The notes beneath the pieces are model-generated. The model made no database searches. It had not been told where the DNA came from and saw only the letters and a list, made by a program, of their open reading frames with translations. From Escherichia phage JLBYU60: 44,804 bases of DNA. The translations under genes were made by a program, and so were the position numbers. Shown piece after piece: positions 1 through 44,804 of this stretch. Location of the stretch: the sequence record NC_073052.1. One strand, given 5' to 3'. Every line of letters starts with the position of its first letter. Position 1 is the stretch's first letter.

Positions 1-54
1 TATAATCCCCTTAGATGGCAGGGCCGTCTCCTATGTTGCCGATGGTCGGCGCAT

Positions 55-627
55 ATGAACAAAAGGGCTTATATCATGGCAGAAATCAAAGTTAAGGGCC
101 GACGCGCCAAACTGGACGGACGAGTAGCAGTAACCCCGCGCCGTAAACCAGGCGAGCAAACCGAGCACACCAATCTCGGACCTGAAATCGAGTACGGAAA
201 GCGCCGCAAAGGCGGTAAATGCGGACGCCCTACTGACTACCGATCAGTTTACTGCGACCAGCTTCGCCGCTATTTTGCCGATGCTGATGCCTGGCAGGTC
301 AACTACTCCGATAAAGGCGCTGCGCAAGTAATCCCCCGCAACAAAATGCCAACCTTCGGTCGATTTGCCGCGGAAATCGGCGTGGGCGTAGCTTGCCTGT
401 ATCGCTGGGCGCGTGCACATGAGGAGTTCGCCGAGGCGATGGCGGACGCTATGGAGCTTCAGAAAACCTTCCTGATGGAAGCTGGCGGCGTGACCATCGC
501 GGCGGGCTTCGCTACCTTCCTACTTAAAGCTAACCACGGCGTCCGCGACGATGTACCGCTGGATGACGACGAAGATGATAACGGCGACGTCGTTGTCGAA
601 CCTTCCGGCAAAGGCCAGGGTGAATAA
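55..627 (+). CDS. Putative terminase small subunit
   Basis: 190-aa ORF directly upstream of the large terminase, stop overlapping its start (TAATG); HTH-like segment GRFAAEIGVGVACLYRWARAHEEF; acidic C-terminus. Alternative start ATG 76 has a better RBS (AAGGG). Confidence 0.55.
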   Translation: MNKRAYIMAEIKVKGRRAKLDGRVAVTPRRKPGEQTEHTNLGPEIEYGKRRKGGKCGRPTDYRSVYCDQLRRYFADADAWQVNYSDKGAAQVIPRNKMPTFGRFAAEIGVGVACLYRWARAHEEFAEAMADAMELQKTFLMEAGGVTIAAGFATFLLKANHGVRDDVPLDDDEDDNGDVVVEPSGKGQGE

Positions 628-2012
628 TGCGTAACTATGCGGCAGAACACCGCGCACTTGAGCGCGCGATTGCAAAGCGCAACCGACCACCGCGCCCGAC
701 ACGCGTTGCGCAGGCGGTGCGTCTTTACCAGCCTGATTGCCTGCCGCACCAGGTCGAACTACTGCGGGACACGAAGACTAAAATCCTCGGCCTGTGTTCC
801 GGCTTCGGCGGCGGCAAGTCATGGGTCGCTGCGCGTAAGGTCATCCAGCTTTTAACCCTGAACCCAGGTCATGATGGCATCGTTACAGAACCGACTATTC
901 CGCTCCTGGTTAAAATCATGTATCCGGAACTGGAGAAGGCATTCGACGAGGCTGGCTTCCGGTGGAAGTTCAATAAGCAGGACAAGATCTATAACGTGCT
1001 GGTGAAAGGGAAATGGACCCGCGTTATCTGTGAATCAATGGAGAACTATACCCGCCTGATCGGGGTCAACGCCGCATGGATTGTCGCCGATGAATTCGAC
1101 ACTACTAAGCAAGACGTCGCGCTGGCGGCGTATCACAAATTGCTCGGTCGTCTGCGTGCGGGCTTCGTCCGCCAGTTCGTCATCGTGTCAACGCCTGAAG
1201 GCTACCGGGCGATGTATCAAATCTTCGAGGTGGAGAAGGATAGCCAAAAGCGCCTGATCCGGGCGAAGACCACCGACAACCACCATCTACCGGCAGACTT
1301 TATCGACACGCTGCGCAGTCAGTACCCGGCTAACCTGATTGATGCGTACCTGAACGGCCTGTTTGTTAACCTTACGTCGGGCGCGGTGTACAAGATGTTC
1401 AACCGCGAGGAGAACGCCAGCACCGAAGAAGTGCAACCGGACGACACGCTGATTATCGGTATGGACTTTAACGTCACGAAGATGGCGGCGGTCGTGTACG
1501 TCAGACGGCAGCGCATCACCGAAAACAAGGAGTTCCGCGACGAGATTCACGCAGTGGATGAATTCGTAGACCTGTTTGATACCCCGGCTATGATTGAGGC
1601 GATCGAGGAGCGCTACCCCGATCATTGTGCCGCCGGTCGGGTCGTCGTTTACCCGGATAGCAGCGGCAAGTCTCGCAAGACTGTTAACGCATCGTCGTCA
1701 GATATCGCACAACTGGAAGACGCGGGCTTCGAGGTGGAATACGACAGTGTTAACCCACCTGTGAAAGACCGATTGATCGCGATGAATACTATGATGTGCA
1801 ACTCGAAGGGCGTGCGCCAGTATTTTGTCAACCTGGATAAATGCCCTACACTAGCGAAATGTCTGGAACAGCAGGTTTACGACCTGAAGAAAGGCGAGCC
1901 GGATAAAACCGCCGGTGTGGACCACATGAACGATGCAGCGGGCTATCCAATTGCGCACCTGTTCCCAGTGATTCGCCCAATCGCCGTTGTTCCAACTGTA
2001 GACTTCTACTAA
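627..2012 (+). CDS. Terminase large subunit
   Basis: 461 aa; Walker A-like GFGGGKS and Walker B-like WIVADEFD ATPase motifs followed by a nuclease-sized C-terminal half; first large gene of the morphogenesis block. Confidence 0.85.
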   Translation: MRNYAAEHRALERAIAKRNRPPRPTRVAQAVRLYQPDCLPHQVELLRDTKTKILGLCSGFGGGKSWVAARKVIQLLTLNPGHDGIVTEPTIPLLVKIMYPELEKAFDEAGFRWKFNKQDKIYNVLVKGKWTRVICESMENYTRLIGVNAAWIVADEFDTTKQDVALAAYHKLLGRLRAGFVRQFVIVSTPEGYRAMYQIFEVEKDSQKRLIRAKTTDNHHLPADFIDTLRSQYPANLIDAYLNGLFVNLTSGAVYKMFNREENASTEEVQPDDTLIIGMDFNVTKMAAVVYVRRQRITENKEFRDEIHAVDEFVDLFDTPAMIEAIEERYPDHCAAGRVVVYPDSSGKSRKTVNASSSDIAQLEDAGFEVEYDSVNPPVKDRLIAMNTMMCNSKGVRQYFVNLDKCPTLAKCLEQQVYDLKKGEPDKTAGVDHMNDAAGYPIAHLFPVIRPIAVVPTVDFY

Positions 2013-2022
2013 GGAAACGACC

Positions 2023-3543
2023 ATGACCGTTAACGTAGACAACCAGCACCCGCTCTATGCGCGCATCGCGCCAGAGTGGAAAATGATCCGTGACTGCGTA
2101 GCAGGGGAGCGCGCCGTGAAGGCGTGCGGCCCATTATACCTGCCACACCCAGCAAGCGGCGACACCACCGACCCTAAATCGCGTGCGCGTTATAAGGCGT
2201 ATAAGCAGCGCGCCGTCTTCCTGAACGCCACCGCCCGAACCCTTAACGCACTGTTAGGCGTGGCCTTCGCGAAGCCGGTGAGTATTGACCTTTCCGGGGC
2301 AATGGCTGACCTGATTGATGACGTAGACGGCAGCGGGATGCCACTGGCGCAACTCCTGCGCGGCGCTATGTCGGAAGTGCTGCAATCGGGCCGCGCTGGA
2401 TTTATGGTGGACTACGACCGCCAGGCTAACTTTGATGAACTGGGTAACGTAGTGCCGCAGACAGCCGCTGAAATGGCGACACACCGCCCGCTTATCCGCC
2501 TGTATACGGCTGAGCAGATCATTAACTGGCGGCAGACCCACGGGGTCGACACGCTAATCGTGCTGAAGGAGACGGACGAAATCAGCACCGAAGATCCGGA
2601 CGACTTCGCAAACCACGAGGTAACGATCTGGACTGAGCTTCGCATGATTAACGGTGTGGCGCATGGTCGCCGCTGGTATTACAACGCGGACACGTCCGAA
2701 GTGCAAATGGACTTGCCGCGCGGCTTCACCCGCACCGACCTTGTACCACTGGTGGATGCTGCCGGTAACGCGCTTACGCAACTGCCTTTCTGTTGGTGTG
2801 GCGCGGTGGACAACAACGCGACGCCGGACGCCGCACCGCTGGCAGATATTGCATCCATCAACATTAAGCACTACAACGCCGAAGCTGACGTCGCAGAGAT
2901 TGCGCACATCGTAGGTCAACCTACCCTAGTTGCGACGGGGCTAACCCAATCATGGGCTGATAAAAACCTGAAGGGCGGCATCGCGCTCGGGGCAACTAAA
3001 GGCGTCATCCTGGGTCAGAACATGGACGCTAAACTGCTTCAGGCGGAGGAGAGAAACCTGTCAGTTGCTCTGTGTGAGCGACGCGAATTGCAGATGGCTA
3101 AACTGGGCGCGGCCCTGGTCGAGAAGGGGACCGCACCTAAGACGGCAACTGAAGCGGCCTACGATGCGCAGACTGATAACAGTATCCTGTCACTGATTGC
3201 CGGTAACGTTGAGAAGGCTTTCAACCGCGCGCTGCAAATCGTCAAGCTGTTCACTGGCGACACCGCAGATCAACGCGTAACGCTGAATAAGTTCTACACC
3301 GAAATCACGGTTGACGCACAGCTTATGACCGCAATGATGGCGGGTGTGCAGACAGGTACGGTCCGTCTGGCGGACTTTATCAAGTGGATGATGGCCCAGG
3401 GCGTTATTGATGACTCGCAAACCGTCGAGCAGGTGGAAGACGAACTGCGAAATCAGAACCCATTGCCTCAAATGTCCCCGGATGCGGTAGAATCTACCGA
3501 AGAAGACCAGGGCAAGGTAGCGGACGATGGCGAGAACAATTAA
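2023..3543 (+). CDS. Portal protein
   Basis: 506-aa ORF immediately after terminase large subunit with RBS; size and position typical of portal; acidic C-terminal tail. Confidence 0.7.
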   Translation: MTVNVDNQHPLYARIAPEWKMIRDCVAGERAVKACGPLYLPHPASGDTTDPKSRARYKAYKQRAVFLNATARTLNALLGVAFAKPVSIDLSGAMADLIDDVDGSGMPLAQLLRGAMSEVLQSGRAGFMVDYDRQANFDELGNVVPQTAAEMATHRPLIRLYTAEQIINWRQTHGVDTLIVLKETDEISTEDPDDFANHEVTIWTELRMINGVAHGRRWYYNADTSEVQMDLPRGFTRTDLVPLVDAAGNALTQLPFCWCGAVDNNATPDAAPLADIASINIKHYNAEADVAEIAHIVGQPTLVATGLTQSWADKNLKGGIALGATKGVILGQNMDAKLLQAEERNLSVALCERRELQMAKLGAALVEKGTAPKTATEAAYDAQTDNSILSLIAGNVEKAFNRALQIVKLFTGDTADQRVTLNKFYTEITVDAQLMTAMMAGVQTGTVRLADFIKWMMAQGVIDDSQTVEQVEDELRNQNPLPQMSPDAVESTEEDQGKVADDGENN

Positions 3544-4630
3544 TCAATATATGGCGGATCGCATGATTCGCCGTCACATCTTCACCCAGCGCCTGAGCAA
3601 TGATCAGGCGCGAAGGGTGCTGGCTATGTGGGAGAAGTTCCGGCCCGCTTTACTTGGTAAGCTGACCGAGTTACTTGATGGCAAAAAGTCCATGAATAAC
3701 AAAGCACTTACCACACTGTTAACGCAACTCGACAAGACCGTCAAAACGGAACTGCGCACCGAGTTTAAGGCGTTGGCTGAAAGCCTTCAGGAGTTCGCCG
3801 ACACCGAGGCTGATTATCTCGCCGACACATTAACGGCAGCGATCCAGCCGGTAGTCGCCGTACCGGCGGTCGAGGTGGTTGGCGTAGTGACCGGCGCGCA
3901 GATCGCAGCAACGGCAATGAAAAACCCGTTCCAGGGCAATACCATGATGCAATGGCCTGACTCACTTTCTGAGTGGACCAGGACGCAGATCGGTAATCAG
4001 GTGCGGGCGGGATTCATCCAGGGCAAGCCAACGATGGAAATTATCGCGGACGTGAGGCGCGCGCTAGGCGGTCGTAGTGCGCAAGCCATCTCAAGCGTTG
4101 TTAAGTCCGCAGTAAACCACTATGCGGCGACTGCCCGCGAACTAATGGTAAAAGCAAATGACGATATTCTCGAAGGTCGCCAATGGTTATCTACATTGGA
4201 CACACATACTTCTCCCATGTGCCAGCTACGCGATCGCCTGTTTTATCCGGTTGATGTTACTCCCGACACCAAAGGAAAGCGCGGCGGGAAAGTGGTGGCG
4301 GGGTCGCAGTATGGCGCTGGCCCTGGCAAGCTGCATTATTGCTGCCGGTCGACGGAGACGTGGAAAGTCAAAGGCATGGAAGATTGGCCCAGTGGTAAGC
4401 GTCCGGCACTGAAGGCCGACGCGGGTCGATTGCTGAGTGAGCAGGTAGACGCGCAGACTGATTTCTTCTCATGGGTGCAGCGCCAGCCGCGCCATATCCT
4501 GGAAGAATTATATGGAGTGCAACGCGCCGACCAGATTATGCGCGGCGTGAAAGTGCCGAAGATGTTCACCGATTCTGGCGAACTGATGACTATTGCACAG
4601 CTTAAAAACCGGGGGTTATGGCGTGATTAA
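3527..4630 (+). CDS. Head morphogenesis / minor capsid protein (SPP1 gp7 / Mu F-like, putative)
   Basis: 367-aa ORF overlapping the portal stop; position between portal and scaffold is typical for this family; no motif-level confirmation. Confidence 0.5.
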   Translation: MARTINQYMADRMIRRHIFTQRLSNDQARRVLAMWEKFRPALLGKLTELLDGKKSMNNKALTTLLTQLDKTVKTELRTEFKALAESLQEFADTEADYLADTLTAAIQPVVAVPAVEVVGVVTGAQIAATAMKNPFQGNTMMQWPDSLSEWTRTQIGNQVRAGFIQGKPTMEIIADVRRALGGRSAQAISSVVKSAVNHYAATARELMVKANDDILEGRQWLSTLDTHTSPMCQLRDRLFYPVDVTPDTKGKRGGKVVAGSQYGAGPGKLHYCCRSTETWKVKGMEDWPSGKRPALKADAGRLLSEQVDAQTDFFSWVQRQPRHILEELYGVQRADQIMRGVKVPKMFTDSGELMTIAQLKNRGLWRD

Positions 4631-4952
4631 ATATGCAGCGATTGGACTGGTTATCGGTCTGGCGGTAGGATTCTGGCTAGGTGACTCCTATCGCGCTGGC
4701 GTAGTGGCGGAGGCGGCGCAAGAAGCGCAAGCCCAAGCCCAACGGCAGCAAACTAAAGTAATCGAGCGCTCCGTGCAGGCAGAACAAGCCCGCGACGTGG
4801 AATACCGGACTATCACAAAAGAGGTTGTTAAATATGTTACGCGCCCTGACCGCCCTGATTGTAGTTTTGACGCTGAGCGCGTGCGGATCAAGCAGCGTGC
4901 CGTTGATGCCGCTAACGGAGTCGGCACTGCGACCGCCGTGCAAGTTCGATAA
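4623..4952 (+). CDS. Putative i-spanin (Rz-like inner membrane spanin)
   Basis: N-terminal TM helix IGLVIGLAVGFWLG followed by A/Q/E/R-rich coiled-coil segment; probable GTG start at 4623 preceded by GGGGG RBS (six-frame ORF begins at TTG 4593); contains the o-spanin gene in the +1 frame. Confidence 0.6.
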   Translation: MIKYAAIGLVIGLAVGFWLGDSYRAGVVAEAAQEAQAQAQRQQTKVIERSVQAEQARDVEYRTITKEVVKYVTRPDRPDCSFDAERVRIKQRAVDAANGVGTATAVQVR

Positions 4953-5064
4953 CCCGTCTGCGGACCCCGACGAAGATTTGATGATTGACGTGAAAAATAT
5001 GGAATGCGGGGCGAAGCTGAGGGCGCAGGTGTTGGAGTTGCAGCAAATAATTAAGGGGCCGTAA
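4834..5064 (+). CDS. Putative o-spanin (Rz1-like outer membrane lipoprotein)
   Basis: Signal peptide with lipobox LTLSAC-G, proline-rich mature part; ATG 4834 with RBS AAGAGG; starts inside the i-spanin gene in another frame and extends beyond it (overlapped architecture). Confidence 0.7.
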   Translation: MLRALTALIVVLTLSACGSSSVPLMPLTESALRPPCKFDNPSADPDEDLMIDVKNMECGAKLRAQVLELQQIIKGP

Positions 5065-5076
5065 TGGCCCCTTTTC
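5053..5076. terminator. Bidirectional rho-independent terminator between convergent genes
   Basis: AAGGGGCC-gtaat-GGCCCCTT stem-loop followed by TTT; lies between + gene ending 5064 and - gene ending 5079. Confidence 0.6.
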
Positions 5077-5078
5077 AG

Positions 5079-5843
5079 TTAGCGAGGAATGCCGCAAATC
5101 TCGTTGAGTGTTTTCACATCCAGCGCCACCGCCGTGGATTTTGGCTTGTCCGGGTACGGGATGAATTGCTCAACTTCAGGCCATGCCTTGATCAGCTTCT
5201 TATCGGTATTGTGCATATCCAGCACGCCGGTAACAGTTAGTTTGAACGCGTCATACTTAGCCCGCAACTCACGGCGGGCCTTGTCGTTACGGTCCAGGCG
5301 CTTGCAGAAATCGTGGTCCGCAGGGTAGTCTATGCGACCGCGTGGCTTATAGATCGGCAGCGATTTTCCGTCCTTGTCCACTTCACACACCGAAGCCAGC
5401 ATAACTTCCTCGAACCCCGGTACGATATCGCCGAGATCGGGAGATAGCTTATTCATGTATTTATATTCCCAGTATCCGCGATGTACGCGGTATTGGTAAC
5501 CGTCACCGCTCAAGGACAAGGTGCGAACGTTTCCGCCTGCGTTGATTTCGAAAGTGGCGTCGTAAACGCTGCCGATACCTTTCGGGCGGTCGGTGTTATA
5601 ACTATACGTCGCCTTGTTGGTGTATACGCAAACGCCGTACATCTGCGACGGGTCATCGCCGATTGCTTCGATGCGCGCAAGTAGCTCGGCGAACGTGCGA
5701 ATGCCTTCCGGCATACAGTCAAGCGTGATTGCGTACGCCAGATCGCGTGAGTCCATCATGATTTGTTTGGCTTCGGTTGCGATTTCGTGGTCGCGCAGGA
5801 TGTTAGCCAGAATCTGATTTTTAATGTCTTTCGTCAGTCTCAT
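5079..5843 (-). CDS. Hypothetical protein (accessory gene antisense to structural block)
   Basis: 254-aa ORF with ATG and RBS GAGGA; convergent with the spanin genes across a bidirectional terminator; no recognisable motifs. Confidence 0.6.
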   Translation of the reverse strand: MRLTKDIKNQILANILRDHEIATEAKQIMMDSRDLAYAITLDCMPEGIRTFAELLARIEAIGDDPSQMYGVCVYTNKATYSYNTDRPKGIGSVYDATFEINAGGNVRTLSLSGDGYQYRVHRGYWEYKYMNKLSPDLGDIVPGFEEVMLASVCEVDKDGKSLPIYKPRGRIDYPADHDFCKRLDRNDKARRELRAKYDAFKLTVTGVLDMHNTDKKLIKAWPEVEQFIPYPDKPKSTAVALDVKTLNEICGIPR

Positions 5844-5883
5844 TTTTATGTCCTCATTTTAGGGGCTTTCGCCCCCGATTGGT

Positions 5884-6198
5884 TTAGTTGAATTTGATGT
5901 TGCCACCGGTGGAAGTTAAGCGGGCACATACAGCTTCAACGGCATCGACGCACATGAAATCGTTAAAGGCTTCGACCAGGGCGTTTATGAAAGATGCCGG
6001 AACCAGGCCGCAAGCCGGATTATCGAATGTTGCGGAGTTGATCGCCGCTTTTGCCGCTTCGGAAGCATTCATGCTCTGGCACAGATTCAGCGCTTCCGCG
6101 TTACGCATTGCGTGAAAGGTAAAGGTATTCGCTACGGTAGCTTTATTGAAACGGGCCATTGCGGCGTCTACTGGAGTTGCTACGGTCATGTTAGTCAT
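5884..6198 (-). CDS. Hypothetical protein
   Basis: 105 aa from ATG 6198 (MTNMTVATPV) with RBS AAGGA; sigma70-like promoter and TTGGTTGCA motifs immediately upstream. Confidence 0.55.
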   Translation of the reverse strand: MTNMTVATPVDAAMARFNKATVANTFTFHAMRNAEALNLCQSMNASEAAKAAINSATFDNPACGLVPASFINALVEAFNDFMCVDAVEAVCARLTSTGGNIKFN

Positions 6199-6226
6199 TT
6201 TGTTTTCCTTCATATCTCTGTTGGTG

Positions 6227-6263
6227 TGCAACCAATATAATGCAACCAACATACGCAATGCAA
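6227..6263 (-). promoter_or_regulatory. Putative sigma70-like promoter with two TTGGTTGCA elements
   Basis: On minus strand: -35 TTGCAT (6263-6258), 17-bp spacer, -10 TTATAT (6240-6235); TATATTGGTTGCACACCAACA element identical to that upstream of 40414. Confidence 0.45.
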
Positions 6264-6352
6264 GCGAATTTTGCGATTATTTCTATCGCTGATAATATTA
6301 AGGCGTGAAGTCAAGCGGGTGGCCCGCTTTGCCACAATCCCAGGGGGATAGC

Positions 6353-7054
6353 ATGAAACTTACTAAAGCAGAATATGACGCGTTGCCCGAAGGTATGAAG
6401 GCGCTTTTTGTTGCCGATGGCGATGGGTATAAATCAACGTTCATGACCGCAGAAGAAGTACAGGCGGAAATCAAGGGTCTGAAAGACAACAACGCGAAGC
6501 TGGTGAGCGAGAAGAAAGCAGAAGCTGAACGCCGCGCCGAAGCCGAGCGCCTTGCGAAAGAGAAAGAGGAAGCCGCCGCGCGCAAAAATGGTGACCTCGA
6601 AGCGATCGATAAGTCCTGGAAAGATAAGTTTGCAAAACACGAAGCAGACACATCGGGAAAAATCGAAGCCTACCGCAAGCAGATCCACGATCTAACCATC
6701 GGCAGCGCTGCCAAAGACCTGGCGTCGAAGCTGTTCGGTAAGAATGCGGGCATCATGCAACGCCACGTAATGGACCGCCTGACGCTGGAAGACGGCGAAG
6801 ACGGCAGCTTGAAAGTGCGTGTCTTGCAGGATGGCAAACCGTCCGCGCTGACTATGGAAGAGCTTGAAAAAGAGTTCCGTAATAACGCCGATTTTGCATC
6901 TGTTCTGGCTGGCACGCCCGCCGGTGGCGCGCCGAGCAAACCGACGCATGTTGTCGAAGATATGAAGTCGAAAATCACTATGGGACACAGCTTCGGCATC
7001 ACCGACCTGACGAAACAGGCGGGTGAAATCATCGCTAAAATGGGCGACGAGTAA
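6353..7054 (+). CDS. Putative scaffolding protein
   Basis: 233 aa, strongly charged coiled-coil-like region (KKAEAERRAEAERLAKEKEEAAARK), located directly upstream of the major capsid gene; start ATG 6353 with RBS GGGGGA. Confidence 0.6.
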   Translation: MKLTKAEYDALPEGMKALFVADGDGYKSTFMTAEEVQAEIKGLKDNNAKLVSEKKAEAERRAEAERLAKEKEEAAARKNGDLEAIDKSWKDKFAKHEADTSGKIEAYRKQIHDLTIGSAAKDLASKLFGKNAGIMQRHVMDRLTLEDGEDGSLKVRVLQDGKPSALTMEELEKEFRNNADFASVLAGTPAGGAPSKPTHVVEDMKSKITMGHSFGITDLTKQAGEIIAKMGDE

Positions 7055-7151
7055 GCACATTGCCCGCGAAAGCGGGCGATTTTGCGAGCGCGTAAATCTA
7101 AGGTAACATTAACGGTACTGGGCGAATGCTCACAACTCAAAGGATTTCGAT

Positions 7152-8252
7152 ATGTCTTTAACAGTGTTCCAGCGTAAACTCGTTACCGCGGTTACGCAAA
7201 TGATCCCCGACAACCTGAACGTTTTCAACGCCGCCGCCAATGGCGCTGTTGTTCTCGGTACTGGTGAAGTGCTGAAGGATGTTATTGAGAAAATGTCCGT
7301 AGGCTTGATCGCCAACCTCGTTACCGACCGTAACGCCTACGCCCCTGTCGGCACTCCGGCAACCGCGAAAGTGCTGGCGCGTATGCTGACCAACTCGGTT
7401 AACCTTTCCGCAAAAGTGGGTCCGGTAGCAATCACTAAGGCTATGATGGCTAAGATCGAAACCAACGTTAACAGCGTTGCGGCTGAGATTGCGGCACAGG
7501 CTACTCAAGCGATTATGCTGCACTACCTGAAAGCTGGTATCGGCGCAAGTAAAGCGGCGATCGAAAGCAACGAAGCGGCAAAATACACCCAACCGGCGCG
7601 CGTTGACGGCGTTGGCGGTCGTACCTTCCCGACCCTGGCAGACTTCCCGCTGGCGGCTTCTAAGTTCGGCGATCAGGCGTCTTTGATTAAGTCCTGGTTT
7701 ATGGACGGCGTTACCTGGGCAAACTTCATTGCGTACCAGGCACTCCCTTCCGCTGAACAGGTATTCGCAATTGGCGATCTACAGGTAATGGGTGATGGCC
7801 TGGGCCGTCGATTCATTATCTCCGATGCCGCTGCCGATGCTATGGGCGCTGGTAACGTGCTGGGTCTGGTTCCTGGCGCGGTTGCAGTTACCACCAACGG
7901 CCTCGATATGCTGGCGCAGGAGAAAGGCGGTAACGAGAACATCGAACGCTGGTGGCAGGGCGAGTTCGACTTCAACGTGGCCGTTAAAGGCTACCGACTG
8001 AAGGCGTCCGCTCGTACCCCGATCGAAGGTGTGCGCTCGTTCAAACTGGACGATATTACCACTTCCGCTAACTGGGAACTGGACCAGGGCCAGGTAGACA
8101 ACGCACCGGCAACCGTGCAGGACGTTGGCGCTGTGGGTGATGGCGATACTAAAGGCCGTCGTAAGACCCAGGCCGCACAGGCAGTGCCTACCCGTCACAT
8201 CAAGGAAACGGCTGGCGTACTGGTTACGCTGACTGCGACTACCGCGTCTTAA
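7152..8252 (+). CDS. Major capsid protein
   Basis: 366-aa ORF after scaffold with RBS AAAGGA; followed by strong rho-independent terminator, as expected for a highly expressed capsid gene. Confidence 0.7.
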   Translation: MSLTVFQRKLVTAVTQMIPDNLNVFNAAANGAVVLGTGEVLKDVIEKMSVGLIANLVTDRNAYAPVGTPATAKVLARMLTNSVNLSAKVGPVAITKAMMAKIETNVNSVAAEIAAQATQAIMLHYLKAGIGASKAAIESNEAAKYTQPARVDGVGGRTFPTLADFPLAASKFGDQASLIKSWFMDGVTWANFIAYQALPSAEQVFAIGDLQVMGDGLGRRFIISDAAADAMGAGNVLGLVPGAVAVTTNGLDMLAQEKGGNENIERWWQGEFDFNVAVKGYRLKASARTPIEGVRSFKLDDITTSANWELDQGQVDNAPATVQDVGAVGDGDTKGRRKTQAAQAVPTRHIKETAGVLVTLTATTAS

Positions 8253-8269
8253 CGGGCGCAAATCCCAAA

Positions 8270-8297
8270 GGGGCGGGCTTATGCCCGCCTTTTTTAT
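8270..8297 (+). terminator. Rho-independent terminator after major capsid gene
   Basis: GGGCGGGC-ttat-GCCCGCC stem followed by TTTTTT. Confidence 0.8.
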
Positions 8298-8310
8298 AGG
8301 AGTGAATACA

Positions 8311-8811
8311 ATGTATGGCGACCCGCAAACCTTTATTGATTATGCCGCTGCGCGAGGCGTTGAAGTCACGCTGAGCGATGCAACGCGACACCTTACCGTC
8401 GCTAATGACTTCCTTAACGGCATCAACTGGATCGGAGAACCCGCAGACCAGACTGGCATCGACGCATGGCCCCGCATCAATTACCAATCGGACGGTAAGC
8501 CGGTGCGCGACACGCTCACTGAAGTTGTGGCAGTAGTGCCTGCAGGGCAGATCGTAGATTTTGCATCAATCCCCATTGCCGTCGAGCAAGCCGTTTACAG
8601 GTTGGCGATGTTGGTGGCGGACGAGGTCGATATTTCTCCTGTTGGCAGTGGTAAGGAGACTATCCGCGAAACTGTCGGCCCGATCACGATGGAATATGAC
8701 CCTGCGACGATTGGTAGCGGTGTCTCGTTCCCGTGGTGGGATGGCTTGCTGGGCCACTGGATTGGCTCAGACGGCAACGCAGCGGGTAATTTTGATGTAT
8801 TCCGGGGGTAA
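8311..8811 (+). CDS. Hypothetical head-tail connector / head completion protein
   Basis: 166 aa from ATG 8311 with RBS AGGAG; position between capsid and tail genes. Confidence 0.45.
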   Translation: MYGDPQTFIDYAAARGVEVTLSDATRHLTVANDFLNGINWIGEPADQTGIDAWPRINYQSDGKPVRDTLTEVVAVVPAGQIVDFASIPIAVEQAVYRLAMLVADEVDISPVGSGKETIRETVGPITMEYDPATIGSGVSFPWWDGLLGHWIGSDGNAAGNFDVFRG

Positions 8812-8915
8812 TATGAATCCTGCATTACTGGCGGCTATTATCGCCGCAAATACTAAACGCCAACCAGAACCGGAACCAGCGCCAGAACCGGAACCACCGG
8901 TACAGGAGGATGATA

Positions 8916-9269
8916 ATGGCGGGCTTTAATTACGCGGGGTTAAAGCGGAAAGTCAATCCGCTGATTAAAAAGTTCGGCATGACGGCTACGGTGACGCGTC
9001 CGGGGTCGGTTGACCGCGTAGACGGCGACGAAGTGATAATCCCGCCAACGTCGTTCGACGTCATCGGTCTTCGAGAGGAGTACAAGCCGAGCGAGATCGA
9101 CGGGACGCGTATCGTTGCCGGTGATGTGAAGTTTTTGTGTCAGGCCGTCAAGCAGGTAAAGGTCGGGGATTTGGTTAGCCTGAACAATACAGACTACCGG
9201 GTTATCAATTCCAACCCACTGCAACCGGCGGGGACGACCATGCTGTTTCAACTACAGCTAAGGGGCTAA
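8916..9269 (+). CDS. Hypothetical head-tail joining protein
   Basis: 117 aa from ATG 8916 with RBS GGAGGA; position in the connector region. Confidence 0.45.
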   Translation: MAGFNYAGLKRKVNPLIKKFGMTATVTRPGSVDRVDGDEVIIPPTSFDVIGLREEYKPSEIDGTRIVAGDVKFLCQAVKQVKVGDLVSLNNTDYRVINSNPLQPAGTTMLFQLQLRG

Positions 9270-9270
9270 C

Positions 9271-9864
9271 GTGGCTGAAGTCTACTCATTCGCCGCCACT
9301 ATTGCTACGTGGGTGGATAAGACGAAGGAGAACAACGATAAGGCGGTGCGGGCGTACGGGATGCAAATACTCGGACGCCTTATTGAGATCTCCCCGGTGG
9401 GCGACCCTCGCCGGTGGAAAATTAACAGGGCTTACGCGCTGGCCCGCCAGCACGCGAACAAGGTGAACGCCGCGCAGCGTCGCAAGAATGGTGGCAAACT
9501 GAAGCGCGGGCAGAAAAAGCACGCCAGCGTGCTGGTATCATTCAAGACTAAAAACGGCAACGTCACGTTCCGCCAGCGTGGCTGGGCTGCGAAGAATTAC
9601 ACCGGCGGACGCTTCCGGGGAAACTGGCAGGTTACGTTCGACCGCCCGGCTGTTGGCGCTATTGACCGCGTGGACAAGGCCGGAACGGCAACATTAGCCG
9701 CTGGGCGTGAAGTGTTAGCGCACTATGATTCGAGTGAATACGGGTCGATCTGGTTTACTAACAACGTGCCATACGCGCAGCGACTTGAGTATGGCTGGAG
9801 TAAACAAGCGCCAGCGGGGATTGTTCGCGTCGTAGCGGCAGAAATTAATTCGAAGGTGAAATAA
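9271..9864 (+). CDS. Putative neck / tail completion protein (HK97 gp10-like)
   Basis: 197 aa; C-terminal NNVPYAQRLEYG-type segment reminiscent of HK97 gp10 family; position upstream of the major tail protein. Confidence 0.5.
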   Translation: MAEVYSFAATIATWVDKTKENNDKAVRAYGMQILGRLIEISPVGDPRRWKINRAYALARQHANKVNAAQRRKNGGKLKRGQKKHASVLVSFKTKNGNVTFRQRGWAAKNYTGGRFRGNWQVTFDRPAVGAIDRVDKAGTATLAAGREVLAHYDSSEYGSIWFTNNVPYAQRLEYGWSKQAPAGIVRVVAAEINSKVK

Positions 9865-10286
9865 TGAGCAATACCGCAATCCGCAAAGCGCTTAACAGCG
9901 TGGTTGAAGAGTTATCGGCAAGCCTGAGCACAAGCCAGCGTCCGATTAGGGTTAACTGGGAGAACGTGAGCGGCGACCACGCAAACGGCAGCGGTGTCTA
10001 CCTGGAGCCGTACCTGCTACCGGCCCCGACCCAGTTTGTGGGCTTACAGCAGAAGGGTCGGATCTATGCTGGCGTATATCAGGTTGCCGTGGTGTTTCCC
10101 GCAGGAACTGGAACACAGTACGCGAGCGAACTGGCGGACGCCATCGCTACGTCTGATAAGTGGCTGGCGGTGAAGATTTCCGGTGCGTCATTTCAGCTTC
10201 AGGACGCGCCATACACCAGTTCAGTGATTGAAGACGTTGATCGCGCCCGCATCGTGGTTACAGTACCCTACACCTGTTGCGCCTGA
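9864..10286 (+). CDS. Putative tail terminator / tail completion protein
   Basis: 140 aa, start overlapping the upstream stop (ATGA); position immediately before the major tail protein. Confidence 0.5.
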   Translation: MSNTAIRKALNSVVEELSASLSTSQRPIRVNWENVSGDHANGSGVYLEPYLLPAPTQFVGLQQKGRIYAGVYQVAVVFPAGTGTQYASELADAIATSDKWLAVKISGASFQLQDAPYTSSVIEDVDRARIVVTVPYTCCA

Positions 10287-10347
10287 TTTGGCGCTATTCT
10301 GCGCGTGCTGTATCATTAAACCGTATATCTAAACAGGAGCGTTCATT

Positions 10348-11073
10348 ATGGGTTATCAACTTCCTAACGGGTCTAGCGTCCAGATTGGGTCCGTACTGGG
10401 CAACGGCATCGCTGTTACGGCAGCTACCAACGCCGCCGCGTCGATCTCCGACCTTACGCAAGGTTGCGTAATTACCTGCGCGGAGTCTCACGGTCTGGTT
10501 GTTGGCGACGTTGTTATGTTCACTAAAACCCCGTGGGTCCGTGCGCTGAACCGCGCGTTCATCGTTGGTAAAGTATCGGGGAACGACGTTACACTGGCGC
10601 GCTTCGATACTCAAGACGCCACCAAATACCCGACCGGTGCTTTCGGCGTAGGCACACCAGGCGAGGTGGTGAAGGTGTCGAGCTTTATCGACTTCCCGTT
10701 TATCACTAACGTCGCCGTGTCTGGTGGCGACCAGCAGACTACTACCTTCCAGCCGTTGCAGGTGAATACCGCGATTAGTCTGAATACCACGAAAAACCCG
10801 TTGGTCCAGACTTACACCTTCACCCATGACGAAGAAGACCCGATCCGCCCGATTCTGGAAGACCTGGACGACACACAGAAAACCACTGTGATTAAGTTCA
10901 CTAACCCGGCAGCGGCAAGCGGCAAAGGTGAGATCCGCATTTACCCGGCTAAGGTGTCTTTCCGGAAGATTCCATCGGCTGAAGTAAACAACGTGGAGAC
11001 GGTGGAGTCCACTCTGACCATGCAATCCGATATGGTTATTTACCGTAAGGACCTGGTTGAAGCGCTGTCGTAA
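10348..11073 (+). CDS. Major tail (tube) protein
   Basis: 241 aa with RBS AGGAG; located directly upstream of the tail assembly chaperone and tape measure genes; followed by strong terminator. Confidence 0.65.
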   Translation: MGYQLPNGSSVQIGSVLGNGIAVTAATNAAASISDLTQGCVITCAESHGLVVGDVVMFTKTPWVRALNRAFIVGKVSGNDVTLARFDTQDATKYPTGAFGVGTPGEVVKVSSFIDFPFITNVAVSGGDQQTTTFQPLQVNTAISLNTTKNPLVQTYTFTHDEEDPIRPILEDLDDTQKTTVIKFTNPAAASGKGEIRIYPAKVSFRKIPSAEVNNVETVESTLTMQSDMVIYRKDLVEALS

Positions 11074-11103
11074 TTTGGTCGCTTAAATAGCGGGTGTTAA
11101 TAT

Positions 11104-11127
11104 GGGGCCAGTACGGCCCCTTTTTTA
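11104..11127 (+). terminator. Rho-independent terminator after major tail protein gene
   Basis: GGGGCC-agtac-GGCCCC followed by TTTTTT. Confidence 0.8.
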
Positions 11128-11142
11128 TTGGAGAATACTACA

Positions 11143-11505
11143 ATGGCAAAAGCACCACTCTTCACACTTGACCCTAAGCCGACCTTTAAGCTGCCGATTG
11201 AGATCCCGCGCCCCGGTGAAAACGAACCGGGAAAAATGACGTTTACCGTGCGCCACCGCCCGATCGACGAATTTTCGCAGACCATGCAGGATACTGAGCG
11301 CAAGTTGTCGGAATATGACGACAATGATCCTGACGGCTTTAACGTTATGGTCGAGGCCATCATGCACGTCGCAGAAGGCTGGAATCTGCCGGACGAATTT
11401 AACGCGGAGAACGTCCGCCGCCTGGTGGTCAACTATCCGCGCGCGTTCGGCGTGTTCCACACGTCGTACTATCTCGAACTGATGGGGTTGCGTGAAAAAA
11501 ACTAA
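11143..11505 (+). CDS. Tail assembly chaperone (gpG-like)
   Basis: 120 aa, acidic; ends at slippery heptamer AAAAAAC (11496-11502) followed 7 nt later by a GC-rich stem; canonical position upstream of tape measure. Confidence 0.7.
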   Translation: MAKAPLFTLDPKPTFKLPIEIPRPGENEPGKMTFTVRHRPIDEFSQTMQDTERKLSEYDDNDPDGFNVMVEAIMHVAEGWNLPDEFNAENVRRLVVNYPRAFGVFHTSYYLELMGLREKN

Positions 11506-11819
11506 TTGAGGCGGCGCTACGCTTTTATGGCCCGCCGCCACCCTCCGAAGATTTAGCCGCGAGTTTATGGGGTGCGGCCCCCGAAGATGTTTGTCCGCCT
11601 GTTGCGCTATGGCCCGACAACGCGAAGGTAGTCGCAGTCTTCACAGATTGCTCCACGCAATGGCGCACCGGTTTTGGTGGCGCATACGGCATCGACTACG
11701 GCGTGCTGGAGTGGTTATTTAAGATGCACGGTATCGAAAACGAGCAGCGCGCGTTTAAAGATATCAAGCTAATGGAGCGAATCGCGCTTGATGAGATGGC
11801 GCAGCAGAACCCCGCATAA
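11143..11819 (+). CDS. Tail assembly chaperone frameshift product (gpGT-like, -1 PRF)
   Basis: -1 frame after the slippery site is open to 11819 without an internal start, encoding ...ALWPDNAKVVAVFTDCSTQWRTGFGG..., typical of gpT-like extensions. Confidence 0.6.
11496..11539 (+). promoter_or_regulatory. Programmed -1 ribosomal frameshift signal
   Basis: Slippery heptamer A_AAA_AAC (11496-11502), 7-nt spacer, then stem GGCGGCG (11510-11516) / CGCCGCC (11533-11539). Confidence 0.6.
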
Positions 11820-11954
11820 TGAAGCGGGACAGGCGGGACGTCCCGTTTTGTCCCGCCTCTGTAAAACTGCATATCTACTCACTTCCACTGCATAAACTCA
11901 AAACGGGACAAGCGGGACGTCCCGTTTTGTCACGCCCTGTAAATATGCATACCT
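11819..11954. repeat. Tandem ~45-bp sub-repeats each containing the 12-bp palindrome CGGGACGTCCCG
   Basis: Two similar units (about 11824-11875 and 11896-11947); palindromes at 11834-11845 and 11913-11924; each unit also forms GGCGGGAC...GTCCCGCC inverted repeats. Confidence 0.7.
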
Positions 11955-12140
11955 ATGCAGATTTCGTGCATAAACCAAACGGGACAGAAAGCGGGACAAA
12001 CACGAGGCGGGACAAAACGGGACAGCACCCCGTCCCCGCCAGTGCTGCCGCGGTTTTCAGCCGATCGGGACAGCGGGACAGCACCCCAGTCTTTCAGACT
12101 AGACGGGGGTCAATGGCCCCCCTCGTCTGAGACTGAATAA
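11955..12140. repeat. Dispersed direct repeat, copy A (CGGGACA iterons plus long imperfect hairpin)
   Basis: About 186 bp, near-identical at both ends to 40016-40201 (shared ...tgcataaaccaaacgggacagaaagcgggacaaaca... and ...gggacagcgggacagcaccccagtctttcagactagacggggg...cccccctcgtctgagactgaataa); lies between chaperone and tape measure genes. Confidence 0.8.
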
Positions 12141-12203
12141 GGTTTGTTTTGAAATCGCTGATACAATATCCATCGGCAACTGCATAAAAAAGGGGACTGC
12201 ATA

Positions 12204-14846
12204 ATGGCAGATCAGGCAGCAGGCATCACGCTAAAGGCTGATGTTGCACAAATCAGAACGGCAAATACTGTGCTGGACTCCTTCGCACAGAAATCCGAGA
12301 ACACAGAAAACAAGGTTAAGAAATTAAACGACACCCTCGGCAAATCCAAAAAGGTGACGAGTGACGCCGCGGGCGGAATGGAAAAGCTGGCAAACGAATC
12401 GCAGCGCGCCGCCGATGGCATGACGAAACAGGAGCGACTCGCCAACAGGTTAGGCATGTCGACTAAAAACCTGGGCTTTGCCTCGCGTAACGCCGCATTC
12501 CAGTTACAGGATATCGCAGTTACGCTTGAGATGGGTATGCCGGTACACCGCGTTATGCTTCAGCAGTTACCGCAGCTAACCGGCGCATTTGGCGGACTAG
12601 GTAACACTCTGCGTTATGTTGCTGGCTTCCTCGGTCCAGTTGGGATCGGCCTTGCTGCGGTAACGGCAACGTTAGGCGTGGGCGTAGCAATTACGTCCCG
12701 AGCAGAGAACCAGGTAGCGGCGCTTAATAAGACGCTGGCACTTTCCGGTAACATTTCCGGCCTGACGGCAAACCAGATCCTGGTGCTATCCGAGAACGCC
12801 GAGCGCATGGGCGGGTCATTCCGCAAGACGCGTGACACAATCCAGGCGCTGGCGGCGGCGGGTGTGAAAGCTGGTGGTGACTTCGGCGCATTGGCTAAGG
12901 TAGTTAATGACTTTGCGAAGGTGTCCAGCCAGCCGATCGAGGATGTGGTAGCGGCGGTGGCGAAGCTGTCAACCGACCCCGTTGGCGGACTGCGTGCGCT
13001 GGCGGATAAGTATCACGTCGTAAACGAAGCGCAGATCCAGCAGGTACAGTCGCTCGTTGATGCGGGTCGTGAGACAGACGCAGTTGCGCTGGCTAACAAA
13101 ACAGCCGCTGCGTCGTTCACCAGCATGACCAATGAGATCAAGGAGAACATGGGTACGCTTGAGCGATCTATGAACGTCGTCACATCGGCAGCCAAATCAA
13201 TGTGGGATGCCATCCTGGATGTGGGCCGCGCGCAGTCCTCCAATGAATCCGAGATGAAAGCGCGCGAATCACTGCAGCGGCTGACCACGGCTTACTATGC
13301 CGAGATGAAAGCGGTAAACGCTGCCGGTGGGGTAATGACTGAAGCGCAGAAAGCACGTATTAACATGCTTTACAGCGAACTGGTCGCCCAGGAAAAAGTG
13401 GTGGCGTCGCTCACCCTGCGTAACCGTGCTGAGCGAGACAACGCCCGCGCCGCAGACGAATCCGCAAAGGCGAACGAGGAGGCCAACCGCACTGCCCGTG
13501 ACCGCGCCGCGTTCGAGAAGGAATACGCCACCAACGCTAAGAAGCGCGCCGACGAGATCGCCCGCCTCAATTTGCTGAATAAGCGCGGCGTTATTGATGA
13601 GAAAGAACTAGCCGAGGCGGTGAAGCAGGTAAACGAGCGGTACAAAGACCCAGCCCCGAAAAAGGCCGCGGCTGTTCGCGTGGATGCCGGTATGAAAATG
13701 CTGGAAGTCGCACGGAGCGAACTGGCCCAGCTTCGAGAATCCGGCAAGCAGATCGAAGCCAACGCGTCTACGCAGACCCGCACGCAACGCGCTCAAGCGG
13801 CCTTAAACAAGCTGATCGCCGACAATGAGCAGTTAATCGCTGCGAGCAAAGAAAGAGCGCTAACGGCAGCAGAAAAGCAGCAATTAGTCGAGTTCGGGCG
13901 CGTGAAGGAAGTCCGCGAGCAGATCGTCGAAGAAGCCAAATTGCTGGATGCGAAAGAGCAGCAGGTTAAGGCGCACGCGCAGATCGATGCCTTCGTTAAG
14001 AACCAGAACGCCGAACTAAAAGCCACCGCGGCGGGCTATGCGCTTTCCACTCGCGAAGCGGCTAACCTGCGCGAAGAATTACAGCTGATTGACCGCCTTA
14101 AGCGCGTTGGTGCTAACGATACCGATATTGACCTGGCGGTGTCTAAGCTGCGCGAAGTGCAGGAAGCACAGACCGGTGCTAACGCCTCGCTATGGGATGG
14201 CTTCAGCCGCGGGCTTAAGGATAGCGTGGATGAAATGGGTAACGGCTATACGCAGATGGCGTCACTCACAAAATTCACGTTCGGCGCTATGCAGGACACG
14301 ATGAACGAGTTTTTCGAGACTGGCAAGCTGAACGCAAAGGATATGGTTAAGTCCATCCTGAGCGAATTAATCAAGCTGGCTACCTCGCAGGCGTTCAAGT
14401 CCATCGTTAGCGCTTTCGGTGGTGACGGCGGCAAAAACGGATTGTTCGGCGCTATCTTTTCCGGCCTCACTAAGAATGCGGACGGCGGAGCGTACGCAGG
14501 GGGCAATCTCGCGGCCTATTCGGGGAAGGTGGTAAGCCAGCCAACCTTTTTCAGTTATGGCGTCCAGGCGTTCGCTAAGGGCGCAGGATTGATGGGCGAG
14601 GCTGGTCCAGAGGCCATCATGCCGCTGAAGCGCGGGCCGGACGGGAAACTGGGCGTTGCCGCGTCTGGCGCAGGCGGTGGTATGGTCGTGACGACTAACG
14701 TTTACACGGGGACCGGTAAAACGGATACCAGTGTCAGCGGGCCGGATCCCCGTACCGCGCAGGCGTTCGGCAAGCAAATCACCGAGGCGGTGAAGGCCGA
14801 GATCGTGAAGGCGACGAAACCGGGTGGTGTACTTTACAAACGATGA
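12204..14846 (+). CDS. Tail tape measure protein
   Basis: 880 aa, long A/Q/E/K-rich coiled-coil central region, glycine-rich C-terminal part; RBS AAGGGGA; lies between chaperone and minor tail genes. Confidence 0.85.
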   Translation: MADQAAGITLKADVAQIRTANTVLDSFAQKSENTENKVKKLNDTLGKSKKVTSDAAGGMEKLANESQRAADGMTKQERLANRLGMSTKNLGFASRNAAFQLQDIAVTLEMGMPVHRVMLQQLPQLTGAFGGLGNTLRYVAGFLGPVGIGLAAVTATLGVGVAITSRAENQVAALNKTLALSGNISGLTANQILVLSENAERMGGSFRKTRDTIQALAAAGVKAGGDFGALAKVVNDFAKVSSQPIEDVVAAVAKLSTDPVGGLRALADKYHVVNEAQIQQVQSLVDAGRETDAVALANKTAAASFTSMTNEIKENMGTLERSMNVVTSAAKSMWDAILDVGRAQSSNESEMKARESLQRLTTAYYAEMKAVNAAGGVMTEAQKARINMLYSELVAQEKVVASLTLRNRAERDNARAADESAKANEEANRTARDRAAFEKEYATNAKKRADEIARLNLLNKRGVIDEKELAEAVKQVNERYKDPAPKKAAAVRVDAGMKMLEVARSELAQLRESGKQIEANASTQTRTQRAQAALNKLIADNEQLIAASKERALTAAEKQQLVEFGRVKEVREQIVEEAKLLDAKEQQVKAHAQIDAFVKNQNAELKATAAGYALSTREAANLREELQLIDRLKRVGANDTDIDLAVSKLREVQEAQTGANASLWDGFSRGLKDSVDEMGNGYTQMASLTKFTFGAMQDTMNEFFETGKLNAKDMVKSILSELIKLATSQAFKSIVSAFGGDGGKNGLFGAIFSGLTKNADGGAYAGGNLAAYSGKVVSQPTFFSYGVQAFAKGAGLMGEAGPEAIMPLKRGPDGKLGVAASGAGGGMVVTTNVYTGTGKTDTSVSGPDPRTAQAFGKQITEAVKAEIVKATKPGGVLYKR

Positions 14847-14880
14847 TAAAATGGCCCTCACTACAACGTGGGGGCTTTTT

Positions 14881-15480
14881 ATGTCACAAGGTACAATCAC
14901 ACTAACGAAAGGAAGTAAGACCGTCACGGGCGCGGGAACGGCGTTCCTTAGCGAGATCGGGAAGGTACTCGTATTCGCCCGCATCGACGGCAACGACTAC
15001 ACCGGCAAAATTGCGGCATTCAACTCGAACACGGTCATTACTCTGAAAGATAACTGGGCTGGGCCAACGAAATCCGGTGCGACATATGAGCTAATCGAAG
15101 CACACGACCCGCGATCAAACGAATGGCCCTATTACTGGCACATGCAATTGCAGGGCGGTGGCGACGTGCAGTTAGCTTTCCGGTCGGAGGAATTGCAATT
15201 CGGTAATGGCTACGGACAGAACATCGCGGACGGCCCGAACGCCGAAACGAAACAGTTCCCCGTGCAATTCGTCGGGCTGACTACGGACAAGTGGTGCAAC
15301 CCTAAACTGGTTTACAACTTCCTTCGCGGGCACTTCGTCAAGCCGTTTGTCGTCACCGCGCCGGATGGCGAAACAGGTTTATTCGTGGTCGAGCGTTCGA
15401 GCTTGTCGTACACGGACAACGGACACCTCACGGCAACCGTATCCGCCACCCTTAAGACTGCTATTGGATTCGTAAGATGA
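14881..15480 (+). CDS. Minor tail protein (lambda gpM-like C-terminal domain)
   Basis: 199 aa; C-terminal FGNGYGQ...FVKPFVVTAPDGETG resembles lambda M (FGDGYSQ...); N-terminal ~25 aa resemble the N-terminus of the tail fibre at 22364. Confidence 0.65.
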   Translation: MSQGTITLTKGSKTVTGAGTAFLSEIGKVLVFARIDGNDYTGKIAAFNSNTVITLKDNWAGPTKSGATYELIEAHDPRSNEWPYYWHMQLQGGGDVQLAFRSEELQFGNGYGQNIADGPNAETKQFPVQFVGLTTDKWCNPKLVYNFLRGHFVKPFVVTAPDGETGLFVVERSSLSYTDNGHLTATVSATLKTAIGFVR

Positions 15481-16265
15481 ATAAACTTTATCGCGAGGCG
15501 ACGCGCTTTGACCCATCGGGTCGCGTTCGCCTGATTCACATTGACGCGCAGGACGTGGAGCCAGGCGACGGTGCGATCGGCGCGGGCCATCACTATTTCC
15601 ACTACTGCTTTATTCCGCACACTGCCGAGGATATTGCTGCCGCCGGTGGTGACGAGGACAAGCTAAAACCTAAATCCATCTTCTTCGGCGGGCAGGAGTT
15701 CGAATTTTGGCCCTTCGATTTGTCCGGCCTCAACTTCTCCACATCAACGGCAGCAGAACCGCAGCTGACTATCGTTGATATTGGCGGCATAATCACCCGG
15801 CTATCATTGAATCACGACCAGCTACTGGGCGCGAAGGTTGAAATAATCGACACGTTCGCGAAGTTCCTGGACAACGGGCCGGATCCAGACCCAACGCAAA
15901 AACGTGTCCAGGAGTTTTACATCGACTCGCAGGTCGGGCGCAATCCGGGCAAGCAAATTACCTTCGCACTATCCTCGCCTGCGGATATGGAAGGGCAGGT
16001 CGTTCCCCGTCGCCAAATCATGAATATGTGCGAATGGGCGCTCAACGGGAAGTACGCCAGCGGGGACGGGTGCACCTGGAACCTTGCGAGGCCCGGTATC
16101 AAGTATTACGACGAGCGAGGTAATGAAGTCATTGCGATGAATATGGACCGATGCGGCGGCTGTTTGTCTGACTGTTATCTTCGATTTGGGCAAGGGCTTG
16201 CGGACCCTAAAGCGGCGGTGCTGGACTTCGGCGGCTTTCCGGGGTCCAGATTAATTAAGGGGTAG
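15477..16265 (+). CDS. Minor tail protein (lambda gpL-like)
   Basis: 262 aa; C-terminal cysteine cluster CEWAL...DGCTWN...DRCGGCLSDC matching the Fe-S-binding cysteines of lambda gpL; gene order M-L-K-I-J. Confidence 0.8.
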   Translation: MNKLYREATRFDPSGRVRLIHIDAQDVEPGDGAIGAGHHYFHYCFIPHTAEDIAAAGGDEDKLKPKSIFFGGQEFEFWPFDLSGLNFSTSTAAEPQLTIVDIGGIITRLSLNHDQLLGAKVEIIDTFAKFLDNGPDPDPTQKRVQEFYIDSQVGRNPGKQITFALSSPADMEGQVVPRRQIMNMCEWALNGKYASGDGCTWNLARPGIKYYDERGNEVIAMNMDRCGGCLSDCYLRFGQGLADPKAAVLDFGGFPGSRLIKG

Positions 16266-16267
16266 TT

Positions 16268-17008
16268 ATGTTAACGAAAAAGGTTAAAAGCGATATCGCC
16301 GCACACGTTGCGGCGTGTCTGCCGGAAGAAGCCTGTGGCCTGGTTGTCATGGTGGGTCGTAAGCAAGTGTTCGTCCCATGTCTGAACGTATTCGAAGACC
16401 CGACCGGCGTGCGCTCCCGCAAAGACGCTTTTACGATTAGTGATATGGCCTGGATGGATGCCGAGGATATGGGCGACGTCGTGCGCGTAGTCCACTCACA
16501 CCCAGGTCAGCGCGAGTTAACCCCCTCACTGGGCGACGTTAACGGATGCAACGGCAGCGGCGTAGTGTGGACCATCACTAACGAATATGGCGACTTTATT
16601 GAGATTGACCCGGAAGACCCGCCGCTGGTTGGTCGCCGATTTGTTCTCGGAATTACGGATTGTTATGGCCTCGTTATGGACTGGCACAAAAAGCAGGGAG
16701 TAAATTTGCCAGACTTCCGCGTGCCGTACAACTGGTGGGAGACCGGGGAGAACCTGTACATGGATAACTGGTACGGTGCAGGCTTCAGGGAATGCGAGGA
16801 GAATACGCCTGGGGCGATGGTCATCATGCAGATTAGCGCGCCAGTGCCTAACCATGCCGGAATCTACCTTCCGGGCAACCAACTACTACACCACATCTAC
16901 GGCAGCCTGTCGAGCGTGGTCCCCTTCCGGGCGGGATTTTTCCGCGACAATGTGGTTAAATGGGTCCGTCATAAAGACCTACCGGGGAATATCACAGAAT
17001 GGCAATGA
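16268..17008 (+). CDS. Tail assembly protein (lambda gpK-like, JAB/MPN + NlpC/P60)
   Basis: JAMM motif VVHSHPGQRELTPSLGD and downstream catalytic-Cys region DCYGLV typical of gpK. Confidence 0.8.
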   Translation: MLTKKVKSDIAAHVAACLPEEACGLVVMVGRKQVFVPCLNVFEDPTGVRSRKDAFTISDMAWMDAEDMGDVVRVVHSHPGQRELTPSLGDVNGCNGSGVVWTITNEYGDFIEIDPEDPPLVGRRFVLGITDCYGLVMDWHKKQGVNLPDFRVPYNWWETGENLYMDNWYGAGFRECEENTPGAMVIMQISAPVPNHAGIYLPGNQLLHHIYGSLSSVVPFRAGFFRDNVVKWVRHKDLPGNITEWQ

Positions 17009-17616
17009 CAACGTTTAAATTGTACGGCGTCTTAGGGCGTCGATTCGGTAAAGTGCATAAGCTGGATTGCTTCACTCCGGGCGAAGGAATCACCGGCTTG
17101 TGTGTGAAGTTGCCTGGGTTACAAGACTTTTTAATGTCGGCCCACCTGGACAACATGATGTTCAAGGTGCGCAAAGGCGACCACACAATGACCGGCTATG
17201 ATGAGCTAGGAGAGTTCCACGGCAACCGCGTCGTTACCATCGCGCCGGTTATGACTGGCGCAAAAAGGGGGCTGGGCCAATTGCTGGCAGGTGTCGCGAT
17301 CGTAGTGGCGTCGTTCTATACGGGCGGACTTGCTACTGCCGCTTTCGGGGCTTCGGCTGCAACCGCTGCCGCTATCGGTACGGCGACGTTTTCGTTCGGT
17401 ATGTCGATGGCGCTGGGTGGCGTTATGCAATTGCTGTCGCCACAACCGAAAGGATTGCAGACAAGGCAGGACGTGGATAACAAGGCGTCGTATGCGTTCG
17501 GCGGCCCAGTAAACACGACCGCGCAAGGCACAGCACTTGGTGTATTATGGGGCGAGCGCGAGATCGGCGGCGCTATTATTTCAGCCGGAATCGTAACCGA
17601 GGACTTGAACGAATGA
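16999..17616 (+). CDS. Tail assembly protein (lambda gpI-like)
   Basis: 205 aa; glycine/alanine-rich hydrophobic C-terminal region; position between gpK-like and gpJ-like genes. Confidence 0.7.
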   Translation: MAMTTFKLYGVLGRRFGKVHKLDCFTPGEGITGLCVKLPGLQDFLMSAHLDNMMFKVRKGDHTMTGYDELGEFHGNRVVTIAPVMTGAKRGLGQLLAGVAIVVASFYTGGLATAAFGASAATAAAIGTATFSFGMSMALGGVMQLLSPQPKGLQTRQDVDNKASYAFGGPVNTTAQGTALGVLWGEREIGGAIISAGIVTEDLNE

Positions 17617-20600
17617 CGATTATCTACGACGTCACAGGGCATAAAGGCGGCGGCGGCAAACAGCACACCCCACAGGAGACGCCCGATAGCCTGCATTCGC
17701 TGGCTAAAATCCGCATCTTGCTTGCACTGGGCGAGGGTGAATTCGAAAGTATTACCAGCGCCAGCGAATTGCGGCAGCGAGTATATCTGGATGGAACGCC
17801 GATCCAGAACGCGGACTTGTCCGAAAACTTCCCCGGCGCGCGAGTGGAGTTCCGCCCAGGCACACAGCACCAGGACGTGATCCACGGATTTTCAGCGGTG
17901 GAAAGTGAGCAATCCGTCGGTGTAAAACTGGAAAACGGCACGCCGTGGGTGCGCCAGATTAATGACACCAGTTTGGACGCCGTGCGCATTCGCATCGGCA
18001 TTCCGGCCTTGTACACTAACGAAGATAATGGCGACCTGGTGGGCGGGCGCATCGACTATAAGATAGTTGTGTATACGGATAACGCCGACCCGCGTGAGTT
18101 CAGATTCGCCGCCGTTGGTAAAACAATGTCGCTGTATGAGCGCGACCACCGCATCGAATTACCGTCGAACGTGAATACCGGCTGGCGCGTGGAGGTGCAC
18201 CGCATAACGGCAGACTCCACATCGGCGAAAGTGGTTAATGATATCCGGGTGCAGTCCATCACTGAGATTATTGACGCCCGCCTGCGTTACCCGCTAACCG
18301 CGCTGTTGTTTGTGGAGTTCGACGCCAAAGCGTTCCAGAACATCCCGCGCGTGTCCATTAAGTGCAAAGGCCGTAAAGTTCTAATACCGAACAACTACGA
18401 CCCGATTAATCATACCTATTCCGGGGACTGGGACGGCACGTTTAAACGCGCATGGACGGATAACCCTGCGTGGCACTGGTACGATATTTGTATTACTGAA
18501 CGCTTCGGCCTCGGCCGGCGTATCAAACCGCAAATGTTAAACCGGTACGCGCTCTACCAGATTGCGCAGCGCTGCGATCAGTTGGTCAGCGACGGCAACG
18601 GTGGTCGAGAAATCCGCTTTAAGAATGATATGTACATCCAGTCGCAGACAGACGCCTGGACCGTGCTTAAGGATTTGGCTGCCATCTTCGCCGGAATGAC
18701 CTGGTGGGGTAACCAGATGTTGAATATTGTCAGTGACCAACCGGTCGCAGCAGTGTCGCACACTATCACCAACGCCTCGGTAATTGATGGGCGATTCGAC
18801 TACGCATCTGGTAGCCAGAAAACGCGCTATTCCACATTCGCGGTAGCATACGGCAATCCGAAAAACCACTATGAAGATGCTATCGCAACGGGGCAACGTG
18901 TCGAACTGGTACGCCGCCATAAGATTAACCGTCTTGATATTACGGCGATCGGCTGTACGCGTGAATCTGAAGCGCAACGCCGCGGGCACTGGGCGCTAAT
19001 TTCCAACCAGCTTGACCAGCAAGTTAGCTTTAAGGTTGGCATGGAGGGACTTTTCTTTATTCCGGGTAGCGTAGTCGCGATCGCCGATACAAACATTTCT
19101 GGCGGCTTCGAGACACGCGGCGGTCGCCTGTTGACAGATCCCGGCACGCGTACCGTGCTGAACACAGACAGCGAAATCACGTTCCGCCCAGGTGATAAAT
19201 TCCTGGTACGCACCGATAGCGGTAATGTGGAGACTCGCGAGATCGCCAGCGTCAACGGCAACAAGGTTACGCTAAAAACCGCACTGGACGCCGACCCTAT
19301 TCCGGACCAGCCGTTTTGCGTTGATGGCGACGATATCCAGTTGCAGAAGTTCCGCATCACCGATCTGGAATATGACGACTCTACGAGCACTTTCTCGGTG
19401 CGCGGGATTGAATACAACGATAGCAAATATGATGCCGTTGATAATGGCGCGCGCCTAGACCCGGGCATCTTTACGCAAGTGCCTGACGGCGTAATGAAGG
19501 GGCCGGAATCCGTGACCATCACCCCGTCGCAGATTTCATCGCAAGGACAGCTAATCACCAACGTGGATATTGTTTTCCCGCCGGTGAAGGACGCCGTGGT
19601 GTATGAAATCCAGTGGCGACGCACCAGCTTGCAGAATATGGAAATCCAGTGGGGTAACGACTGGGTGAATATCCCGCGCACGGCATCGAACGGTGCGCAC
19701 ATCCCTAACGTGTTCTCAGGTAACTACCAGGCACGCGTCCGCGCAATTGGCATGGGCGAAATCTCGTCACCGTGGGTGTCTTCCGCAATCACGCCAGTTG
19801 AAGGTCGCCTCGGCGGTCTTAACGCGCCTATCATCACCAACGCGATTTCGGGCCTCCACCAGATCTTGTGGAAGTGGAACCACAACAACGCCGCTACGGA
19901 TATTTCGTACACCGAGCTTGAAGTGCGCAAGACCGGTGAGACTGAATGGAAATTCCTTACCAACGTCCCATATCCGGGGGCGGAGTATGCGCAAACATCG
20001 CTGGAGTTCGGAATTTACCAGCAGTTGCGCGCCCGTGTAGCGGATAAAATCGGCAACCTGTCGGACTGGTCGGCCCCGTTTGAAGGGCAGGTGAGTGACA
20101 AAGTTGACGAGTACATGAAGGGGCTTGATGACGAGTTCTTGACTTCCGAGGATGGTAAACGCTTCCAGGAAGCAATCAACACGATCCCGCAGGGTATTTA
20201 CGAGGCGATGCTCACCGATGCGCAGCAATTGTTCAACGCCCGCGCCGAGTACAAGGGTATTTATGCGGAAATCTCGGTCGCGTATAACGTGGCGGCGGAC
20301 GCCCACAAGGCGGTCGCTCAACTGGAGACGTTGATCGGCACGCGACTTGATGACGCGGAAGCTGCGATCCACACGTTGCAGACCGCGCAGAGCACACAGG
20401 AACAAGCGTTCGCCCAGTATCAGCAAACTGTTGCCGCTAAGTTCGGGGAACAGGAAGCCGCCATCCAGCAGGTACAAACGGCAACCGCAGACGTGGCGGG
20501 AGCGCTGGCGGAATATAAGACCCAGGTCGCGACACAGTTTGGTCAGCAGTCCGCCGCTATCGAGCAGAAGATGACGTCCTCGTTTAACCATGCTGGTGGC

Positions 20601-21032
20601 AGCGCCACGTACAGTCTTAAGGCTGGCGTGACGTATAACGGGACTTACTATGACGCCGGTATGCAGCTTTCAGTTGTTACGTCAGGCAACGCAGTTAAAT
20701 CTCGTATCGCGTTCAAAGCCGACCAGTTCTATATCATGCACCCGTCAAATGGGTCGCTTTCGTCCGCGTTTATCGTTGACGGCGGGCAGGTGTATATTGA
20801 CACGGCACGCATCAAGGACGCGTCAATCAACTTTGCACAGATCACGGACACGCTGCAATCGAATAACTACGACGGCAGTACGCGTGGTTGGCGCTTAGGG
20901 AAAGACGGAACGTTTATCAACCTGGGGACTGGAAGCGGCGGCGGGATGAAACAGACGAACACAAGAATCAGCGTGAAGGACGGAAACGGCGTTCTCCGCG
21001 TGCAGATTGGTGAGCTTACTGGTAGCTGGTAG
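17613..21032 (+). CDS. Central tail fibre / host specificity protein (lambda gpJ-like)
   Basis: 1140 aa from ATG 17613 (overlaps gpI-like stop, ATGA); long stretch YSGDWDGTFKRAWTDNPAWHWYDICITERFGLGRRI...YQIAQRCDQLVSDGNGG closely parallels lambda J (YSGIWDGTFK...MAWCLWDML...GQYCDQSVPDGFGG), as recalled from memory. Confidence 0.9.
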   Translation: MTIIYDVTGHKGGGGKQHTPQETPDSLHSLAKIRILLALGEGEFESITSASELRQRVYLDGTPIQNADLSENFPGARVEFRPGTQHQDVIHGFSAVESEQSVGVKLENGTPWVRQINDTSLDAVRIRIGIPALYTNEDNGDLVGGRIDYKIVVYTDNADPREFRFAAVGKTMSLYERDHRIELPSNVNTGWRVEVHRITADSTSAKVVNDIRVQSITEIIDARLRYPLTALLFVEFDAKAFQNIPRVSIKCKGRKVLIPNNYDPINHTYSGDWDGTFKRAWTDNPAWHWYDICITERFGLGRRIKPQMLNRYALYQIAQRCDQLVSDGNGGREIRFKNDMYIQSQTDAWTVLKDLAAIFAGMTWWGNQMLNIVSDQPVAAVSHTITNASVIDGRFDYASGSQKTRYSTFAVAYGNPKNHYEDAIATGQRVELVRRHKINRLDITAIGCTRESEAQRRGHWALISNQLDQQVSFKVGMEGLFFIPGSVVAIADTNISGGFETRGGRLLTDPGTRTVLNTDSEITFRPGDKFLVRTDSGNVETREIASVNGNKVTLKTALDADPIPDQPFCVDGDDIQLQKFRITDLEYDDSTSTFSVRGIEYNDSKYDAVDNGARLDPGIFTQVPDGVMKGPESVTITPSQISSQGQLITNVDIVFPPVKDAVVYEIQWRRTSLQNMEIQWGNDWVNIPRTASNGAHIPNVFSGNYQARVRAIGMGEISSPWVSSAITPVEGRLGGLNAPIITNAISGLHQILWKWNHNNAATDISYTELEVRKTGETEWKFLTNVPYPGAEYAQTSLEFGIYQQLRARVADKIGNLSDWSAPFEGQVSDKVDEYMKGLDDEFLTSEDGKRFQEAINTIPQGIYEAMLTDAQQLFNARAEYKGIYAEISVAYNVAADAHKAVAQLETLIGTRLDDAEAAIHTLQTAQSTQEQAFAQYQQTVAAKFGEQEAAIQQVQTATADVAGALAEYKTQVATQFGQQSAAIEQKMTSSFNHAGGSATYSLKAGVTYNGTYYDAGMQLSVVTSGNAVKSRIAFKADQFYIMHPSNGSLSSAFIVDGGQVYIDTARIKDASINFAQITDTLQSNNYDGSTRGWRLGKDGTFINLGTGSGGGMKQTNTRISVKDGNGVLRVQIGELTGSW

Positions 21033-21035
21033 TAT

Positions 21036-21056
21036 GGGGGCTTCGGCCCCTTTTTA
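21036..21056 (+). terminator. Rho-independent terminator after gpJ-like gene
   Basis: GGGGC-ttcg-GCCCC followed by TTTTT. Confidence 0.75.
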
Positions 21057-21068
21057 ACGAGGTTATTT

Positions 21069-21371
21069 ATGGCATTCGGTATCGCAACGTGGGACGCGCA
21101 AGGACGCCCAAACAACTACGGCATTAAACCGGTAAGCGTGATCGGAAGGATTCATCTTGCGGAAGGACAAAAATCAGGCGCATGGTCATTCCCTGTACCG
21201 GCGGGGATGAAGGTCGGATACGTGGTCGCACTGGATAAAGGCGCGGTCGGGCCAGGACGCAGAATCACCGCCAGCGGGAACACTATCACGGTTTCCGCAG
21301 CAAGTGAGGTTGGTGGCGGGGTTTACTCCGCATCTGAATGTGACGTTATTGTTTTTGTGGAGCGAGCATAA
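21069..21371 (+). CDS. Hypothetical tail-associated protein
   Basis: 100-aa ORF after the gpJ terminator with plausible RBS; no recognisable motif. Confidence 0.45.
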   Translation: MAFGIATWDAQGRPNNYGIKPVSVIGRIHLAEGQKSGAWSFPVPAGMKVGYVVALDKGAVGPGRRITASGNTITVSAASEVGGGVYSASECDVIVFVERA

Positions 21372-22045
21372 TGGCTAATTACGGCGCGTTGATTGACTTA
21401 CCAAACGGCAACCCGTTTATCACGCCAGAATCGACGCCGTTTTGTCTATTCCGCCGTGTGGTTGTTGGGTCTTCGGCTAACGGCACTGCGCAGTCGGCGG
21501 CTGCCGATATTAATTTGGGTGGTGACTACCCTGCAATAGCGTTTGTGAAAACTACGCACACCGCCCAGCCGACCGTAGTAGGGTCTTCTCGCGTTGGTAA
21601 TGTGGTGAAGGTGAGCGCCAGCAATCCATTCGGGCAGGGCTTCACGATGACGGCTTACATCTTTGCTATATTCCCACAGACCCTTCCGCGGTGGGGCTTC
21701 GCTATTTGGGATAAGACGGGGAAGCTAGTGCTTACTAATGAGAGTCGCGTACTAAGTGATTTAGTTACCGTCGGATCGCCAGGCGCTAACGGGGGGATTA
21801 ACATTGACCAGACGCTAAACGGCAGCTACGCCGTCGCTCCGGGCATATTGGGGTCTACGCTGATCCGGTTTTTTGTGCAGGGCCAGCCGCAAGTAATATC
21901 GGTAACGGCGTACACGGGGGCCAGATTTGATGGGTCGCGAACGCGTATATCGGCAGCGTCGTCGGGGAACGCCACGGGGGATGTGGTGGGGTATACTAAC
22001 AACGGCAACGCGATTATGGCGATTAACACCGCCAATTATGATTGA
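21371..22045 (+). CDS. Hypothetical tail-associated protein
   Basis: 224 aa, start overlaps upstream stop (TAATG); between gpJ and the side tail fibre. Confidence 0.45.
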   Translation: MANYGALIDLPNGNPFITPESTPFCLFRRVVVGSSANGTAQSAAADINLGGDYPAIAFVKTTHTAQPTVVGSSRVGNVVKVSASNPFGQGFTMTAYIFAIFPQTLPRWGFAIWDKTGKLVLTNESRVLSDLVTVGSPGANGGINIDQTLNGSYAVAPGILGSTLIRFFVQGQPQVISVTAYTGARFDGSRTRISAASSGNATGDVVGYTNNGNAIMAINTANYD

Positions 22046-22046
22046 A

Positions 22047-22069
22047 GAAAGCCCCGAAAGGGGCTTATT
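22047..22069. terminator. Bidirectional terminator between convergent genes
   Basis: AAAGCCCC-gaaa-GGGGCTT with A-run upstream and T-rich tract downstream; between + gene ending 22045 and - lipoprotein gene ending 22065. Confidence 0.65.
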
Positions 22070-22283
22070 TGCAGGTTGTGCTTTTGAAGTGGTCTACAGA
22101 CACGTACTGGAAGCCGAACGGATAGCCCGCCCTTAGCATTTTATGCCCGGAGAAGTCTGCAACACCATACACAGGGACCGCATAATCCATACCGCCAGTG
22201 TGGTATGTCGCGTCGCAGATTTTTGACGGCATACCGGCACAACCTGACAGAAGAACCGCACAAATCATAATTAAAGTTTTCAT
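22065..22283 (-). CDS. Small lipoprotein, candidate superinfection-exclusion protein (Cor/Llp-like)
   Basis: 72 aa from ATG 22283 with RBS AGGAGATGA; signal peptide MKTLIMICAVLLSGC with lipobox LSG-C; antisense gene embedded among tail fibre genes with its own sigma70-like promoter. Confidence 0.6.
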   Translation of the reverse strand: MKTLIMICAVLLSGCAGMPSKICDATYHTGGMDYAVPVYGVADFSGHKMLRAGYPFGFQYVSVDHFKSTTCK

Positions 22284-22314
22284 GGTATCATCTCCTATAT
22301 TTGGTTGAGTTTTA

Positions 22315-22346
22315 GTATTACACCGCCCAACCAGGATTGCAACCAA
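22315..22346 (-). promoter_or_regulatory. Putative promoter for the antisense lipoprotein gene
   Basis: On minus strand: ATTGGTTGCAA containing -35 TTGCAA (22342-22337), 16-bp spacer, -10 TAATAC (22320-22315). Confidence 0.4.
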
Positions 22347-22363
22347 TTTAAGAGGATTTAGCT

Positions 22364-24049
22364 ATGGCAGCGGGTACACTATCCGTAACGAATAACAGCA
22401 AGGCGGTTGTCGGGGTAGGCACGACGTTTACCGCGTTTAAAGCTGGCGACTTCTTAACGCTGGTGGTAGGACAAGTCCCCTACACCGTGGCAATCGCGTC
22501 CATTGAAAGCGCAACCGCGCTTACGCTGGTGCTGCCGTTCGACGGCCCAACGGCAACCGGCCTCGCGTGGGATGGCGTTAAGCGCGATACCATGTCGCTG
22601 GCAACGATGGGCGTTACCGTACAGGCTCAAAAAGCATTGCGCTTGATGATTGCAGATGAAAACAACTGGCGTGCAATCTTCGGCGACGCTGAAGAAATCA
22701 CGGTCACGCTGCCGAACGGGCAGGTGATGCAGGGTATGTCATGGGGCTACCTGTCGCAGTTGATGAAACAGATCGACCCAGTGGAAATGCGCGACCTGCA
22801 ACAACAAGCCGCCGCATCGGAAGCAGCCGCGCAAGGATTTCGCAATGAGGCAGAAGGCTTCAAAAACGACACCAACACCATCAAGACGCAGACCAACCAG
22901 ATTAAGACGGACACACAGGCTATCCACGACGCCACCAATACCATCAAGACGCAGACCAACCAGATTAAGACGGATACGCAGGCCATCAAGGACCAGACCA
23001 ACCAAATTAAGACGGATACCGGAGTTATTCGCGACCAGGCCAACACCGCGAAGACGGACGCGCAAGCCGCCCGCGATGCCGCGCAGGTATACAGGGACGA
23101 GGCCGAACAATTCAAAAATGAGGTTGACCCGTCTCAATACGCTAAGGTAAGTAACAACCTCACCGACCTCACCGACAAAACCGCGGCACGGCAGACTCTC
23201 AACGCAATCGGCGTCGGGGATTATGGCATCGGAGGCGGCGCACCTGGCGGAAGTTGGGACACAGCAGATGATAGCACCCTGATCGCTACAAACACAGGGT
23301 CCCCACTAGGTGACGTCTCCGTAGCGGGTGTGCATGTTAAGTTTGCGCAAAACTATGCTGTACAGTTCGCGGCGCGTCAAAGCCGATTTTTCTGGCGAAC
23401 TAAAGAGAATGGGGCGCTACAGAATTGGTGCGAAGCGGTGAAGCCGGGGGACTACGGACTAGGGATTGAAAACTCAGTCCCCCCGCCGAATACGCAGGCT
23501 TGCTTTTTCTCGCAGTCGATCGGAACACCGACTTGGGCACCTGCAAACGGCGCAGGATTTCAATCGGCCTACTCGCCCTCTCGTGTCGCACAGCTTATGG
23601 TCGGCGCGTTGCCAGCGCTCTACTATCGTTGGAACACCTCCGGCAACGCGCAAGTCTCCGCTTCGACGGCGCCGTGGTCACGGGTGCAAGATGCCGGTAC
23701 GTCTGACGCCCGTGTGAAGGATATTAAGGGAAATTTAAATGTGGAGGCGGCGCTGGATAACATCAACCGCCTTGAGTTTAAGTTATTCCGGTATACGTTT
23801 GACGAACCGGAGCGATCTACGCGACGCGGAATCATTGCACAGCAAGCGGCAACGGTTGACCGGGAATATGTGCACGACCACGAAGTTCCGGGGATGATGA
23901 CGTTAGACTTAAACCCGCTTGTCGCGGATTGCCTGGCGGCTATTAAAGCGTTAAGAGCGCGTGACGAGGCGAACAAGGCCGAGATTGCAGAACTGAAAGC
24001 TGCCGTAGCGGATTTGAAAGCCGCGGTCGCGGCGCTGACTAAAGCATAA
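22364..24049 (+). CDS. Side tail fibre with C-terminal intramolecular chaperone (peptidase S74-like) domain
   Basis: 561 aa; tandem 21-aa repeats (NTIKTQTNQIKTDTQAI...); C-terminal region DARVKDIKG...LEFKLFRYTFD...GIIAQQAATVD typical of auto-cleaving chaperone domains of phage fibres/endosialidases; terminator downstream. Confidence 0.75.
   Translation: MAAGTLSVTNNSKAVVGVGTTFTAFKAGDFLTLVVGQVPYTVAIASIESATALTLVLPFDGPTATGLAWDGVKRDTMSLATMGVTVQAQKALRLMIADENNWRAIFGDAEEITVTLPNGQVMQGMSWGYLSQLMKQIDPVEMRDLQQQAAASEAAAQGFRNEAEGFKNDTNTIKTQTNQIKTDTQAIHDATNTIKTQTNQIKTDTQAIKDQTNQIKTDTGVIRDQANTAKTDAQAARDAAQVYRDEAEQFKNEVDPSQYAKVSNNLTDLTDKTAARQTLNAIGVGDYGIGGGAPGGSWDTADDSTLIATNTGSPLGDVSVAGVHVKFAQNYAVQFAARQSRFFWRTKENGALQNWCEAVKPGDYGLGIENSVPPPNTQACFFSQSIGTPTWAPANGAGFQSAYSPSRVAQLMVGALPALYYRWNTSGNAQVSASTAPWSRVQDAGTSDARVKDIKGNLNVEAALDNINRLEFKLFRYTFDEPERSTRRGIIAQQAATVDREYVHDHEVPGMMTLDLNPLVADCLAAIKALRARDEANKAEIAELKAAVADLKAAVAALTKA
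22877..23020 (+). repeat. In-frame tandem 63-bp repeats within tail fibre gene
   Basis: About 2.3 copies of accatcaagacgcagaccaaccagattaagacgga... (21-aa unit TIKTQTNQIKTDTQAI). Confidence 0.8.
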
Positions 24050-24055
24050 CGAGAA

Positions 24056-24078
24056 GGGGCCGCACGGCCCCTTTTTTA
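24056..24078 (+). terminator. Rho-independent terminator after tail fibre gene
   Basis: GGGGCC-gcac-GGCCCC followed by TTTTTT. Confidence 0.8.
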
Positions 24079-24651
24079 GTTTGAGTTTTCCCAGTCCATT
24101 TTGCGCCGCACCAGCGGGCTTTCGTAATATTCCTTGCCTTCCACTTCCACTAAGGGCCAGTCGTTCACTATAACGTATGGCTCCGCGATATCCTCGATCA
24201 CGCCGTGCGCACTATGTTGCCCGAAATCTACGCCCACCAGAATAACACCGGCAACTCGACGAGTGAGATACTCGCGAGCGCAACGCGCCTCTACCAGTCC
24301 GCGACGGATGCCGCTGGTGGCTTTGACCTCATATGTCCATACGGCATCAATCATGTGTTCTTTGTAGTCGGGGCCGGACTTAACCTTGCGCTTGCCGACC
24401 ATGATAATATCGCCGCGGTCGATAGTGTTAGCGCTAAACAGGCCAGTACGCATTAGCAAACCTTGTGGAATACAGCTACGCCCTCCCGCCTGCCCTTCGA
24501 GGTACATGCCTGCAAACATCTCGCCCAGTACACCGACAAGACGGCTTTGCTTGCACGCGTCAGACTTGTATCGCCACTGGTCAAACTCGATGCTTGCTAT
24601 CATTGCCGCCAGGTGGAATTGTTTACCCGATATTTCATATTCGCCGTACAT
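24076..24651 (-). CDS. Hypothetical protein, possible PD-(D/E)xK-type nuclease
   Basis: 191 aa; weak D...EVK signature (GDIIMVG...WTYEVKATSG); first gene of the minus-strand DNA metabolism block. Confidence 0.4.
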   Translation of the reverse strand: MYGEYEISGKQFHLAAMIASIEFDQWRYKSDACKQSRLVGVLGEMFAGMYLEGQAGGRSCIPQGLLMRTGLFSANTIDRGDIIMVGKRKVKSGPDYKEHMIDAVWTYEVKATSGIRRGLVEARCAREYLTRRVAGVILVGVDFGQHSAHGVIEDIAEPYVIVNDWPLVEVEGKEYYESPLVRRKMDWENSN

Positions 24652-24693
24652 TGTGTTGCCCTCATTGATGCGGGCCGAAGCCCGCGATTAGAA

Positions 24694-25215
24694 TTATTTA
24701 AGTGCGCCAGTCACCAGTGTTTTTTCCATGTTACGGAAGTCTTCCGGCGTCATGAGGATTTTAGATCCGTCTTCGCCGGTGAGTACGACCATAGGCTGTA
24801 CGTCCTGATCTGCGATGCCAAAATTAGCGGCTTTAACCATCTTGCCCGCCGATGCAGAAGGACGCCACGTTCCGCCGGTGGAGATGGGACAGCCTTTGAG
24901 GCTGTCGAATTGTGCTGCCGTTGTATCGATCTGAATCTCGTCGTGCACGGTCATGTAAGACTCACCCAGCAGTGCGGCATATGCTACCAGGTCCACGATG
25001 TTATCTTCCTGGTGCTTACGGTGCTGGCGCACCAGCTTCAGGCAGATCAGGAAGGTCCAGGCTTCTTGCTCGGTAAGGTCGCGCCCGGTAAGCGCGTTAA
25101 ACACGGCGGCGACCTGTTTAGCGCTGCGTTCTTCTTTCGCGTTGTCATAGCCGTTTTCTTTTCCGCGCTGCTCCATAGTGGTGGCGGCGTTTTTGCAGTA
25201 TTCGTATGCTTTCAT
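24694..25215 (-). CDS. Hypothetical protein
   Basis: 173 aa from ATG 25215 with RBS AGGAG (six-frame ORF extends to 25290 without RBS); no motif identified. Confidence 0.5.
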   Translation of the reverse strand: MKAYEYCKNAATTMEQRGKENGYDNAKEERSAKQVAAVFNALTGRDLTEQEAWTFLICLKLVRQHRKHQEDNIVDLVAYAALLGESYMTVHDEIQIDTTAAQFDSLKGCPISTGGTWRPSASAGKMVKAANFGIADQDVQPMVVLTGEDGSKILMTPEDFRNMEKTLVTGALK

Positions 25216-25277
25216 GGTTTGTCTCCTTTTAGGGGAGGCAGTATTGCCTCCCGATGTGGTTAATATAGTTGGTTGCA

Positions 25278-25748
25278 TTATTGGTTGCAAGTGAATTTTG
25301 CAAGATTCACAGAATAAATATGCGGGACCAGTTCTTCACACGCCCGTTTGATGGCGGCGATGTTCTTCGCGCAGTCGTCAATGATGACCAGTTCGTTAAC
25401 TTCTGCATAGCACACCAGGCCAAATACGGAACGGGCCTTGTACTCTGGCGGCGGCGTGTCATCAAGCATATGGCGTAAGAACAGACGACCTTTCGGGAAT
25501 CTATCCAATTGCTCTTTCGTTGACTCCCAGCAATCTGACTGGCGGTTTGACAGGTACGCAATGTCGAAGCCCTGTTTAGCGTACATGCGCAATAACGGCA
25601 GCATGTCATAATTAATGTCTTCGCGGACGTGGGCCTTATGCCACTTCGCCCAAAACGTTGATTTAGTCTTGATCCCCGGAACTAGGTCGTCGCGCACACT
25701 GCTTGACCCGTTGATAACGCCATCTAAATCGCAAATCAGTAGTTTCAT
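25278..25748 (-). CDS. HAD-superfamily phosphatase (nucleotidase / polynucleotide phosphatase-like)
   Basis: 156 aa; HAD motif I LICDLDGV and motif IV VIIDD. Confidence 0.65.
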   Translation of the reverse strand: MKLLICDLDGVINGSSSVRDDLVPGIKTKSTFWAKWHKAHVREDINYDMLPLLRMYAKQGFDIAYLSNRQSDCWESTKEQLDRFPKGRLFLRHMLDDTPPPEYKARSVFGLVCYAEVNELVIIDDCAKNIAAIKRACEELVPHIYSVNLAKFTCNQ

Positions 25749-25922
25749 TTTAATTCCGCCATTAAATTTTCACGTACAATACGGGCCGAGAATGCGTCGC
25801 ACACAAGATGGCAACGCGCCGTCATGACAAGCCAGCCAGTTAGGTCAAGGCCCAGCAATTGATGAGGTTGGCTTGCGCGCCTTACTTTATTTCCAGGGAA
25901 AACCTGGTAGCGTTTAATTATT

Positions 25923-26432
25923 TCATCCACGACGCGAGGACTTCGGTCGACGACTAAGATATTCATTTAATTCACCTTCGCTCATTATTTCGATTTGTGC
26001 GCTGCCGTTTGGCGGCACTTCTTCAAAGATTATCAATTGCTGGCACTTGTTGTTACTCGGCCCGACCTTACCGGTGACGGCGTGTATAAACCGGATCCGC
26101 CAGTCCAGCAAAATAATCAGGTTTGCAGTCTTCCTGGCCAGCTTCGCCCACTTCGTCGACGTGTCCTGATTCAGTAGCATGACCGTCCGGCGTCCGTGCG
26201 CTGCGCACTCTACCCACGGCAGCGGATCGGAATACGGCGGATTGCACCACTTCCACCCTTTCAACTCGGACCAGTCCACATCAAGCGCGCTGTGTTCCGC
26301 CGTGAAGTAACGCGGTAGCAGATGATTGGCGTCGCTTGCCGCCATATCGTAACGGAATAGGTATTTCCGACGAAGCGGTTTAAATAAAGCTGGCGGCGTG
26401 CGCCAGCTATCTTTTTGCTCATTCTCCGTCAT
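25923..26432 (-). CDS. DNA N6-adenine methyltransferase (phage Dam family)
   Basis: 169 aa; N-terminal WRTPPALF and catalytic WCNPPYS (NPPY motif IV), characteristic of small phage Dam methyltransferases. Confidence 0.8.
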   Translation of the reverse strand: MTENEQKDSWRTPPALFKPLRRKYLFRYDMAASDANHLLPRYFTAEHSALDVDWSELKGWKWCNPPYSDPLPWVECAAHGRRTVMLLNQDTSTKWAKLARKTANLIILLDWRIRFIHAVTGKVGPSNNKCQQLIIFEEVPPNGSAQIEIMSEGELNEYLSRRPKSSRRG

Positions 26433-26877
26433 AGTCGGGATCTATCGCATACAGGGCGGTTTTCTTGCCACTGGATAGCACGCGTTGGACTCGGGATAGC
26501 TCCGCCCTACTGAGCGGTCGGCTATCGGAATAGTAGCTGCCGTTTGCACGCCACGCTATACGCACCAGTCCTTTCCGCGGGATCGAAGACTGGCTGCCCT
26601 TCGGACGGACGTACTCCTCGGCCAGTTTGCAATGCTCGCGCAGACCTTCGGCAGTGATGCGGTTTAGCGCGACGGTGGTTGTGTACCCGGTGCGCTGCAT
26701 AATACCCATCAACTCATACAGCAGTTCGAAGCGCTCCTCTAACTCCTTGCGCATCTTTTCCTCGCCTTCATAGCTCGCCATGTAGGTATCCGCCAGCGCG
26801 TTCGCCCGTTCGACCTGTTCGCGGGCTTCGAGGCATTGCGCGGCCCAGTAATTTTTCTCTTCTTGTAAAATTTTCAT
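26419..26877 (-). CDS. Hypothetical protein
   Basis: 152-aa ORF; two TTGGTTGCA motifs and a sigma70-like promoter upstream; overlaps Dam start by 14 nt. Confidence 0.5.
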   Translation of the reverse strand: MKILQEEKNYWAAQCLEAREQVERANALADTYMASYEGEEKMRKELEERFELLYELMGIMQRTGYTTTVALNRITAEGLREHCKLAEEYVRPKGSQSSIPRKGLVRIAWRANGSYYSDSRPLSRAELSRVQRVLSSGKKTALYAIDPDYDGE

Positions 26878-26958
26878 CGTGTTGTCTCCAGGTATTAAAA
26901 AAGGCGTCCAAACCGGACACCCTTAAGATAATGCAACCAATATGATTATGCAACCAAT

Positions 26959-27282
26959 TTACGCATAAAAGTTCGGGTCGCGTGCGACGTCTACCAGGTA
27001 AAGGTTGCTTATGCGGTTGCCGTAGTGCCCTGGAGTGCGCTGGCGGCACACAACGGCGAAGCCTGGAGGGATTGTATTGCCCGTCTCAATAATCCACGCC
27101 ACGCGTGCGCCAGACAGCGTCTTTCCGTTGCATTCGATACGTGTTCCGCCGTCGGCAGTATTGATGTTGCCAATCTTGCAGCCGGTGGACTTCAGACGGA
27201 TGACTCCGGTTTTGCTGTCGTAGGTGAATAGCTGGTTAGTCATTGCGACCGAAAAATCGATGGTTTCGTATGTAGCGTTCAT
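26959..27282 (-). CDS. HNH_3 (AP2-like) family protein, possible small homing endonuclease
   Basis: 107 aa with RBS GAGGAA; architecture NGKT...ARVAWII...IPPGF...GHYGNRISNLYLV parallels HNH_3 endonucleases though the His-Asn core is shortened. Confidence 0.5.
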   Translation of the reverse strand: MNATYETIDFSVAMTNQLFTYDSKTGVIRLKSTGCKIGNINTADGGTRIECNGKTLSGARVAWIIETGNTIPPGFAVVCRQRTPGHYGNRISNLYLVDVARDPNFYA

Positions 27283-27989
27283 TTTAAATTTTCCTCGTTA
27301 ACCGCTATCGCGAAGCCGCGCGGAGTGAGTGAGCGGATTAATTTTGTACGAGCGGATTTACCACCGAGGCGACTATACTGTTTCGAGTACCCTTTTTCAA
27401 CGAAAACAGGTTTCTTCTCTGGCATACGGAAGCCGTTGCCGGTCCATAAGCAAGTCAGCTTCGGATATGAATCGCGGGCGTTGATGTATTCCGGGAAGAG
27501 CGGGTGTACGTCATCCTCCGGCAGATACCCCCCATACTCCCACGGGTCGAACGAGTGATCCGGCTTGCGCCACTGGGTGGAAAGCACACTGCGCGGATTC
27601 TCAATCATATATGGCACTTCGAAGAAGTCACCCAGGTAAGCGGCGATCTTCGCGGTGCGCACCGCCTTAAGCTGAAAGGCTGGGTCTTTTGCACGCTTGC
27701 GCGGGAAAGCTGGCGCACCGCTCACCGCCAGATCCGTGCACGGCGGGAACGCATATATGATATCCGGAGTACCGAAATCGCCATTCATCGCACGGTCTAC
27801 AAAGTCCAGATCGATAAACTCATTGCGATACCGGATTCCGCGACCATAAATCCGGTAGTCAAGGTAAGACCCGTGATCGGCTTCGGAGTAGTTGAAGCAA
27901 TAACACTTATGCCCCATCTCGGCCGCACGCTCAATCATCAAGCCGCTGCCGTCAAACAGTGACCAGATTGTCATTTTAGCAATAGTCAT
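27279..27989 (-). CDS. Compact C5-methyltransferase-like protein (putative DNA cytosine-5 modification enzyme)
   Basis: 236 aa; motif I-like SLFDGSG, motif IV-like DIIYAFPPCTDLAVSGA (catalytic Pro-Cys), motif VI-like YMIENPRS, motif IX-like SLTPRG; no room for a normal target-recognition domain; start ATGA-overlaps the SNF2 helicase stop. Confidence 0.6.
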   Translation of the reverse strand: MTIAKMTIWSLFDGSGLMIERAAEMGHKCYCFNYSEADHGSYLDYRIYGRGIRYRNEFIDLDFVDRAMNGDFGTPDIIYAFPPCTDLAVSGAPAFPRKRAKDPAFQLKAVRTAKIAAYLGDFFEVPYMIENPRSVLSTQWRKPDHSFDPWEYGGYLPEDDVHPLFPEYINARDSYPKLTCLWTGNGFRMPEKKPVFVEKGYSKQYSRLGGKSARTKLIRSLTPRGFAIAVNEENLK

Positions 27990-29446
27990 TTGCGCGCCTT
28001 TTTAGCTTTCATGTATTCCATCAAGTCGTCCTGGATATCTCGCTTACTGTCGCGACGCTCGGCGACCAATTCGTCCAGTGTCCCGCGCGCCTGGATAATG
28101 TAGACGAATACCGGTCGAGGGTGTCCGGCCTGCATCTGGCGAACCGGCCCGATACGTTCAACGATCTGCGAAAAGTGCTCAAAGTTCCAGGTGTCGGAGA
28201 AGATTGCCAGGTGATGACCGCCGTCCTGCAAGTTAAGGCCGTGGCCCGCCGATGCCGGGTGTGCAAACATGATGGGGATCTCGCCCCTGTTCCACGCTTC
28301 CATATCCTTATTGCCCTGCTTACCTTTACCCAACGCAACGCCGTGCGGAAATTTCTTCTTAAGACGTGCCAGGTCATGCTTATACTGATACGCAACGAGC
28401 AACGGCGCGCCGTTCAACTCCTCCACGATACTTTCCAGTGCGTCCAGCTTCGCGTCGTGAATCTTCACCCATTCGTCGGTGCGCTCGCCGTCTTCGTCGA
28501 CCTTATACACGGCCCCGGAAGCAAGCTGAAGGCACTTAATAGTCTTCGAAGCAGCGTTCGCCGCCTCCACCGTTCCGCTTTCCAGTTCGGCAAATAGCTC
28601 CGCTTCGAATTGGTCATAAATCTTGCGGGCTTTTTTCGGCAGGTCCACAACAACCGGCGTATAGATTGGCTTGTCACACCCGAAGTATTCAGCCGCATCA
28701 ACGGTTAGCGACACGTCGGACAGTCGTTGTTGTATTTCTTTCTCGGAGTTCTTAAGCGGGGCGTGCTGCATCGTGAAGCTGCCAGGCTTAACCGGCTTGC
28801 TAATAAACCAGCGGTCTGTGAATGCCTTATAACTACTGCCGAGGCGTTCGCCACCGTCGACAAACCACGTCTGACCCCACAGGTCTTTCAGTCCGTTTGG
28901 TGCGGGTGTGCCAGTCAGGTTAATCCAGCGCTTGACGTGCTTATGTGCGATCGCTGCCAGCGCACGGGCGCGCTTACTTCCCTGCTTGCTTCTATAGCCT
29001 TTCAGCTTAGTGGATTCATCGGCAACCACGACCGTAAAGGGCCACTCGTCGCCGCAATACTCAACAAGCCACTCAACTACATCATAGTTAATACAAACCA
29101 CGTTAGCGTCGCTCTCAAGCGCAGCGATGCGGTCCTTCTCTGGCCCAGTGCCGTCTACTACCAGCAAGGCTGGGAAGCGCCATTTCTCCTGTTCCGGGGG
29201 CCATGTACCGGACGCAACGCGCAGCGGGGCCAGCACCAGTACGCGGTCATCCTGGTTGGACAGGATGCCAGTCTGGAACATTTTATTCAGCGCCCACATG
29301 GTCGCGCCGGTTTTACCCGACCCCATTGTCGCCCAAATATTGCAGCGCTTATGCTCGAGGATGAACGCGGTTATCAACTTCTGATATTCGCGGCGTCGGA
29401 ATCGTGCCATTTCTTTATTCCGCCTTTTTCCAGACTTCGGTTTCAC
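27986..29446 (-). CDS. SNF2-family ATP-dependent helicase
   Basis: Walker A MGSGKTG, DExx box VVADESTKL, SNF2 signature LTGTPAPNG, C-terminal helicase motifs (FAHPASAGHGLNLQDG...); start either GTG 29446 (RBS AAGGAA) or ATG 29410. Confidence 0.8.
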   Translation of the reverse strand: MKPKSGKRRNKEMARFRRREYQKLITAFILEHKRCNIWATMGSGKTGATMWALNKMFQTGILSNQDDRVLVLAPLRVASGTWPPEQEKWRFPALLVVDGTGPEKDRIAALESDANVVCINYDVVEWLVEYCGDEWPFTVVVADESTKLKGYRSKQGSKRARALAAIAHKHVKRWINLTGTPAPNGLKDLWGQTWFVDGGERLGSSYKAFTDRWFISKPVKPGSFTMQHAPLKNSEKEIQQRLSDVSLTVDAAEYFGCDKPIYTPVVVDLPKKARKIYDQFEAELFAELESGTVEAANAASKTIKCLQLASGAVYKVDEDGERTDEWVKIHDAKLDALESIVEELNGAPLLVAYQYKHDLARLKKKFPHGVALGKGKQGNKDMEAWNRGEIPIMFAHPASAGHGLNLQDGGHHLAIFSDTWNFEHFSQIVERIGPVRQMQAGHPRPVFVYIIQARGTLDELVAERRDSKRDIQDDLMEYMKAKKARK

Positions 29447-29633
29447 TGTTCCAGTTCCTTTTTGTAGCGTCGTAGTTGGTGGCGTGTCCGATGTGCACCC
29501 CGGTAGCCCGGAAGCTCTTAAATTTTTGCCAGCACACCGTCAACGGCAGCGGATCATTCATGCCCGCGATAAACCATACGCGATCGCCCGGTTTACATTC
29601 GCCCAGCTTGGTGAGTCGGTAATGTTCTTTCAT
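29415..29633 (-). CDS. Hypothetical protein
   Basis: 72 aa from ATG 29633 with RBS GGGAGA preceded by a terminator-like hairpin; no motifs. Confidence 0.45.
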   Translation of the reverse strand: MKEHYRLTKLGECKPGDRVWFIAGMNDPLPLTVCWQKFKSFRATGVHIGHATNYDATKRNWNSETEVWKKAE

Positions 29634-29645
29634 CGTCATGTCTCC

Positions 29646-29670
29646 CAAAAATGGCGGGACAAGCCCGCCG
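29646..29670 (-). terminator. Terminator-like hairpin on minus strand
   Basis: Minus strand reads GGCGGGC-ttgt-CCCGCC then ATTTTT, immediately followed by RBS GGGAGA and ATG of the 29415-29633 gene. Confidence 0.5.
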
Positions 29671-29676
29671 TATTAA

Positions 29677-29850
29677 TTATTTTTGTTCTGCACGGTAGCG
29701 GCGCTGCCGTTCGCGCTCTTTCTTATTGCGGCACGATTTGCACTCGGCCCTATACCCGTCTGGACTGCGCGCAGTCTTACCGGTGTATTTGTGGAACTGG
29801 GATAGCGGCTTTACACAGCCGCAATTACTGCAGCGTTTCTCTTCAATCAT
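29677..29850 (-). CDS. Small zinc-ribbon protein
   Basis: 57 aa from ATG 29850 with RBS GAGGA; CSNCGCVKPL...ECKSCRNKK matches the repeated N-terminal zinc-ribbon modules of the HNH endonuclease at 30166-30768. Confidence 0.45.
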   Translation of the reverse strand: MIEEKRCSNCGCVKPLSQFHKYTGKTARSPDGYRAECKSCRNKKERERQRRYRAEQK

Positions 29851-29890
29851 TTCTAAAATCCTCGTTAGTGCTAACCTGCTCACTATACTG

Positions 29891-30169
29891 TTAAGCGACC
29901 AAATCAGCAACCAATAAATCGCAGTCGACTATGTTGTCAATAACGCGAACGTTAGCACCGCGGCGGGCCATCCGCTCATGTTCGCGTACCTGGTGCGGCT
30001 TCGGTTTTCCACCGGGGCGCTTCACTTCGACGAACACTATTTTGCCGTTGATGATGATAATCAGGTCGGGCGCACCTGCGCGCCCCTCCCATGCCAGTTT
30101 TCGGCAGAATCCGCCTACCTCTTTCACCCGTCGCATCAGGTGACTTTGTATCTTGCCTTCTGGTGTCAT
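29891..30169 (-). CDS. VRR-NUC domain nuclease
   Basis: 92 aa from ATG 30169 with RBS AAGGA; core GAPDLIIIINGKIVFVEVKRPGGKPKPHQ typical of VRR-NUC (PD-(D/E)xK) proteins; start ATGA-overlaps HNH gene stop. Confidence 0.65.
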   Translation of the reverse strand: MTPEGKIQSHLMRRVKEVGGFCRKLAWEGRAGAPDLIIIINGKIVFVEVKRPGGKPKPHQVREHERMARRGANVRVIDNIVDCDLLVADLVA

Positions 30170-30768
30170 TGTCGGCTTTTCCTTACGGCAGCGATGGCAG
30201 GTCCGATAAACTTCTTCATTTCGTCCGGGGTAAACCGATCCCCGCGGGCTATGTTGCACTCTACGCAGCACGGCACGCAGTTATCTTTCGTATGGCCTAC
30301 TGCGTTGTCGAGTCGGTCCGCGCCATTGTCGCCGGTGAATCCGCAGTATGCGCACGGCTGAGAAGTAAGGCGCAGCACGTCCTCTGTAGTAAGGTCGGTG
30401 TTTAGCCCCTTCCTTTCGTCTGCCTTACGGTACTGAAAGAGTTTATAGTAAGCGCGGATCTCTGGTGTCCGGTGGTTGTACTCGCGGCGTGACTTATTAG
30501 CGCACGATCGGCATTCTTTACGAATATGTGACCCGTTTGCTTGGCTTCCTGGCCGGAAGTTTTCCGGCGTGAGCGGCTTGCGCTCACCGCACGTACGACA
30601 TGTTACGATCTCCCCGGTGTACTCTCGCCATACTTCTCTCGGCGGCGCGCCTCTTTCCTTATCCCGTCTCTCTTTCTTATATGCCGCCATGCATTTGGCG
30701 CACCACGACTGGCCCTTGTTGAAAGCGGACTCATCTTTACCCGTATTACAACGCCCACAATGTTTCAT
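30166..30768 (-). CDS. HNH endonuclease with N-terminal zinc-ribbon repeats
   Basis: 200 aa from ATG 30768 with RBS GAGGTG; C-terminal HNH core CAYCGFTGDNGADRLDNAVGHTKDNCVPCCVECN; two CxxC...CxxC modules at the N-terminus. Confidence 0.7.
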   Translation of the reverse strand: MKHCGRCNTGKDESAFNKGQSWCAKCMAAYKKERRDKERGAPPREVWREYTGEIVTCRTCGERKPLTPENFRPGSQANGSHIRKECRSCANKSRREYNHRTPEIRAYYKLFQYRKADERKGLNTDLTTEDVLRLTSQPCAYCGFTGDNGADRLDNAVGHTKDNCVPCCVECNIARGDRFTPDEMKKFIGPAIAAVRKSRQ

Positions 30769-30816
30769 ATACACCTCGAAAAAGAAAACGCCAGACAATA
30801 ATGCCCAACGTTTCCG

Positions 30817-33108
30817 CTACTTGCGGTAGCGATACATGCAATCGCCCTCTGCGGCGAGTGGGAAGCCTTTCGCCCAAATAGGTAGGTCGCACATCAGCGC
30901 GCAAAGCTCCTCGGTCGTGTAGTCGTCAGTGTCCGGCACTTCTGTGATCAATTCGTCGTGTACGGACAGGACGATCTCATACCCCGCGGCTTCAACGCCA
31001 GGCATGGACCATGCGAGAATATCGCGGCACAACGCCTGTACGATGTTCTCCGTCAGTTTGCCGCCGTAGGTGTACTGGAAACCCCACTGGCGCGTAGTCT
31101 GATTCTCGCCCTGGTATTTGATGCGGGTGCTGGTGCGCTTCTTGCCGGTGTCTTCGTCGATCTCGGTCGTGACAGATAGCGCGATGCCGGGATAGCTCAT
31201 GATGCGCCCTGAAGGCAACTCAATTTTAAGCCACCACCCCGCGGCGTTCGGGTCGTCGCGCTCCTCGTCAAAGGTTGGGTCGTGCTTCGCCTTCGTACGG
31301 ACAATCTTGAGCGCTTTTCTACCGTCCGGGCGAACGTTCGCACCCGCCCAGTATGCTTTGCCCGGATTGCGGATTGCACACAACACCGCGTCCTCAAGCT
31401 CGGCCCAAAAGGCTACCGTCATCGGGTGAGACTCACGCCACATACGTTTGATCGCGTCACACGTCAACCACACGTTTTTTGGCAGTATGTAAGTTGGGCG
31501 CTCGTCTTTCTTGCCAGGCTTCGGCGGGCGCTTGGCTTCGTTAATGCGGGCATACTCATAACCACGTTTCGCCGCGGCCCAAATATGATCGGGGAATGTG
31601 CCCTTCATGACGTCCGCCATCGCATACAGGTCGAGGCCCAGGTTTTTAGCAAACTGCAGGAACGCTGCAACACCGCCACCATAGCCCAACCCCAATTCGC
31701 ACGCCTTACCAATCTGGCGCAAGTCTTTGCGGTTGGCTTTGATGTATTCCGGGTCGAGGCCAAACATCTTACCGGCAGTCTCACAATAGATATCACGATC
31801 GGCCTTAAACACCATTAGCGCGGTTTTCTCGCCAGCGATCCAGGCAAGCCCGCGACCTTCCACGTTAGAAAAGTCAGCTACAACAAACTTCTTGCCCTTA
31901 GCCGGAATAATGCACCCGCGAACGGTCGAGGCCGTTAACTTCGATATGTCATACGCCCAGTGTGCAGTCCCGCGTAACAGGGAGTTGATGCCGTTGGTGA
32001 GCATGTGCGACCGCACCCAATAAGAAACGTCGCTCTCGCCATCACGGCGTTTAATCTTCCCTTCATGGTCGTCGCTGTACTCGCCACGCGCCAGGTTTTG
32101 AGGTTGAAAGCCTTTACCGGCCCAGCGTAGCGTGCGCTTTGCCCCACCATACTGAAGACAACCACGGCGGCGACCATCTGCGGATAAGCCGTTAACTAGC
32201 GGATTGTACTTAGTCGATGCCGTTGATGACGCACCGAGGCGCATTTCGATAAGCGCTTTGCCTTCGTCGGGGAAGTCCGGGTCTTCAAGCAGGTCATTCA
32301 GCGTGGATTTCTGCGCGTTGTGGATTGTGAACGCTGGCGCAATATCACGCAGGATTGGCAGGAAGTCATTGCCGGTCAGCTTACCGCCAAATCGCTCCCA
32401 GGCTTCCTCCTTCAATTCTTCCTTATGCGCCTGCACCGCTTTGATCGCGGCGTTCGCCAGGTCAACGTCCACATAGAAGCCGCGGTCGTTGATCAACTGG
32501 TCAATAAGCAGTATCTCGTCTTCCTTCGGAGTATTACCCCAGTCCGGTATGCGCCAGTAGACCTCACGCATCGCGATAATATCCAGCGCGGCATATCGCA
32601 GAAATTTGGCCCATTCTTCAGGGTGAGTCTCGCGCGTGTAGCGGCGTATTTTGTAGGTCTTAGGGGTAGGCTTACAGAATCGTTTGATCAGCGCCTTGCC
32701 TGCCTTATCCTTCGCGTGCTCTGCGTCAACGCCCAACACCTGACACTGCATATCGAGGCTACCCGGCAGCGCGTGGCGAAAGGCCATAATCATTGTGTCT
32801 TCGATCTGGCTTACCGGCAGGTCAATACCCCACTTCTCGCGGATAACCAGGCGGTCAAACAGGAGGCCGTTAGCCATCACTATTTTTGCTTTCTTGCGGG
32901 AAACATGGCGGAGCGCCTTGCGCAGTTCACGCGGCATTGTGGGGGATTCAGTGCAATCCCATGTCTGCACGCGGCCCTCGTCGATGGCGTATGTGCAAAT
33001 CATAATCTCGGTGGTTGGGTGCTCTGCGTAGGCGTACGCCCCAACCTTCTTTAGGTCCACCCCGCTAAATGTCTCGGTGTCGAGAAACAGACGTTCGAAG
33101 TCTTTCAT
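30817..33108 (-). CDS. DNA polymerase, family A, with 3'-5' proofreading exonuclease domain
   Basis: 763 aa; Exo I-like LFLDTETFSG; Pol A motif A DFSNVEGRGLAWIAGE, motif B RQIGKACELGLGYGGG, motif C VLSVHDELI. Confidence 0.9.
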   Translation of the reverse strand: MKDFERLFLDTETFSGVDLKKVGAYAYAEHPTTEIMICTYAIDEGRVQTWDCTESPTMPRELRKALRHVSRKKAKIVMANGLLFDRLVIREKWGIDLPVSQIEDTMIMAFRHALPGSLDMQCQVLGVDAEHAKDKAGKALIKRFCKPTPKTYKIRRYTRETHPEEWAKFLRYAALDIIAMREVYWRIPDWGNTPKEDEILLIDQLINDRGFYVDVDLANAAIKAVQAHKEELKEEAWERFGGKLTGNDFLPILRDIAPAFTIHNAQKSTLNDLLEDPDFPDEGKALIEMRLGASSTASTKYNPLVNGLSADGRRRGCLQYGGAKRTLRWAGKGFQPQNLARGEYSDDHEGKIKRRDGESDVSYWVRSHMLTNGINSLLRGTAHWAYDISKLTASTVRGCIIPAKGKKFVVADFSNVEGRGLAWIAGEKTALMVFKADRDIYCETAGKMFGLDPEYIKANRKDLRQIGKACELGLGYGGGVAAFLQFAKNLGLDLYAMADVMKGTFPDHIWAAAKRGYEYARINEAKRPPKPGKKDERPTYILPKNVWLTCDAIKRMWRESHPMTVAFWAELEDAVLCAIRNPGKAYWAGANVRPDGRKALKIVRTKAKHDPTFDEERDDPNAAGWWLKIELPSGRIMSYPGIALSVTTEIDEDTGKKRTSTRIKYQGENQTTRQWGFQYTYGGKLTENIVQALCRDILAWSMPGVEAAGYEIVLSVHDELITEVPDTDDYTTEELCALMCDLPIWAKGFPLAAEGDCMYRYRK

Positions 33109-33275
33109 TGCTTTATCCTCACTACGGCGTCAGCGCTGCCGATCATGGAGAAGATGCCGTCTGACAGGGCAATCTCTTCGCCGTTGTTGCGAATCTCGGC
33201 AACTGTGAAATATTCCCCCAGTAGCTTAGACCATACCCGCATTCCGACTTTTACTTCGCTGGCTTTAATACGCAT
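33105..33275 (-). CDS. Small hypothetical protein translationally coupled to DNA polymerase
   Basis: 56-aa ORF (MRIKASEVKVGMRVWSKLLGEYFTV...) not in the six-frame track; its TGA overlaps the polymerase ATG (ATGA). Confidence 0.4.
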   Translation of the reverse strand: MRIKASEVKVGMRVWSKLLGEYFTVAEIRNNGEEIALSDGIFSMIGSADAVVRIKQ

Positions 33276-33333
33276 TTTTCATTGTCCTATTAAAAAGCCC
33301 GCATTAAGCGGGCTTGAATAGTGGGCTTTGCCC

Positions 33334-34113
33334 TTAACGGCGGCGACGTTTACGTGGCGCTTCGTCTTCGTCGTCGTCCTCATCTTCGTCATCGCGTGGC
33401 TTACGCCGTTTGCGAGGTTTTTCATCTTCCTCATCGTCGTCGTCATCGCGGCGCTTGGATTTCTTGGACTTGCGCGGCTTGTCATCTTCATCATCGTCAT
33501 CACGACGTTTTGACTTTTTGGACTTGCGCGGTGCTTCGTCTTCGTCGTTGTCCAGGTCTTCATCGGAGCAAGACGACCCGCCACCTCCGAAGGCTTCGCC
33601 GTCTTCACGGAATCGCAGACCCAGCAAGCCAGCCCCGAGACCCTTGCCGTTGGTATTGTTCCACGCCCAAATATCCAGGGACACATTGCAATAACAACCG
33701 GAGTAGATCTCCTGGCCTTCGATCTCGTCGCCTTCTACGGTCAGACCTTGTTCCGTCTGCTTCTCGCCAAGTGACGTTTGAATGATCGGCTGTTTGAACG
33801 ATTTGGCGTTGATGTACAACATGCCTTCGAATTCTTCGGTTACTTCGTCGCGCTCGTCACCGTCGCGAACTGCGCATTCCTTAGAATCCTGGGCGTAGTG
33901 GCGGTCCATCCACTTATCGGCATTCTTCTCGGATTTCAGCTTATCGGTGAGCACTGCGCGCGCTGCCGCTTCCACTTTGTCCACCTGCGGATCTTCTTTA
34001 TCCAGAAGAATAACGGCACGGTATGCCGGTTTTTGACCATCCTGTTTAGGGGTATCACGTTCCCAAATTTTAAGGAAGCATACGCGCACATTTTTCAGGT
34101 TGACTTTAGCCAT
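33334..34113 (-). CDS. Putative ssDNA-binding protein (DUF2815/gp2.5-like) with charged C-terminal repeats
   Basis: 259 aa from ATG 34113 (MAKVNLKNVRV) with RBS GAGGAA; adjacent to a DUF2800-like exonuclease; C-terminus has tandem K/R-rich and D/E-rich blocks (DEAPRKSKKSKRRDDDDEDDKPRKSKKSKRRDDDDDEED...). Confidence 0.45.
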   Translation of the reverse strand: MAKVNLKNVRVCFLKIWERDTPKQDGQKPAYRAVILLDKEDPQVDKVEAAARAVLTDKLKSEKNADKWMDRHYAQDSKECAVRDGDERDEVTEEFEGMLYINAKSFKQPIIQTSLGEKQTEQGLTVEGDEIEGQEIYSGCYCNVSLDIWAWNNTNGKGLGAGLLGLRFREDGEAFGGGGSSCSDEDLDNDEDEAPRKSKKSKRRDDDDEDDKPRKSKKSKRRDDDDDEEDEKPRKRRKPRDDEDEDDDEDEAPRKRRRR

Positions 34114-34203
34114 TTTCCAATTCCTCATTTTCACATGTATCGGGGTTATTGGAGGCCACCCCGTTCGGCTTGGTTGCCAATTTACTTGGTTGCGCTTAAG
34201 CGG

Positions 34204-34446
34204 TCAAGCATTTTCATTAAAAAGATTTCTGGTCACGTAGTTGGTAGCGTTCTCGATCCAGCTTAACGGCGGGCGGTCGATGTTCTTCTCCACCCAATCG
34301 ACGGCAACTTCGCTATAGCCGTCATCCAGCCAGCGGGTCGGATGGCGAATCATCCACGCCACCATTAACACGCCTTGCACGCAATGCAGGATAAAGCCCA
34401 GCGCTCCGAGCAAAAACATCAATAAGATTGCGAATACTTTATTCAT
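34204..34446 (-). CDS. Small membrane protein
   Basis: 80 aa with two predicted TM helices (FAILLMFLLGALGFILHCV; VLMVAWMI); stop overlaps region of TTGGTTGC motifs. Confidence 0.5.
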   Translation of the reverse strand: MNKVFAILLMFLLGALGFILHCVQGVLMVAWMIRHPTRWLDDGYSEVAVDWVEKNIDRPPLSWIENATNYVTRNLFNENA

Positions 34447-35869
34447 TGCTTAAGTCCTCGTCAGTAGCTTCCGACCACGCAGGGCGCGGGTCGTCGATTG
34501 GTGCTAACACCGGTTTGGCTGGTGCGCGCGTGATTTTATCACACAGCTTCGCCCACACTTTCGGTTTTTCGTCCTTCAGTACCTTCTCGGCATCCGTAGG
34601 GCTGAGCAATGTTTCTTTGTACATCACATCGCGCTTGATCCGGGCCTTCGTGAAGATTTCAATAACTTCGCTCTCGTCCGCCCACTTACGGATCCCTTCC
34701 TTACCGGCAACCATCTTGAGGCCCAGCGATTCGCCATCGCCCGCCATTACCGCTTTGAATACCGCGGACTCGATAGCTTTGATGTGCTGGCGCATTGCGT
34801 CCAGGCCTTCATAAGCCTTGCGCAGTTCCGCAGCGCTCATAGCGCCTGGGGCCGCTTCTTTCTTGCCACGCTTCGCACGTCGTGCCGCTTTGCGGGCTTC
34901 GCGGGCCATATTGCGGTCGTGATTGGCGCATTCTTCCTCTGTCGCAATACTTACGTCGTCGCCCAGGTCTTCGTCTGTTGCCGTTGGTGGGGTCATCGTG
35001 TCGATTGCAGCCTTAGCGCGGGCGCTACACTGATCCGCAAATCTGCACCACTGACACGCATCAACGCTCGGTCGGAAGTCGGCACGGGTGAGTCCCTTTT
35101 TGCCGCGGGCGTACGCTTCCAGGGCGGCGATAGCACGCTTTGACGCAAACTTAGCGAATATCTCCAGGGCTTCTACCGAAATATCCCACTCCGACGCCCC
35201 GCCGCAATACGGCTGGAAGATAACCAGGCGCACGGTCGTGATGTCGTACATGGATTGCAGCTTGCGCAGCAGGCCGAGCGCGTACAACATAAGCTGTTTG
35301 TTTTCTTTCGCCTCGACCTTATGCCGCCCGGTCTTCAGGTCGCCAACAATCAGCATGTACGTGCCGTCGGTCTTCTTCATGACCATGACCATATCCGCAG
35401 TGCCGAACGTCTTAACCCGGTTGCCGTCGATCTCGAAGCCAGAGTGTAGGACGCGGGTGAGATCGGCGCGCATCTCAAGCTGAACAAACTCCGCCACTTC
35501 GAGGAGCGGTCGCCAGTGGTCGATGTACGCGTCGCACTGTTTCACCATGTCGTCGTTGACCAGTACGCCGCCTTTCGGTGCTTTCGGGTGGGCCTTTACC
35601 GGCCCCTTACCTTCGTTCTCGACGTAACACCCTTTGTACGTCTTAGCGGTTATCAGCTTCTCACCGGCGATAATACGGTTGAGCACGACTTCAGATACGG
35701 TGTGCATACTCGTACCGTTAATCGCCGCTTGCCCGGATTCGTTCGGGATACCCTGTTCTACCACCAGGGCGGCGGGGCAACCCATCCATTTTTTAGCACC
35801 GGATGGCCCGAGTAATGAATGTTCCGTATTACTACCGGATTGTGTTTTGCGCTTCGGTTTAATCGCCAT
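34439..35869 (-). CDS. Cas4/RecB-like PD-(D/E)xK exonuclease (DUF2800-like) with C-terminal extension
   Basis: 476 aa with RBS AAGGGTGG; N-terminal LLGPSGAKKWMGCPAAL, nuclease core IVGDLKTG, Cys cluster CQWCRFADQC; extra ~150-aa charged C-terminal region. Confidence 0.6.
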   Translation of the reverse strand: MAIKPKRKTQSGSNTEHSLLGPSGAKKWMGCPAALVVEQGIPNESGQAAINGTSMHTVSEVVLNRIIAGEKLITAKTYKGCYVENEGKGPVKAHPKAPKGGVLVNDDMVKQCDAYIDHWRPLLEVAEFVQLEMRADLTRVLHSGFEIDGNRVKTFGTADMVMVMKKTDGTYMLIVGDLKTGRHKVEAKENKQLMLYALGLLRKLQSMYDITTVRLVIFQPYCGGASEWDISVEALEIFAKFASKRAIAALEAYARGKKGLTRADFRPSVDACQWCRFADQCSARAKAAIDTMTPPTATDEDLGDDVSIATEEECANHDRNMAREARKAARRAKRGKKEAAPGAMSAAELRKAYEGLDAMRQHIKAIESAVFKAVMAGDGESLGLKMVAGKEGIRKWADESEVIEIFTKARIKRDVMYKETLLSPTDAEKVLKDEKPKVWAKLCDKITRAPAKPVLAPIDDPRPAWSEATDEDLSNE

Positions 35870-36057
35870 TATTCCACCCTTGAAAATTGAGCAATGTAAT
35901 AATCGTGTTCAACATTGGCCCGCTTCGCGGCATTGTTCATGGTAGCCGCCAGTCCTCGAGCTTGCATCCAGCAGCAATTCCAGTTTTGATTCATAACGAT
36001 TTCTGGTTGCTCGTCGCCGGTAATACGGCAACGAAATAAAACAAAGAATATAGCCAT
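35869..36057 (-). CDS. Small hypothetical protein
   Basis: 62-aa ORF with ATG 36057 abutting the upstream gene stop; end overlaps exonuclease start by 1 nt; no motifs. Confidence 0.35.
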   Translation of the reverse strand: MAIFFVLFRCRITGDEQPEIVMNQNWNCCWMQARGLAATMNNAAKRANVEHDYYIAQFSRVE

Positions 36058-36309
36058 TTATTTTGTCTCCCAGCGGTCAATTGTTTTTGCTTCGGATGCA
36101 ACTGCGAAGCGAACATATTCCAGATTGGAATCAGCCCAAATATAAAAGTCTGGATTAATAAAGGTGGTGCGCTTAATTTGCGCGGGAGTATTGCGGCGTT
36201 TATCTATTACGGCAACGCGTGACTGAAAGTTGCCGATGCGTTCGAATAGCCAATAATAAGGGCGTTGGTCGCGTGAATCCACCGCCTCGATTAGCGTGAA
36301 GCGTGCCAT
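36058..36309 (-). CDS. Hypothetical protein
   Basis: 83 aa with RBS GAGGA; preceded by a terminator-like hairpin. Confidence 0.5.
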   Translation of the reverse strand: MARFTLIEAVDSRDQRPYYWLFERIGNFQSRVAVIDKRRNTPAQIKRTTFINPDFYIWADSNLEYVRFAVASEAKTIDRWETK

Positions 36310-36321
36310 TGTCTCGTCCTC

Positions 36322-36350
36322 TAAAAAGAGGCCCGCAGATTAGCAGGCCG
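36322..36350 (-). terminator. Terminator-like hairpin on minus strand
   Basis: Minus strand reads GGCCTGC-taatct-GCGGGCC (one mismatch) then TCTTTTT; downstream of stop at 36358. Confidence 0.45.
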
Positions 36351-36357
36351 GAATACA

Positions 36358-36873
36358 TTAATCTTCCAGTTCGAAATAGGTTTCGACGATTTCTTTTAGC
36401 TCTGTGTGGAAGTCTTCGACGTCGTCATCTTCCAGCTTGGCGATTGATTTGATCTCGAACGATTCCAGCAGGTCGTCGAATTCGTCGTTCGCATCGTCGT
36501 CGTCACCACCGGCAATAATCGCGGCATACTGTTTGATCTCGTCGCGCATCTCTGCCAGCGGATCGGCATCTTTCTTGCCTTTGCCTTTTGCCGGTGCTTT
36601 TTTAGACTTAGCCGGTTTTTCATCTTCGGCATCGTCGTCGTCATCTTCTACGACTTCTTTTTTGGCCTTACCCTTCGCCGGTGCTTTTTTAGCTTTAGCC
36701 GGTTTTTCGTCTTCGGCGTCATCGTCGCCATCTTCGACAACTTCTTTTTTGGCCTTAGACGGCTTCTTGTCTTCCTGCTTACCAACGGCAGCGCCAACGG
36801 TTTCATAATGCTTTGCAATGGTCTCCAGTGCTACTACGCCGCGAGTGATCAGGTTTACGATTTGCTCAAACAT
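36358..36873 (-). CDS. Hypothetical protein with tandem lysine-rich/acidic repeats
   Basis: 171 aa from ATG 36873 (MFEQIVNL) with RBS GGAGATA; central duplicated ~31-aa unit (KPAKAKKAPAKGKAKKEVVEDDDDDAEDE) and acidic C-terminus; the six-frame ORF extension to 37053 lacks a credible start. Confidence 0.55.
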   Translation of the reverse strand: MFEQIVNLITRGVVALETIAKHYETVGAAVGKQEDKKPSKAKKEVVEDGDDDAEDEKPAKAKKAPAKGKAKKEVVEDDDDDAEDEKPAKSKKAPAKGKGKKDADPLAEMRDEIKQYAAIIAGGDDDDANDEFDDLLESFEIKSIAKLEDDDVEDFHTELKEIVETYFELED

Positions 36874-37110
36874 GGTATATCTCCGATTGGTTAAGTTTAG
36901 GTGTCGGCAGTTAACTTCGTCGGTGGCCTTAACATATTGCCAGGTTACGCGTTCTCCCGTTCGGGTAGTGGACCTGGTTATATAATCACGGTTGGGAATC
37001 CTGACACTTCGATCCGGCCCCTGCGGTGCCCCTCTCCAGTTTGCGTCCTGCATCCTGTCGACGGAGTGAATGATAGATTGGTTGCAGGATGGGTGTCAAC
37101 AACTAATTTC

Positions 37111-37143
37111 AAAAAAAAGCGCCGAAGCAAAATGCGACGGCGC
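37111..37143 (-). terminator. Terminator-like hairpin on minus strand in large intergenic region
   Basis: Minus strand GCGCCG...CGGCGC stem (large loop) followed by TTTTTTTT. Confidence 0.4.
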
Positions 37144-37214
37144 TAACCAATAAGAGACAATGAGACGGAAAGTATTATTACACGCGTGCGCGCCCGTTTC
37201 AATATCCAAAGGAT

Positions 37215-37243
37215 TTGACACCCTGCGGTTTTAGGTGTAGTTT
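37215..37243 (+). promoter_or_regulatory. Putative sigma70-like promoter for HTH regulator gene
   Basis: -35 TTGACA (37215-37220), 17-bp spacer, -10 TAGTTT (37238-37243); followed by inverted repeat TTGGTcattaaCCAAC overlapping the RBS region. Confidence 0.4.
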
Positions 37244-37274
37244 CATTGGTCATTAACCAACAGGAGACTGAATT

Positions 37275-37604
37275 ATGAATATCAAAGAAGCAATTGAAGT
37301 GTTATCTAATGCTATCCGCGGCGAGGCGGGTAAATCCTGGTATTACACAAATGCGGTGGATACTCTGTTATTTGAAGTGTCCAGGTTATCGCGTGCTGAG
37401 AAGGAGCTTACCGCCAAACTGGAATTACTGAATGGAACGGCAGCAAGCAAGCTGCAAAAACACAATGAAGAAATGGAAGAATACAAAAAGCAGGTTATCC
37501 GTTTGCGCGCCGAGGGCAAATCTTGGGCGATGATTGCCGAGTTGACCGGAATTAATCAGAGCACAGTGCGCTCCTGGGTACGCAATAATAAAACTTCTAA
37601 GTAA
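37275..37604 (+). CDS. HTH DNA-binding protein (putative early transcriptional regulator)
   Basis: 109 aa with RBS AGGAGA; C-terminal HTH-like segment SWAMIAELTGINQSTVRSWVRNN; first + strand gene after a 400-bp divergent intergenic region with sigma70-like promoter. Confidence 0.6.
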   Translation: MNIKEAIEVLSNAIRGEAGKSWYYTNAVDTLLFEVSRLSRAEKELTAKLELLNGTAASKLQKHNEEMEEYKKQVIRLRAEGKSWAMIAELTGINQSTVRSWVRNNKTSK

Positions 37605-37614
37605 GGCCACGGCA

Positions 37615-39879
37615 ATGAGCTTGATTAAATTCGCTGTAACAAAACCCGCTAAAAAAGGCGAAAAAGCCAGGGCGGAAAACTTCCAGATGACGACCGATGA
37701 GTTTTTCGAATTTATCAAAGATGCGAAAGAAATCTCCTCGGTGCATATCAACAAGACGGAAGATAAAGCCGAGTATGCGCGCCGCAAGCGTAAGGCCGAT
37801 GGCATCGTGGCGTATACCAGTGACGGATTGCGTCGTAAGACCAGTGCGGTGGACCGTTCGATCCTGTTCTTTGATATTGACCGCACCGACACCCGCACCC
37901 TGCGCCGCTGCCGCAAGGCGTTCATCGACGCGGGTCTGGAACACGTATTTCACACCACAACCGGCGACCGCCACCCGCTGAAAGGAGGCACGCGTTGCGC
38001 TCGTTTCCTGGTGCTCACCGATAAGCCTGTACCTGCTGAAGACCTGGGCCGCGTCCAGTATGCACTATTACACCAACTGGGCCTGTCAGATGTGGACTTC
38101 GATGATTGCACGAAAGACACAAACCGCCTTATGTACCTGCCTCACCAGCAATCGGTTGTTAAGTGTCACTACGGCAAACGTGCCCGCGTCCGTCGTCTGC
38201 TGCGCCTGGCGGATAAGCTGGGAGTGGAAAAAGAGGAAGTACGCCGCGAACTAACCCAGGGCGATGACGGCGTGGCGGACGGCATTCTGGATTGGTGCTT
38301 CCAGGCCGGATTCGAACCGCTGTCGTCCGGTCGTGGTTATGAAGTGCCATGCCCGAACGAACATCTGCATAGTGGCGAAGGGTCCACCGCTATCATGGTT
38401 AAGGATGGCGAGATCCGTTTCAAGTGTATGCACACCGGCAACGAGTGCTGTTCCGAACTGAACAGACACCAGCACCTGGCGCTACGTCTTATCGGGATCC
38501 CGGACCACCTGAACGTCGAACCGCACAACATGTCACGTAAGCAAATCGCCGCCATCCTTCCGGGACTGGACGACGAGGAGGTCGAATCGTGCTATGAACA
38601 TATCGTTGATGCGGTCGGTGACGGCGACGAGTACGGCGGATGTACGGACGCAGACCTGGACAACGAGCCGGTTGCACTGTTCAGTAAGCACGACCCGATC
38701 ATAGAAGGTCTGATTAACTTCAAATCGACCTGGTATATGGCTGGCGAGTCGAACATCGGTAAATCGTTCTACGTGCTGGGCCAAATGGGTGCGGTTGCCG
38801 CGGGGATTCCGTTCGGCGGCGCGAAGGTCGTCCAGTCCCATTGCTTCTATTTCGACGCGGAAGGTGGCGAAGCCTCTAACCAGCGCAAAGAAGCATTGCA
38901 GATTAAATATGAGCACGACCTGGACAAGCTGCACATTATCGATCTGCAATCACGCGGCTGGGATATCACCAGCAAATCCGGCTTGCGTGAAGTTATCAGC
39001 TTCATCAACCGCACCGCTAACGGCGAACCGGTTGGCCTGGTGGCGTTCGACTCACTCAACCAGACTGTTGCGTTGCGGTCCGCGGATGCTAAACCGTTCG
39101 ACGAGAACAACGCCAGCGATATGGGTGAAGTGGTCAAAGCGCTGAAGGCCATCGCGGAAAATACAGGTGGCAGTGCGGGCGTCATCCACCACCCGGCGAA
39201 GGGTGCAAACGGCAGCAGAACCCCCCGCGGGTCCGGCGCGCTGCATGGCGCTGTCGATTCTGCGTTCTTCCTGGAACAGCCGGACGACAACCAGCCAGGC
39301 CAATTGAACCTGTATCACGAAAAGGCACGTAACGGCATCAAGCAAGCGCCGCGTGGCTTCGTCCTGCTCAAGTGCAAGGTGAAGGTGGATCTCCGCAAGT
39401 CAGAAGCGTTCGAAGCCCACCAGTCCACCAGCACCGGGCCGGACTTCGGCGATGTGGTCGCCGGTTGGGACGTCAAGCCGATCGCATCAACGCCACGCGA
39501 CGAGACTCTTTACCTCGTACCGGTCGCCCTGGCACCGTTCGCCATTGAGCAGGCAAAGGCCGCTGGCAAGGCCGCAGTTAAGGAAGAGAACGCCGCAGGA
39601 CCGCGCAACGAAAAAGAGAAAGTGCTTTATGCAGCGCTGGAAAAACTGATGGAAGATAACCCGGACCATACCGGATTCAGCAAATCGGCAATTGTCCGCC
39701 AGGCTGGGCTTGCGAAAGGTGGCACATCGACGAAGGCAATCGACGATATGGTCGAGCGCGGCGTACTCGGTTTTTACACAGATCCGCACACCGGGGCCAT
39801 CTATGGGTCGTCGAATATCGTCATCAAAACGAATATACCCATCACGCTTTCGGCGACCGATGATGATTTAAAAGATTAA
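37615..39879 (+). CDS. Primase-helicase (replication initiation protein with RecA-like AAA_25-type ATPase domain)
   Basis: 754 aa; N-terminal region with LFFDIDRTD acidic motif and Cys/His zinc-binding segment CPNEHLHSGEG...FKCMHTGNEC; central Walker A GESNIGKS and Walker B-like LVAFDSLNQ. Confidence 0.7.
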   Translation: MSLIKFAVTKPAKKGEKARAENFQMTTDEFFEFIKDAKEISSVHINKTEDKAEYARRKRKADGIVAYTSDGLRRKTSAVDRSILFFDIDRTDTRTLRRCRKAFIDAGLEHVFHTTTGDRHPLKGGTRCARFLVLTDKPVPAEDLGRVQYALLHQLGLSDVDFDDCTKDTNRLMYLPHQQSVVKCHYGKRARVRRLLRLADKLGVEKEEVRRELTQGDDGVADGILDWCFQAGFEPLSSGRGYEVPCPNEHLHSGEGSTAIMVKDGEIRFKCMHTGNECCSELNRHQHLALRLIGIPDHLNVEPHNMSRKQIAAILPGLDDEEVESCYEHIVDAVGDGDEYGGCTDADLDNEPVALFSKHDPIIEGLINFKSTWYMAGESNIGKSFYVLGQMGAVAAGIPFGGAKVVQSHCFYFDAEGGEASNQRKEALQIKYEHDLDKLHIIDLQSRGWDITSKSGLREVISFINRTANGEPVGLVAFDSLNQTVALRSADAKPFDENNASDMGEVVKALKAIAENTGGSAGVIHHPAKGANGSRTPRGSGALHGAVDSAFFLEQPDDNQPGQLNLYHEKARNGIKQAPRGFVLLKCKVKVDLRKSEAFEAHQSTSTGPDFGDVVAGWDVKPIASTPRDETLYLVPVALAPFAIEQAKAAGKAAVKEENAAGPRNEKEKVLYAALEKLMEDNPDHTGFSKSAIVRQAGLAKGGTSTKAIDDMVERGVLGFYTDPHTGAIYGSSNIVIKTNIPITLSATDDDLKD

Positions 39880-39954
39880 ATTTTGCGCGCATTGGTTGCC
39901 GATATGGGAATTCCCATATCGCTAAAAGGTTAAATTTTGCGCGCATTGGTTGCC
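39876..39954. repeat. 25-bp perfect direct repeats flanking a 20-bp perfect palindrome
   Basis: TTAAATTTTGCGCGCATTGGTTGCC at 39876-39900 and 39930-39954; palindrome GATATGGGAATTCCCATATC at 39901-39920; first repeat overlaps the primase-helicase stop codon. Confidence 0.85.
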
Positions 39955-40015
39955 ATTTTGAGTGTTTTTATCAGGTCGTATTGGTTGCCGTGTAGTGTGA
40001 ATATAGTGAATAGTT

Positions 40016-40201
40016 ATGCAGTTTTACTGCATAAACCAAACGGGACAGAAAGCGGGACAAACAAGGGGCGGGACAAAGCGGGACAGCACCCCCGTCCCGC
40101 CCCGGATGGCGCGGCCTGGAGAGGAGCGGGACAGCGGGACAGCACCCCAGTCTTTCAGACTAGACGGGGGTCAGCGGCCCCCCTCGTCTGAGACTGAATA
40201 A
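40016..40201. repeat. Dispersed direct repeat, copy B (CGGGACA iterons plus long imperfect hairpin)
   Basis: Same orientation and length as copy A, 28,061 bp downstream; central ~45 bp diverged; located in the non-coding hub after the primase-helicase gene. Confidence 0.8.
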
Positions 40202-40350
40202 AATCCGAGGATTGCAAAATACACGGCAGCATGATGCGAAGGGCGGTCGTCGATGAACCAGGCAACCAATGCGGGTTGCATTATGCTGAGTGAAAAATGC
40301 AGTTTGCAGTCACAGCAGATAGCGATCAACTTTTTCATGCGCGTGATTAA

Positions 40351-40393
40351 TATTGGTTGCACCCTGCCTGGCGCCCTGCTATATTGGTTGCAC
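40351..40393 (+). promoter_or_regulatory. Putative sigma70-like promoter with duplicated TATTGGTTGCAC elements
   Basis: -35 TTGCAC (40357-40362), 17-bp spacer, -10 TATATT (40380-40385) preceded by TG-like extension; second TTGGTTGCACACCAA copy spans the predicted start site; gene starts at 40414. Confidence 0.5.
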
Positions 40394-40413
40394 ACCAACA
40401 AGAGGACTGAACG

Positions 40414-40719
40414 ATGAAAGTATTAATCTGGAATTACACAATGGCAGTGGCGAAGCTGTACGAAGCGAAACACACAAACGGCAACGCAGACGACGCGCGC
40501 CAGGTTGTCATCCTGGCCCAGCAGGGAATCATGAACGCGTTCGACGATATGTTTGCCAGCCTGGACGAACTGGAACCGCTGCGCGTGGCGATCTGCGAAT
40601 ATGCGATGGCATTTGCCCGTGAACGCCTGGCGTATCGCTTCGGGATCGGCGAGACGGCAGTGACAAACGTCGCCCGGATTAAAGCCCAGCGTGAGCTATT
40701 CGCCCAGCTTGCGAAATAA
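40414..40719 (+). CDS. Hypothetical protein
   Basis: 101-aa ORF with RBS AAGAGGA, directly downstream of a sigma70-like promoter (TTGCAC-17-TATATT). Confidence 0.5.
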   Translation: MKVLIWNYTMAVAKLYEAKHTNGNADDARQVVILAQQGIMNAFDDMFASLDELEPLRVAICEYAMAFARERLAYRFGIGETAVTNVARIKAQRELFAQLAK

Positions 40720-40728
40720 GAGGCCAAA

Positions 40729-41160
40729 ATGACCCGTAGACGCGCAAAACAGCTTTCGTGGCATATTCCCCTGCATTGCATACGAATATGGGCTAAGAAT
40801 GCGAATGTGGGGGATTCTGTATTCTGGTGTTATCGCGACGACGTAAAGCCACTGACGCAGACTCGCTACTTGCACCTGTTCGCAGCAAAGCACGGATTCC
40901 AGGTGCGGACTTCCTTGCAACCAATGGGGATCCGTATTACATTACGCCGAAAGCCCGCCATTGAGCGGGTAGGCAAACACTGGAGACTGAGCAAAATGAA
41001 CAAGCAACCTGAACGCTGGCGGAGTAAGGCCACGCGACTGACTTACTTCGTGACAGAAGAAGCAAACGGCAACGTGACTATTTCACACCCTAAGTGTGGT
41101 ACTCGCCGCACTATCTCGCGCCTCACATTAGTTCGTAACTACAGGAGATTGACAGAATGA
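40729..41160 (+). CDS. Hypothetical basic protein
   Basis: 143-aa ORF, arginine-rich; RBS-like GAGG upstream; no motifs. Confidence 0.5.
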   Translation: MTRRRAKQLSWHIPLHCIRIWAKNANVGDSVFWCYRDDVKPLTQTRYLHLFAAKHGFQVRTSLQPMGIRITLRRKPAIERVGKHWRLSKMNKQPERWRSKATRLTYFVTEEANGNVTISHPKCGTRRTISRLTLVRNYRRLTE

Positions 41161-41558
41161 AAATGATATTCCGCAATAAGCATAATGGGCGATTCCTTAC
41201 CCCGATCGAAGTGCTGCCGAACTATGTGCGCATGTACCATGAAGCCAGCGACCGCGTATTCTGGTACAAGAAAGCCACCCTGCATGAGCATTTGCAGGTA
41301 GTGCACCACGACGTACGAGTAGGTGATGTGCTGCGTTGTGATGGCAATGACTACACTTGGGTCGTGAAGTCAGTCGGGACGGAATGGATTACTATCGACA
41401 GCACTCTGGTGGCAGGCGCGACTATTAACCCCGCCACCCTGGTGAATTACACCCGCGTAGGCCGGAACTACACACCTAAGCGCCCTGGCGTCGTGGCGAA
41501 AGCGATCACCCGTACGGAGCACCCATATACCAAATACGACGAGAGCAAGGTGCGCTAG
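41157..41558 (+). CDS. Hypothetical protein
   Basis: 133-aa ORF, start ATGA-overlaps the upstream stop; ends at TAG followed in-frame by ~50 further sense codons. Confidence 0.5.
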   Translation: MKMIFRNKHNGRFLTPIEVLPNYVRMYHEASDRVFWYKKATLHEHLQVVHHDVRVGDVLRCDGNDYTWVVKSVGTEWITIDSTLVAGATINPATLVNYTRVGRNYTPKRPGVVAKAITRTEHPYTKYDESKVR

Positions 41559-41983
41559 CATATCGACAACGCCCGGAAGGCCATTACCCAGCAATGCGAT
41601 GCAATGCGCATGGCTAATCTGGACGCAAAACGCCACGGAATCGGCGTGCTCCTGGTCTACCCCGACGGTAGCATGAAGTCCGTAAGCCCGTTGCGTGTGG
41701 TGCTGAAATGAATAAATTCGATTTAGTGCGGGATAAATTAACCCGCGATTTATACTTGGTGGTCGCCGTAACCCATTACCAGGTTAAACTACGTAATGTG
41801 GCTACTAAGCAAGCGCACTGGGCGCCACGCCATAACCCACATCTGGAGGTCGTATCCCGTGTCGGCTGTGATTCGTGATATGCTGATGCATAACCGCTTT
41901 GAGATAGGCGGTCGGGTATTTCGCAATTACTTCGTGGCGCGTGCATGGGCGCGCCATATTGGCAAACCGGAAGGGGCAATTCG

Positions 41984-42271
41984 ATGCTACACGATTTGAT
42001 TTATTGGTTTGGTTTTGGGTGCGCGACACTCTTTGCTACGGTGCTGGCGCTGTTGGTATGGGTATTCCTGATTTGGCCCGCGGTGGAAGCTGCCAGTATT
42101 ACCCGCATGACGTTCGAGGTCTACAAGCGCCGTGGAATAACGGAGCACCCGACCAGGCTTCGGATGTGGTGGCTGTGGTATCGGGATATGATAGGCGGTC
42201 GAACATTCGAAGCCGTCCGCTCATCCGGGTGGGAGTGGAAAGGCGTCGGCAAGTGGTCCGTTTTCGATTAA
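41984..42271 (+). CDS. Small membrane protein
   Basis: 95 aa from ATG 41984 (MLHDLIYWFGFGCATLFATVLALLVWVFLIW), one strong TM helix; followed by a strong terminator. Confidence 0.45.
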   Translation: MLHDLIYWFGFGCATLFATVLALLVWVFLIWPAVEAASITRMTFEVYKRRGITEHPTRLRMWWLWYRDMIGGRTFEAVRSSGWEWKGVGKWSVFD

Positions 42272-42288
42272 TTATGCAAGCGTGATAT

Positions 42289-42323
42289 AGTCCCAGTGAG
42301 CTAAAACTTACTGGGACTTTTTT
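42289..42323 (+). terminator. Rho-independent terminator immediately upstream of holin start
   Basis: Perfect 9-bp stem AGTCCCAGT / ACTGGGACT with 12-nt loop followed by TTTTT; holin ATG at 42324. Confidence 0.75.
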
Positions 42324-42614
42324 ATGGATAAGCTAAACGAGTGGTTATTCGCCCTTGCGTGTCTTGCTGGTGGCTTCGTCGGCGCACGCATTCACGGCGA
42401 GGCTACGAAAGGGCCGCTAAACTTCGTGTTATATATCGTAGTTGGCTTCCTGTGTGCCATCTTTGGTGCGCCAGCTATCGCCGAGTGGGCTGGCTTATCT
42501 GGCGAGCGCACTGTCGCCGGTTTGGGCTTCGTAACTGCAATCTTCTGGATGCCAATAGCCGCCCGGATCAGGGAGACTATTGAGTCGTTCCGACTTCCGG
42601 GGGGCGCAAAATGA
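42324..42614 (+). CDS. Putative holin
   Basis: 96 aa with three predicted TM segments; immediately upstream of a second small membrane protein and the endolysin. Confidence 0.55.
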   Translation: MDKLNEWLFALACLAGGFVGARIHGEATKGPLNFVLYIVVGFLCAIFGAPAIAEWAGLSGERTVAGLGFVTAIFWMPIAARIRETIESFRLPGGAK

Positions 42615-42856
42615 TTATCTCCGTCCTGTTGTTTGTTATCATAGGGGCTTCGTCCCTGTTTAACGTGTATGCGCCGTCCGTTCAGGATGGCTTCTTCGGT
42701 CGGGTGTTATATCTGCTTACGGCGATGGTCTGCATTATCGGACTGTTGCAAACCGGAGACGTATCTGACGCCACCTGGACCGCGTTAATCTGGTTGTTTG
42801 CATTGCGCACGCTGCGTAATGCTGTTCTAAATGGGGTAAAACATGCGATTCAGTGA
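42611..42856 (+). CDS. Putative second holin / antiholin
   Basis: 81 aa with 2-3 TM segments; start overlaps upstream stop (ATGA); precedes endolysin. Confidence 0.5.
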   Translation: MIISVLLFVIIGASSLFNVYAPSVQDGFFGRVLYLLTAMVCIIGLLQTGDVSDATWTALIWLFALRTLRNAVLNGVKHAIQ

Positions 42857-43334
42857 CAACGGTCTAAGATTTACGGCAGCATGGGAGCAATTCAGCCCAG
42901 TGCCGTATTTTGCGACTAAGAAAGAGCAGGCCCGCGGCCTGTATACCTGGGGCTATGGTCACACCGGCACTAATCCGCCGCGGAGCATTACCCGTGCGGA
43001 AGCACTGGAGCTACTCAAGCGCGACGTGGCGTATGCCGAGAACTGGGTAAACAAGTACGCACACCCGAGCATCAACCAGGCGCAATTCGACGCGCTGGTG
43101 GACCTGGTTATCAATGCCGGTCCTGGTCCGATCATGCCGGACGACGTCGCCGGAGACTTCGACGATGCGATCCGCCTGGGTGACTGGGCAAAGGTCCGTG
43201 CTACGCTGCCACAATTCCGCAAGCAAGGCGGGGCAGTGCTCAAGGGGCTTGTCCGTCGTGCAATCGGCAGGCAGGCACTATTTGATGGTAAGCAGTGGGA
43301 CGTTGCCGAGAAAATCGGGCGAAACGCCGCATAA
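42843..43334 (+). CDS. Endolysin (phage lysozyme, GH24-like)
   Basis: 163 aa; N-terminal catalytic region TAAWEQFSPVPYFATKKEQARGLYTWGYGHTG matching the Glu...Asp...Thr pattern of T4-type lysozymes. Confidence 0.8.
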   Translation: MRFSDNGLRFTAAWEQFSPVPYFATKKEQARGLYTWGYGHTGTNPPRSITRAEALELLKRDVAYAENWVNKYAHPSINQAQFDALVDLVINAGPGPIMPDDVAGDFDDAIRLGDWAKVRATLPQFRKQGGAVLKGLVRRAIGRQALFDGKQWDVAEKIGRNAA

Positions 43335-43350
43335 TACGAGGAGACACAGT

Positions 43351-43512
43351 ATGTTAAAAAGCATTCTTGATCATAACGCCGACGCGCTCGCCGCGCTGGC
43401 TAAAACCGAAGACCCAGGCGCTCGCGCCATTATCGCGGACACTATCAGTCATGCTGGCGTATTTGACGCGAAGCTGCCGAGTCCGCCACCGCCCGCAGAG
43501 ACTGAAGAGTAA
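43351..43512 (+). CDS. Small hypothetical protein
   Basis: 53 aa from ATG 43351 with RBS GAGGAG; followed by rho-independent terminator. Confidence 0.4.
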   Translation: MLKSILDHNADALAALAKTEDPGARAIIADTISHAGVFDAKLPSPPPPAETEE

Positions 43513-43519
43513 ACCACCA

Positions 43520-43546
43520 AGCCCGGAATTATCCGGGCTTTTTTAT
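43520..43546 (+). terminator. Rho-independent terminator
   Basis: AGCCCGGA-atta-TCCGGGCT followed by TTTTTT. Confidence 0.8.
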
Positions 43547-43607
43547 TTATTGCCCCAGTACCGTGGTATATTGCATCCAGGTCATCTCAATCTGGAAGTA
43601 AATTAAT

Positions 43608-44750
43608 ATGCACCCGCAAACTAAAATCACCGACGAGCAATTGATCGCCGAGTTGCAATCCGGCACTACCTCGAAAGATATTGCGAAGAAATACGGGATT
43701 GCCCTACGCAATGTTTATATGCGCAAAGCCCGCCTGTCGAAAAAAGGCATTGGACACGGCAACGATGCCGTAATACGCAAGCGCGTTGCCGATGGGTTTG
43801 GGGTTAAGCGCGTATCGGCCCTGGTGCGTGGCAATGGCGAAGAGGTCATGTCGTGGGTCATCACTGAGCAGGACAAAGAGCGCCAACTCGAAGCCATGCG
43901 CGCTGTTGTCGAGGGTATGAACAGCGAAATCACACCGGCAGCGCCAGTAAAAGCCCCGCCAGTACCGATCCAGGCGCTCGACTTGCTCAACCTGTACACC
44001 GTGTCAGACTTCCACCTGGGCATGTTGGCATGGGGCGAGGAGACTGGCGAAGACTGGGATATGGCGATCGCCGAAGACCTGTTCTACCGCTGGTTTGTCG
44101 AAGCCTTCGCACGCGCCCCGGACGCAGGCACTGCCGTAATTAATATCCTCGGTGATATGGTCCACTTTGATAGCCTTGATGCCGTCACACCGGCCAGCGG
44201 TCACGTACTGGACGCGGATACCCGCTACCAGAAGCTGGTCCGCTACATGATTCGCATGGTGCGCAACGTCGTCGAACTGGCGCTGCAAAAACACCACAAA
44301 GTCAAACTGCTAATCGTCCAGGGAAATCATGACGAGTCGGGTATGATTTGGCTGGCTGAGATGTTCAATACTCTGTACGAGAACGAGCCGCGCGTCGATG
44401 TGGATACGTCCCCGGACGTCTACAAAATGGTGCAGCACGGTAAGACCACGCTATTCTTCCACCACGGGCACAAAGCGCGATTCGATGCTATCGAGCAGGT
44501 TATGATTTCTAAATTCAGACAGGCTTTCGGATCCAGTGAGTACAGCTACGCGCACGTAGGCCACTTGCACCACCAGAAGATTGTAGAATCCCGCAACATG
44601 ATTGTTGAACAGCACCGGACGCTCGCAGCGAAAGACGCCTACGCCAGTCGTGGCGGTTGGATGTCCGGTCGCAGCGCAAACGTCATCACCTATAGCGCCA
44701 ACTACGGCGAAGTAGCGCGCTTAACCATTAGCCCGGAAATGTTGAAGTAA
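43608..44750 (+). CDS. HTH-domain fused metallophosphoesterase (calcineurin-like phosphatase/nuclease fold)
   Basis: 380 aa; N-terminal HTH-like TSKDIAKKYGIALRNVYMRKARL; metallophosphatase motifs GDMVHFD, GNHDE, HHGH, GHLHH. Confidence 0.75.
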   Translation: MHPQTKITDEQLIAELQSGTTSKDIAKKYGIALRNVYMRKARLSKKGIGHGNDAVIRKRVADGFGVKRVSALVRGNGEEVMSWVITEQDKERQLEAMRAVVEGMNSEITPAAPVKAPPVPIQALDLLNLYTVSDFHLGMLAWGEETGEDWDMAIAEDLFYRWFVEAFARAPDAGTAVINILGDMVHFDSLDAVTPASGHVLDADTRYQKLVRYMIRMVRNVVELALQKHHKVKLLIVQGNHDESGMIWLAEMFNTLYENEPRVDVDTSPDVYKMVQHGKTTLFFHHGHKARFDAIEQVMISKFRQAFGSSEYSYAHVGHLHHQKIVESRNMIVEQHRTLAAKDAYASRGGWMSGRSANVITYSANYGEVARLTISPEMLK

Positions 44751-44804
44751 CGGCAACCCATAAGCCTCCCAGCCTGCCGATTTGGTGGGCTTTTTTGTGC
44801 CTGT

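What the first reader, a model, noticed from the sequence alone, without database searches (positions are those of the whole stretch)
22364..24049. Side tail fibre with repeat array, self-cleaving chaperone domain and an N-terminus shared with the gpM-like protein
The fibre has tandem 21-aa repeats and a C-terminal intramolecular chaperone-like domain (DARVKDIKG...). Its first ~25 residues (MAAGTLSVTNNSKAVVGVGTTFTAF) closely resemble the N-terminus of the gpM-like protein at 14881 (MSQGTITLTKGSKTVTGAGTAFLSE). A shared N-terminal module on two tail proteins suggests a common docking site on the tail tip or a modular exchange event, relevant to host-range engineering.
Basis: seen in the sequence. 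Interest (0 to 1): 0.45.

Follow-up and report, generated by a model that had tools for sequence, protein, structure and literature searches.

The report
Dhillonvirus side fibre; anchor domain duplicated

Summary
ORF 22364-24049 is the lateral tail fibre of a Dhillonvirus; one window protein is 100% identical to a phage JLBYU60 protein on a 44,804-bp contig.

- **Repeats:** the "21-aa repeats" are two 19/21-identical copies (63-bp duplication). They lie inside a heptad coiled-coil shaft (residues 139-253).
- **C-terminal domain:** it is a Peptidase_S74 intramolecular chaperone with the S447/K452 dyad.
- **Shared N-terminus:** the similarity to the gpM-like protein covers about 72 residues, not 25 (35% identity, E 5e-7; 0 of 5000 shuffles reach its score).
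- **What the module is:** it belongs to a large family with no Pfam or NCBIfam model. In F-type pyocins the homologous domain is the solved side-fibre anchor.

The "common docking site" reading is not supported.
- Sister phages and N15/ES18-type phages have the same fibre N-domain but a plain gpM.
- The copy on the distal tail protein (DTP) resembles N15-type fibres more than its own phage's fibre.
- It evolves about 7-fold faster than the DTP core and does not co-vary with the fibre.

The best reading is a lineage-specific capture of an anchor-type domain, giving a decorated DTP. Its role is unresolved. Modular exchange is well supported. The fibre is an ordinary member of a known kind.

The parts
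22364..24049 (+). Lateral (side) tail fibre gene, 561 aa, 60.1 kDa precursor
   Evidence: ORF with AAGAGGA ribosome-binding site. phrog_1980 tail fiber E 2.8e-127. DNA 91-95% identical to the fibres of phages slur05, slur06 and Dru_SM5. Mass.
22364..22579 (+). Fibre N-terminal module (aa 1-72), the presumed virion-anchor domain
   Evidence: 35% identical to DTP residues 1-70. A profile of N-domains matches the solved F2-pyocin side-fibre N-domain (25ve_A residues 5-76) at E 5e-7. 90-100% conserved in most Dhillonvirus fibres (81% between the most divergent). dN/dS 0.09. The AF2 model is poor here (pLDDT 38-64), so the fold is not confirmed.
22580..22777 (+). Stem/neck (aa 73-138): two short helices and a small beta unit
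   Evidence: AF2 secondary structure H84-96, H99-106, E112-115, E121-125, H127-135 at low pLDDT. No indels in 120 relatives. dN/dS 0.05.
22778..23122 (+). Alpha-helical coiled-coil shaft (aa 139-253) with heptad periodicity
   Evidence: Heptad register with F/I/A/Y at position 1 and T/A at position 5. A single AF2 helix 139-253 with pLDDT up to 93. HMMER match to the T7 gp17 region 169-267, E 0.005. Weak SMC/Rad50 coiled-coil hits. Indels in Dhillonvirus relatives within this region are 7, 14 or 21 aa with one 6-aa exception.
22866..23002 (+). 63-bp tandem duplication (2.2 copies), equal to two 21-aa units of three heptads
   Evidence: Tandem Repeats Finder: period 63, 85% matches, score 211. 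Units 169-189 and 190-210 are 19/21 identical.
23207..23701 (+). Exchangeable distal receptor-binding region (aa ~282-446)
   Evidence: Homology among Dhillonvirus fibres ends at about aa 275-300. Aa 282-446 are 89.7% identical to P0018, a fibre from a 53-kb contig with a different N-terminus. The AF2 monomer model is poor here (pLDDT <50). Published work on other Dhillonvirus fibres describes O-antigen binding (PMC11990801).
23702..24049 (+). C-terminal intramolecular chaperone / Peptidase_S74 domain (aa 447-561, 12.6 kDa), catalytic S447 and K452 in the motif SDARVK
   Evidence: Pfam PF13884 E 7e-8, above the gathering score. S447 and K452 conserved. AF2 pLDDT 77-92. Foldseek match to the MyRF ICA domain 7dc3 at E 5e-4, TM 0.60-0.64; endosialidase chaperone 3gw6 only weakly.
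14881..15480 (+). Distal tail protein (gpM-like), 199 aa: N-module 1-72, linker 73-83, tail-tube-fold core 84-199
   Evidence: Pfam Phage_min_tail matches 86-192 at E 2.3e-11. About 95% identical to PDB 23gd_B 'Distal tail protein gp20' of phage Oekolampad. The core matches the T1 DTP (9l9p_H, E 3.8e-6) and lambda gpM (8iyk_E) by Foldseek. GGGGG ribosome-binding site before the ATG at 14881.
14881..15096 (+). DTP N-terminal module (aa 1-72), a homologue of fibre N-domains
   Evidence: Matches tail-fibre PHROGs 17834, 28473, 1980 and 2712 at E 1e-11 to 5e-17. Matches the F2-pyocin side fibre at E 1e-4. 43% identical to the HK225 fibre N-domain against 30-35% to the resident fibre. Absent from the nearest DTP relatives P0005-P0010. 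dN/dS 0.21 against 0.03 for the core.
17613..21032 (+). Central fibre / J-like tail tip protein, whose coiled-coil shaft is a candidate docking site for the side fibre
   Evidence: Matches 23gd_D 'J-like tail tip protein gp24'. Its C-terminal shaft is homologous to F2-pyocin central fibre residues 976-1187 at E 8e-19. Pfam FNIII-A_GpJ, Phage-tail_3 and Phage_Tail_Tip. An acidic motif, VDEYMKGLDDEFLTSEDG, at the shaft start is conserved in HK225 and L003. Docking there is inference only.

Best explanation
The ORF encodes the lateral tail fibre of a Dhillonvirus, a small E. coli siphophage. From N to C it contains five parts.

1. A ~72-residue beta-domain. It belongs to a very large family with no Pfam or NCBIfam model that heads the side fibres of Dhillonvirus, N15/HK022/ES18-type lambdoid phages and F-type pyocins. 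In the pyocins, solved structures show it is the OB-like anchor that fixes fibre trimers to the tail.
2. A short stem.
3. A trimeric alpha-helical coiled-coil shaft of about 16 heptads. It contains a three-heptad (63-bp) duplication and changes length in relatives in 7-residue steps.
4. An exchangeable receptor-binding tip.
5. A Peptidase_S74 intramolecular chaperone. By analogy with endosialidase, it should drive trimer folding and then cut itself off at S447 using the S447/K452 dyad. That would leave a mature fibre of 446 residues (47.5 kDa) and release a 12.6-kDa fragment.

The gpM-like protein is the hexameric distal tail protein (DTP). In Dhillonviruses an extra copy of the same anchor-type domain has been fused in frame to the N-terminus of a lambda-gpM/T1-type tail-tube-fold core. 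I read this as a lineage-specific domain capture that produced a decorated ('evolved') DTP. It would display six copies of the domain around the tube-tip junction. I do not read it as evidence that the two proteins dock at one site.

Basis of each step:
- Shown: the homology, the domain boundaries, the fusion, the lack of co-variation, and the fast evolution of the DTP copy.
- Inferred: trimerisation, autocleavage, O-antigen binding, and fibre attachment through the N-domain.
- The attachment site is most likely the J coiled-coil shaft or the tube-tip junction. The DTP copy is most likely a peripheral decoration.
For: Identity of the fibre:
- phrog_1980 E 2.8e-127.
- 91-95% DNA identity to Dhillonvirus fibres.
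- The window's DTP is 100% identical to a phage JLBYU60 protein on a 44,804-bp contig.

Coiled coil:
- Heptad register.
- AF2 helix 139-253, pLDDT up to 93.
- T7 gp17 region match.
- Indels in relatives are multiples of 7 aa.

Chaperone domain:
- Pfam above the gathering score.
- S447 and K452 conserved.
- Foldseek match to the MyRF ICA domain at E 5e-4.

N-module homology:
- BLASTP E 5e-7 and z = 14.6 against shuffles.
- Cross-hits of the DTP N-domain to four tail-fibre PHROGs.
- Profile match to the solved F2-pyocin side-fibre anchor at E 5e-7.
- That domain's docking role is described in PMC13455828, PMC12874032 and bioRxiv 10.64898/2026.02.24.707460.
- Family size: 3567 clusters at E<=1e-3. 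In about 120 of the 150 best hits the domain sits at residue 1 of a protein under 900 aa.

Fusion rather than shared docking:
- The closest DTP relatives are 122-125 aa and start exactly at the core.
- One of them (L003) sits beside a fibre with the same N-domain.
- ES18 and HK225 have a plain gpM plus a fibre with the N-domain.
- The DTP copy is 43% identical to the HK225 fibre against 30-35% to its own phage's fibre.
- Pairwise identities show no co-variation between the DTP and fibre N-domains (r = 0.19), against r = 0.80 for DTP core versus fibre N-domain.
- dN/dS is 0.21 for the DTP N-domain, 0.03 for the DTP core and 0.09 for the fibre N-domain.

Against: - The fold of the N-module could not be confirmed. 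Both AF2 models are poor there (pLDDT <50-64).
- The fibre sequence alone does not reach the F2-pyocin chain; only the DTP copy and the profile do.
- Cleavage, trimerisation and receptor are untested.
- The actual docking site in this phage is unknown. The part of the pyocin central fibre that holds the side fibres does not align with this J protein.
- The charges of the two domains are opposite in this phage: fibre N-domain pI 4.2, DTP N-domain pI 9.2. The domain is known to form rings in pyocins. A direct fibre-DTP contact therefore stays possible.
- The co-variation test used only 8 phages, and interface residues could be among the conserved ones.
- The solved Oekolampad tail tip (PDB 23gd) probably shows where the DTP N-domain sits. 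I could not read its coordinates or find its paper.
Confidence: 0.72

Rival explanations
1. Built-in docking collar. The six DTP N-domains and the N-domains of the fibre trimers pack side by side into one mixed ring at the tube-tip junction, for example 6 + 6. The DTP's copy would then be the fibre's attachment site.
For: - The two domains are homologous.
- The homologous pyocin domain forms a pseudo-sixfold ring by lateral contacts (PMC13455828).
- Twelve-membered collars hold the side fibres in Ur-lambda and T5 (PMC12617516).
- In this phage the two domains carry opposite charge, pI 4.2 against 9.2.
- Every Dhillonvirus DTP retrieved carries the N-domain (156 records), and all 8 genomes examined also carry a fibre gene with it.
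Against: - L003, ES18 and HK225 have the same fibre N-domain with a plain gpM, so the DTP domain is not needed for attachment in relatives.
- There is no co-variation: Pandora71 has a DTP N-domain 68% identical while its fibre N-domain is 100% identical.
- The DTP copy evolves faster than the fibre copy.
- The deposited Oekolampad tail-tip entry 23gd contains the DTP but no chain matching the fibre N-domain.
- In all three pyocin structures the domain binds the central-fibre shaft, not the DTP.
Confidence: 0.17
2. The DTP N-domain is a host-surface adhesin. It would act like the carbohydrate-binding decorations of 'evolved' Dits in Gram-positive phages, and would be unrelated to fibre attachment. 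Six weakly binding modules near the tail tip would help reversible adsorption.
For: - It evolves fast and in a mosaic pattern while staying under purifying selection (dN/dS 0.21; divergence hot spot at nt 120-180). This is typical of exposed, host-facing modules.
- The same domain occurs in 4-15 tandem copies in giant PKD-repeat proteins.
- It is basic, pI 9.2, which would suit binding to acidic LPS.
Against: - No carbohydrate-binding family matches.
- No ligand is known for any member of the family.
- The only characterised members bind protein, namely the central fibre.
- The DTP ring sits well above the receptor-binding tip.
Confidence: 0.1
3. The N-terminal similarity is a chance or compositional resemblance (G/T/S-rich beta strands), and the two proteins are unrelated.
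For: The motif is short and rich in G, T, S and V. AF2 did not give a confident fold for either copy.
Against: - 0 of 5000 shuffles reach the observed score, z = 14.6, and both halves are significant on their own.
- BLASTP E 5e-7.
- The DTP N-domain hits several independent fibre families at E as low as 5e-17.
- A two-sequence profile recovers thousands of fibre N-termini in register, positions 1-72 to 1-73.
Confidence: 0.01

Closest known systems
Dhillonvirus lateral tail fibres (for example RuthEpting/Bas85 Gp29, Oekolampad bas18_0027, slur05 fibre)
   Same: - Same gene position, after the receptor-binding-protein/Cor cassette.
- Same conserved N-terminal ~280 residues.
- Same architecture: an N-terminal coiled coil, a fibre tip and a C-terminal IMC domain, as described in PMC11990801.
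- 91-95% DNA identity to slur05 and Dru_SM5.
[quoted passage not shown]
   Different: Only the allele of the distal tip differs. This tip is shared at about 90% identity with a non-Dhillonvirus contig. Shaft length differs by a few heptads.
F-type pyocin side fibres (PyoF13, PA0643/PA0646; PDB 25ve, 25vj)
   Same: The N-terminal ~75-residue domain is homologous (profile E 5e-7). The J-like central fibre is also homologous (E 4e-224, with shaft E 8e-19). In pyocins this domain anchors three fibre trimers.
   Different: - The distal parts are unrelated: the pyocins have an R-pyocin-like receptor-binding domain with separate chaperones, whereas here there is a self-cleaving IMC.
- The pyocin DTP is a plain 113-aa gpM-like protein with no N-domain.
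- The pyocin docking segment of the central fibre has no alignable counterpart in this J protein.
N15 gp25 / ES18 gp33 / HK225 gp25 tail fibres of lambdoid phages
   Same: Same N-terminal module (37-43% identical to the DTP copy). Same gene order: M-L-K-I-J, phrog_557, phrog_425, cor, fibre. ES18 gp33 is annotated as present in the virion.
   Different: These fibres are shorter (286-378 aa), lack the IMC domain and in HK225 have a separate assembly chaperone. Their gpM is plain (115 aa).
Decorated distal tail proteins (T5 pb9 with its OB-fold domain; 'evolved' Dits)
   Different: Here the extra domain is N-terminal and is a clear sequence homologue of a fibre anchor. I found no sequence similarity to pb9 and made no structural comparison.
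Ur-lambda Stf and T5 p132 collars
   Same: Functional analogy: N-terminal or dedicated small domains form a ring round the tube/DTP junction and hold the side fibres.
   Different: No sequence similarity: the N-domain profile does not hit any lambda or T5 chain at E<=1. The lambda domain is described as a six-stranded sheet plus helix of 94 residues.
Endosialidase, T5 pb1 and MyRF intramolecular chaperone (Peptidase_S74) domains
   Same: Pfam match, the S-D-x-R-x-K motif, the fold, a long C-terminal helix, and a position at the C-terminus of a trimeric fibre.
   Different: None found. Cleavage itself is untested.
T7 gp17 tail fibre
   Same: A region with FRNEAEGFKN-type heptads resembles the window's shaft (E 0.005, gp17 residues 169-267).
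   Different: No detected similarity in the N-terminal or distal domains.

Membership tests
Peptidase_S74 / intramolecular chaperone (IMC) domain | Match to the Pfam PF13884 model above the gathering score | tested here: met
   33.1 bits against a cut-off of 22, E 7e-8, residues 447-503.
Peptidase_S74 / intramolecular chaperone (IMC) domain | Catalytic Ser-Lys dyad in the motif S-D-x-R-x-K at the domain start | tested here: met
   S447-D-A-R-V-K452. S447 is conserved in at least 90% and K452 is invariant in 121 aligned homologues. That these residues are the dyad is from my own knowledge of endosialidase and T5 pb1.
Peptidase_S74 / intramolecular chaperone (IMC) domain | Fold of solved IMC/ICA domains | tested here: met
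   AF2 pLDDT 77-92 for residues 451-560. Foldseek match to MyRF ICA 7dc3 at E 5e-4, probability 1.0, TM 0.60-0.64. Endosialidase chaperone 3gw6 matches only at E 0.24.
Peptidase_S74 / intramolecular chaperone (IMC) domain | Autoproteolytic release after trimer folding | not testable with these tools
   Needs SDS-PAGE or mass spectrometry of virions. Predicted products are 47.5 and 12.6 kDa.
F-pyocin-type side-fibre N-terminal anchor domain | Sequence homology to the solved domain (25ve_A residues 5-76) | tested here: met
   Profile of nine DTP and fibre N-domains: E 5e-7. DTP alone: E 1e-4. The fibre alone does not reach it.
F-pyocin-type side-fibre N-terminal anchor domain | OB-like beta fold | tested here: inconclusive
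   AF2 gives beta strands 30-56 in the fibre at pLDDT 38-64. The DTP N-domain has pLDDT <50. No usable model.
F-pyocin-type side-fibre N-terminal anchor domain | Located at the extreme N-terminus of a trimeric fibre, followed by a stem helix | tested here: met
   In the fibre the domain starts at M1 and helices 84-96 and 99-106 follow. The DTP copy has no stem, only an 11-residue linker.
F-pyocin-type side-fibre N-terminal anchor domain | Docks on the coiled-coil shaft of the central fibre | not testable with these tools
   J has a homologous shaft. The pyocin docking segment (about 950-961) is not alignable. No multimer prediction was available.
Lambda gpM-type distal tail protein (Phage_min_tail) | Pfam PF05939 match above the gathering score | tested here: met
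   44.5 bits against 39, residues 86-192.
Lambda gpM-type distal tail protein (Phage_min_tail) | Tail-tube fold like solved DTPs | tested here: met
   Foldseek match to the T1 DTP 9l9p_H at E 3.8e-6 (TMt 0.69) and to lambda gpM 8iyk_E at E 1.3e-3 (TMt 0.68). About 95% identical to the solved 23gd_B.
Lambda gpM-type distal tail protein (Phage_min_tail) | Gene lies between the tape measure and gpL | tested here: met
   Tape measure at 12204-14846, DTP at 14881-15480, Phage_tail_L at 15477-16265.
Ur-lambda Stf collar domain | Sequence similarity to the Stf N-terminal collar domain | tested here: not met
   Neither the single sequences nor the profile hit any lambda Stf chain at E<=1.
Trimeric alpha-helical coiled-coil fibre shaft (T7 gp17-like) | Heptad periodicity with hydrophobic or small residues at two core positions, in a continuous helix | tested here: met
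   Register. AF2 helix 139-253. Indels within the shaft in Dhillonvirus relatives are multiples of 7 with one 6-aa exception. T7 gp17 match at E 0.005. Oligomeric state not tested.

The most novel reading that the evidence does not exclude
Dhillonviruses may have copied a side-fibre anchor domain onto their distal tail protein. Six DTP-borne and six fibre-borne copies would then co-assemble into one mixed collar. That would be a self-templated docking ring, a mode of side-fibre attachment not described for any phage. It would explain why the two domains carry opposite charge in this phage.
Probability: 0.15. Interest if true: 0.6.

Novelty: new member of a known kind. Interest (0 to 1): 0.3.

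Why it matters
**Engineering.** The analysis gives concrete module boundaries. The anchor, stem and shaft (aa 1 to about 280) are conserved in Dhillonvirus fibres. The tip plus chaperone is a cassette that has already moved between phage groups.

**Structural biology.** A ~70-residue domain family of at least 3,500 clusters lacks a Pfam or NCBIfam model. It links F-pyocin side fibres, lambdoid and Dhillonvirus fibres and, unexpectedly, one lineage's distal tail protein. The same family also appears in tandem arrays in giant PKD-repeat proteins.

**What to check next.** A solved tail tip with this DTP already exists (PDB 23gd). It could show quickly whether the DTP's copy helps hold the fibres.

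None of this overturns current understanding. The fibre itself is ordinary.

Tried and rejected
- **AF2 models.** AF2 on the DTP (11-sequence alignment) and on the fibre (121 sequences) gave unusable N-domain models (pLDDT <50-64). I could not compare the fold with the pyocin anchor or with T5 pb9.
- **Short homologue search.** A search with the fibre's first 95 residues returned only two fragments.
- **PDB 23gd.** I could not find the paper for the Oekolampad tail tip. The entry is also newer than the Foldseek library. Where its DTP N-domain sits remains unknown to me.
- **Phage T1.** No paper on the T1 tail tip (9l9p) was found.
- **Pyocin docking segment.** I tried to align it to this J protein. 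Only residues 976-1187 of the F2 chain align, and a focused search of J 802-909 found nothing in the pyocin chain.
- **Rejected: chance similarity**.
- **Rejected: lambda Stf-type collar domain**.
- **Rejected: an internal start producing a short DTP isoform.** There is no Met between the N-domain and the core.
- **Rejected: recent duplication of the resident fibre's 5' end.** The DTP copy is closer to N15-type fibres.
- **Promoter and terminator scan.** The scan around the gene was at background level.
Full report
**What the window is.** The fibre DNA is 91-95% identical to the fibre genes of Escherichia phages slur05, slur06 and Dru_SM5. Its 5' half is 86-91% identical to many other Dhillonvirus fibre genes. 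The gpM-like protein is 100% identical to a protein of Escherichia phage JLBYU60, recorded on a contig of 44,804 bp, the size of the window. The surrounding genes follow a lambda-like tail module:
- tape measure, 12204-14846
- gpM-like protein, 14881-15480
- gpL, 15477-16265
- gpK-like JAB/NlpC protein, 16268-17008
- a J-like central fibre ending at 21032
- two small proteins (phrog_557, phrog_425)
- a Cor exclusion gene on the minus strand
- the fibre

These assignments rest.

**Checking the observation.** The ORF at 22364-24049 is real. It has an AAGAGGA ribosome-binding site and matches phrog_1980 'tail fiber protein' end to end at E 2.8e-127.

Tandem Repeats Finder reports a 63-bp unit, 2.2 copies, 85% matches, at 22866-23002. 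In protein terms these are two 21-residue units (169-189 and 190-210) that are 19/21 identical, with a degenerate third. Written in sevens, the sequence from about 145 to 256 has a strict heptad pattern. F, I, A or Y occupies position 1 and T or A occupies position 5. The 21-residue repeat is therefore a three-heptad duplication inside a longer coiled coil.

Further evidence for a coiled coil:
- AF2 predicts one continuous helix, 139-253, with pLDDT up to 93.
- The region resembles T7 gp17 residues 169-267 (E 0.005).
- It weakly resembles SMC/Rad50 coiled coils.
- In 120 homologues, indels relative to this protein within the shaft are 7, 14 or 21 residues in the Dhillonvirus fibres (one 6-residue exception), and residues 1-150 have essentially none (one 21-residue deletion starts at 150).

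The C-terminal domain matches Pfam Peptidase_S74 above its gathering score (residues 447-503, E 7e-8). The motif S447-D-A-R-V-K452 is conserved: S447 in at least 90% of sequences and K452 in all. The modelled domain (pLDDT 77-92) matches the MyRF intramolecular chaperone auto-processing domain at E 5e-4 and TM 0.60-0.64. It matches the endosialidase chaperone 3gw6 only weakly.

**The shared N-terminus.** BLASTP aligns fibre residues 1-70 with residues 1-70 of the gpM-like protein at 35% identity, E 5e-7.
- The local alignment score is 96, against 26 +/- 4.8 for 5000 shuffles. None reaches it.
- Residues 1-25 and 26-75 are each significant on their own.
- The first 72 residues of the gpM-like protein match four tail-fibre PHROG families at E 1e-11 to 5e-17.

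The similarity is real homology and spans a whole ~72-residue domain. The rest of the gpM-like protein (86-192) is a Pfam Phage_min_tail domain. By Foldseek its model matches the phage T1 DTP (9l9p_H, E 3.8e-6) and lambda gpM. The whole protein is about 95% identical to PDB chain 23gd_B, 'Distal tail protein gp20'. A tblastn search traces that chain to phage Oekolampad/Bas18.

**What the module is.**
- A profile of nine N-domains matches residues 5-76 of the solved F2-pyocin side fibre at E 5e-7. The DTP copy alone reaches it at E 1e-4.
- Three recent structural papers on F-type pyocins describe this domain as the attachment domain. Three side-fibre trimers dock by their N-terminal domains on a kinked, acidic stretch of the central fibre's coiled coil. 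[quoted passage not shown]
- PMC13455828 calls it OB-like and notes its resemblance to the decoration domain of the T5 DTP.
- No Pfam or NCBIfam model covers it.
- A two-sequence profile finds 3567 cluster representatives at E<=1e-3. In about 120 of the best 150 the domain sits at residues 1-73 of a protein under 900 aa. The few of these with a source name are called tail fibre or tail proteins.
- It heads the fibres of ES18 (gp33, 'present in virion'), HK225 and N15 gp25-type phages, which share the same downstream gene order.
- It also occurs in 4-15 tandem copies inside giant PKD-repeat proteins.

**Does the shared module mean a shared docking site?** The comparative evidence says no.
- The nearest relatives of the DTP core (57-67% identical) are 122-125 residues long and begin exactly where the core begins.
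- One such relative lies on a 33-kb contig (L003). Its fibre begins with an N-domain clearly homologous to, and closely resembling, the window's.
- ES18 and HK225 likewise combine a plain gpM with a fibre that has the N-domain. The pyocin DTP is also plain.
- The fibre therefore attaches without any DTP N-domain in relatives.
- The DTP's copy is more similar to the HK225 fibre N-domain (43%) than to its own phage's fibre (30-35%). It is not a recent copy of the resident gene.
- Across eight Dhillonviruses, mean pairwise identity is 82% for the DTP N-domain, 95% for the DTP core and 92% for the fibre N-domain.
- Distances for the two N-domains are uncorrelated (r = 0.19). Distances for the DTP core and the fibre N-domain track each other (r = 0.80).
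- Against the window, Pandora71 has a 99% identical DTP core and a 100% identical fibre N-domain, but a DTP N-domain only 68% identical.
- dN/dS is 0.21 for the DTP N-domain, 0.03 for the core and 0.09 for the fibre N-domain.

The DTP copy is functional, but it is freer to change than either its own core or the fibre's anchor.

**Best explanation.** The fibre is a standard Dhillonvirus lateral fibre, made of anchor domain, stem, coiled-coil shaft, exchangeable tip and self-cleaving chaperone. Published BASEL work describes the same architecture and an O-antigen-binding role for other Dhillonvirus fibres (PMC11990801; PMC8594841). The DTP is a lineage-specific fusion of an anchor-type domain to a gpM core, that is, a decorated DTP.

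What the six extra domains do is unresolved. I rank the possibilities as follows:
1. A peripheral decoration.
2. A mixed collar with the fibre N-domains. This is kept alive by the ring-forming habit of the domain and by the opposite charges in this phage (pI 4.2 against 9.2).
3. A weak adhesin.

**Where the fibre docks.** This is also inferred. J has a coiled-coil shaft homologous to residues 976-1187 of the pyocin central fibre (E 8e-19). It has an acidic motif at the shaft start that is shared with HK225 and L003. The pyocin docking segment itself does not align.

**Modular exchange.**
- Homology among Dhillonvirus fibres ends at residues 275-300.
- Residues 243-561 are 92.8% identical to a fibre with an unrelated N-terminus on a 53-kb contig. 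The chaperone domain is 100% identical.
- Teewinot and Maverick carry truncated fibres.

**Limits.**
- Both AF2 models failed for the N-domain.
- I could not see the coordinates of 23gd or find its paper. That entry contains no chain matching the fibre, which is weak evidence against an ordered fibre-DTP collar.
- Trimerisation, cleavage and receptor are untested.

**Verdict.** The fibre is an ordinary new member of a known kind. The DTP fusion is a modest, tidy example of domain capture, and a deposited structure could settle its role.

Noticed in passing
P0133, P0134, P0137, P0140, P0151 (proteins found with the N-domain profile; not in the window): The ~70-residue fibre-anchor domain also occurs as 4-15 tandem copies inside giant proteins of 1,000-2,900 aa. 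Sources name these 'PKD repeat protein' or 'putative baseplate assembly protein' (a cyanobacterium). No Pfam or NCBIfam model covers the domain. Some copies weakly hit Pfam Phage_attach.
   Followed up: partly
L004 (Pandora71) 10001-10237 compared with window 14881-15117: The DTP N-domain is a mosaic hot spot. Pandora71 is 99% identical to the window in the DTP core and 100% in the fibre N-domain, but only 68% in the DTP N-domain. Nucleotide identity falls to 55-72% at nt 120-240 of the gene, and dN/dS there is 0.42-0.69.
   Followed up: partly
window 23090-24049; P0018: Fibre residues 243-561 are 92.8% identical to a fibre from a 53-kb metagenomic contig whose N-terminus (MIYTTGTIAINGNTVTGTGTDF...) is different. 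The chaperone domain is 100% identical. This points to a recent swap of the tip-plus-chaperone cassette between phage groups.
   Followed up: partly
window about 20100-20160 (J residues about 830-850, numbered from the ATG at 17613): An acidic, Gly-containing motif at the start of the J coiled-coil shaft (VDEYMKGLDDEFLTSEDG) is conserved in HK225 (ADDYLGDIADDFLTSADG) and L003 (ADDYLNGFGDDLMSSEDG). All three phages have fibres with the N-domain. It recalls the acidic docking gap of the F7 pyocin central fibre, but it could not be aligned to the pyocin.
   Followed up: partly
window 21069-22283: The receptor-binding cassette after J is the N15/HK022/ES18 type: phrog_557, phrog_425 and a minus-strand Cor gene. 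Teewinot shares it. Oekolampad, Pandora71 and Haito instead carry a 321-aa protein (annotated DUF6453 in Pandora71) plus a small protein on the minus strand; Oekolampad's is the exclusion lipoprotein, and that phage uses LptD. The cassette is swapped within the genus.
   Followed up: no
window 14824-14881 and 17547-17613: Start codons. The GenBank protein for the DTP starts at the GTG at 14824 (218 aa). The ATG at 14881 has a GGGGG ribosome-binding site and gives the 199-aa protein used in PDB 23gd_B. Likewise, the longest J ORF starts at 17547, but the solved chain begins at its residue 23, MTIIYDV at 17613.
   Followed up: yes
L009 (Teewinot) 17487-18227; P0138 (phage Maverick): Some Dhillonviruses carry truncated fibre genes (246 aa and 171 aa) that keep only the anchor and proximal part. 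This suggests the fibre may not be essential on their isolation hosts.
   Followed up: no
window 24076-24651 (-): A 191-aa protein of unknown function (phrog_10558, E 8e-120) lies immediately downstream of the fibre, convergently transcribed. A 576-bp ORF is annotated at the same position in the six annotated Dhillonvirus loci fetched.
   Followed up: no
window 22244-22271 (+): A sigma-70-like site (CTGACA-16-CATAAT, 10/12) lies about 90 nt upstream of the fibre start, inside the oppositely oriented cor gene. The scan as a whole was near background: 3 sites found against 1.5 expected.
   Followed up: no

What the first reader, a model, noticed from the sequence alone, without database searches (positions are those of the whole stretch)
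27279..29446. Translationally coupled SNF2 helicase and minimal C5-methyltransferase-like gene, next to Dam: candidate phage DNA modification / anti-restriction module
The 236-aa protein at 27279-27989 carries C5-methyltransferase motifs I (SLFDGSG), IV (FPPCTDLAVSGA), VI (IENP) and IX-like (SLTPRG) but is far shorter than standard C5 enzymes and has no room for a normal target-recognition domain. Its start overlaps the stop of an SNF2-family ATPase (ATGA), implying co-expression and possibly a complex. A Dam-family N6-adenine methyltransferase (25923-26432), HAD phosphatase and an HNH_3-like gene lie within 2 kb. SNF2 ATPase plus C5 methyltransferase pairings occur in bacterial defence islands; in a virulent phage such a pair could protect phage DNA by cytosine modification or remodel host DNA. 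The minimal enzyme may be sequence-nonspecific, use the helicase for targeting, or catalyse a different C5 chemistry.
Basis: partly seen in the sequence, partly recalled or inferred. Interest (0 to 1): 0.75.

Follow-up and report, generated by a model that had tools for sequence, protein, structure and literature searches.

The report
Known phage Dcm-like cytosine methyltransferase gene
The 236-residue gene is an ordinary member of a very common, already studied family of small phage DNA cytosine-C5 methyltransferases, and its position next to the SNF2 helicase reflects tight operon packing rather than a two-protein machine.

Summary
The window is a Dhillonvirus-type coliphage, about 90% identical to PNS1, Envy, SECphi18 and SO-1. 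The ORFs, motifs and ATGA overlap are all present as described.

The 236-aa protein gets no Pfam, NCBIfam or PDB sequence hit. Three results still place it among C5 methyltransferases:
- It matches PHROG 757 "DNA methyltransferase" (E 7e-84).
- Its model (pLDDT 91.5) matches DNMT3A/3B catalytic domains.
- Homologues 62-63% identical pass the PF00145 threshold.

It is 54% identical to the T1-like phage "Dcm". That protein's gene length and residue numbering (C82, E128, K175, K176) match phage K42 Dcm. A preprint shows K42 Dcm alone puts 5mC on DNA in E. coli and triggers retron Ec86/Eco1.

The family occurs in 1510 of 50,697 phage records, mostly without SNF2. The SNF2 family occurs in 1585 records, many without Dcm. 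Jerseyvirus AG11 has SNF2 but no Dcm. T1-like U136B has Dcm but no SNF2. One Dhillonvirus carries only a 61-aa Dcm remnant.

ATGA overlaps occur at four junctions of this operon. The SNF2-partner idea is therefore not supported.

Verdict: already known, low interest. The open point is the true target sequence of this enzyme, which has almost no target-recognition domain (TRD).

The parts
27279..27989 (-). Dcm-like compact DNA cytosine-C5 methyltransferase, 236 aa. Residues: motif I F12-D-G14-S-G16, catalytic PPC with C84, ENP with E130, Y175-P-K177, and RSLTPRG plus the C-terminal helix.
   Evidence: PHROG 757 at E 7e-84. AlphaFold2 model pLDDT 91.5, pTM 0.90. Foldseek matches to DNMT3A/3B catalytic domains at E about 1e-6, prob 1.0. 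54% identity, E 1e-87, to the T1-like Dcm with K42 numbering. 100% identical to the annotated 'C-5 cytosine-specific DNA methylase' of phage UDS3lw.
27986..29410 (-). SNF2/Rad54-family SF2 ATPase, 474 aa from ATG 29410. The open frame extends to GTG 29446. It is a core gene of the replication/recombination module, not a dedicated partner of the methyltransferase.
   Evidence: PF00176 at E 4.9e-11. PHROG 62 'DNA helicase' at E 4e-157. PDB sequence hits to yeast Snf2 and the Sulfolobus SNF2/Rad54 core. Homologues in 1585 phage records, including Jerseyvirus, APSE, Xfas53 and Streptococcus, Staphylococcus and Bacteroides phages.
26959..27282 (-). 107-aa HNH-type (homing) endonuclease-like gene. 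Its ATG overlaps the methyltransferase stop codon.
   Evidence: PHROG 99 at E 3e-16, no Pfam hit. ATGA overlap. Annotated as HNH or homing endonuclease in relatives.
29415..29648 (-). Small protein of unknown function (PHROG 9291). It is the first gene after a terminator-like hairpin and ends 4 nt before the SNF2 ATG.
29653..29669 (-). Terminator-like hairpin GGCGGGCTTGTCCCGCC followed by ATTTTT, upstream of the p77a-SNF2-Dcm-HNH gene block.
   Evidence: Consensus scan only. The sequence is visible.
25923..26432 (-). Phage Dam-family N6-adenine DNA methyltransferase, 169 aa.
   Evidence: PF05869 at E 6.9e-36.

Best explanation
Window 27279-27989 (-) encodes a stand-alone, SAM-dependent DNA cytosine-C5 methyltransferase. 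It belongs to the widespread phage 'Dcm-like' family (PHROG 757).

Inferred mechanism. This is the classical C5-methyltransferase chemistry, inferred from conserved residues and fold.
- The N-terminal Rossmann half (FDGSG) binds S-adenosylmethionine.
- Cys84 of the PPC motif attacks C6 of a flipped-out cytosine.
- Glu130 of the ENP motif protonates N3, and the methyl group goes to C5.
- The target-recognition part is cut down to a few dozen residues of loops, as in DNMT3. Lys177 lies at the position the K42 authors identified as substrate-binding.

Shown for a 54%-identical ortholog (phage K42).
- The enzyme needs no phage partner.
- It produces 5mC on DNA in E. coli.
- It is dispensable for plaque formation.
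- Its activity on retron Ec86/Eco1 msDNA is what triggers that abortive-infection system.

Inferred here.
- The gene is expressed from the leftward replication and DNA-metabolism operon and methylates replicating phage DNA, and host DNA as well.
- The probable benefit is protection from cytosine-sensitive restriction in some hosts. The cost is sensitivity to retron Eco1.
- The neighbouring SNF2 ATPase is a core replication/recombination translocase that travels with the DNA polymerase I and VRR-NUC genes. The methyltransferase and the HNH gene are accessory genes packed against it.
For: Identity of the protein.
- PHROG 757 match at E 7e-84.
- Confident model matching DNMT3A/3B methyltransferase domains and viral 'DNA-cytosine methylase' models at TM up to 0.86.
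- Homologues at 62-63% identity exceed the PF00145 gathering score over motifs I-IV.
- C84, E130 and P132 are invariant, and F81, P82, N131, R141 and K177 nearly invariant, in 72 diverse members.

Link to the characterised enzyme.
- The T1-like protein at L063 is 54% identical (E 1e-87).
- Counted from its second Met, L063 is a 711-bp gene (as annotated for FritzSarasin) with C82, E128, K175 and K176.
- These are exactly the gene length and residues reported for K42 Dcm.
- Later papers restate Dcm as the Eco1 trigger.

Independence from SNF2.

Generic overlaps in the operon.
Against: - The window protein itself gets no Pfam, NCBIfam or PDB sequence hit, even at E<=10.
- Profile-to-single-sequence comparisons with a classical enzyme are weak, at E about 0.05-0.08.
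- I matched K42 Dcm by gene length and residue numbering through a T1-like relative. I did not compare the K42 sequence itself.
- The second lysine of the K42 pair is Leu178 here. That position varies within the family.
- No methylation data exist for this phage.
- The CCWGG specificity was assumed by analogy in the K42 work, not mapped.
- A benefit against restriction is not shown. Dhillonviruses were sensitive to the restriction systems tested.
- Methyltransferase and SNF2 genes abut in two lineages in opposite orders.
- A different C5 methyltransferase occupies the same slot in phage XY2.
- Distant relatives are fused to helicase domains.
- Some functional link with SNF2 therefore cannot be excluded.
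Confidence: 0.85

Rival explanations
1. The SNF2 ATPase and the minimal methyltransferase form a functional pair. The translocase would target, load or move an enzyme that cannot recognise sequence by itself, giving a phage DNA-modification or anti-restriction module.
For: - The two genes overlap by 4 nt here.
- They abut in all Dhillonvirus loci. They also abut, in the opposite order, in a second 44-kb Kagunavirus-like lineage.
- In Kagunavirus XY2 a different small PF00145 methyltransferase sits in the same slot before SNF2.
- BFVD holds 1100-1400-aa proteins of uncultured phages in which a domain 21-25% identical to this protein is part of a larger protein described as 'Helicase/UvrB, N-terminal'.
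Against: - 52 of 79 viral contigs with a close homologue have no SNF2 within 6 kb.
- The complete T1-like genome U136B has the methyltransferase and no SNF2 homologue at E<0.01. Its nearby 'helicase' is DUF3987.
- About 520 Klebsiella phage records hold the methyltransferase, against 29 with SNF2.
- Jerseyvirus AG11 has the 66%-identical SNF2 and no methyltransferase anywhere in its genome.
- Shigella phage 1b keeps SNF2 with only a 186-nt dcm remnant.
- K42 Dcm acts alone from a plasmid.
- ATGA overlaps are common in this operon.
- The DISARM DrmD model scores 23 bits against a cut-off of 950.
Confidence: 0.07
2. The enzyme performs, or starts, a modification other than simple methylation. 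Examples are transfer of another group to C5, or 5mC made as a precursor for further modification by other phage genes such as Nmad5 or the DUF6378 protein.
For: - The family is too divergent for Pfam to detect in this protein.
- The phage also carries an Nmad5 gene and a DUF6378 gene, labelled 'nucleotide modification associated' in relatives.
- DUF6378 lies between Dam and Dcm, with one further ORF before Dcm, in lambdoid prophage nin regions.
Against: - LC-MS of DNA from cells expressing the K42 ortholog showed 5mC.
- No dioxygenase or glycosyltransferase is annotated in the closest complete genome.
- The SAM-binding and catalytic motifs are the standard ones.
- Dhillonviruses lack the broad restriction resistance typical of hypermodified genomes.
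Confidence: 0.04
3. The enzyme is active, but protecting phage DNA from restriction is not what maintains it. It might instead act on host DNA or on phage gene expression or packaging, or it may be a nearly neutral mobile accessory gene spread by neighbouring homing endonucleases.
For: - The gene is dispensable in K42 and lost in Shigella phage 1b.
- Truncated versions are seen in metagenomes: P0004, P0009 and P0015.
- It sits beside HNH genes here and in relatives.
- About 60% identity is shared among unrelated siphoviruses and myoviruses, and an unbootstrapped tree does not follow phage backbones.
- For the related Drexlerviridae, no simple link between methyltransferase genes and restriction resistance was found.
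Against: - About 151 records carry the methyltransferase at >=90% identity, against about 156 carrying SNF2 at >=90% identity.
- The catalytic residues are under strong conservation across about 2000 clusters. That argues for a selected enzymatic function.
Confidence: 0.1

Closest known systems
Phage K42 / KarlJaspers-type Dcm (Drexlerviridae), the trigger of retron Ec86/Eco1 (bioRxiv 10.1101/2023.08.16.553469)
   Same: - Same length (236 aa).
- 54% identity over the full length to the T1-like protein that carries the K42 numbering.
- Same catalytic Cys, Glu and first Lys.
- Same DNMT3A-like predicted fold.
- Both are annotated 'Dcm-like C5 cytosine methyltransferase' in BASEL phages.
   Different: - The second Lys of the K175/K176 pair is Leu178 here.
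- The genomic context differs. In T1-like phages there is no SNF2 neighbour.
- Activity of the Dhillonvirus protein itself has not been measured.
DNMT3A/DNMT3B catalytic domains (PDB 4u7t, 6w89, 6kda and others)
   Same: Best structural matches (E about 1e-6, prob 1.0, TM 0.45-0.54). Both are C5-methyltransferase folds with a very small target-recognition region.
   Different: - Only 13-17% sequence identity.
- DNMT3 works as a DNMT3A/3L tetramer with regulatory domains.
- The phage protein is about 45 residues shorter than the DNMT3 catalytic domain.
E. coli Dcm (M.EcoKDcm, CCWGG) and classical bacterial type II C5 methyltransferases such as M.HhaI (PF00145)
   Same: Same chemistry and same order of motifs I, IV and VI. 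Some family members pass the PF00145 threshold over motifs I-IV.
   Different: - From my own knowledge, the classical enzymes are 320-470 aa with a target-recognition domain of 80 residues or more.
- The window protein gets no PF00145 or NCBIfam hit at all.
- The name 'Dcm' is by analogy, and the CCWGG specificity is unverified.
SNF2 helicase plus methyltransferase defence systems (e.g. DISARM DrmD with DrmMII)
   Same: An SNF2-family ATPase gene lies next to a cytosine methyltransferase gene.
   Different: - The DrmD model scores 23 bits against a cut-off of 950.
- No other DISARM components are present.
- The SNF2 gene belongs to a phage PolA/VRR-NUC replication module.
- The two genes are not co-inherited across phages.

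Membership tests
Phage Dcm-like compact C5 methyltransferases (PHROG 757; K42 Dcm type) | Full-length significant sequence similarity to family members, including the characterised type | tested here: met
   PHROG 757 at E 7e-84 over residues 2-234. 54% identity, E 1e-87, to the T1-like Dcm whose length and C82/E128/K175/K176 numbering equal those of K42 Dcm.
Phage Dcm-like compact C5 methyltransferases (PHROG 757; K42 Dcm type) | Single-domain protein of about 210-260 aa with a catalytic PPC Cys, an ENP Glu and a Y-P-K lysine | tested here: met
   C84, E130 and K177 are present. C84, E130 and P132 are invariant and K177 is at least 90% conserved in 72 diverse members. The second Lys (K176 in K42) is Leu178 here, a variable position.
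Phage Dcm-like compact C5 methyltransferases (PHROG 757; K42 Dcm type) | Forms 5-methylcytosine in DNA without a phage partner and activates retron Ec86/Eco1 | not testable with these tools
   Shown only for the K42 ortholog.
Classical C-5 cytosine-specific DNA methylase (Pfam PF00145) | Score above the Pfam gathering threshold | tested here: not met
   No hit for the window protein even at E<=10. Three homologues 62-63% identical to it score 24.7-28.5 bits against a cut-off of 22, over motifs I-IV only.
Classical C-5 cytosine-specific DNA methylase (Pfam PF00145) | C5-methyltransferase fold with the catalytic loop | tested here: met
   The pLDDT 91.5 model matches DNMT3A/3B and DNMT1 methyltransferase domains at prob 1.0. 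It also matches many viral cytosine methyltransferase models.
Classical C-5 cytosine-specific DNA methylase (Pfam PF00145) | A separate target-recognition domain of roughly 80 or more residues between motifs VIII and IX | tested here: not met
   Only about 85 residues separate ENP (130-132) from RSLTPRG (219-225). If Y175-P-K177 is motif VIII, as the K42 authors' structural superposition implies, about 35 residues remain. The motif VIII assignment is an inference.
Host-type Dcm (M.EcoKDcm equivalog) | Match to a curated NCBIfam cytosine methylase model | tested here: not met
   No NCBIfam family at E<=1.
SNF2 ATPase plus methyltransferase two-gene system (DISARM-like or a new phage module) | The two genes are co-inherited across genomes | tested here: not met
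   Methyltransferase without SNF2: 52 of 79 contigs and the whole U136B genome. SNF2 without methyltransferase: the whole AG11 genome and Streptococcus, Staphylococcus and Bacteroides phages. A dcm remnant with intact SNF2 occurs in Shigella phage 1b.
SNF2 ATPase plus methyltransferase two-gene system (DISARM-like or a new phage module) | The SNF2 protein matches the system-specific helicase model | tested here: not met
   DISARM DrmD scores 23.3 bits against a cut-off of 950. ZorD scores 10.3 against 1500.
SNF2 ATPase plus methyltransferase two-gene system (DISARM-like or a new phage module) | Physical or functional dependence of one protein on the other | not testable with these tools
   Indirect evidence only: K42 Dcm works alone in E. 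coli.

The most novel reading that the evidence does not exclude
The repeated placement of small C5 methyltransferases directly against the same SNF2 translocase could reflect real cooperation. The placements are downstream of SNF2 in Dhillonvirus, upstream in Kagunavirus-like phages, and a different PF00145 enzyme in the same slot in XY2. Uncultured phages also carry larger proteins that combine a related methyltransferase domain with a region described as helicase-like. Under this reading, a methyltransferase with almost no target-recognition domain and short or relaxed specificity (not CCWGG) would be carried along replicating DNA by the translocase.
Probability: 0.08. Interest if true: 0.55.

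Novelty: already known. Interest (0 to 1): 0.12.

Why it matters
As a discovery it matters little. The gene is annotated as a C5 cytosine methylase in about 150 Dhillonvirus genomes, and its family has a published activity and a published role as the retron Ec86/Eco1 trigger.

Practically, it predicts that this phage is sensed by retron Eco1, and that dcm-null escapers will be viable.

One question remains worth asking. No one has determined which sequence this very small enzyme methylates. The K42 work assumed CCWGG by analogy with host Dcm, yet it saw little 5mC on msDNA in a dcm+ host without the phage enzyme. A direct specificity map would say which restriction enzymes the family can block.

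Tried and rejected
- Sequence searches of the 236-aa protein and of a 39-member profile against Pfam, NCBIfam and PDB found nothing useful. The only hit was a chance match to kinase ToxD at E 0.5-1.
- hhalign of the 72-member family profile against M.HhaI and against the XY2 methyltransferase aligned the PC motif only weakly, at E 0.05-0.08. I did not use either result as evidence.
- Longer family members (294-414 aa) were scanned for fused domains, and none had a Pfam domain.
- I tested whether the T1-like 'putative helicase' about 750 nt downstream of Dcm in U136B is an SNF2 protein. It is DUF3987 and unrelated.
- I asked whether CCWGG counts reveal the specificity. The 159 sites are 2.3 times the dinucleotide-shuffle mean. 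Under a third-order Markov model the ratio is 0.97, so the excess comes from tetranucleotide usage and says nothing about the enzyme.
- A neighbour-joining tree of methyltransferases from different phage groups is star-like and has no bootstrap support. It suggests, but does not prove, horizontal exchange.
- A paper on phage helicases that trigger retron Eco11 concerns UvsW/D10-type helicases, not this SNF2 protein.
Full report
**What the window is.** The 6 kb around the finding is about 90% identical at the nucleotide level to Escherichia phages PNS1, Envy, Sloth and SECphi18 and to Sodalis phage SO-1, all of the genus Dhillonvirus. 135 phage records cover at least 80% of that stretch. The whole window aligns in blocks of 90-94% identity with phage UDS3lw. 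The finding therefore lies in a well-sampled group of virulent coliphages.

**Checking the observation.** The ORF at 27279-27989 (-) encodes 236 aa with SLFDGSG, FPPCTDLAVSGA, IENP and SLTPRG. Its ATG overlaps the TGA of the upstream SNF2 ORF, and its own TGA overlaps the ATG of the 107-aa gene downstream.
- The SNF2 protein matches PF00176 (E 4.9e-11), and the gene at 25923-26432 matches the phage Dam family PF05869 (E 6.9e-36).
- The 107-aa protein matches PHROG 99 'HNH endonuclease'.
- The 156-aa protein has only sub-threshold HAD hits, plus a DLDGV motif.
- The SNF2 gene probably starts at ATG 29410 (474 aa), as annotated in relatives, not at GTG 29446.

**The overlap is not specific to this pair.** In the leftward gene string from the DNA polymerase gene to the gene at 24076, ATGA overlaps occur at four junctions: EndoVII-like/VRR-NUC, SNF2/Dcm, Dcm/HNH and Ksap1-like/HAD. 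Two more junctions overlap by 14 nt or more. Tight coupling is how this operon is built, so it does not single out SNF2 and the methyltransferase as partners.

**What the 236-aa protein is.** Direct sequence searches fail. There is no Pfam hit even at E<=10, no NCBIfam hit at E<=1, and no meaningful PDB sequence hit, either alone or as a profile. Other evidence is clear.
- It matches PHROG 757 'DNA methyltransferase' at E 7e-84.
- It has at least 2880 homologues among 90%-identity clusters and 1963 clusters at 50% identity. Almost all are 210-260 aa.
- Three homologues 62-63% identical to it exceed the PF00145 gathering score over motifs I-IV.
- An AlphaFold2 model built on 39 homologues is confident (pLDDT 91.5, pTM 0.90).
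- Its best matches among solved structures are the catalytic domains of DNMT3A, DNMT3B and DNMT1 (E about 1e-6, probability 1.0, TM 0.45-0.54).
- Among predicted viral structures it matches 'DNA-cytosine methylase' models at TM up to 0.86.
- In 72 diverse members, C84, E130 and P132 are invariant. F81, P82, N131, R141 and K177 are conserved in at least 90%.

It is a C5-methyltransferase with its catalytic apparatus intact.

**The compactness is real.** About 85 residues separate ENP from RSLTPRG. If Y175-P-K177 corresponds to motif VIII, only about 35 residues sit where classical enzymes carry a target-recognition domain of 80 residues or more. That motif VIII assignment is an inference from the superposition reported for the K42 ortholog. 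The figure for classical enzymes is from my own knowledge of M.HhaI-type enzymes.

**The family has been studied.** A preprint on retron Ec86 (10.1101/2023.08.16.553469) isolated escapers of the T1-like phage K42, which is 95% identical to BASEL phage KarlJaspers.
- All four escapers had lesions in or just upstream of a 711-bp gene called dcm.
- The authors modelled the protein, superposed it on DNMT3A, and named C82, E128, K175 and K176 as the catalytic and substrate-binding residues.
- They showed by LC-MS that the wild-type protein, but not the quadruple mutant, raises 5mC on msDNA in E. coli. Expression of the protein alone activates the retron.
- Later papers cite this as established.

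The T1-like protein at locus L063 is 98% identical in DNA to the 'Dcm-like C5 cytosine methyltransferase' of BASEL phage FritzSarasin. Counted from its second Met, L063 is a 711-bp gene (as annotated for FritzSarasin) with Cys at 82, Glu at 128 and Lys-Lys at 175-176. The window protein is 54% identical to it over its full length (E 1e-87). The window gene is therefore an ortholog of a characterised enzyme. One caveat is that I linked it to K42 through numbering and gene length, not through the K42 sequence itself.

**Is SNF2 its partner? The distribution says no.**
- The methyltransferase occurs in 1510 of 50,697 phage records. These include Dhillonvirus, T1-like Drexlerviridae, about 520 Klebsiella phages, rV5-like, PVP-SE1-like and Krischvirus myoviruses, and phage 7-11. 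It also occurs on a 121-kb viral contig (L028) and in lambdoid prophage nin regions.
- Of 79 viral contigs with a close homologue, 27 have SNF2 within 6 kb and 52 do not.
- The complete genome of the T1-like phage U136B has the methyltransferase (60% identity) and no SNF2 homologue at E<0.01. The 'helicase' about 750 nt downstream of it is a DUF3987 protein.
- The SNF2 family is in 1585 phage records, including Jerseyvirus, APSE, Xylella Xfas53 and several hundred Streptococcus, Staphylococcus and Bacteroides phages.
- The complete Jerseyvirus AG11 genome has a 66%-identical SNF2 next to its polymerase and VRR-NUC genes. It has no methyltransferase homologue anywhere.
- Within Dhillonvirus, Shigella phage 1b retains the SNF2 gene followed by a 186-nt remnant of dcm.
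- The K42 enzyme works when expressed alone.
- The DISARM DrmD model scores 23 bits against a cut-off of 950.

**What keeps the pairing idea alive, weakly.**
- In a second 44-kb lineage (Kagunavirus-like) the same methyltransferase family lies immediately upstream of SNF2 rather than downstream.
- In Kagunavirus XY2 that slot holds a different 265-aa PF00145 methyltransferase with no significant BLASTP similarity to this protein.
- BFVD contains 1100-1400-aa proteins of uncultured phages in which a domain 21-25% identical to this protein is part of a larger protein described as 'Helicase/UvrB, N-terminal'.

The simpler reading is that the border of the conserved PolA/VRR-NUC/SNF2 module is a place where accessory DNA-metabolism genes and homing endonucleases accumulate. 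HNH genes flank it here and in relatives. Independent recruitment next to one translocase is still worth recording as the most novel reading left open.

**Function for the phage.** Protection from cytosine-sensitive restriction is the natural inference, but it is not shown.
- In the BASEL study, Dhillonviruses were more sensitive to type I and II systems than the base-modified Queuovirinae. For the related Drexlerviridae, no simple link between methyltransferase genes and restriction resistance was found.
- The gene is dispensable.
- The documented effect is a cost: it triggers retron Eco1.
- The target sequence is open. The K42 authors assumed CCWGG by analogy with host Dcm and showed that a CCTGG site in the msDNA stem matters. 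They also saw little 5mC on msDNA in a dcm+ strain without the phage enzyme, and they mention toxicity of the enzyme itself.
- The window has 159 CCWGG sites. Their abundance is explained by tetranucleotide usage (ratio 0.97 under a third-order Markov model) and is uninformative.

**Verdict.** The SNF2 partnership, the alternative chemistry and the novelty are not supported. This is an already known gene of an already characterised family, and interest is low.

Noticed in passing
window 25745-25966 (-): This 73-aa gene lies between Dam and the HAD phosphatase, the position of Ksap1 of SECphi18. Ksap1 is the small protein sensed by the Klebsiella Avs2 defence protein (PMC11564622). It is only 50-58% identical to most Dhillonvirus copies but 100% identical to one viral contig, so it is a fast-varying gene.
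   Followed up: partly
window 5079-5843 (-): A lone minus-strand gene inside the plus-strand head-gene block encodes an Nmad5 protein (PF18757, E 7.6e-59). In other Dhillonviruses a single Lys-to-Glu change in Nmad5 lets the phage escape the Tmn defence system. Its biochemical function is unknown.
   Followed up: partly
window 24694-25290 (-); locus L061 4611-6744: The DUF6378 protein, labelled 'nucleotide modification associated' in relatives, lies near Dam and Dcm here. In lambdoid prophage nin regions the gene order is Dam, DUF6378, one ORF, Dcm, NinG, RusA, Q. This suggests a recurring Dam/DUF6378/Dcm grouping.
   Followed up: partly
locus L082 2711-3508 (Escherichia phage XY2, Kagunavirus): A different 265-aa C5 methyltransferase occupies the slot just upstream of the orthologous SNF2 gene. 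Its PF00145 match (E 1e-21) covers only the motif IV-VIII region, and it has no significant BLASTP similarity to the window protein.
   Followed up: partly
locus L084 2989-3174 (Shigella phage 1b, Dhillonvirus): The dcm gene is reduced to a 186-nt C-terminal remnant that still overlaps the helicase stop codon. This is a natural loss of the methyltransferase with SNF2 intact.
   Followed up: yes
BFVD entries A0A6J5SE15 (1397 aa) and A0A6J5NPY6 (1126 aa): These large proteins of uncultured phages contain a domain 21-25% identical to the window methyltransferase (TM about 0.64). One is described as 'Helicase/UvrB, N-terminal', so methyltransferase-helicase fusions may exist. The sequences could not be retrieved here.
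   Followed up: no
whole window: CTTGG/CCAAG is among the most under-represented 5-mers: 17 seen against 49 expected under a third-order Markov model, rank 1021-1022 of 1024. CCWGG is at expectation. From my own knowledge, this resembles the bias attributed to very-short-patch repair in E. coli.
   Followed up: no
window 26927-26958 (-) and about 26890-26920 (-): The 81-nt gap between the HNH gene and the next gene holds two copies of ATTGGTTGCAT(A/T)ATC, 17 nt apart. They are followed by a weak hairpin with a T-run (GTGTCCGGTTTGGACGCCTTTTTT). This could be a regulatory site or a terminator. It was seen by eye in the sequence printed.
   Followed up: no
window 30166-30798 (-): The 210-aa endonuclease VII/HNH-like gene (PHROG 1035) is absent from the otherwise collinear phage UDS3lw, where 648 nt are replaced by about 190 nt. 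It is also absent from several viral contigs, so it behaves as a mobile insertion between the polymerase and VRR-NUC genes.
   Followed up: partly
window 26419-26877 (-): This 152-aa protein matches PHROG 10530, labelled 'DNA ligase' (E 1e-89). It has no Pfam or NCBIfam support and is far too short for a ligase, so the label looks unreliable.
   Followed up: no
GenBank records MG065648, MG065646, MG065650 and MG065636 ('Campylobacter phage' A144, D1, B15, A16a): These records encode close homologues of coliphage genes. A144 is 88.5% identical in DNA to this window. D1, B15 and A16a match only at protein level (43-53% identity to the methyltransferase) and resemble rV5-like or 50-kb coliphage genomes in size. 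The host labels may be wrong.
   Followed up: no

What the first reader, a model, noticed from the sequence alone, without database searches (positions are those of the whole stretch)
29677..30768. Nuclease cluster beside the DNA polymerase with a duplicated zinc-ribbon module
An HNH endonuclease (30166-30768) with two N-terminal CxxC...CxxC modules, a VRR-NUC nuclease (29891-30169) and a 57-aa free-standing zinc-ribbon protein (29677-29850) whose sequence matches the HNH N-terminal modules are chained by ATGA overlaps. The stand-alone module looks like a duplicated fragment of the endonuclease DNA-binding domain and might compete for the same DNA sites. A second HNH_3-like gene lies at 26959-27282.
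Basis: seen in the sequence. Interest (0 to 1): 0.45.

Follow-up and report, generated by a model that had tools for sequence, protein, structure and literature searches.

The report
Mobile HNH cassette plus zinc-ribbon gene
In this Dhillonvirus-type coliphage, a 648-bp selfish PacI-like HNH endonuclease cassette sits between the DNA polymerase and VRR-NUC genes; the small zinc-ribbon gene nearby is not a copy of it but an old, conserved replication-module gene with the same widespread zinc-ribbon fold, which is an ordinary arrangement for phages.

Summary
The three ORFs exist as described, on the minus strand of a Dhillonvirus (HK578/EP23-like) genome. The 92-aa protein is a VRR-NUC nuclease. 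The 200-aa protein has two N-terminal Cys4 zinc-ribbon modules and a C-terminal PacI-like His-Me (HNH) nuclease. The 57-aa protein is a single zinc ribbon plus a basic helix. It is significantly but distantly similar to HNH module 2 (40% identity over 45 aa, E=3e-5). Only one ATGA overlap exists, between HNH and VRR-NUC.

The "duplicated fragment" reading fails. The small gene is in essentially all ~156 Dhillonvirus records, under strong purifying selection, and keeps its position in several other phage lineages. Its nearest relatives are all free-standing small proteins. The neighbouring HNH module ranks 156th of 162 against its profile, and there is no DNA similarity.

The HNH gene is a 648-bp cassette found in only 26 records. 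It sits exactly between the pol stop and the VRR-NUC start, which overlap as TAATG in empty sites. It is 100% identical to phage Gluttony's copy while the flanks are 89-92% identical. One relative carries a decayed chimeric copy. This is a typical free-standing homing-endonuclease-type element. The finding is ordinary; the function of the small protein remains unknown.

The parts
30170..30817 (-). 648-bp HNH cassette: leader with terminator-like hairpin, RBS and the HNH CDS. It is inserted between the pol stop codon and the VRR-NUC ATG.
   Evidence: Empty sites in EP23 and Gluttony_ev152 read AAGTAATGACACC, with the pol TAA overlapping the VRR-NUC ATG. The length difference to EP23 is 1801-1153 = 648. 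There are no mismatches to Gluttony over 30152-30855 while the flanks are 88.7-91.7% identical.
30166..30768 (-). 200-aa endonuclease CDS: two zinc-ribbon modules plus a PacI-like His-Me/HNH nuclease. Its stop overlaps the VRR-NUC start (ATGA).
   Evidence: ORF. phrog_1035 'endonuclease VII' at 2.4e-42. PacI 3ldy at E=4e-10 and Foldseek 1.7e-5. AF2 mean pLDDT 81.4. pN/pS 0.12.
30655..30759 (-). HNH zinc-ribbon module 1 (C4, C7, C23, C26) plus a basic helix (residues 24-38).
   Evidence: Cys positions. The helix is in the AF2 model, but confidence is low here (pLDDT 51-73). phrog_5558 alignment covers residues 1-103.
30469..30609 (-). HNH zinc-ribbon module 2 (C57, C60, C86, C89) plus a helix (residues 87-100). 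This is the part that resembles the 57-aa protein.
   Evidence: BLASTP E=3e-5. Shuffle tests. Strand/helix order E54-56, E63-65, E71-73, E82-86, H87-100 matches the small-protein model.
30169..30456 (-). PacI-like beta-beta-alpha-metal nuclease domain. Zn ligands C139/C142/C168/C171. D151-R152-L-D154-N155, G158-H159, N163, N172.
   Evidence: The HMM alignment to PacI puts H159 at PacI's loop Tyr, and DRxD and CN line up. Family conservation. pLDDT >=89 for residues 101-200.
30784..30815 (-). Terminator-like hairpin (14-pair stem followed by a U run) in the cassette leader, just after the pol stop and before the HNH RBS.
   Evidence: Scan. RNA fold of 30755-30830(-) is -24.8 kcal/mol, z=-3.2. 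A stronger hairpin plus T-run occupies the same place in the divergent cassette of L099.
29891..30169 (-). VRR-NUC nuclease (92 aa), annotated as a Holliday-junction-resolvase-like protein in relatives.
   Evidence: Pfam VRR_NUC above the cut-off. phrog_93 at 6.7e-30 and phrog_5702 'Holliday junction resolvase'. PD...E-V-K motif in the sequence.
29677..29850 (-). 57-aa free-standing zinc-ribbon protein (C7, C10, C37, C40; signature KPLxxFHKYxG..ARSPDGxRAxCKxCRN) with a basic C-terminal helix. It is a core gene of the replication module.
   Evidence: AF2 pLDDT 89.8, four strands plus helix 38-56. pN/pS 0.039. Present in about 156 records. Syntenic orthologues.
29653..29669 (-). Terminator-like hairpin GGCGGGCTTGTCCCGCC followed by ATTTTTG, immediately after the small ORF.
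   Evidence: Scan. The same element is annotated as a terminator in PTXU06. The fold is only modestly better than shuffles (z=-1.9).
30817..33108 (-). Family A DNA polymerase (763 aa). Its stop codon forms one boundary of the cassette.
   Evidence: ORF. Annotated as DNA polymerase I in all relatives.
27986..29446 (-). SNF2-type DNA helicase, the downstream end of the conserved pol / VRR-NUC / zinc-ribbon / helicase block.
   Evidence: ORF. Annotations. tblastn synteny.
26959..27282 (-). It is near-core in the genus and probably degenerate.
   Evidence: phrog_99 at 3e-16 and Pfam HNH_3 at E=0.082. The region is present in 146 of 155 records. 'VVCRQR' stands where HNH_3 has 'vdHid' (reading of the sequence).

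Best explanation
There are two separate things here.

(1) The 200-aa gene is the cargo of a 648-bp free-standing, homing-endonuclease-type cassette.
- Shown: it is site-specifically placed, sporadically distributed, laterally exchanged, and able to decay.
- Inferred: the two N-terminal zinc-ribbon modules recognise DNA. The C-terminal PacI-like beta-beta-alpha-metal domain cuts it, with D151 and N172 as metal ligands and H159 at the position of PacI's general-base Tyr. The likely target is the conserved pol-3'-end / VRR-NUC-5'-end junction of cassette-less genomes during mixed infection. Recombinational repair from the cassette-bearing genome would then copy the cassette in.
- Inferred: expression is probably kept low by a terminator-like hairpin after pol. 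The ATGA overlap preserves translation of the VRR-NUC gene downstream.

(2) The 57-aa protein is an independent, ancient member of the same broad zinc-ribbon superfamily. Those modules are Stc1-like and usually occur as tandem repeats N-terminal to HNH, EndoVII or DUF968 nucleases.
- Shown: it is a core gene under strong purifying selection, with a fixed place in the pol / VRR-NUC / X / SNF2-helicase replication module of several phage lineages.
- Inferred: its conserved basic and aromatic surface and basic helix suggest it binds nucleic acid in replication or recombination, or regulates that module, independently of the HNH cassette.
For: HNH nuclease identity:
- PacI hmmsearch E=4e-10, with DRxD / G[H/Y] / N / CN aligned.
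- Foldseek top hit 3ldy, probability 1.00.
- The motif is conserved across homologues.
- PacI uses Asp and Asn for the metal and Tyr as the general base (PMC4081073; PMC5714182).

Mobility of the cassette:
- 26 of 156 records carry it.
- Empty sites are exact (TAATG), and the same slot holds alternative alleles: a 31-nt spacer, and a 63-aa ORF found in 56 records.
- 603 of 603 nt and the 48-nt leader are identical to Gluttony, while the adjacent VRR-NUC is 88.7% and the pol 3' end 91.7% identical. The identity tract runs 30152-30855.
- The window's VRR-NUC is closest to phages that lack the cassette or carry the other cassette allele.
- Phage bob carries an in-frame chimera of HNH residues 1-148 with the ORF63 C-terminus.
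- A cassette 67% identical in protein sits in the same slot, with the same TAGCGGAAATGTTG junction, in a Smarc3-like lineage. Smarc3 itself has another gene there.
- HNH pN/pS is 0.12.

Small gene:
- It is present in about 156 Dhillonvirus records, plus Edwardsiella eiAU and Serratia Smarc3.
- 21 IMG/VR loci have the pol / VRR-NUC / X / helicase order. It lies directly after polA in L017 and L018.
- pN/pS is 0.039.
- The profile search found 2422 clusters. The best single-domain hits are all free-standing, and the window's own HNH module scores 11.6 bits.
- Multi-module relatives hit Pfam Stc1 together with HNH, Endonuclease_7 or DUF968.
- The AF2 model is confident and has the same topology as HNH module 2.
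Against: - No biochemical or genetic evidence for cleavage or homing is available here. The target site is inferred only from the insertion point.
- No SNPs in the flanks are fixed between cassette-plus and cassette-minus genomes. So no immunity polymorphism other than the insertion itself was found.
- The identity tract ends within about 15-40 nt of the cassette, which is a very short co-conversion tract for classical homing. Ordinary mosaic recombination could give the same pattern.
- The canonical beta-1 His is replaced by Arg (R152), and relatives alternate H and Y at position 159. Activity is therefore assumed by analogy with PacI.
- For the small protein, no DNA-binding evidence and no significant PDB fold match exist. 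Its function is a guess from conservation, charge and gene neighbourhood.
Confidence: 0.72

Rival explanations
1. The 57-aa gene is a duplicated fragment of the neighbouring endonuclease's DNA-binding domain, and it acts by competing with that endonuclease for the same DNA sites.
For: Real sequence and fold similarity to HNH module 2. The two genes lie about 320 nt apart on the same strand and plausibly in one transcript.
Against: - The small gene is present at >=90% identity in about 130 records that lack the HNH gene.
- It is syntenic in other genera.
- Its nearest relatives are free-standing proteins. The neighbouring module ranks 156 of 162, at 11.6 bits.
- The family signature EFHKY...ARSPDG.RA.CK.CRN is absent from the HNH module.
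- There is no DNA similarity (29 of 300 shuffles score as well).
Confidence: 0.05
2. The small protein is a domesticated homing-endonuclease DNA-binding module. It would work in trans, either as a site-specific regulator (as CapR does in Vibrio PLE satellites) or as a specificity or protection subunit for HNH-type nucleases in general. Candidates include the near-core HNH_3-like gene or invading HEGs. One version would have it shield the pol/VRR-NUC region from cleavage.
For: - The module family is overwhelmingly found fused to HNH, EndoVII or DUF968 nucleases.
- Free-standing zinc-ribbon proteins next to phage HNH endonucleases have been noted and proposed as regulators or mini-specificity subunits (PMC3592412).
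- CapR is a precedent for a domesticated HEG zinc-finger domain acting as a repressor (PMC10448857).
- In eiAU a canonical HNH gene directly follows the small ORF.
- The region around the small gene is an HEG hot spot: a pol intron or intein, the slot alleles, and flanking HNH_3 genes in L017.
Against: No direct evidence. The small gene persists where no adjacent nuclease other than VRR-NUC is present (EP23, L018). The strong, uniform conservation (pN/pS 0.039) looks more like a housekeeping replication factor than an arms-race gene.
Confidence: 0.15
3. The 200-aa nuclease is not a homing enzyme. It is an accessory nuclease useful to the phage, for example a PacI-like restriction-type enzyme against host or competitor DNA, or a recombination or repair nuclease. 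It would spread among Dhillonviruses only by ordinary mosaic recombination.
For: - The closest solved relative is a restriction enzyme.
- Viral PacI-group members have been suggested to be viral 'restrictases' (PMC5714182).
- The gene is under purifying selection (pN/pS 0.12).
- The identity tracts end very near the cassette.
- No immunity SNPs were found.
Against: - It always sits in the same slot next to an essential gene, even in a second genus.
- The slot is polymorphic, with clean empty sites.
- A decayed chimera exists.
- All of this is the pattern described for phage HEGs at boundaries of genetic exchange (PMC10448857).
Confidence: 0.2
4. The 57-aa protein is a Lar-like restriction-alleviation protein, or a KilA-type anti-repressor, as it is labelled in several database records.
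For: Best PHROG is phrog_5558 'Lar-like restriction alleviation protein' at 6.5e-17. RefSeq records use that name.
Against: No Pfam Lar or KilA hit at E<=1. The same PHROG also matches the HNH N-terminus, so the label follows the shared zinc ribbon. Papers that use the term are genome announcements only. The gene's position in the replication module of strictly lytic phages does not fit an anti-repressor.
Confidence: 0.03

Closest known systems
Restriction endonuclease PacI (PDB 3LDY/3M7K; His-Me finger group 20 of Jablonska et al. 2017)
   Same: The nuclease domain is homologous by sequence profile and by fold. It shares the Cys4 zinc site, the D-R-x-D strand in place of the canonical D-H, a loop G-[Y/H], and the C-x-x-C-N helix.
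   Different: - The window protein has His (H159) where PacI has the catalytic Tyr. Some homologues have Tyr.
- It carries two N-terminal zinc-ribbon modules, where PacI has an HTH-like N-terminus according to Jablonska et al. (PMC5714182).
- It is phage-borne, in a mobile intergenic cassette, and is not a bacterial restriction enzyme.
- Its specificity is unknown.
Free-standing phage homing endonucleases (T4 MobE and Seg proteins; cyanophage F-CphI; HEGs at boundaries of genetic exchange, Barth et al. 2023)
   Same: An intergenic, self-contained gene next to an essential replication gene. Its distribution among close relatives is sporadic. Sequence identity breaks sharply at its borders. Decayed copies exist, and its DNA-binding modules are repeated zinc fingers or ribbons.
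   Different: The catalytic domain is PacI-like rather than canonical HNH, EndoVII (DHDH) or T5orf172. Cleavage and homing have not been shown. The apparent co-conversion tracts are very short.
Stc1 domain (Pfam PF12898) and tandem zinc-ribbon modules of HNH/EndoVII proteins
   Same: Proteins retrieved by the small-protein profile at E down to 1e-22 carry 2-9 copies of the module. They hit Pfam Stc1 above its threshold, often together with HNH, Endonuclease_7 or DUF968.
   Different: Neither the 57-aa protein nor the window HNH reaches Stc1 at E<=1. Only 3 of 12 free-standing relatives hit it, and weakly. The fungal Stc1 protein has a different biological role (from my own recall, not checked here).
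Zinc-ribbon proteins (ZRP) adjacent to phage HNH endonucleases (Xu & Gupta 2013, 'Group 4')
   Same: A small stand-alone zinc-ribbon protein encoded near an HNH endonuclease that itself carries zinc-ribbon domains. Its function is unstudied, and it has been proposed as a regulator or mini-specificity subunit.
   Different: Those HNH endonucleases are nickases next to cos and terminase genes. Here the small gene is separated from the HNH gene by VRR-NUC, and it persists without the HNH gene.
CapR of Vibrio PLE satellites (a domesticated HEG DNA-binding domain)
   Same: A free-standing zinc-finger DNA-binding domain homologous to the repeated DNA-binding domains of phage HEGs.
   Different: CapR belongs to a different zinc-finger family (CxxC...CxC; CapR, DUF723, DUF4397), is encoded by a satellite, and has a shown repressor function. 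Nothing comparable is shown for the 57-aa protein.

Membership tests
His-Me finger / HNH nuclease, PacI-like group | beta-beta-alpha-metal fold | tested here: met
   The AF2 model has strands 149-152 and 164-167 and helix 169-175, with pLDDT >=91. The top Foldseek hit is PacI 3ldy (E=1.7e-5), followed by the Gme HNH nickase 4h9d.
His-Me finger / HNH nuclease, PacI-like group | Structural Cys4 zinc site flanking the motif (CxxC ... CxxC) | tested here: met
   C139, C142, C168 and C171 are invariant or nearly invariant in the family alignment. Zinc binding itself was not measured.
His-Me finger / HNH nuclease, PacI-like group | Asp and Asn metal ligands (PacI: one Asp and one Asn) | tested here: met
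   D151 (in DRLDN) and N172 (in CN) align with PacI's VDRSD and CN. The role of these residues in PacI comes from PMC4081073.
His-Me finger / HNH nuclease, PacI-like group | General base: canonical His at the end of beta-1, or in PacI a Tyr in the loop | tested here: inconclusive
   The canonical position holds R152, as in PacI. The loop position holds H159 in the window, and Y in P0009, P0010, P0012 and P0013. This is chemically plausible but untested.
His-Me finger / HNH nuclease, PacI-like group | Metal-dependent DNA cleavage; homodimer | not testable with these tools
   Needs purified protein.
Pfam HNH / HNH_3 / Endonuclease_7 (curated models) | Score above the gathering threshold | tested here: not met
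   The 200-aa protein gets no Pfam family at E<=1. The PHROG label 'endonuclease VII' (phrog_1035) is not backed by Pfam Endonuclease_7, and the protein lacks the DHDH motif described for that family (PMC6083498).
Free-standing homing endonuclease gene | Sporadic presence at one fixed site among close relatives, with intact empty sites | tested here: met
   26 of 156 records carry it, always between pol and VRR-NUC. Empty sites read TAATG.
Free-standing homing endonuclease gene | History of the element discordant with that of its flanks (lateral movement) | tested here: met
   It is 100% identical to Gluttony over 30152-30855, against 88.7% and 91.7% in the adjacent genes.
Free-standing homing endonuclease gene | Degenerate or decaying copies in some lineages | tested here: met
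   Phage bob gp01 is an in-frame chimera that lacks the nuclease motif.
Free-standing homing endonuclease gene | Cleaves the element-less allele and is inherited super-Mendelianly in crosses | not testable with these tools
No immunity SNPs were found in the flanks.
VRR-NUC (PF08774) | Pfam score above the gathering threshold and a PD-(D/E)xK-type D...E-x-K motif | tested here: met
   26 bits against 23.8. The sequence reads ...GAPDLIIIINGKIVFVEVKRPGG....
Stc1 domain (PF12898) | Pfam score above the gathering threshold for the 57-aa protein or for the HNH N-terminus | tested here: not met
   There is no hit at E<=1. The link is only transitive, through multi-module relatives that do pass. 3 of 12 free-standing relatives hit it, with a best E of 0.0012.
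Lar restriction-alleviation protein | Match to a curated Lar model, or shown restriction alleviation | tested here: not met
   There is no Pfam or NCBIfam Lar hit. Only the PHROG label supports it.
HNH_3 (for the 107-aa ORF at 26959-27282) | Pfam score above the gathering threshold and an intact catalytic His | tested here: not met
   13 bits against a cut-off of 24.8, E=0.082. 'VVCRQR' stands where the model has 'vdHid' (sequence).

The most novel reading that the evidence does not exclude
The 57-aa zinc-ribbon family (signature KPLxEFHKYxG..ARSxDGxRAxCKxCRN) is a domesticated homing-endonuclease DNA-binding module. It has become a fixed component of the polA / VRR-NUC / SNF2-helicase replication module in several siphophage lineages. 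There it would act as a sequence-specific DNA binder, either regulating the module or shielding this HEG-infested region from invading endonucleases. That would make it a phage-encoded counterpart of the satellite protein CapR.
Probability: 0.12. Interest if true: 0.5.

Novelty: new member of a known kind. Interest (0 to 1): 0.2.

Why it matters
The practical value is mostly in annotation.
- The 200-aa protein, variously labelled 'hypothetical', 'endonuclease VII' or 'restriction endonuclease' in databases, is a PacI-type His-Me nuclease on a mobile 648-bp cassette.
- The pol/VRR-NUC junction of Dhillonviruses is a polymorphic slot with at least four alleles. It should be left out of phylogenies.
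- The labels 'Lar-like restriction alleviation' and 'KilA anti-repressor' on the 57-aa gene are unsupported.
- A PacI-clade enzyme with His at the position of PacI's catalytic Tyr, fused to modular zinc ribbons, could interest enzyme engineers.
- The small, strongly conserved zinc-ribbon gene is a cheap knockout target for learning what this common replication module needs.

None of this challenges current understanding.

Tried and rejected
- Word-indexed homologue searches returned almost nothing (3 and 10 clusters). The exhaustive profile search was needed.
- Pfam and NCBIfam gave no usable hit for the HNH protein or the small protein.
- A PDB fold search with the small-protein model gave only non-significant generic zinc-finger hits (best E=1.1).
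- I looked for SNPs in the flanks that are fixed between cassette-plus and cassette-minus genomes, as a sign of target-site immunity. There were none.
- I looked for DNA-level similarity between the small gene and the HNH gene. There was none.
- I looked for further copies of the module in the window. There were none.
- The sigma-70 promoter scan of 29300-31000 found nothing.
- The PacI recognition site TTAATTAA occurs once in the window, at 16251, against about 0.3 expected. This is uninformative.
- I considered that the eiAU orthologue might be fused to the adjacent HNH gene, which would make the Dhillonvirus gene a truncated HEG. It is a separate ORF in another frame.
Full report
**Context.** The window is a Dhillonvirus (HK578/EP23/SO-1-like E. 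coli siphophage). The 1.8-kb region around the finding matches 156 phage records at 80-99% identity, nearly all of them Escherichia or Shigella Dhillonviruses. The genes of interest are on the minus strand, in the replication module. Their order is ssDNA-annealing protein, family A DNA polymerase (30817-33108), the 200-aa protein (30166-30768), VRR-NUC (29891-30169), the 57-aa protein (29677-29850), a 73-aa ORF (29415-29636), SNF2 helicase (27986-29446), cytosine methyltransferase, and a 107-aa HNH_3-like ORF (26959-27282).

**Checking the observation.**
- The three ORFs are there at the stated coordinates.
- The 92-aa protein passes Pfam VRR_NUC (26 bits against a cut-off of 23.8). It matches PHROG families annotated as endonuclease and Holliday junction resolvase.
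- The 200-aa protein has no Pfam hit at E<=1. It matches phrog_1035 'endonuclease VII' at 2e-42. It has cysteine pairs at 4/7, 23/26, 57/60, 86/89, 139/142 and 164/167/168/171.
- The 57-aa protein has C7/C10/C37/C40.
- BLASTP of the small protein against the 200-aa protein aligns it with residues 57-100: 18 of 45 identical, E=3e-5. A second, marginal alignment covers residues 2-53 (E=0.14).
- In shuffle tests the module 2 score was reached by 0 of 2000 shuffles, and by 1 of 2000 with the cysteines held in place. Module 1 was reached by 6 and 40 of 2000 respectively. Modules 1 and 2 are not significantly alike.
- hhalign of a 12-member alignment of free-standing relatives against the 200-aa protein gives 82% probability, E=1e-5.
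- AlphaFold models give the same order of elements for the small protein (strands 4-6, 13-15, 19-21, 33-37, helix 38-56; pLDDT 89.8) and for module 2 (strands 54-56, 63-65, 71-73, 82-86, helix 87-100).
- So the shared module is real, but it is distant.
- The statement about ATGA overlaps is only half right. The HNH stop and the VRR-NUC start overlap (30166-30169), but the small ORF starts 40 nt after the VRR-NUC stop, behind its own GAGGA.

**What the 200-aa protein is.**
- A profile of the protein and its 10 retrievable homologues hits restriction endonuclease PacI (3LDY) at E=4e-10 and an HNH nickase (4H9D) at 0.001.
- Foldseek with the AF2 model (pLDDT >=89 over residues 101-200) also puts PacI first (E=1.7e-5, probability 1.00).
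- The alignment pairs window D151-R-L-D154 with PacI V-D-R-S-D, G158-H159 with PacI G-Y, and C168..C171-N172 with PacI's C..C-N.
- In PacI the metal is held by one Asp and one Asn, and a loop tyrosine replaces the usual histidine general base (PMC4081073; PMC5714182).
- In this family the corresponding residue is His in the window protein and Tyr in four homologues.
- The protein is thus a PacI-group His-Me finger nuclease with two N-terminal zinc ribbons. 'HNH endonuclease' is correct in the broad sense. 'Endonuclease VII' is not, because the protein lacks the DHDH motif that defines that family (PMC6083498).

**The 200-aa gene is a mobile cassette.**
- Only 26 of the 156 related records contain it.
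- An alignment of filled and empty sites shows the boundary. In EP23 and Gluttony_ev152 the polymerase stop and the VRR-NUC start overlap (AAGTAATGACACC).
- PTXU06 has a 31-nt spacer in the slot. UDS3lw has an unrelated 63-aa ORF, and that ORF occurs in 56 records.
- The cassette is 648 nt in the window (30170-30817). It consists of a leader with a terminator-like hairpin (30784-30815), an RBS and the CDS. The stop of the CDS is fused to the VRR-NUC ATG.
- The window's cassette is 603 of 603 nt identical to that of phage Gluttony, and the 48-nt leader is identical too. The adjoining VRR-NUC gene is 88.7% identical and the pol 3' end 91.7% identical.
- The mismatch-free tract runs from 30152 to 30855, apart from one 18-nt indel. 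With about 9% divergence in the flanks, such a tract is not expected by chance (my estimate, about 0.91^663).
- The window's VRR-NUC is instead closest to phages that lack the cassette or carry the other cassette allele.
- Phage bob carries an in-frame chimera of HNH residues 1-148 with the C-terminus of the 63-aa ORF. This removes the nuclease motif.
- A cassette only 67% identical in protein lies in the same slot, behind the same TAGCGGAAATGTTG junction and a strong hairpin plus T-run, in a Smarc3-like phage lineage. Smarc3 itself has a different gene there.
- HNH pN/pS is 0.12.
- Taken together, these are the hallmarks of a free-standing homing endonuclease gene next to an essential gene, as described for T4 and ICP1 (PMC10448857).
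- What is not shown is cleavage, the target, or super-Mendelian inheritance. No flank SNP separates cassette-plus from cassette-minus genomes. If homing occurs, the simplest target is the junction that the insertion itself disrupts.

**What the 57-aa protein is.**
- tblastn finds it at >=90% identity in about 156 Dhillonvirus records, irrespective of the cassette. It is also found at 67% in Edwardsiella phage eiAU and at 50% in Serratia phage Smarc3.
- In eiAU (where it is unannotated), in Smarc3 and in L099 it lies between VRR-NUC and the helicase.
- In a further metagenomic lineage it directly follows polA.
- Among 79 IMG/VR loci encoding relatives, the 21 with the closest matches all have the polA / VRR-NUC / X / SNF2-helicase context. 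The more distant matches are N-terminal modules of 117-442-aa ORFs elsewhere.
- pN/pS is 0.039, as low as for the polymerase.
- An exhaustive profile search of 1.84 billion representative proteins found 2422 clusters at E<=1e-3. Most have 2-9 tandem copies. A sample of these hits Pfam Stc1 together with HNH, Endonuclease_7 or DUF968.
- Ranked by best single domain, the top 12 are all free-standing proteins of 54-110 aa that share the signature KPLxEFHKYxG..ARSxDGxRAxCKxCRN. The window's own HNH module scores 11.6 bits, rank 156 of 162.
- There is no DNA similarity between the two genes and no other copy of the module in the window.
- The small gene is therefore an old, independent member of a widespread zinc-ribbon superfamily. 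It is not a duplicate of its neighbour.
- The database names 'Lar-like restriction alleviation protein' and 'KilA anti-repressor' have no support from curated models. They appear only in genome announcements.

**Mechanism.**
- For the cassette I commit to the homing-type reading, with confidence about 0.7 for 'mobile selfish nuclease cassette'. The zinc ribbons bind DNA, and the PacI-like domain cuts with D151 and N172 as metal ligands and H159 as general base. The break in a cassette-less co-infecting genome is repaired from the cassette-bearing one. The leader hairpin limits read-through from pol, and the ATGA overlap keeps VRR-NUC translated. The nuclease fold, the insertion anatomy and the lateral transfer are shown. 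The rest is inferred.
- For the small protein the evidence supports 'a conserved nucleic-acid-binding accessory of the replication/recombination module'. This rests only on conservation, position, the basic and aromatic conserved residues, and the basic helix.
- The literature offers two alternative precedents: stand-alone zinc-ribbon proteins beside HNH nickases, proposed as regulators or specificity subunits (PMC3592412), and CapR, a domesticated HEG zinc-finger repressor (PMC10448857).
But because the small gene is kept in about 130 records without the cassette, it cannot be the gene's main role.

**Verdict.** What is there is an ordinary phage arrangement: a sporadic homing-type HNH cassette in a polymorphic slot beside the DNA polymerase, plus a conserved small zinc-ribbon gene of unknown function that shares only an ancient module with it. 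Interest is low (0.2). The novelty class is a new member of a known kind.

Noticed in passing
window 30815/30816 (pol-HNH junction): All other cassette-bearing relatives have an 18-nt imperfect direct repeat here (TAGCGGAAATGTTGCTTT | TAGCGGAAACGTTGGGCA). The window has only one copy. The first copy resembles the 31-nt spacer allele of PTXU06, which suggests the cassette entered a spacer-type site by recombination.
   Followed up: partly
window 30784-30815 (-) and L099 ~365-395: There is a terminator-like hairpin with a U/T run inside the cassette leader, between the pol stop and the HNH RBS. It is present in both the Dhillonvirus cassette and the divergent Smarc3-like cassette. Cassette-less genomes have no such element, because pol and VRR-NUC overlap.
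   Followed up: partly
phage bob gp01 (P0005); L003 2366-2557: This is an in-frame chimera of HNH residues 1-148 with the C-terminal 48 residues of the unrelated 63-aa ORF that occupies the same slot in 56 records. The junction lies at a shared GGCGCGG.
   Followed up: partly
window 26959-27282 (-): The 107-aa HNH_3-like ORF is near-core in the genus (its region is in 146 of 155 records). It covers only about a quarter of the PHROG profile, and its catalytic His appears to be replaced (VVCRQR). It is probably a degenerate or domesticated HNH_3 remnant.
   Followed up: partly
L015 (Edwardsiella phage eiAU, NC_042029) ~4004-4165: The orthologue of the 57-aa gene is not annotated in RefSeq. It is overlapped by the annotated start of a canonical HNH endonuclease gene (4113-4637) in another frame. 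That HNH start is probably called too far upstream.
   Followed up: no
L002 (EP23), L005 (P-GXEC-L2P5), L010 (SO-1): DNA polymerase gene: The pol gene of these relatives spans 3189 nt, against 2292 nt in the window. SO-1 is annotated with a group I intron carrying an HNH gene, and Pubbukkers with an intein. The window's pol lacks this insert.
   Followed up: no
L077, L079-L082, L086 (IMG/VR contigs): The syntenic orthologue in this lineage has a CxxxC first knuckle (CNGPC) and a 30-residue N-terminal extension.
   Followed up: no
L017 vs L018 (metagenomic phage contigs): Two closely related contigs differ by HNH_3 genes inserted just before polA and just after the small zinc-ribbon gene. This is another sign that this module is an HEG hot spot.
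   Followed up: no
public records found: Dhillonvirus-like genomes are deposited as 'Campylobacter phage A144' and 'Acinetobacter phage NJ01'. P-GXEC-L2P5 is an 88.6-kb record, about twice the genome size. These are likely mislabelling or assembly artefacts.
   Followed up: no
window 29415-29636 (-): The 73-aa ORF after the small gene belongs to phrog_9291 (unknown function, E=2e-47). It is conserved in position before the helicase in Dhillonviruses. An ORF of similar size sits at the same place in Smarc3 and L099.
   Followed up: no

What the first reader, a model, noticed from the sequence alone, without database searches (positions are those of the whole stretch)
33334..35869. Cas4/RecB-like exonuclease plus SSB-like protein pair next to the polymerase (phage recombination/replication module)
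A DUF2800-like PD-(D/E)xK exonuclease with a Cys cluster and a ~150-aa C-terminal extension is followed by a small membrane protein and an SSB-like gene, all co-directional with the polymerase. The known co-occurrence of this exonuclease family with DUF2815-type SSBs and Pol A in phages supports a recombination-dependent replication module; the C-terminal extension and the interposed membrane protein are atypical.
Basis: partly seen in the sequence, partly recalled or inferred. Interest (0 to 1): 0.4.

Follow-up and report, generated by a model that had tools for sequence, protein, structure and literature searches.

The report
Known phage nuclease–SSB–polymerase replication module
This is the ordinary, already described nuclease plus single-strand-DNA-binding-protein pair that sits beside the DNA polymerase in many phages, here in an E. 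coli Dhillonvirus whose nuclease has a 99%-identical relative already shown by experiment to cut DNA.

Summary
On the minus strand lie a 476-aa DUF2800 PD-(D/E)xK nuclease (34439-35869), an 80-aa single-pass membrane ORF (34204-34446) and a DUF2815/Enc34-type SSB (33334-34113; the true start is ATG 34113, not GTG 34134). A 56-aa ORF and PolA follow.

The window is a Dhillonvirus genome; 147 public phage records share this stretch at mostly 90-99% identity, some annotated as exonuclease and Gp2.5-like SSB. The literature already names a "duf2800-gp2.5-polA module".

The nuclease is 470/476 identical to Bas14_0045 ("B14T"). A July 2026 preprint showed that protein to be a D177/K179-dependent DNase that triggers a type IX retron.

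- **C-terminal "extension":** not atypical. It is the canonical last third of DUF2800 (model positions 250-368). Only a ~50-aa charged linker is extra.
- **80-aa ORF:** this one is genuinely lineage-specific.

Two things are added here:
- The nuclease's C-terminus copies the motif that opens its own SSB's tail, and the two co-vary across phage lineages. The motif [ST]D[DE]DL occurs only four times in the window, all in the nuclease, SSB and primase-helicase.
- The SSB tail is a variable-copy, alternating acidic/basic repeat.

Verdict: already known, low interest.

The parts
34439..35869 (-). DUF2800 PD-(D/E)xK nuclease gene (476 aa), orthologue of Bas14_0045 / B14T
   Evidence: Pfam DUF2800 2.1e-66 covering model 1-368/368, and PDDEXK_1. 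phrog_69. 470/476 identical to Bas14_0045. Foldseek hits to Cas4-family ACE1, AdnAB, Cas4 SSO0001, AddAB, MGME1 and RecE.
34994..35821 (-). Nuclease core, aa 17-292. Catalytic D159, D177, K179 and Q192/Y196; four-Cys cluster C31, C272, C275, C281.
   Evidence: The first 296 aa match DUF2800 positions 1-243 and PDDEXK_1. These residues are invariant in alignments A1 and A2. AF2 pLDDT is 80-94. D177A/K179A inactivates the orthologue, and the purified active fragment was aa 18-295.
34841..34993 (-). Charged, low-confidence linker, aa 293-343. It holds the first TDEDL motif (aa 298-302, motif core 34964-34975).
   Evidence: pLDDT <50 for 276-316 and 333-346. Absent or variable in close relatives and missing in 388-396-aa homologues. 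Motif position.
34496..34840 (-). Conserved C-terminal alpha/beta domain of DUF2800, aa 344-458
   Evidence: Alone it matches DUF2800 positions 250-368, E 1.9e-19. AF2 mean pLDDT 79. Matches the C-termini of other DUF2800 proteins in BFVD (TMq 0.62-0.72). No PDB match.
34442..34495 (-). [quoted passage not shown]
   Evidence: D460, R462, D470, D472 and L473 are conserved. This is the best match to the cognate SSB tail among all ORF C-termini in 13 of 21 lineages.
34204..34446 (-). 80-aa single-pass membrane ORF, Dhillonvirus-specific, probably translationally coupled to the nuclease gene (8-nt overlap)
   Evidence: phrog_11211 5e-53. Hydropathy. Found only in Dhillonvirus records. 5 hits in 1.84 billion representatives, sharing an AW-x-x-RHP-[ST]-R motif. 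Same position in the divergent phage 'rolling'.
34179..34207 (-). Weak sigma-70-like promoter match in the 90-nt spacer upstream of the SSB gene
   Evidence: TTGACC-17-TAAATT, 9 of 12. A consensus match only, and no more frequent than in shuffles.
33334..34113 (-). Enc34/T7 gp2.5-type SSB gene (259 aa from ATG 34113). OB fold aa 1-~180; tail aa 183-259.
   Evidence: PF10991 3e-31. phrog_112 'Gp2.5-like ssDNA binding and annealing protein' 7e-57. PDB 4klk, 4jg2 and 5odj. W149 aligns with the base-stacking W150 of Enc34 ORF6.
33337..33567 (-). SSB tail: SDEDL motif, then four acidic-block/basic-block units, ending PRKRRRR (77 aa, 35 D/E, 28 K/R)
   Evidence: Composition. 54-bp tandem repeat. Unit copy number varies between isolates (218-261 aa). 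The same architecture occurs across the subfamily.
33290..33315 (-). Intrinsic terminator after the SSB gene
   Evidence: Hairpin plus U-run, -24.6 kcal/mol, z -4.7. Annotated as a terminator in phage PTXU06.
33105..33275 (-). 56-aa ORF of unknown function, overlapping the PolA start by 4 nt
   Evidence: phrog_10102 3e-42. Annotated in relatives.
30817..33108 (-). Family A DNA polymerase (763 aa)
   Evidence: PF00476 and phrog_17 3.9e-129.
37615..39879 (+). Primase-helicase (754 aa), divergently transcribed. Its C-terminus ...SATDDDLKD carries the same motif (39859-39870).
   Evidence: phrog_3228 E 0 and AAA_25. Motif position.

Best explanation
This is the DNA-end-processing and ssDNA-handling part of the replication module of an E. 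coli Dhillonvirus.

Shown:
- The 476-aa protein is a DUF2800 member of the RecB/Cas4-like PD-(D/E)xK nucleases, with a four-cysteine cluster.
- Its 99%-identical orthologue B14T cuts DNA in a D177/K179-dependent way.
- The 259-aa protein is an Enc34/T7 gp2.5-type OB-fold protein, and is the only SSB-type gene I saw in the ORFs scanned, 27986-39879.

Inferred:
- The nuclease trims or resects DNA ends and ss/ds junctions.
- The SSB coats the exposed strand and helps it anneal.
- PolA, together with the primase-helicase, extends the resulting 3' ends.
- The outcome would be repair of broken phage genomes and production of the concatemers needed for packaging. This resembles T7 (gp6, gp2.5, gp5, gp4) and lambda Red.

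Also inferred: the proteins are coupled through a short acidic-leucine peptide, [ST]-D-[DE]-D-L. It sits at the nuclease C-terminus, in the nuclease linker, at the start of the SSB tail and at the primase-helicase C-terminus. It would dock them onto a common partner. By analogy with T7 gp5 the most likely partner is PolA. The SSB DNA-binding cleft is the alternative.

The 80-aa membrane ORF is a genus-specific insertion of unknown role.
For: - **Family assignment:**
- **Catalytic residues and Cys cluster:** invariant.
- **Experimental nuclease activity of the orthologue:** bioRxiv 10.64898/2026.07.14.737667; identity 470/476.
- **Module conservation:** PMC8093625. Three unrelated phage genera show the order nuclease -> SSB -> PolA. 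170 of 172 DUF2800 loci carry a same-strand DUF2815 gene.
- **Surrounding genes fit a T7-like replication and recombination set:** VRR-NUC, EndoVII-like nuclease, SNF2 helicase and primase-helicase; DNA ligase in the relative McMelon.
- **ssDNA binding in the family:** shown for the Enc34 ORF6 homologue (PMC5686142).
- **Weak oligo-recombineering activity of a DUF2815 protein:** PMC5743808.
- **Shared motif within the window:** [ST]D[DE]DL occurs only 4 times in all six frames, all in these three proteins.
- **Shared motif across lineages:** the nuclease C-terminus is the best match to the cognate SSB tail in 13 of 21 lineages, against 0.9 expected (P 1.4e-13). Cognate pairs score above non-cognate pairs (24.6 vs 19.6, permutation p 2e-5).
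- **T7 precedent for acidic tails docking on the polymerase:** gp4 (PMC12593628) and gp2.5 (PMC5686142).
Against: - No experiment addresses the role of either protein in the phage life cycle. The preprint itself says the function of B14T in infection is unknown.
- Escaper phages with missense or truncating mutations in the nuclease gene still plate. Replication therefore does not strictly depend on it under laboratory conditions.
- The activity shown in vitro is endonucleolytic cutting at the base of a stem-loop, not processive 5'-3' resection.
- Annealing activity is unproven for this SSB. The one DUF2815 protein tested gave the lowest recombineering frequency of the set.
- The second stacking aromatic of Enc34 (Y156) aligns with Asn here.
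- The motif-sharing statistics rest on related sequences. With coarse 40% clusters only 3 of 6 rank first (P 0.001).
- No binding partner was tested.
Confidence: 0.75

Rival explanations
1. The two genes are neighbours but do not act as a recombination pair. The SSB is simply the replicative SSB of the phage. The nuclease has a separate job, such as degrading host or competitor DNA, processing genome ends, or countering host defence.
For: - No other SSB gene was seen in the ORFs scanned, 27986-39879, and the literature notes that ssb genes are absent near gp2.5-type genes. A replicative role is therefore needed in any case.
- The nuclease is dispensable for plaque formation.
- Its demonstrated activity is structure-specific endonucleolytic cutting.
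- The SSB gene is followed by its own terminator and preceded by a weak promoter match in the spacer, which hints at separate expression.
Against: - The nuclease -> SSB -> PolA order is kept from Staphylococcus to Xanthomonas phages.
- The nuclease tail copies, and co-varies with, the cognate SSB tail. That is hard to explain without functional coupling.
- The closest structural relatives are end-resection nucleases (AdnAB, AddAB, RecE, lambda Exo).
Confidence: 0.2
2. The nuclease is a true Cas4 that manipulates CRISPR spacer acquisition, as proposed for Cas4-like genes of some Campylobacter phages (that comparison is recalled from memory).
For: It has the four-Cys pattern C...CX2CX5C, and its best Foldseek hits include the Cas4-family proteins ACE1 and SSO0001.
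Against: - No match to the Pfam Cas4 model at E <= 0.01; only DUF2800 and PDDEXK_1.
- The AdnA and AddB nuclease domains match about as well.
- The gene lies in a replication operon of a virulent coliphage, with no CRISPR or Cas1/Cas2 context.
- It has a DUF2800-specific C-terminal domain that Cas4 lacks.
Confidence: 0.03
3. The shared [ST]D[DE]DL and acidic-aromatic tails are only a by-product of acidic low-complexity composition and common descent, not a docking signal.
For: - All the tails are acidic, so baseline similarity is high (non-cognate mean score 19.6).
- The lineages are related. In 8 of 21 lineages the nuclease is not the top match.
Against: - The strict motif is absent from every other frame and protein of the 44.8-kb window.
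- Rank-1 enrichment is 13 against 0.9 expected.
- The hydrophobic residue switches in step in both proteins: Leu in enterobacterial phages, Phe in Staphylococcus phages. Whole-tail patterns also match, for example ...SEFTAIADTAEDLV with ...DEFQAISEGAAAEGLV.
Confidence: 0.35

Closest known systems
B14T = Bas14_0045 of Escherichia phage TheodorHerzl (Bas14), trigger of type IX retron Sen3 (bioRxiv 10.64898/2026.07.14.737667)
   Same: 470/476 identical residues. Same gene position, with the same 80-aa ORF and SSB downstream. The DUF2800 domain and the D177/K179 active site are shared.
   Different: Nothing material at sequence level. The preprint calls the region after aa 295 disordered. Here aa 344-458 is a conserved, confidently folded family domain.
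The duf2800-gp2.5-polA module of phages (PMC8093625; DUF2800 classed as RecB-like in PMC3424549)
   Same: Same three families in the same order and orientation.
   Different: Dhillonvirus has two small ORFs inserted: 80 aa between nuclease and SSB, and 56 aa between SSB and PolA. It also has a terminator after the SSB gene.
Enterobacter phage Enc34 ORF6 SSB and T7 gp2.5 (T7-type SSBs; PDB 5odj/5odl)
   Same: OB-fold family PF10991. The stacking Trp is conserved. An unstructured C-terminal tail follows the fold.
   Different: Those tails are short and purely acidic. Here the tail is 77 aa of alternating acidic and basic blocks in 4 units and ends in PRKRRRR. The acidic-hydrophobic motif sits at the start of the tail, not at the end.
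T7 replisome and recombination set (gp6 exonuclease, gp2.5, gp5, gp4)
   Same: A family A polymerase, a gp2.5-type SSB, a fused primase-helicase and a 5'-end nuclease. In T7 the acidic tails of gp4 and gp2.5 contact the polymerase (PMC12593628 for gp4; PMC5686142 for gp2.5).
   Different: The nuclease belongs to an unrelated fold family (PD-(D/E)xK with Cys cluster, not FEN-like gp6; that contrast is from my own knowledge). Tail sharing extends to the nuclease. Nothing has been tested biochemically.
Lambda Red (Exo/Beta) and RecET two-component recombinases
   Same: A nuclease plus an ssDNA-annealing or ssDNA-binding partner, encoded side by side. Lambda Exo and RecE are distant structural matches.
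   Different: The partner is an OB-fold SSB rather than a Rad52-like annealase. The nuclease has an iron-staple-type Cys cluster and an extra C-terminal domain.
Cas4 / AddB / AdnA nuclease domains
   Same: Fold, PD-(D/E)xK motifs and the C...CX2CX5C cysteines.
   Different: No Cas4 HMM match and no CRISPR or helicase context. It is a stand-alone phage protein with a DUF2800-specific C-terminal domain.

Membership tests
Pfam PF10926 DUF2800 | HMM score above the gathering threshold over the full model | tested here: met
   225.1 bits against cut-off 21; model 1-368/368 over aa 17-463. The two halves match separately, positions 1-243 and 250-368.
Pfam PF10926 DUF2800 | PD-(D/E)xK catalytic residues present | tested here: met
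   D159, D177, K179, Q192 and Y196 are invariant in A1 and A2. D177A/K179A inactivates the 99%-identical orthologue.
Pfam PF10926 DUF2800 | Four-cysteine cluster (one N-terminal Cys plus CX2CX5C) | tested here: met
   C31, C272, C275 and C281 are invariant. Whether they bind an Fe-S cluster cannot be tested with these tools.
Pfam PF10926 DUF2800 | Family C-terminal domain after the nuclease core | tested here: met
   1175 of 1423 phage records cover at least 80% of the query. BFVD matches to the C-termini of other DUF2800 proteins.
duf2800-gp2.5-polA module | Nuclease, DUF2815 SSB and PolA adjacent and co-directional | tested here: met
   Two small extra ORFs are interposed.
Cas4 sensu stricto | Match to the Cas4 sequence model | tested here: not met
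   Only DUF2800 and PDDEXK_1 were reported at E <= 0.01.
Cas4 sensu stricto | CRISPR-Cas (cas1/cas2) genomic context | tested here: not met
   It sits in the replication operon of a virulent coliphage.
Cas4 / RecB-like nuclease fold | Structural similarity of the core | tested here: met
   Foldseek: 9iac 4.3e-07, 6ppu 1.2e-06, 4ic1 6e-05, 3u4q 2.8e-04. PDDEXK_1 36.8 bits against cut-off 22.
Pfam PF10991 Enc34_ssDNA-bd (DUF2815), T7-type SSB | HMM score above the gathering threshold | tested here: met
   108.9 bits against cut-off 26. Sequence matches to 4klk, 4jg2 and 5odj.
Pfam PF10991 Enc34_ssDNA-bd (DUF2815), T7-type SSB | Aromatic residues that stack on ssDNA bases | tested here: inconclusive
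   The Enc34 W150 equivalent is conserved (W149). The Y156 equivalent is Asn, with a nearby W151.
Pfam PF10991 Enc34_ssDNA-bd (DUF2815), T7-type SSB | Short acidic C-terminal tail ending in a hydrophobic or aromatic residue | tested here: not met
   The tail is 77 aa with 35 D/E and 28 K/R in alternating blocks and ends PRKRRRR. Staphylococcus phage P240 keeps the canonical ...DDEDFL end.
Pfam PF10991 Enc34_ssDNA-bd (DUF2815), T7-type SSB | ssDNA binding and strand annealing | not testable with these tools
   Binding is shown only for Enc34 ORF6. Weak recombineering is shown for a P. putida prophage homologue.

The most novel reading that the evidence does not exclude
DUF2800 nucleases end in a short acidic-hydrophobic peptide that copies the tail motif of the DUF2815 SSB encoded next to them and co-evolves with it. 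In Dhillonvirus and Jerseyvirus the primase-helicase carries the same peptide. Nuclease, SSB and helicase would then take turns on one docking site, probably on PolA. This would be a phage-encoded 'SSB-tail code' that hands DNA ends from resection to synthesis. The block-wise acidic/basic, copy-number-variable SSB tail may add self-association or condensation of the replication machinery.
Probability: 0.45. Interest if true: 0.4.

Novelty: already known. Interest (0 to 1): 0.2.

Why it matters
As submitted, the finding adds nothing new. The genes are annotated in public phage records, the module is named in the literature, and the nuclease's near-identical orthologue has been purified and shown to cut DNA.

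Its practical relevance is that this nuclease is what a type IX retron senses. Dhillonvirus phages carrying it are therefore predicted to be sensitive to that defence.

Three small additions could guide experiments on how this widespread module is wired together:
- The 'disordered' C-terminus is really a conserved family domain followed by an SSB-like tail.
- The tail motif is shared by nuclease, SSB and primase-helicase.
- The SSB tail is an alternating-charge repeat.

Tried and rejected
- **NCBIfam:** no hit for any of the four proteins or for the C-terminal domain.
- **PDB sequence search with the nuclease:** no hit at E <= 1.
- **Foldseek of the C-terminal domain against PDB:** nothing better than E 2.3.
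- **A link between the C-terminal domain and stand-alone 'Siphovirus Gp157' or Gam-like proteins:** suggested only by weak BFVD hits (E 0.8 and 2.6). Pfam and PHROG scans at relaxed thresholds did not support it. Rejected.
- **Rfam on the whole window:** no match.
- **Papers on retron Eco2, retron Eco7, OLD and retron Eco8:** they mention Dhillonvirus or phage SSBs, but none identifies these genes.
- **The search for related loci with single proteins:** returned only close relatives. Only the alignment query gave diversity.
- **The terminator scan:** it missed the hairpin after the SSB gene, probably because its longest stem uses up two U residues (my guess). Folding and a public annotation recovered it.
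- **Opposite-strand ORFs inside the region (for example 33321-33785 on the + strand):** mirror images of the repeat-rich coding strand. Not pursued.
Full report
**What is there**

Between 33334 and 35869 all real genes lie on the minus strand. In order of transcription they are:
- a 476-aa ORF (34439-35869);
- an 80-aa ORF (34204-34446) whose ATG overlaps the upstream stop by 8 nt;
- a 90-nt spacer;
- a 259-aa ORF (33334-34113).

A hairpin terminator, a 56-aa ORF (33105-33275) and a 763-aa family A polymerase (30817-33108) follow. The ORF list starts the 259-aa gene at GTG 34134. ATG 34113 is more likely: it has a GAGGA 8 nt upstream and is the start annotated in phages McMelon and PTXU06.

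Downstream of PolA come an EndoVII/HNH-like gene, a VRR-NUC nuclease and an SNF2 helicase. A primase-helicase is transcribed divergently from 37615.

**Where it comes from**

The stretch 33000-36100 matches 157 phage records. In 147 of them at least 80% of the query is covered, at mostly 90-99% identity. Nearly all are Escherichia phages of the genus Dhillonvirus. The 44.8-kb window length matches those genome records (43.6-45.9 kb). Some of those records already label the genes 'exonuclease' or 'PD-(D/E)XK nuclease family protein', and 'Gp2.5-like ssDNA binding protein and ssDNA annealing protein'.

**The nuclease**

- Sequence family:
  - Pfam gives DUF2800 at 2.1e-66 over the whole model, and PDDEXK_1 at 5.4e-09.
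  - PHROGs gives phrog_69 'exonuclease'.
- Conserved residues:
  - D159, D177, K179, Q192, Y196 and the cysteines C31, C272, C275, C281 (spacing CX2CX5C) are invariant. This holds in 27 relatives and in four homologues down to 27% identity.
- Structure:
  - An AlphaFold2 model has pLDDT 80-94 in the core.
  - Its best PDB matches are the Cas4-family protein ACE1, the AdnAB and AddAB nuclease domains, Cas4 SSO0001, MGME1, Exo5, RecE and lambda Exo.
- Naming:
  - 'Cas4/RecB-like' is therefore a fair description of the fold.
  - The protein does not match the Cas4 sequence model and has no CRISPR context, so I do not file it as a Cas4.

**Direct experimental evidence exists for the orthologue**

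The protein is 470/476 identical to Bas14_0045 of phage TheodorHerzl. A preprint of July 2026 (10.64898/2026.07.14.737667) names that protein B14T and reports the following:
- Escaper phages that evade the type IX retron Sen3 carry missense or truncating mutations in this gene.
- The protein alone triggers retron toxicity, and D177A/K179A abolishes it.
- A purified fragment (aa 18-295) cuts the retron msDNA at the base of its stem-loop.

The authors state that the role of the protein in the phage life cycle is unknown.

**The 'C-terminal extension'**

- The last 139 residues alone match DUF2800 model positions 250-368 (E 1.9e-19). The first 296 residues match positions 1-243.
- In a translated search of 50,697 phage records, 1175 of 1423 matching records cover at least 80% of the protein. 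The alignments run to about residue 471 even in Streptococcus, Staphylococcus, Vibrio and Xylella phages.
- Modelled on its own, the region folds as an alpha/beta domain with mean pLDDT 79.
- It matches the C-termini of other DUF2800 proteins in the viral structure library (TMq 0.62-0.72) and nothing in the PDB.
- The family norm is 388-396 aa. This protein is longer because of a charged, low-confidence linker (aa ~293-343) and three short insertions in the core.

So the region is canonical for the family. It is also a real domain rather than disorder, which refines the preprint's description.

**The SSB**

- Pfam PF10991 (Enc34_ssDNA-bd, the former DUF2815) matches at 3e-31.
- The protein aligns with three solved members, including Enc34 ORF6.
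- The tryptophan that stacks on DNA in Enc34 (W150) is conserved as W149. The second stacking residue (Y156) aligns with Asn.
- I saw no other SSB-type gene among the ORFs scanned, 27986-39879. This agrees with the published remark that gp2.5-type genes lack a neighbouring ssb.
- Evidence for annealing activity in this family is thin. One prophage homologue gave above-background but the lowest oligo recombineering of the set tested.

**The module is known**

PMC8093625 describes a 'duf2800-gp2.5-polA module' in phages of Gram-positive bacteria and says the same context is seen in most phages of Gram-negative bacteria. I confirmed the direct order nuclease -> SSB -> PolA in a Jerseyvirus, a Staphylococcus Triavirus and a Xanthomonas Salvovirus. 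Among 172 loci fetched with DUF2800 queries (a redundant sample of 23 lineages), 170 carry a DUF2815 gene on the same strand.

**What is particular to this lineage**

- The 80-aa ORF is found only in Dhillonvirus records (151 records).
- An exhaustive HMMER search of 1.84 billion representative proteins returns five hits, three of them fragments or variants of the same protein.
- It keeps its position and its 8-nt overlap in the divergent phage 'rolling', where it is 44% identical.
- It has one hydrophobic segment (aa 4-31) followed by a conserved AW-x-x-RHP-[ST]-R motif.
- The other lineages lack it. There the gap between nuclease and SSB is under 150 nt, against about 270-310 nt in Dhillonvirus-like clusters.

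Its function is unknown.

**Expression signals**

A strong hairpin plus U-run follows the SSB stop (-24.6 kcal/mol, z -4.7). It is annotated as a terminator in phage PTXU06. A weak promoter-like match lies in the spacer before the SSB gene, but such matches are no commoner here than in shuffled sequence.

**A shared tail motif (my addition)**

The nuclease ends ...EATDEDLSNE, and it carries ATDEDL again just after the Cys cluster. The SSB tail opens ...SCSDEDLDND. The primase-helicase ends ...SATDDDLKD.

In all six frames of the 44.8-kb window, [ST]D[DE]DL occurs only at these four places.

Across 21 dereplicated lineages the last 20 residues of the nuclease resemble the tail of the SSB encoded beside it:

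| Lineage | Nuclease C-terminus | SSB tail |
|---|---|---|
| Staphylococcus phage P240 | ...AEDDFDKL | ...AEDDFDELDTDDEDFL |
| L081 | ...SEFTAIADTAEDLV | ...DEFQAISEGAAAEGLV |
| L083 | ...DDFDVVAETFDDLA | ...DEFDEVTEGADADDLA |

- Among the C-termini of all ORFs of at least 90 aa in each locus, the nuclease is the best match to the SSB tail in 13 of 21 lineages, where 0.9 is expected (P 1.4e-13).
- With coarse 40% clusters it is 3 of 6 (P 0.001).
- Cognate pairs score higher than non-cognate pairs (24.6 vs 19.6, permutation p 2e-5). Relatedness of the lineages inflates that figure.

[quoted passage not shown] The gp2.5 tail is implicated in contacts with both the polymerase and the primase-helicase (PMC5686142). 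By analogy I infer that this peptide docks nuclease, SSB and primase-helicase on a common partner. This is inference.

**The SSB tail**

- Composition: after the SDEDL motif the tail has four units, each an acidic block followed by a basic block such as PRKSKKSKRR. It ends in PRKRRRR. In total it is 77 aa with 35 D/E and 28 K/R, encoded by a 54-bp tandem repeat.
- Copy number: the number of units differs between near-identical isolates, giving proteins of 218 to 261 aa.
- Wider family: the same alternating-charge architecture runs through nearly all 120 listed homologues. More distant ones have many more units and end in canonical SSB-like tips such as DDEIPF or DDDVA.
- Contrast: this differs from the short acidic tails described for T7 gp2.5, Enc34 ORF6 and the Staphylococcus phage protein.
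- Published description: none turned up in the papers my DUF2800/DUF2815 searches returned.

**How it most likely works**

Shown: the family memberships, the conserved active site, DNA cutting by the orthologue, and ssDNA binding by a homologue.

Inferred:
- The nuclease processes DNA ends or ss/ds junctions.
- The SSB covers and helps pair the exposed strands.
- PolA and the primase-helicase extend them.
- This gives repair and concatemer formation, with the acidic-Leu peptide coordinating the hand-offs.

Against a strict dependence: phages with truncated nuclease are viable, and the activity seen in vitro is endonucleolytic. The main rival is that the SSB is simply the replicative SSB and the nuclease has an unrelated task. 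The conserved linkage and the co-varying tails argue against that.

**Verdict**

The finding is already known and of low interest (0.2). The tail-mimicry and alternating-charge tail observations are the only leads that might repay experiments.

Noticed in passing
window 33337-33567 (- strand): The SSB tail is a variable-number repeat of acidic block plus basic block: 4 units here, fewer in the shorter isolates (218-245 aa). It ends in PRKRRRR rather than an acidic-aromatic tip. The same architecture, with many more units, runs through the DUF2815 subfamily.
   Followed up: partly
window 39859-39870 (+ strand), end of the primase-helicase gene 37615-39879: The primase-helicase ends ...SATDDDLKD, the same [ST]D[DE]DL motif as the nuclease and the SSB. 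The Jerseyvirus K53 helicase ends ...KATEGDLE. The ~680-aa primases of other lineages lack the motif.
   Followed up: partly
window 33279-33686 (- strand, alternative frame); proteins P0125 and P0128: Two database versions of the SSB, one from a GenBank phage record, read the tail in another frame (MTKMKHRARLRSPNVV...). That sequence equals the alternative-frame ORF here. A frameshift or sequencing error in the repeat is likely.
   Followed up: no
window 36358-37053 (- strand): A phrog_3127 protein of unknown function carries 2.2 copies of an 87-bp repeat encoding charged blocks (KKEVVEDDDDDAEDEKPAKSKKAPAKGKGKK). The real start is probably M61. Annotated lengths vary from 143 to 229 aa among relatives. 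It is a second alternating-charge repeat protein in the same early region.
   Followed up: no
window 30166-30798 (- strand): A 210-aa EndoVII/HNH-like ORF (phrog_1035, 2.3e-43) lies between PolA and the VRR-NUC gene. Phage McMelon has only a 63-aa ORF there. It looks like a mobile endonuclease insertion. The VRR-NUC ORF probably starts at 30169, overlapping this ORF's stop.
   Followed up: partly
window 33105-33275 (- strand): A 56-aa ORF (phrog_10102) overlaps the PolA start by 4 nt. It is annotated in the Dhillonviruses checked and absent from the Jerseyvirus, Triavirus and Salvovirus loci. Function unknown.
   Followed up: no
window 33290-33315 (- strand): The strong intrinsic terminator after the SSB gene was missed by the consensus scan. 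Folding predicts it (-24.6 kcal/mol, z -4.7), and it is annotated in phage PTXU06.
   Followed up: yes
window 37054-37274: A divergent intergenic region between the leftward and rightward early operons. The surrounding 2-kb stretch has the lowest G+C in the window (0.488), and the GC skew changes sign here. Two good sigma-70-like matches lie on the minus strand (37099-37070, 11 of 12; 37202-37174, 10 of 12).
   Followed up: no
literature: PMC12640716: Escape of a Dhillonvirus (phage98) from Retron-Eco7 maps to an unnamed gene of unknown function. Whether it is the DUF2800 nuclease was not stated in the text I could read.
   Followed up: no

What the first reader, a model, noticed from the sequence alone, without database searches (positions are those of the whole stretch)
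36358..36873. Protein with duplicated lysine-rich/poly-acidic units; similar charged repeats at the C-terminus of the SSB-like protein
The 171-aa protein contains two copies of about 31 aa (KPAKAKKAPAKGKAKKEVVEDDDDDAEDE) followed by an acidic tail. The SSB-like protein (33334-34113) ends in tandem blocks alternating KSKKSKRR with poly-D/E. Alternating polybasic and polyacidic tracts are characteristic of DNA mimics and nucleoid- or histone-like proteins, so these may act as host nucleoid disruptors, anti-restriction DNA mimics or condensate-forming replication factors. The coding DNA is correspondingly repetitive (33340-33560, 36540-36760).
Basis: seen in the sequence. Interest (0 to 1): 0.5.

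Follow-up and report, generated by a model that had tools for sequence, protein, structure and literature searches.

The report
Variable charged linker in phage replication protein
The charged repeats are real but are a dispensable, length-variable flexible spacer inside an abundant, still uncharacterised phage protein that always sits at the head of the phage's DNA replication/recombination genes, and the phage's single-strand DNA-binding protein carries a comparable variable charged tail.

Summary
The window is a complete Dhillonvirus (HK578-like E. coli siphophage) genome. The 171-aa protein (36358-36873, minus strand) has 2.2 copies of a 29-aa (87-nt) Lys/Ala/Pro-plus-Asp/Glu unit. The Enc34/gp2.5-type SSB (33334-34113) has a tail alternating PRKSKKSKRR with poly-D/E. 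No other reading frame in the genome has such tracts.

The repeats are not the functional core. In 100 intact relatives the linker runs from 18 to 82 aa with 0, 1 or 2 acidic blocks, always in frame. The N-terminal heptad helix and the acidic C-terminal three-helix bundle (pLDDT >90) are nearly invariant.

The protein belongs to a large uncharacterised family: 2,146 clusters in the representative search, several PHROGs, no Pfam. In every context I examined it is the first gene of the operon small gene - DUF2800 nuclease - Enc34-type SSB - PolA. Where upstream sequence is held, that operon is divergent from a primase-helicase or a small DNA-binding regulator.

Published proteomics of a relative (EE09) detected its ortholog and the SSB among only four phage proteins seen in infected cells.

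No homology to Ocr, gp5.9, Gam, gp5.5 or Red-beta was detected. Function is untested. My best guess is an abundant, DNA-tethered adaptor of the replication/recombination machinery.

The parts
36358..36873 (-). Gene for the 171-aa protein (stop codon included). PHROG 3127, function unknown. First gene of the leftward replication/recombination operon.
   Evidence: ORF and SD. PHROG match to residues 1-171, E 5.8e-54. Short start conserved and long start not. Ortholog EE09_56 detected by MS in infected cells (PMC10673088).
36787..36873 (-). N-terminal helix, residues 1-29 (MFEQIVNLITRGVVALETIAKHYETVGAA), with a heptad-like hydrophobic pattern. Presumed oligomerisation or partner-binding helix.
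   Evidence: Near-invariant in Dhillonviruses. Helix 2-27 with pLDDT about 90 using the 130-sequence alignment. Equivalent 'MSLEQKIEELTxAVxxLT' helix in distant relatives.
36562..36786 (-). Disordered polyampholyte linker, residues 30-104: Lys/Ala/Pro blocks alternating with Asp/Glu blocks, net charge about +1.
   Evidence: pLDDT 40-55. FCR 0.61, kappa-type score 0.44 versus 0.14 for shuffles. Length 18-82 aa in 100 relatives.
36564..36737 (.). Two full 87-nt tandem DNA repeats (83% identical), equal to the 29-aa protein unit. TRF extends the array to 36569-36757 (2.2 copies).
   Evidence: Relatives differ by exactly one unit (171 versus 142 aa, e.g. P0027, P0031).
36361..36561 (-). Conserved acidic C-terminal domain, residues 105-171. 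Predicted three-helix bundle (H105-122, H126-138, H149-167); the C-terminal segment scored (residues 102-171) is net -22, pI about 4.
37070..37099 (-). Sigma-70 promoter-like site TTGACA-18-TATCAT (11/12), about 190 nt upstream of the start codon.
   Evidence: sequence. The leader shows no Rfam match and no excess structure, z +1.5.
36330..36349 (-). Intrinsic-terminator-like hairpin (GGCCTGC...GCGGGCC + TCTTTTT) immediately after the stop codon.
   Evidence: Analogous GC hairpin plus T-run after the homolog in Salmonella phage St162 and Serratia phage Tsm2.
33334..34113 (-). Enc34/gp2.5-type SSB, 259 aa. OB-fold core about residues 1-190; mixed-charge tail residues 186-259.
   Evidence: Pfam PF10991 E 2.8e-31. 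PHROG 112. PDB DUF2815 structures 4KLK, 4JG2, 5ODJ. SD GAGGA upstream of the ATG at 34113. Ortholog EE09_61 detected by MS (PMC10673088).
33337..33558 (-). SSB C-terminal tail: four basic blocks (PRKSKKSKRR x2, PRKRRKPR, PRKRRRR) alternating with poly-D/E. Ends basic. Contains a 54-nt x 2.2 repeat (33426-33543).
   Evidence: Relatives have 2-4 basic blocks and tails of 45-82 aa.
33292..33315 (-). Canonical intrinsic terminator after the SSB gene (AAGCCCGC-TTAAT-GCGGGCTT + TTT).
   Evidence: Sequence. Fold -24.6 kcal/mol, z -4.7.

Best explanation
Shown. The repeats encode an intrinsically disordered, charge-segregated spacer. It arose and keeps changing by in-frame gain and loss of an 87-nt unit, and its length and acidic blocks are dispensable. 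It joins two strongly conserved modules: an N-terminal heptad helix and a very acidic three-helix bundle. A lysine-rich patch is always retained next to the bundle.

The protein has its own promoter-like site and terminator hairpin, and its ortholog was detected by mass spectrometry in cells infected with a relative. In every context examined it heads the operon small gene - DUF2800 PD-(D/E)XK nuclease - gp2.5/Enc34-type SSB - PolA. This holds from Dhillonviruses to relatives at about 25-30% identity.

Inferred. The protein is a stoichiometric accessory or adaptor of the T7-type replication/recombination machinery.
- The N-terminal helix makes it oligomeric or docks it to a partner.
- The lysine-rich part of the linker tethers it non-specifically to DNA. 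In distant relatives this part contains PAKK-type or AT-hook-like KRGRP motifs.
- The acidic bundle and tail bind basic surfaces of replication proteins electrostatically, as the acidic tails of T7 gp2.5 and gp4 do. Candidate surfaces are PolA or the Arg/Lys blocks and PRKRRRR end of the SSB tail.
- The result would be a higher local concentration of those proteins on phage DNA.

The SSB tail is an expanded, repeat-generated version of the gp2.5-type tail, with basic islands inserted between acidic runs. These probably tune self-inhibition, DNA affinity and SSB-partner contacts.
For: Repeat and charge pattern.

Spacer variability. The linker is 18-82 aa. Block patterns are +-+-+ in 56 representatives, +-+ in 38 and + only in 3. 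It is always in frame, while the N and C modules are near-invariant. One-unit variants differ by exactly 29 aa.

Structure. Helix, disordered segment, then a three-helix bundle with pLDDT >90. The N-helix rises to about 90 with a deep alignment.

Family breadth. 2,146 50%-identity cluster representatives at E<=1e-3, with the same tripartite architecture.

Synteny. The order is identical in every locus examined. The loci are the window, L004-L007, L023-L026, St162, Tsm2, L031, L032 and L033/L034.

Expression signals. Promoter-like site and terminator hairpin flank the gene. A terminator also follows the homolog in St162 and Tsm2.

Expression. EE09_56 and EE09_61 are two of only four phage proteins detected in infected cells (PMC10673088).

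DNA-binding motifs. KRGR[PK] occurs in 23 of 159 distant members and PAKK/SPKK-like motifs in 60 of 159.

SSB tails. They alternate acid and base in all relatives examined. Nearly all Dhillonvirus and Guernseyvirinae tails end basic; St162 ends acidic. T7 gp2.5 already has a small KPR-containing basic island.

Role of acidic tails in gp2.5 and Enc34: PMC5686142 and PMC13402713.
Against: There is no experimental or homology-based link to any replication function. Synteny is the only functional evidence, and first genes of early operons are also a typical location for host-takeover genes.

Fold searches give only generic helical bundles.

The window protein's linker contains no Arg and no AT-hook core, so DNA binding rests on composition.

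Linker length and SSB tail length are not significantly correlated across 17 genomes: rho 0.47, p 0.06, including one adapter-truncated tail and without correction for phylogeny.

Distant relatives pair acidic-tailed homologs with SSBs that end in acidic/aromatic residues (DIDF, DELF). A simple interaction between the acidic domain and a basic SSB end therefore cannot be general.
Confidence: 0.35

Rival explanations
1. Host-factor inhibitor acting by DNA mimicry. The very acidic helical C-terminal domain occupies the DNA-binding site of a host protein. The most plausible target is RecBCD, as with lambda Gam or T7 gp5.9, which also lie just upstream of the phage exonuclease gene. H-NS, HU or a defence nuclease are other candidates. 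The repeats would be only a spacer.
For: The C-terminal segment is net -22 over 70 aa, pI about 4. The gene lies upstream of the exonuclease/annealing-SSB pair in every context, analogous to gam-bet-exo and 5.9-6 (annotation). It is the first gene after its own promoter-like site and sits at the head of the leftward replication/recombination operon. No other RecBCD inhibitor is recognisable in this stretch: the 'Gam' label on the neighbouring 109-aa protein is only an HTH match.
Against: No profile similarity to Gam, gp5.9, Ocr or gp5.5, all below 1% probability, and none among the fold-search hits. A conserved lysine-rich patch and AT-hook-like motifs are not expected in a DNA mimic. Dhillonviruses are described as sensitive to type I/II restriction next to the resistant Queuovirinae (PMC8594841), which argues against Ocr-like activity. 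High abundance is not needed to titrate RecBCD.
Confidence: 0.2
2. Scaffold of a phase-separated replication/recombination compartment. The oligomerising helix, blocky polyampholyte linker and folded domain, together with the blocky SSB tail, would drive complex coacervation on phage DNA. Linker copy number would tune material properties.
For: High charge segregation in both proteins. They are the only two such proteins in the genome, and both lie in the replication operon. Both are abundant (PMC10673088). The helix-IDR-helical-domain layout resembles known bacterial condensate scaffolds, from my own knowledge (PopZ; E. coli SSB linker).
Against: Purely architectural. Variants with an 18-27-aa linker and no acidic block occur on apparently complete genomes. 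Blocky polyampholyte character is therefore not required.
Confidence: 0.12
3. Histone- or HMGA/H1-like architectural DNA-binding protein. It would coat or bend phage or host DNA through the Lys/Ala/Pro repeats, with the acidic region acting as an autoinhibitory tail.
For: K/A/P-rich blocks resemble H1/HU-extension 'PAKKA' tails. AT-hook-like KRGRP motifs plus acidic tails occur in distant members. The protein is abundant (PMC10673088).
Against: The whole protein is net -22 and the linker is about neutral. The basic region can shrink to about 5 lysines (P0098). The most conserved parts are not basic.
Confidence: 0.08
4. The 87-nt DNA repeats act in cis, as iterons or as an R-loop-prone purine-rich origin element next to the primase-helicase gene, like the lambda origin inside the linker-coding part of gene O. 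The protein-level repeats would be a by-product.
For: Tandem repeats inside a gene at the divergent junction of the replication module, downstream of a promoter-like site.
Against: Copy number falls to one or zero in relatives. All variants preserve the reading frame and the amino-acid pattern. The SSB gene has an unrelated repeat of the same kind. The clustered GCGGGAC arrays elsewhere are better iteron candidates.
Confidence: 0.03

Closest known systems
T7 gp2.5 / Enc34 ORF6 single-stranded DNA-binding proteins (Pfam PF10991, DUF2815) and their acidic C-terminal tails
   Same: The window SSB has the same OB-fold core. It has a disordered, acid-rich C-terminal tail attached after a GGGG-type hinge. 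T7 gp2.5 even has a small basic island (SAKASKPR) between acidic runs. [quoted passage not shown]
   Different: The tail is 74 aa, against about 26-29 in T7 and Enc34. It contains four Arg/Lys blocks produced by a 54-nt tandem repeat. It ends in PRKRRRR instead of an acidic stretch with a terminal aromatic residue. The number of blocks varies from 2 to 4 among relatives.
DNA-mimic inhibitors: T7 Ocr (gp0.3), T7 gp5.9, lambda Gam
   Same: A small, helical, very acidic module. The gene lies upstream of the phage exonuclease, as for gam and 5.9.
   Different: No sequence-profile similarity. Fold searches do not return them. The protein carries a lysine-rich DNA-binding-type segment. Dhillonviruses are restriction-sensitive compared with the resistant Queuovirinae (PMC8594841).
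HMGA / CarD-type AT-hook proteins and H1/HU-extension lysine-rich tails (from my own knowledge of these families)
   Same: Disordered basic K/A/P or KRGRP motifs combined with an acidic region. Members of the wider family carry canonical-looking KRGRPKK motifs.
   Different: The window protein has no Arg and no GRP core. Net charge is strongly negative. It has a conserved N-terminal helix and a folded acidic bundle that those proteins lack.
Lambda Red-beta C-terminal domain (three-helix bundle that binds lambda Exo and the SSB tail; PDB 6M9K, 8TFU)
PHROG 3127 and related PHROGs 7721, 408, 5053, 18562, 3709 (all 'unknown function'); UniProt '13.88 kDa late protein' of Salmonella phage MB78; Gp46 of Edwardsiella phage eiAU
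   Same: True homologs with the same tripartite architecture and the same genomic position.
   Different: None has an assigned function. The linker sequence and length differ in every lineage.

Membership tests
PHROG 3127 (uncharacterised phage protein family) | Full-length match to the family profile | tested here: met
   E 5.8e-54, residues 1-171 to profile positions 1-178 of 178.
gp2.5/Enc34-type SSB (PF10991) | OB-fold core matching the family profile and solved DUF2815 structures | tested here: met
   PF10991 E 2.8e-31, 109 bits against a cut-off of 26. PDB 4KLK, 4JG2, 5ODJ at E 1e-10 to 1e-12.
gp2.5/Enc34-type SSB (PF10991) | Uniformly acidic C-terminal tail ending in acidic/aromatic residues | tested here: not met
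   The tail has 28 basic and 33 acidic residues in alternating blocks and ends PRKRRRR. T7 ends ...EADEDGDF. More distant relatives end DIDF or DELF.
gp2.5/Enc34-type SSB (PF10991) | Preferential binding to single-stranded DNA | not testable with these tools
   Shown for Enc34 ORF6 (PMC5686142). SECphi4 SSB activity is reported in 10.1101/2022.08.27.505566.
Ocr-type anti-restriction DNA mimic | Sequence/profile homology to T7 gp0.3 | tested here: not met
   hhalign probability 0.5%.
Ocr-type anti-restriction DNA mimic | Phage resistance to type I restriction | not tested
   Literature only. Dhillonviruses are described as sensitive to type I/II RM compared with the resistant Queuovirinae (PMC8594841).
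RecBCD inhibitors (lambda Gam, T7 gp5.9) | Sequence/profile homology | tested here: not met
   hhalign probability 0.1% for Gam and 0.7% for gp5.9.
RecBCD inhibitors (lambda Gam, T7 gp5.9) | Binding and inhibition of RecBCD | not testable with these tools
   Needs genetics or biochemistry.
DNA mimics in general | Compact, strongly acidic surface | tested here: inconclusive
   The C-terminal segment is net -22, pI about 4, with a confident three-helix model. Charge spacing on the surface could not be inspected because no coordinates were available.
AT-hook (HMGA-like) proteins | R-G-R-P core flanked by basic residues | tested here: not met
   No Arg in the window linker. The motif is present in 23 of 159 distant family members.
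Histone H1 / lysine-rich nucleoid proteins | Net basic protein with K/A/P-rich repeats | tested here: not met
   K/A/P blocks are present, but the linker is net +1 and the protein net -22.
Lambda Red-beta C-terminal domain | Homology or specific fold match | tested here: not met
Copy-number-polymorphic coding tandem repeat | In-frame unit-length differences among close relatives | tested here: met
   171 versus 142 aa is exactly one 29-aa unit. Linkers span 18-82 aa and SSB tails 45-82 aa.

The most novel reading that the evidence does not exclude
The 171-aa protein would define a widespread, unrecognised class of phage 'replisome organiser'. Through its oligomerising helix, DNA-binding lysine-rich disordered region and acidic bundle, it would co-assemble with the block-charged tail of the gp2.5-type SSB into an electrostatically driven replication/recombination compartment on phage DNA. 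Repeat copy number in both proteins would tune that assembly. This would be a membrane-less replication factory in small siphophages.
Probability: 0.1. Interest if true: 0.7.

Novelty: new variant of a known kind. Interest (0 to 1): 0.4.

Why it matters
The T7-type module of DUF2800 nuclease, gp2.5/Enc34 SSB and PolA is found in many siphophages. These include therapy-relevant coliphages and Salmonella phages. Its SSB and polymerase are already known triggers of bacterial defences: Retron-Eco8, Hachiman and Borvo.

An abundant, strictly syntenic and completely uncharacterised protein at the head of this module is an obvious gap. The family has at least 2,146 sequence clusters. If it organises or tethers the replication machinery, or disarms a host nuclease, it would explain a conserved part of these phages' early programme.

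Natural copy-number variants of 0, 1 and 2 units offer a ready-made experimental series. They could be used to ask what charged disordered linkers do in phage replication proteins.

If the repeats are only a neutral spacer, the finding is an ordinary example of low-complexity length polymorphism.

Tried and rejected
1. Pfam and NCBIfam scans of the protein and of distant relatives gave only sub-threshold, composition-driven hits: BUD22, TonB, DnaX tau, RNase E.

2. A PDB sequence-profile search gave nothing better than ribosomal protein S20 at E 0.08.

4. hhalign against Ocr, gp5.9, Gam, Red-beta and gp5.5 was negative in every case.

5. I checked whether the gene is Ksap1, the KpAvs2 trigger of SECphi18. 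It is not: Ksap1 is a 74-aa protein encoded elsewhere (PMC11564622). I also checked the RAZR triggers; that trigger is the portal protein (PMC13017515).

6. The 231-aa ORF start was rejected.

7. A structured RNA or riboswitch in the 190-nt leader was rejected: no Rfam hit and z +1.5.

8. The correlation between linker length and SSB tail length was not significant.

9. tblastn with 'MSLEQ'-type distant members against GenBank phages gave no match. That branch is known only from metagenomes.

10. Literature searches for MB78 '13.88 kDa late protein', DUF2800/DUF2815 neighbours and Dhillonvirus early genes or transcriptomes found no functional data on this gene.

Full report
**Context.** The 44.8-kb window is a complete genome of a Dhillonvirus, an HK578-like E. 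coli siphophage. A 5-kb stretch around the finding matches 178 GenBank phage records, mostly at 90-96% identity. Relatives annotate the target gene as 'hypothetical protein', and in one record as 'prohead core protein'.

**Observation.**
- The ORF at 36358-36873 (minus strand, 171 aa) is preceded by GGAG 7 nt upstream of its ATG.
- The alternative 231-aa start used in many records is not conserved. In several Dhillonviruses, and in every more distant relative, the upstream frame is closed by a stop codon. The GGAG-ATG is always present. PHROG 3127 aligns to residues 1-171 end to end.
- TRF reports an 87-nt unit x 2.2 copies at 36569-36757. The repeat finder reports two full copies, 83% identical.
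- In the protein this is one full 29-aa unit, KPAKAKKAPAKGKAKKEVVEDDDDDAEDE, flanked by two partial units.
- The SSB-like gene (33334-34113) ends in four Arg/Lys blocks alternating with poly-Asp/Glu. It includes a 54-nt x 2.2 repeat.
- Charge segregation is far above shuffled controls in both tracts.
- No other reading frame of the genome contains such mixed-charge windows.
- The two tracts share pattern and composition, not ancestry. The linker is K/A/P/G-rich with no Arg. The SSB tail is R/K/S-rich.

**Anatomy of the 171-aa protein.**
- AlphaFold2 predicts a helix at residues 2-27, a disordered segment at about 30-104, and a three-helix bundle at 105-167 with pLDDT >90. With a 130-sequence alignment the N-terminal helix also reaches pLDDT of about 90.
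- The 'acidic tail' is thus a folded domain. The C-terminal segment (residues 102-171) is net -22, the linker is about neutral, and the protein as a whole is net -22.
- I examined 100 intact cluster representatives of close relatives. The two terminal modules are nearly invariant. The linker ranges from 18 to 82 aa, with two (56), one (38) or no (3) acidic blocks, always in frame.
- Variants of 142 aa differ from the window protein by exactly one 29-aa unit.
- Variants of 122 and 124 aa lack acidic blocks and occur on complete ~44-45 kb genomes.
- A lysine-rich patch next to the C-domain is always kept.
- The repeated units are therefore a dispensable spacer that evolves quickly by unit gain and loss.

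**Family and neighbourhood.**
- There is no Pfam or NCBIfam family.
- A profile search of 1.84 billion cluster representatives found 2,146 proteins at E<=1e-3. Nearly all are 110-180 aa and share one layout. This is an N-terminal 'MSLEQKIEELTxAVxxLT'-type heptad helix, a charged Pro/Ala/Lys-plus-Glu linker, a C-terminal helical domain and often an acidic end.
- They fall into several PHROGs, all 'unknown function'.
- In 23 of 159 distant members the linker carries AT-hook-like KRGR[PK] motifs. In 60 of 159 it carries PAKK/SPKK-like motifs.
- In every genomic context examined, the homolog is the first gene of an operon that continues small gene - DUF2800 PD-(D/E)XK nuclease - Enc34-type SSB - PolA. 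Where upstream sequence is held, the operon is divergent from a primase-helicase or a small HTH/RHH regulator. The contexts were the window, three metagenomic lineages at 25-45% identity, IMG/VR contigs, and GenBank Kagunavirus St162 and Serratia phage Tsm2.
- The gene is flanked by a promoter-like site (TTGACA-18-TATCAT) and a terminator hairpin. A terminator also follows the homolog in St162 and Tsm2.
- The SSB gene likewise ends in a strong terminator.

**Expression.** A proteomics study of Dhillonvirus vB_EcoS-EE09 detected only four phage proteins in infected cells at 25 min: CDS29, CDS40, CDS56 and CDS61 (PMC10673088). In the GenBank record, EE09_56 is the ortholog of the target and EE09_61 is the SSB. 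This assumes the paper's CDS numbers equal the locus tags, which its description of a neighbouring 'transposase' supports. Both proteins are therefore expressed and readily detectable. The other, assembly artefact, is removed by the many independent assemblies.

**The SSB.**
- The core matches PF10991 and solved DUF2815 structures, including Enc34 ORF6.
- Canonical gp2.5-type tails are acidic and end in an aromatic residue (T7...EADEDGDF). Enc34 has 16 acidic residues among its last 29 (PMC5686142).
- Among the SSB tails read from 21 Dhillonvirus and Guernseyvirinae loci, the tail alternates acidic and basic blocks, with 2-4 basic blocks and 45-82 aa. Nearly all end in PRKRRRR-like sequences; St162 is the exception.
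- More distant relatives have acid-basic-acid tails ending DIDF or DELF.
- T7 gp2.5 itself has a small KPR-containing basic island.
- The Dhillonvirus tail is therefore best read as a repeat-expanded variant of the same design.

**Comparison with known systems.**
- hhalign of the family profile against Ocr, gp5.9, Gam, gp5.5 and Red-beta gives probabilities below 1%.
- BFVD returns only uncharacterised phage proteins.
- The BASEL study describes Dhillonviruses as sensitive to type I and II restriction compared with the resistant Queuovirinae (PMC8594841). This argues against an Ocr-like role.
- The gene is not Ksap1 (PMC11564622).

**Interpretation.**
- Shown: the repeats are a variable disordered spacer in an abundant protein with two conserved modules, strictly linked to the T7-type replication/recombination operon.
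- Inferred, confidence about 0.35: the protein is a DNA-tethered, probably oligomeric adaptor. Its acidic bundle contacts basic surfaces of the replication/recombination proteins.
- Rivals: a Gam/gp5.9-like host-nuclease inhibitor (0.2), a condensate scaffold (0.12), an architectural DNA-binding protein (0.08), and cis-acting DNA repeats (0.03).
- None can be settled without experiments or complex prediction.

**Verdict.** The repeats themselves are ordinary low-complexity length polymorphism. The more interesting result is the conserved, abundant, uncharacterised protein family they sit in, and the atypical mixed-charge, basic-ended SSB tail. Interest 0.4.

Noticed in passing
window 11824-12079 and 40052-40140: The heptamer GCGGGAC occurs 18 times against 9.5 expected, and 0 of 100 shuffles reach 18. 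Copies cluster in two regions with no long ORF calls on either strand, 7 and 6 copies. These may be operator or iteron arrays.
   Followed up: partly
window 37110-37202 (minus strand): A second promoter-like site (TTGAAA-17-AATAAT with TG, 37202..37174) is followed about 25 nt later by a stable hairpin plus U8 (37144..37110; -16.2 kcal/mol, z -2.9). This delimits a unit of about 55 nt just upstream of the target's own promoter. It could be a small RNA or an attenuated leader. Relatives annotate tiny ORFs here.
   Followed up: partly
window 37275-37604 (plus strand): The 109-aa protein next to the primase-helicase is labelled 'transposase' or 'DNA recombination nuclease inhibitor gamma' in GenBank relatives. 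It matches only HTH_23 / Sigma70_r4_2 domains, so both names look like misannotations of a small HTH regulator.
   Followed up: partly
window 36874-37053: Many GenBank Dhillonvirus records start the target gene 60 codons too early (229-232 aa products). The extension is closed by stop codons in several relatives and is outside the PHROG profile.
   Followed up: yes
window 33292-33315 and 34179-34207 (minus strand): The SSB gene has its own promoter-like site and a strong intrinsic terminator (-24.6 kcal/mol, z -4.7). This fits published Retron-Eco8 escape mutations in the 'SSB promoter', and the MS detection of the SSB in infected cells.
   Followed up: partly
window 33105-33275 (minus strand): The 56-aa ORF between the SSB and PolA probably corresponds to the 'SECphi4 56aa protein of unknown function' that Stokar-Avihail et al. 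cloned in their defence-escape study. I matched it by size only. I did not establish which defence system it relates to.
   Followed up: no
window 36058-36309 (minus strand): The 83-aa protein immediately downstream (PHROG 4965, unknown function) has detectable homologs in four of the related loci searched (L024, L025, St162, Tsm2). A 71-94-aa gene sits at or near the same position in the more distant contexts. It may act together with the target.
   Followed up: partly
L013 (IMG/VR contig IMGVR_UViG_3300045988_003101), end of contig: The contig ends inside the SSB tail in a sequence translating to AVSYTHLRAHET. I recognise this as read-through into a Nextera sequencing adapter, so that SSB looks truncated artificially.
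   Followed up: no
window 22866-23002 and 11825-11986: Two further tandem repeats: 63 nt x 2.2 inside the 561-aa ORF at 22364-24049, and 79 nt x 2.1 in the GCGGGAC-rich region with no long ORF on either strand.
   Followed up: no
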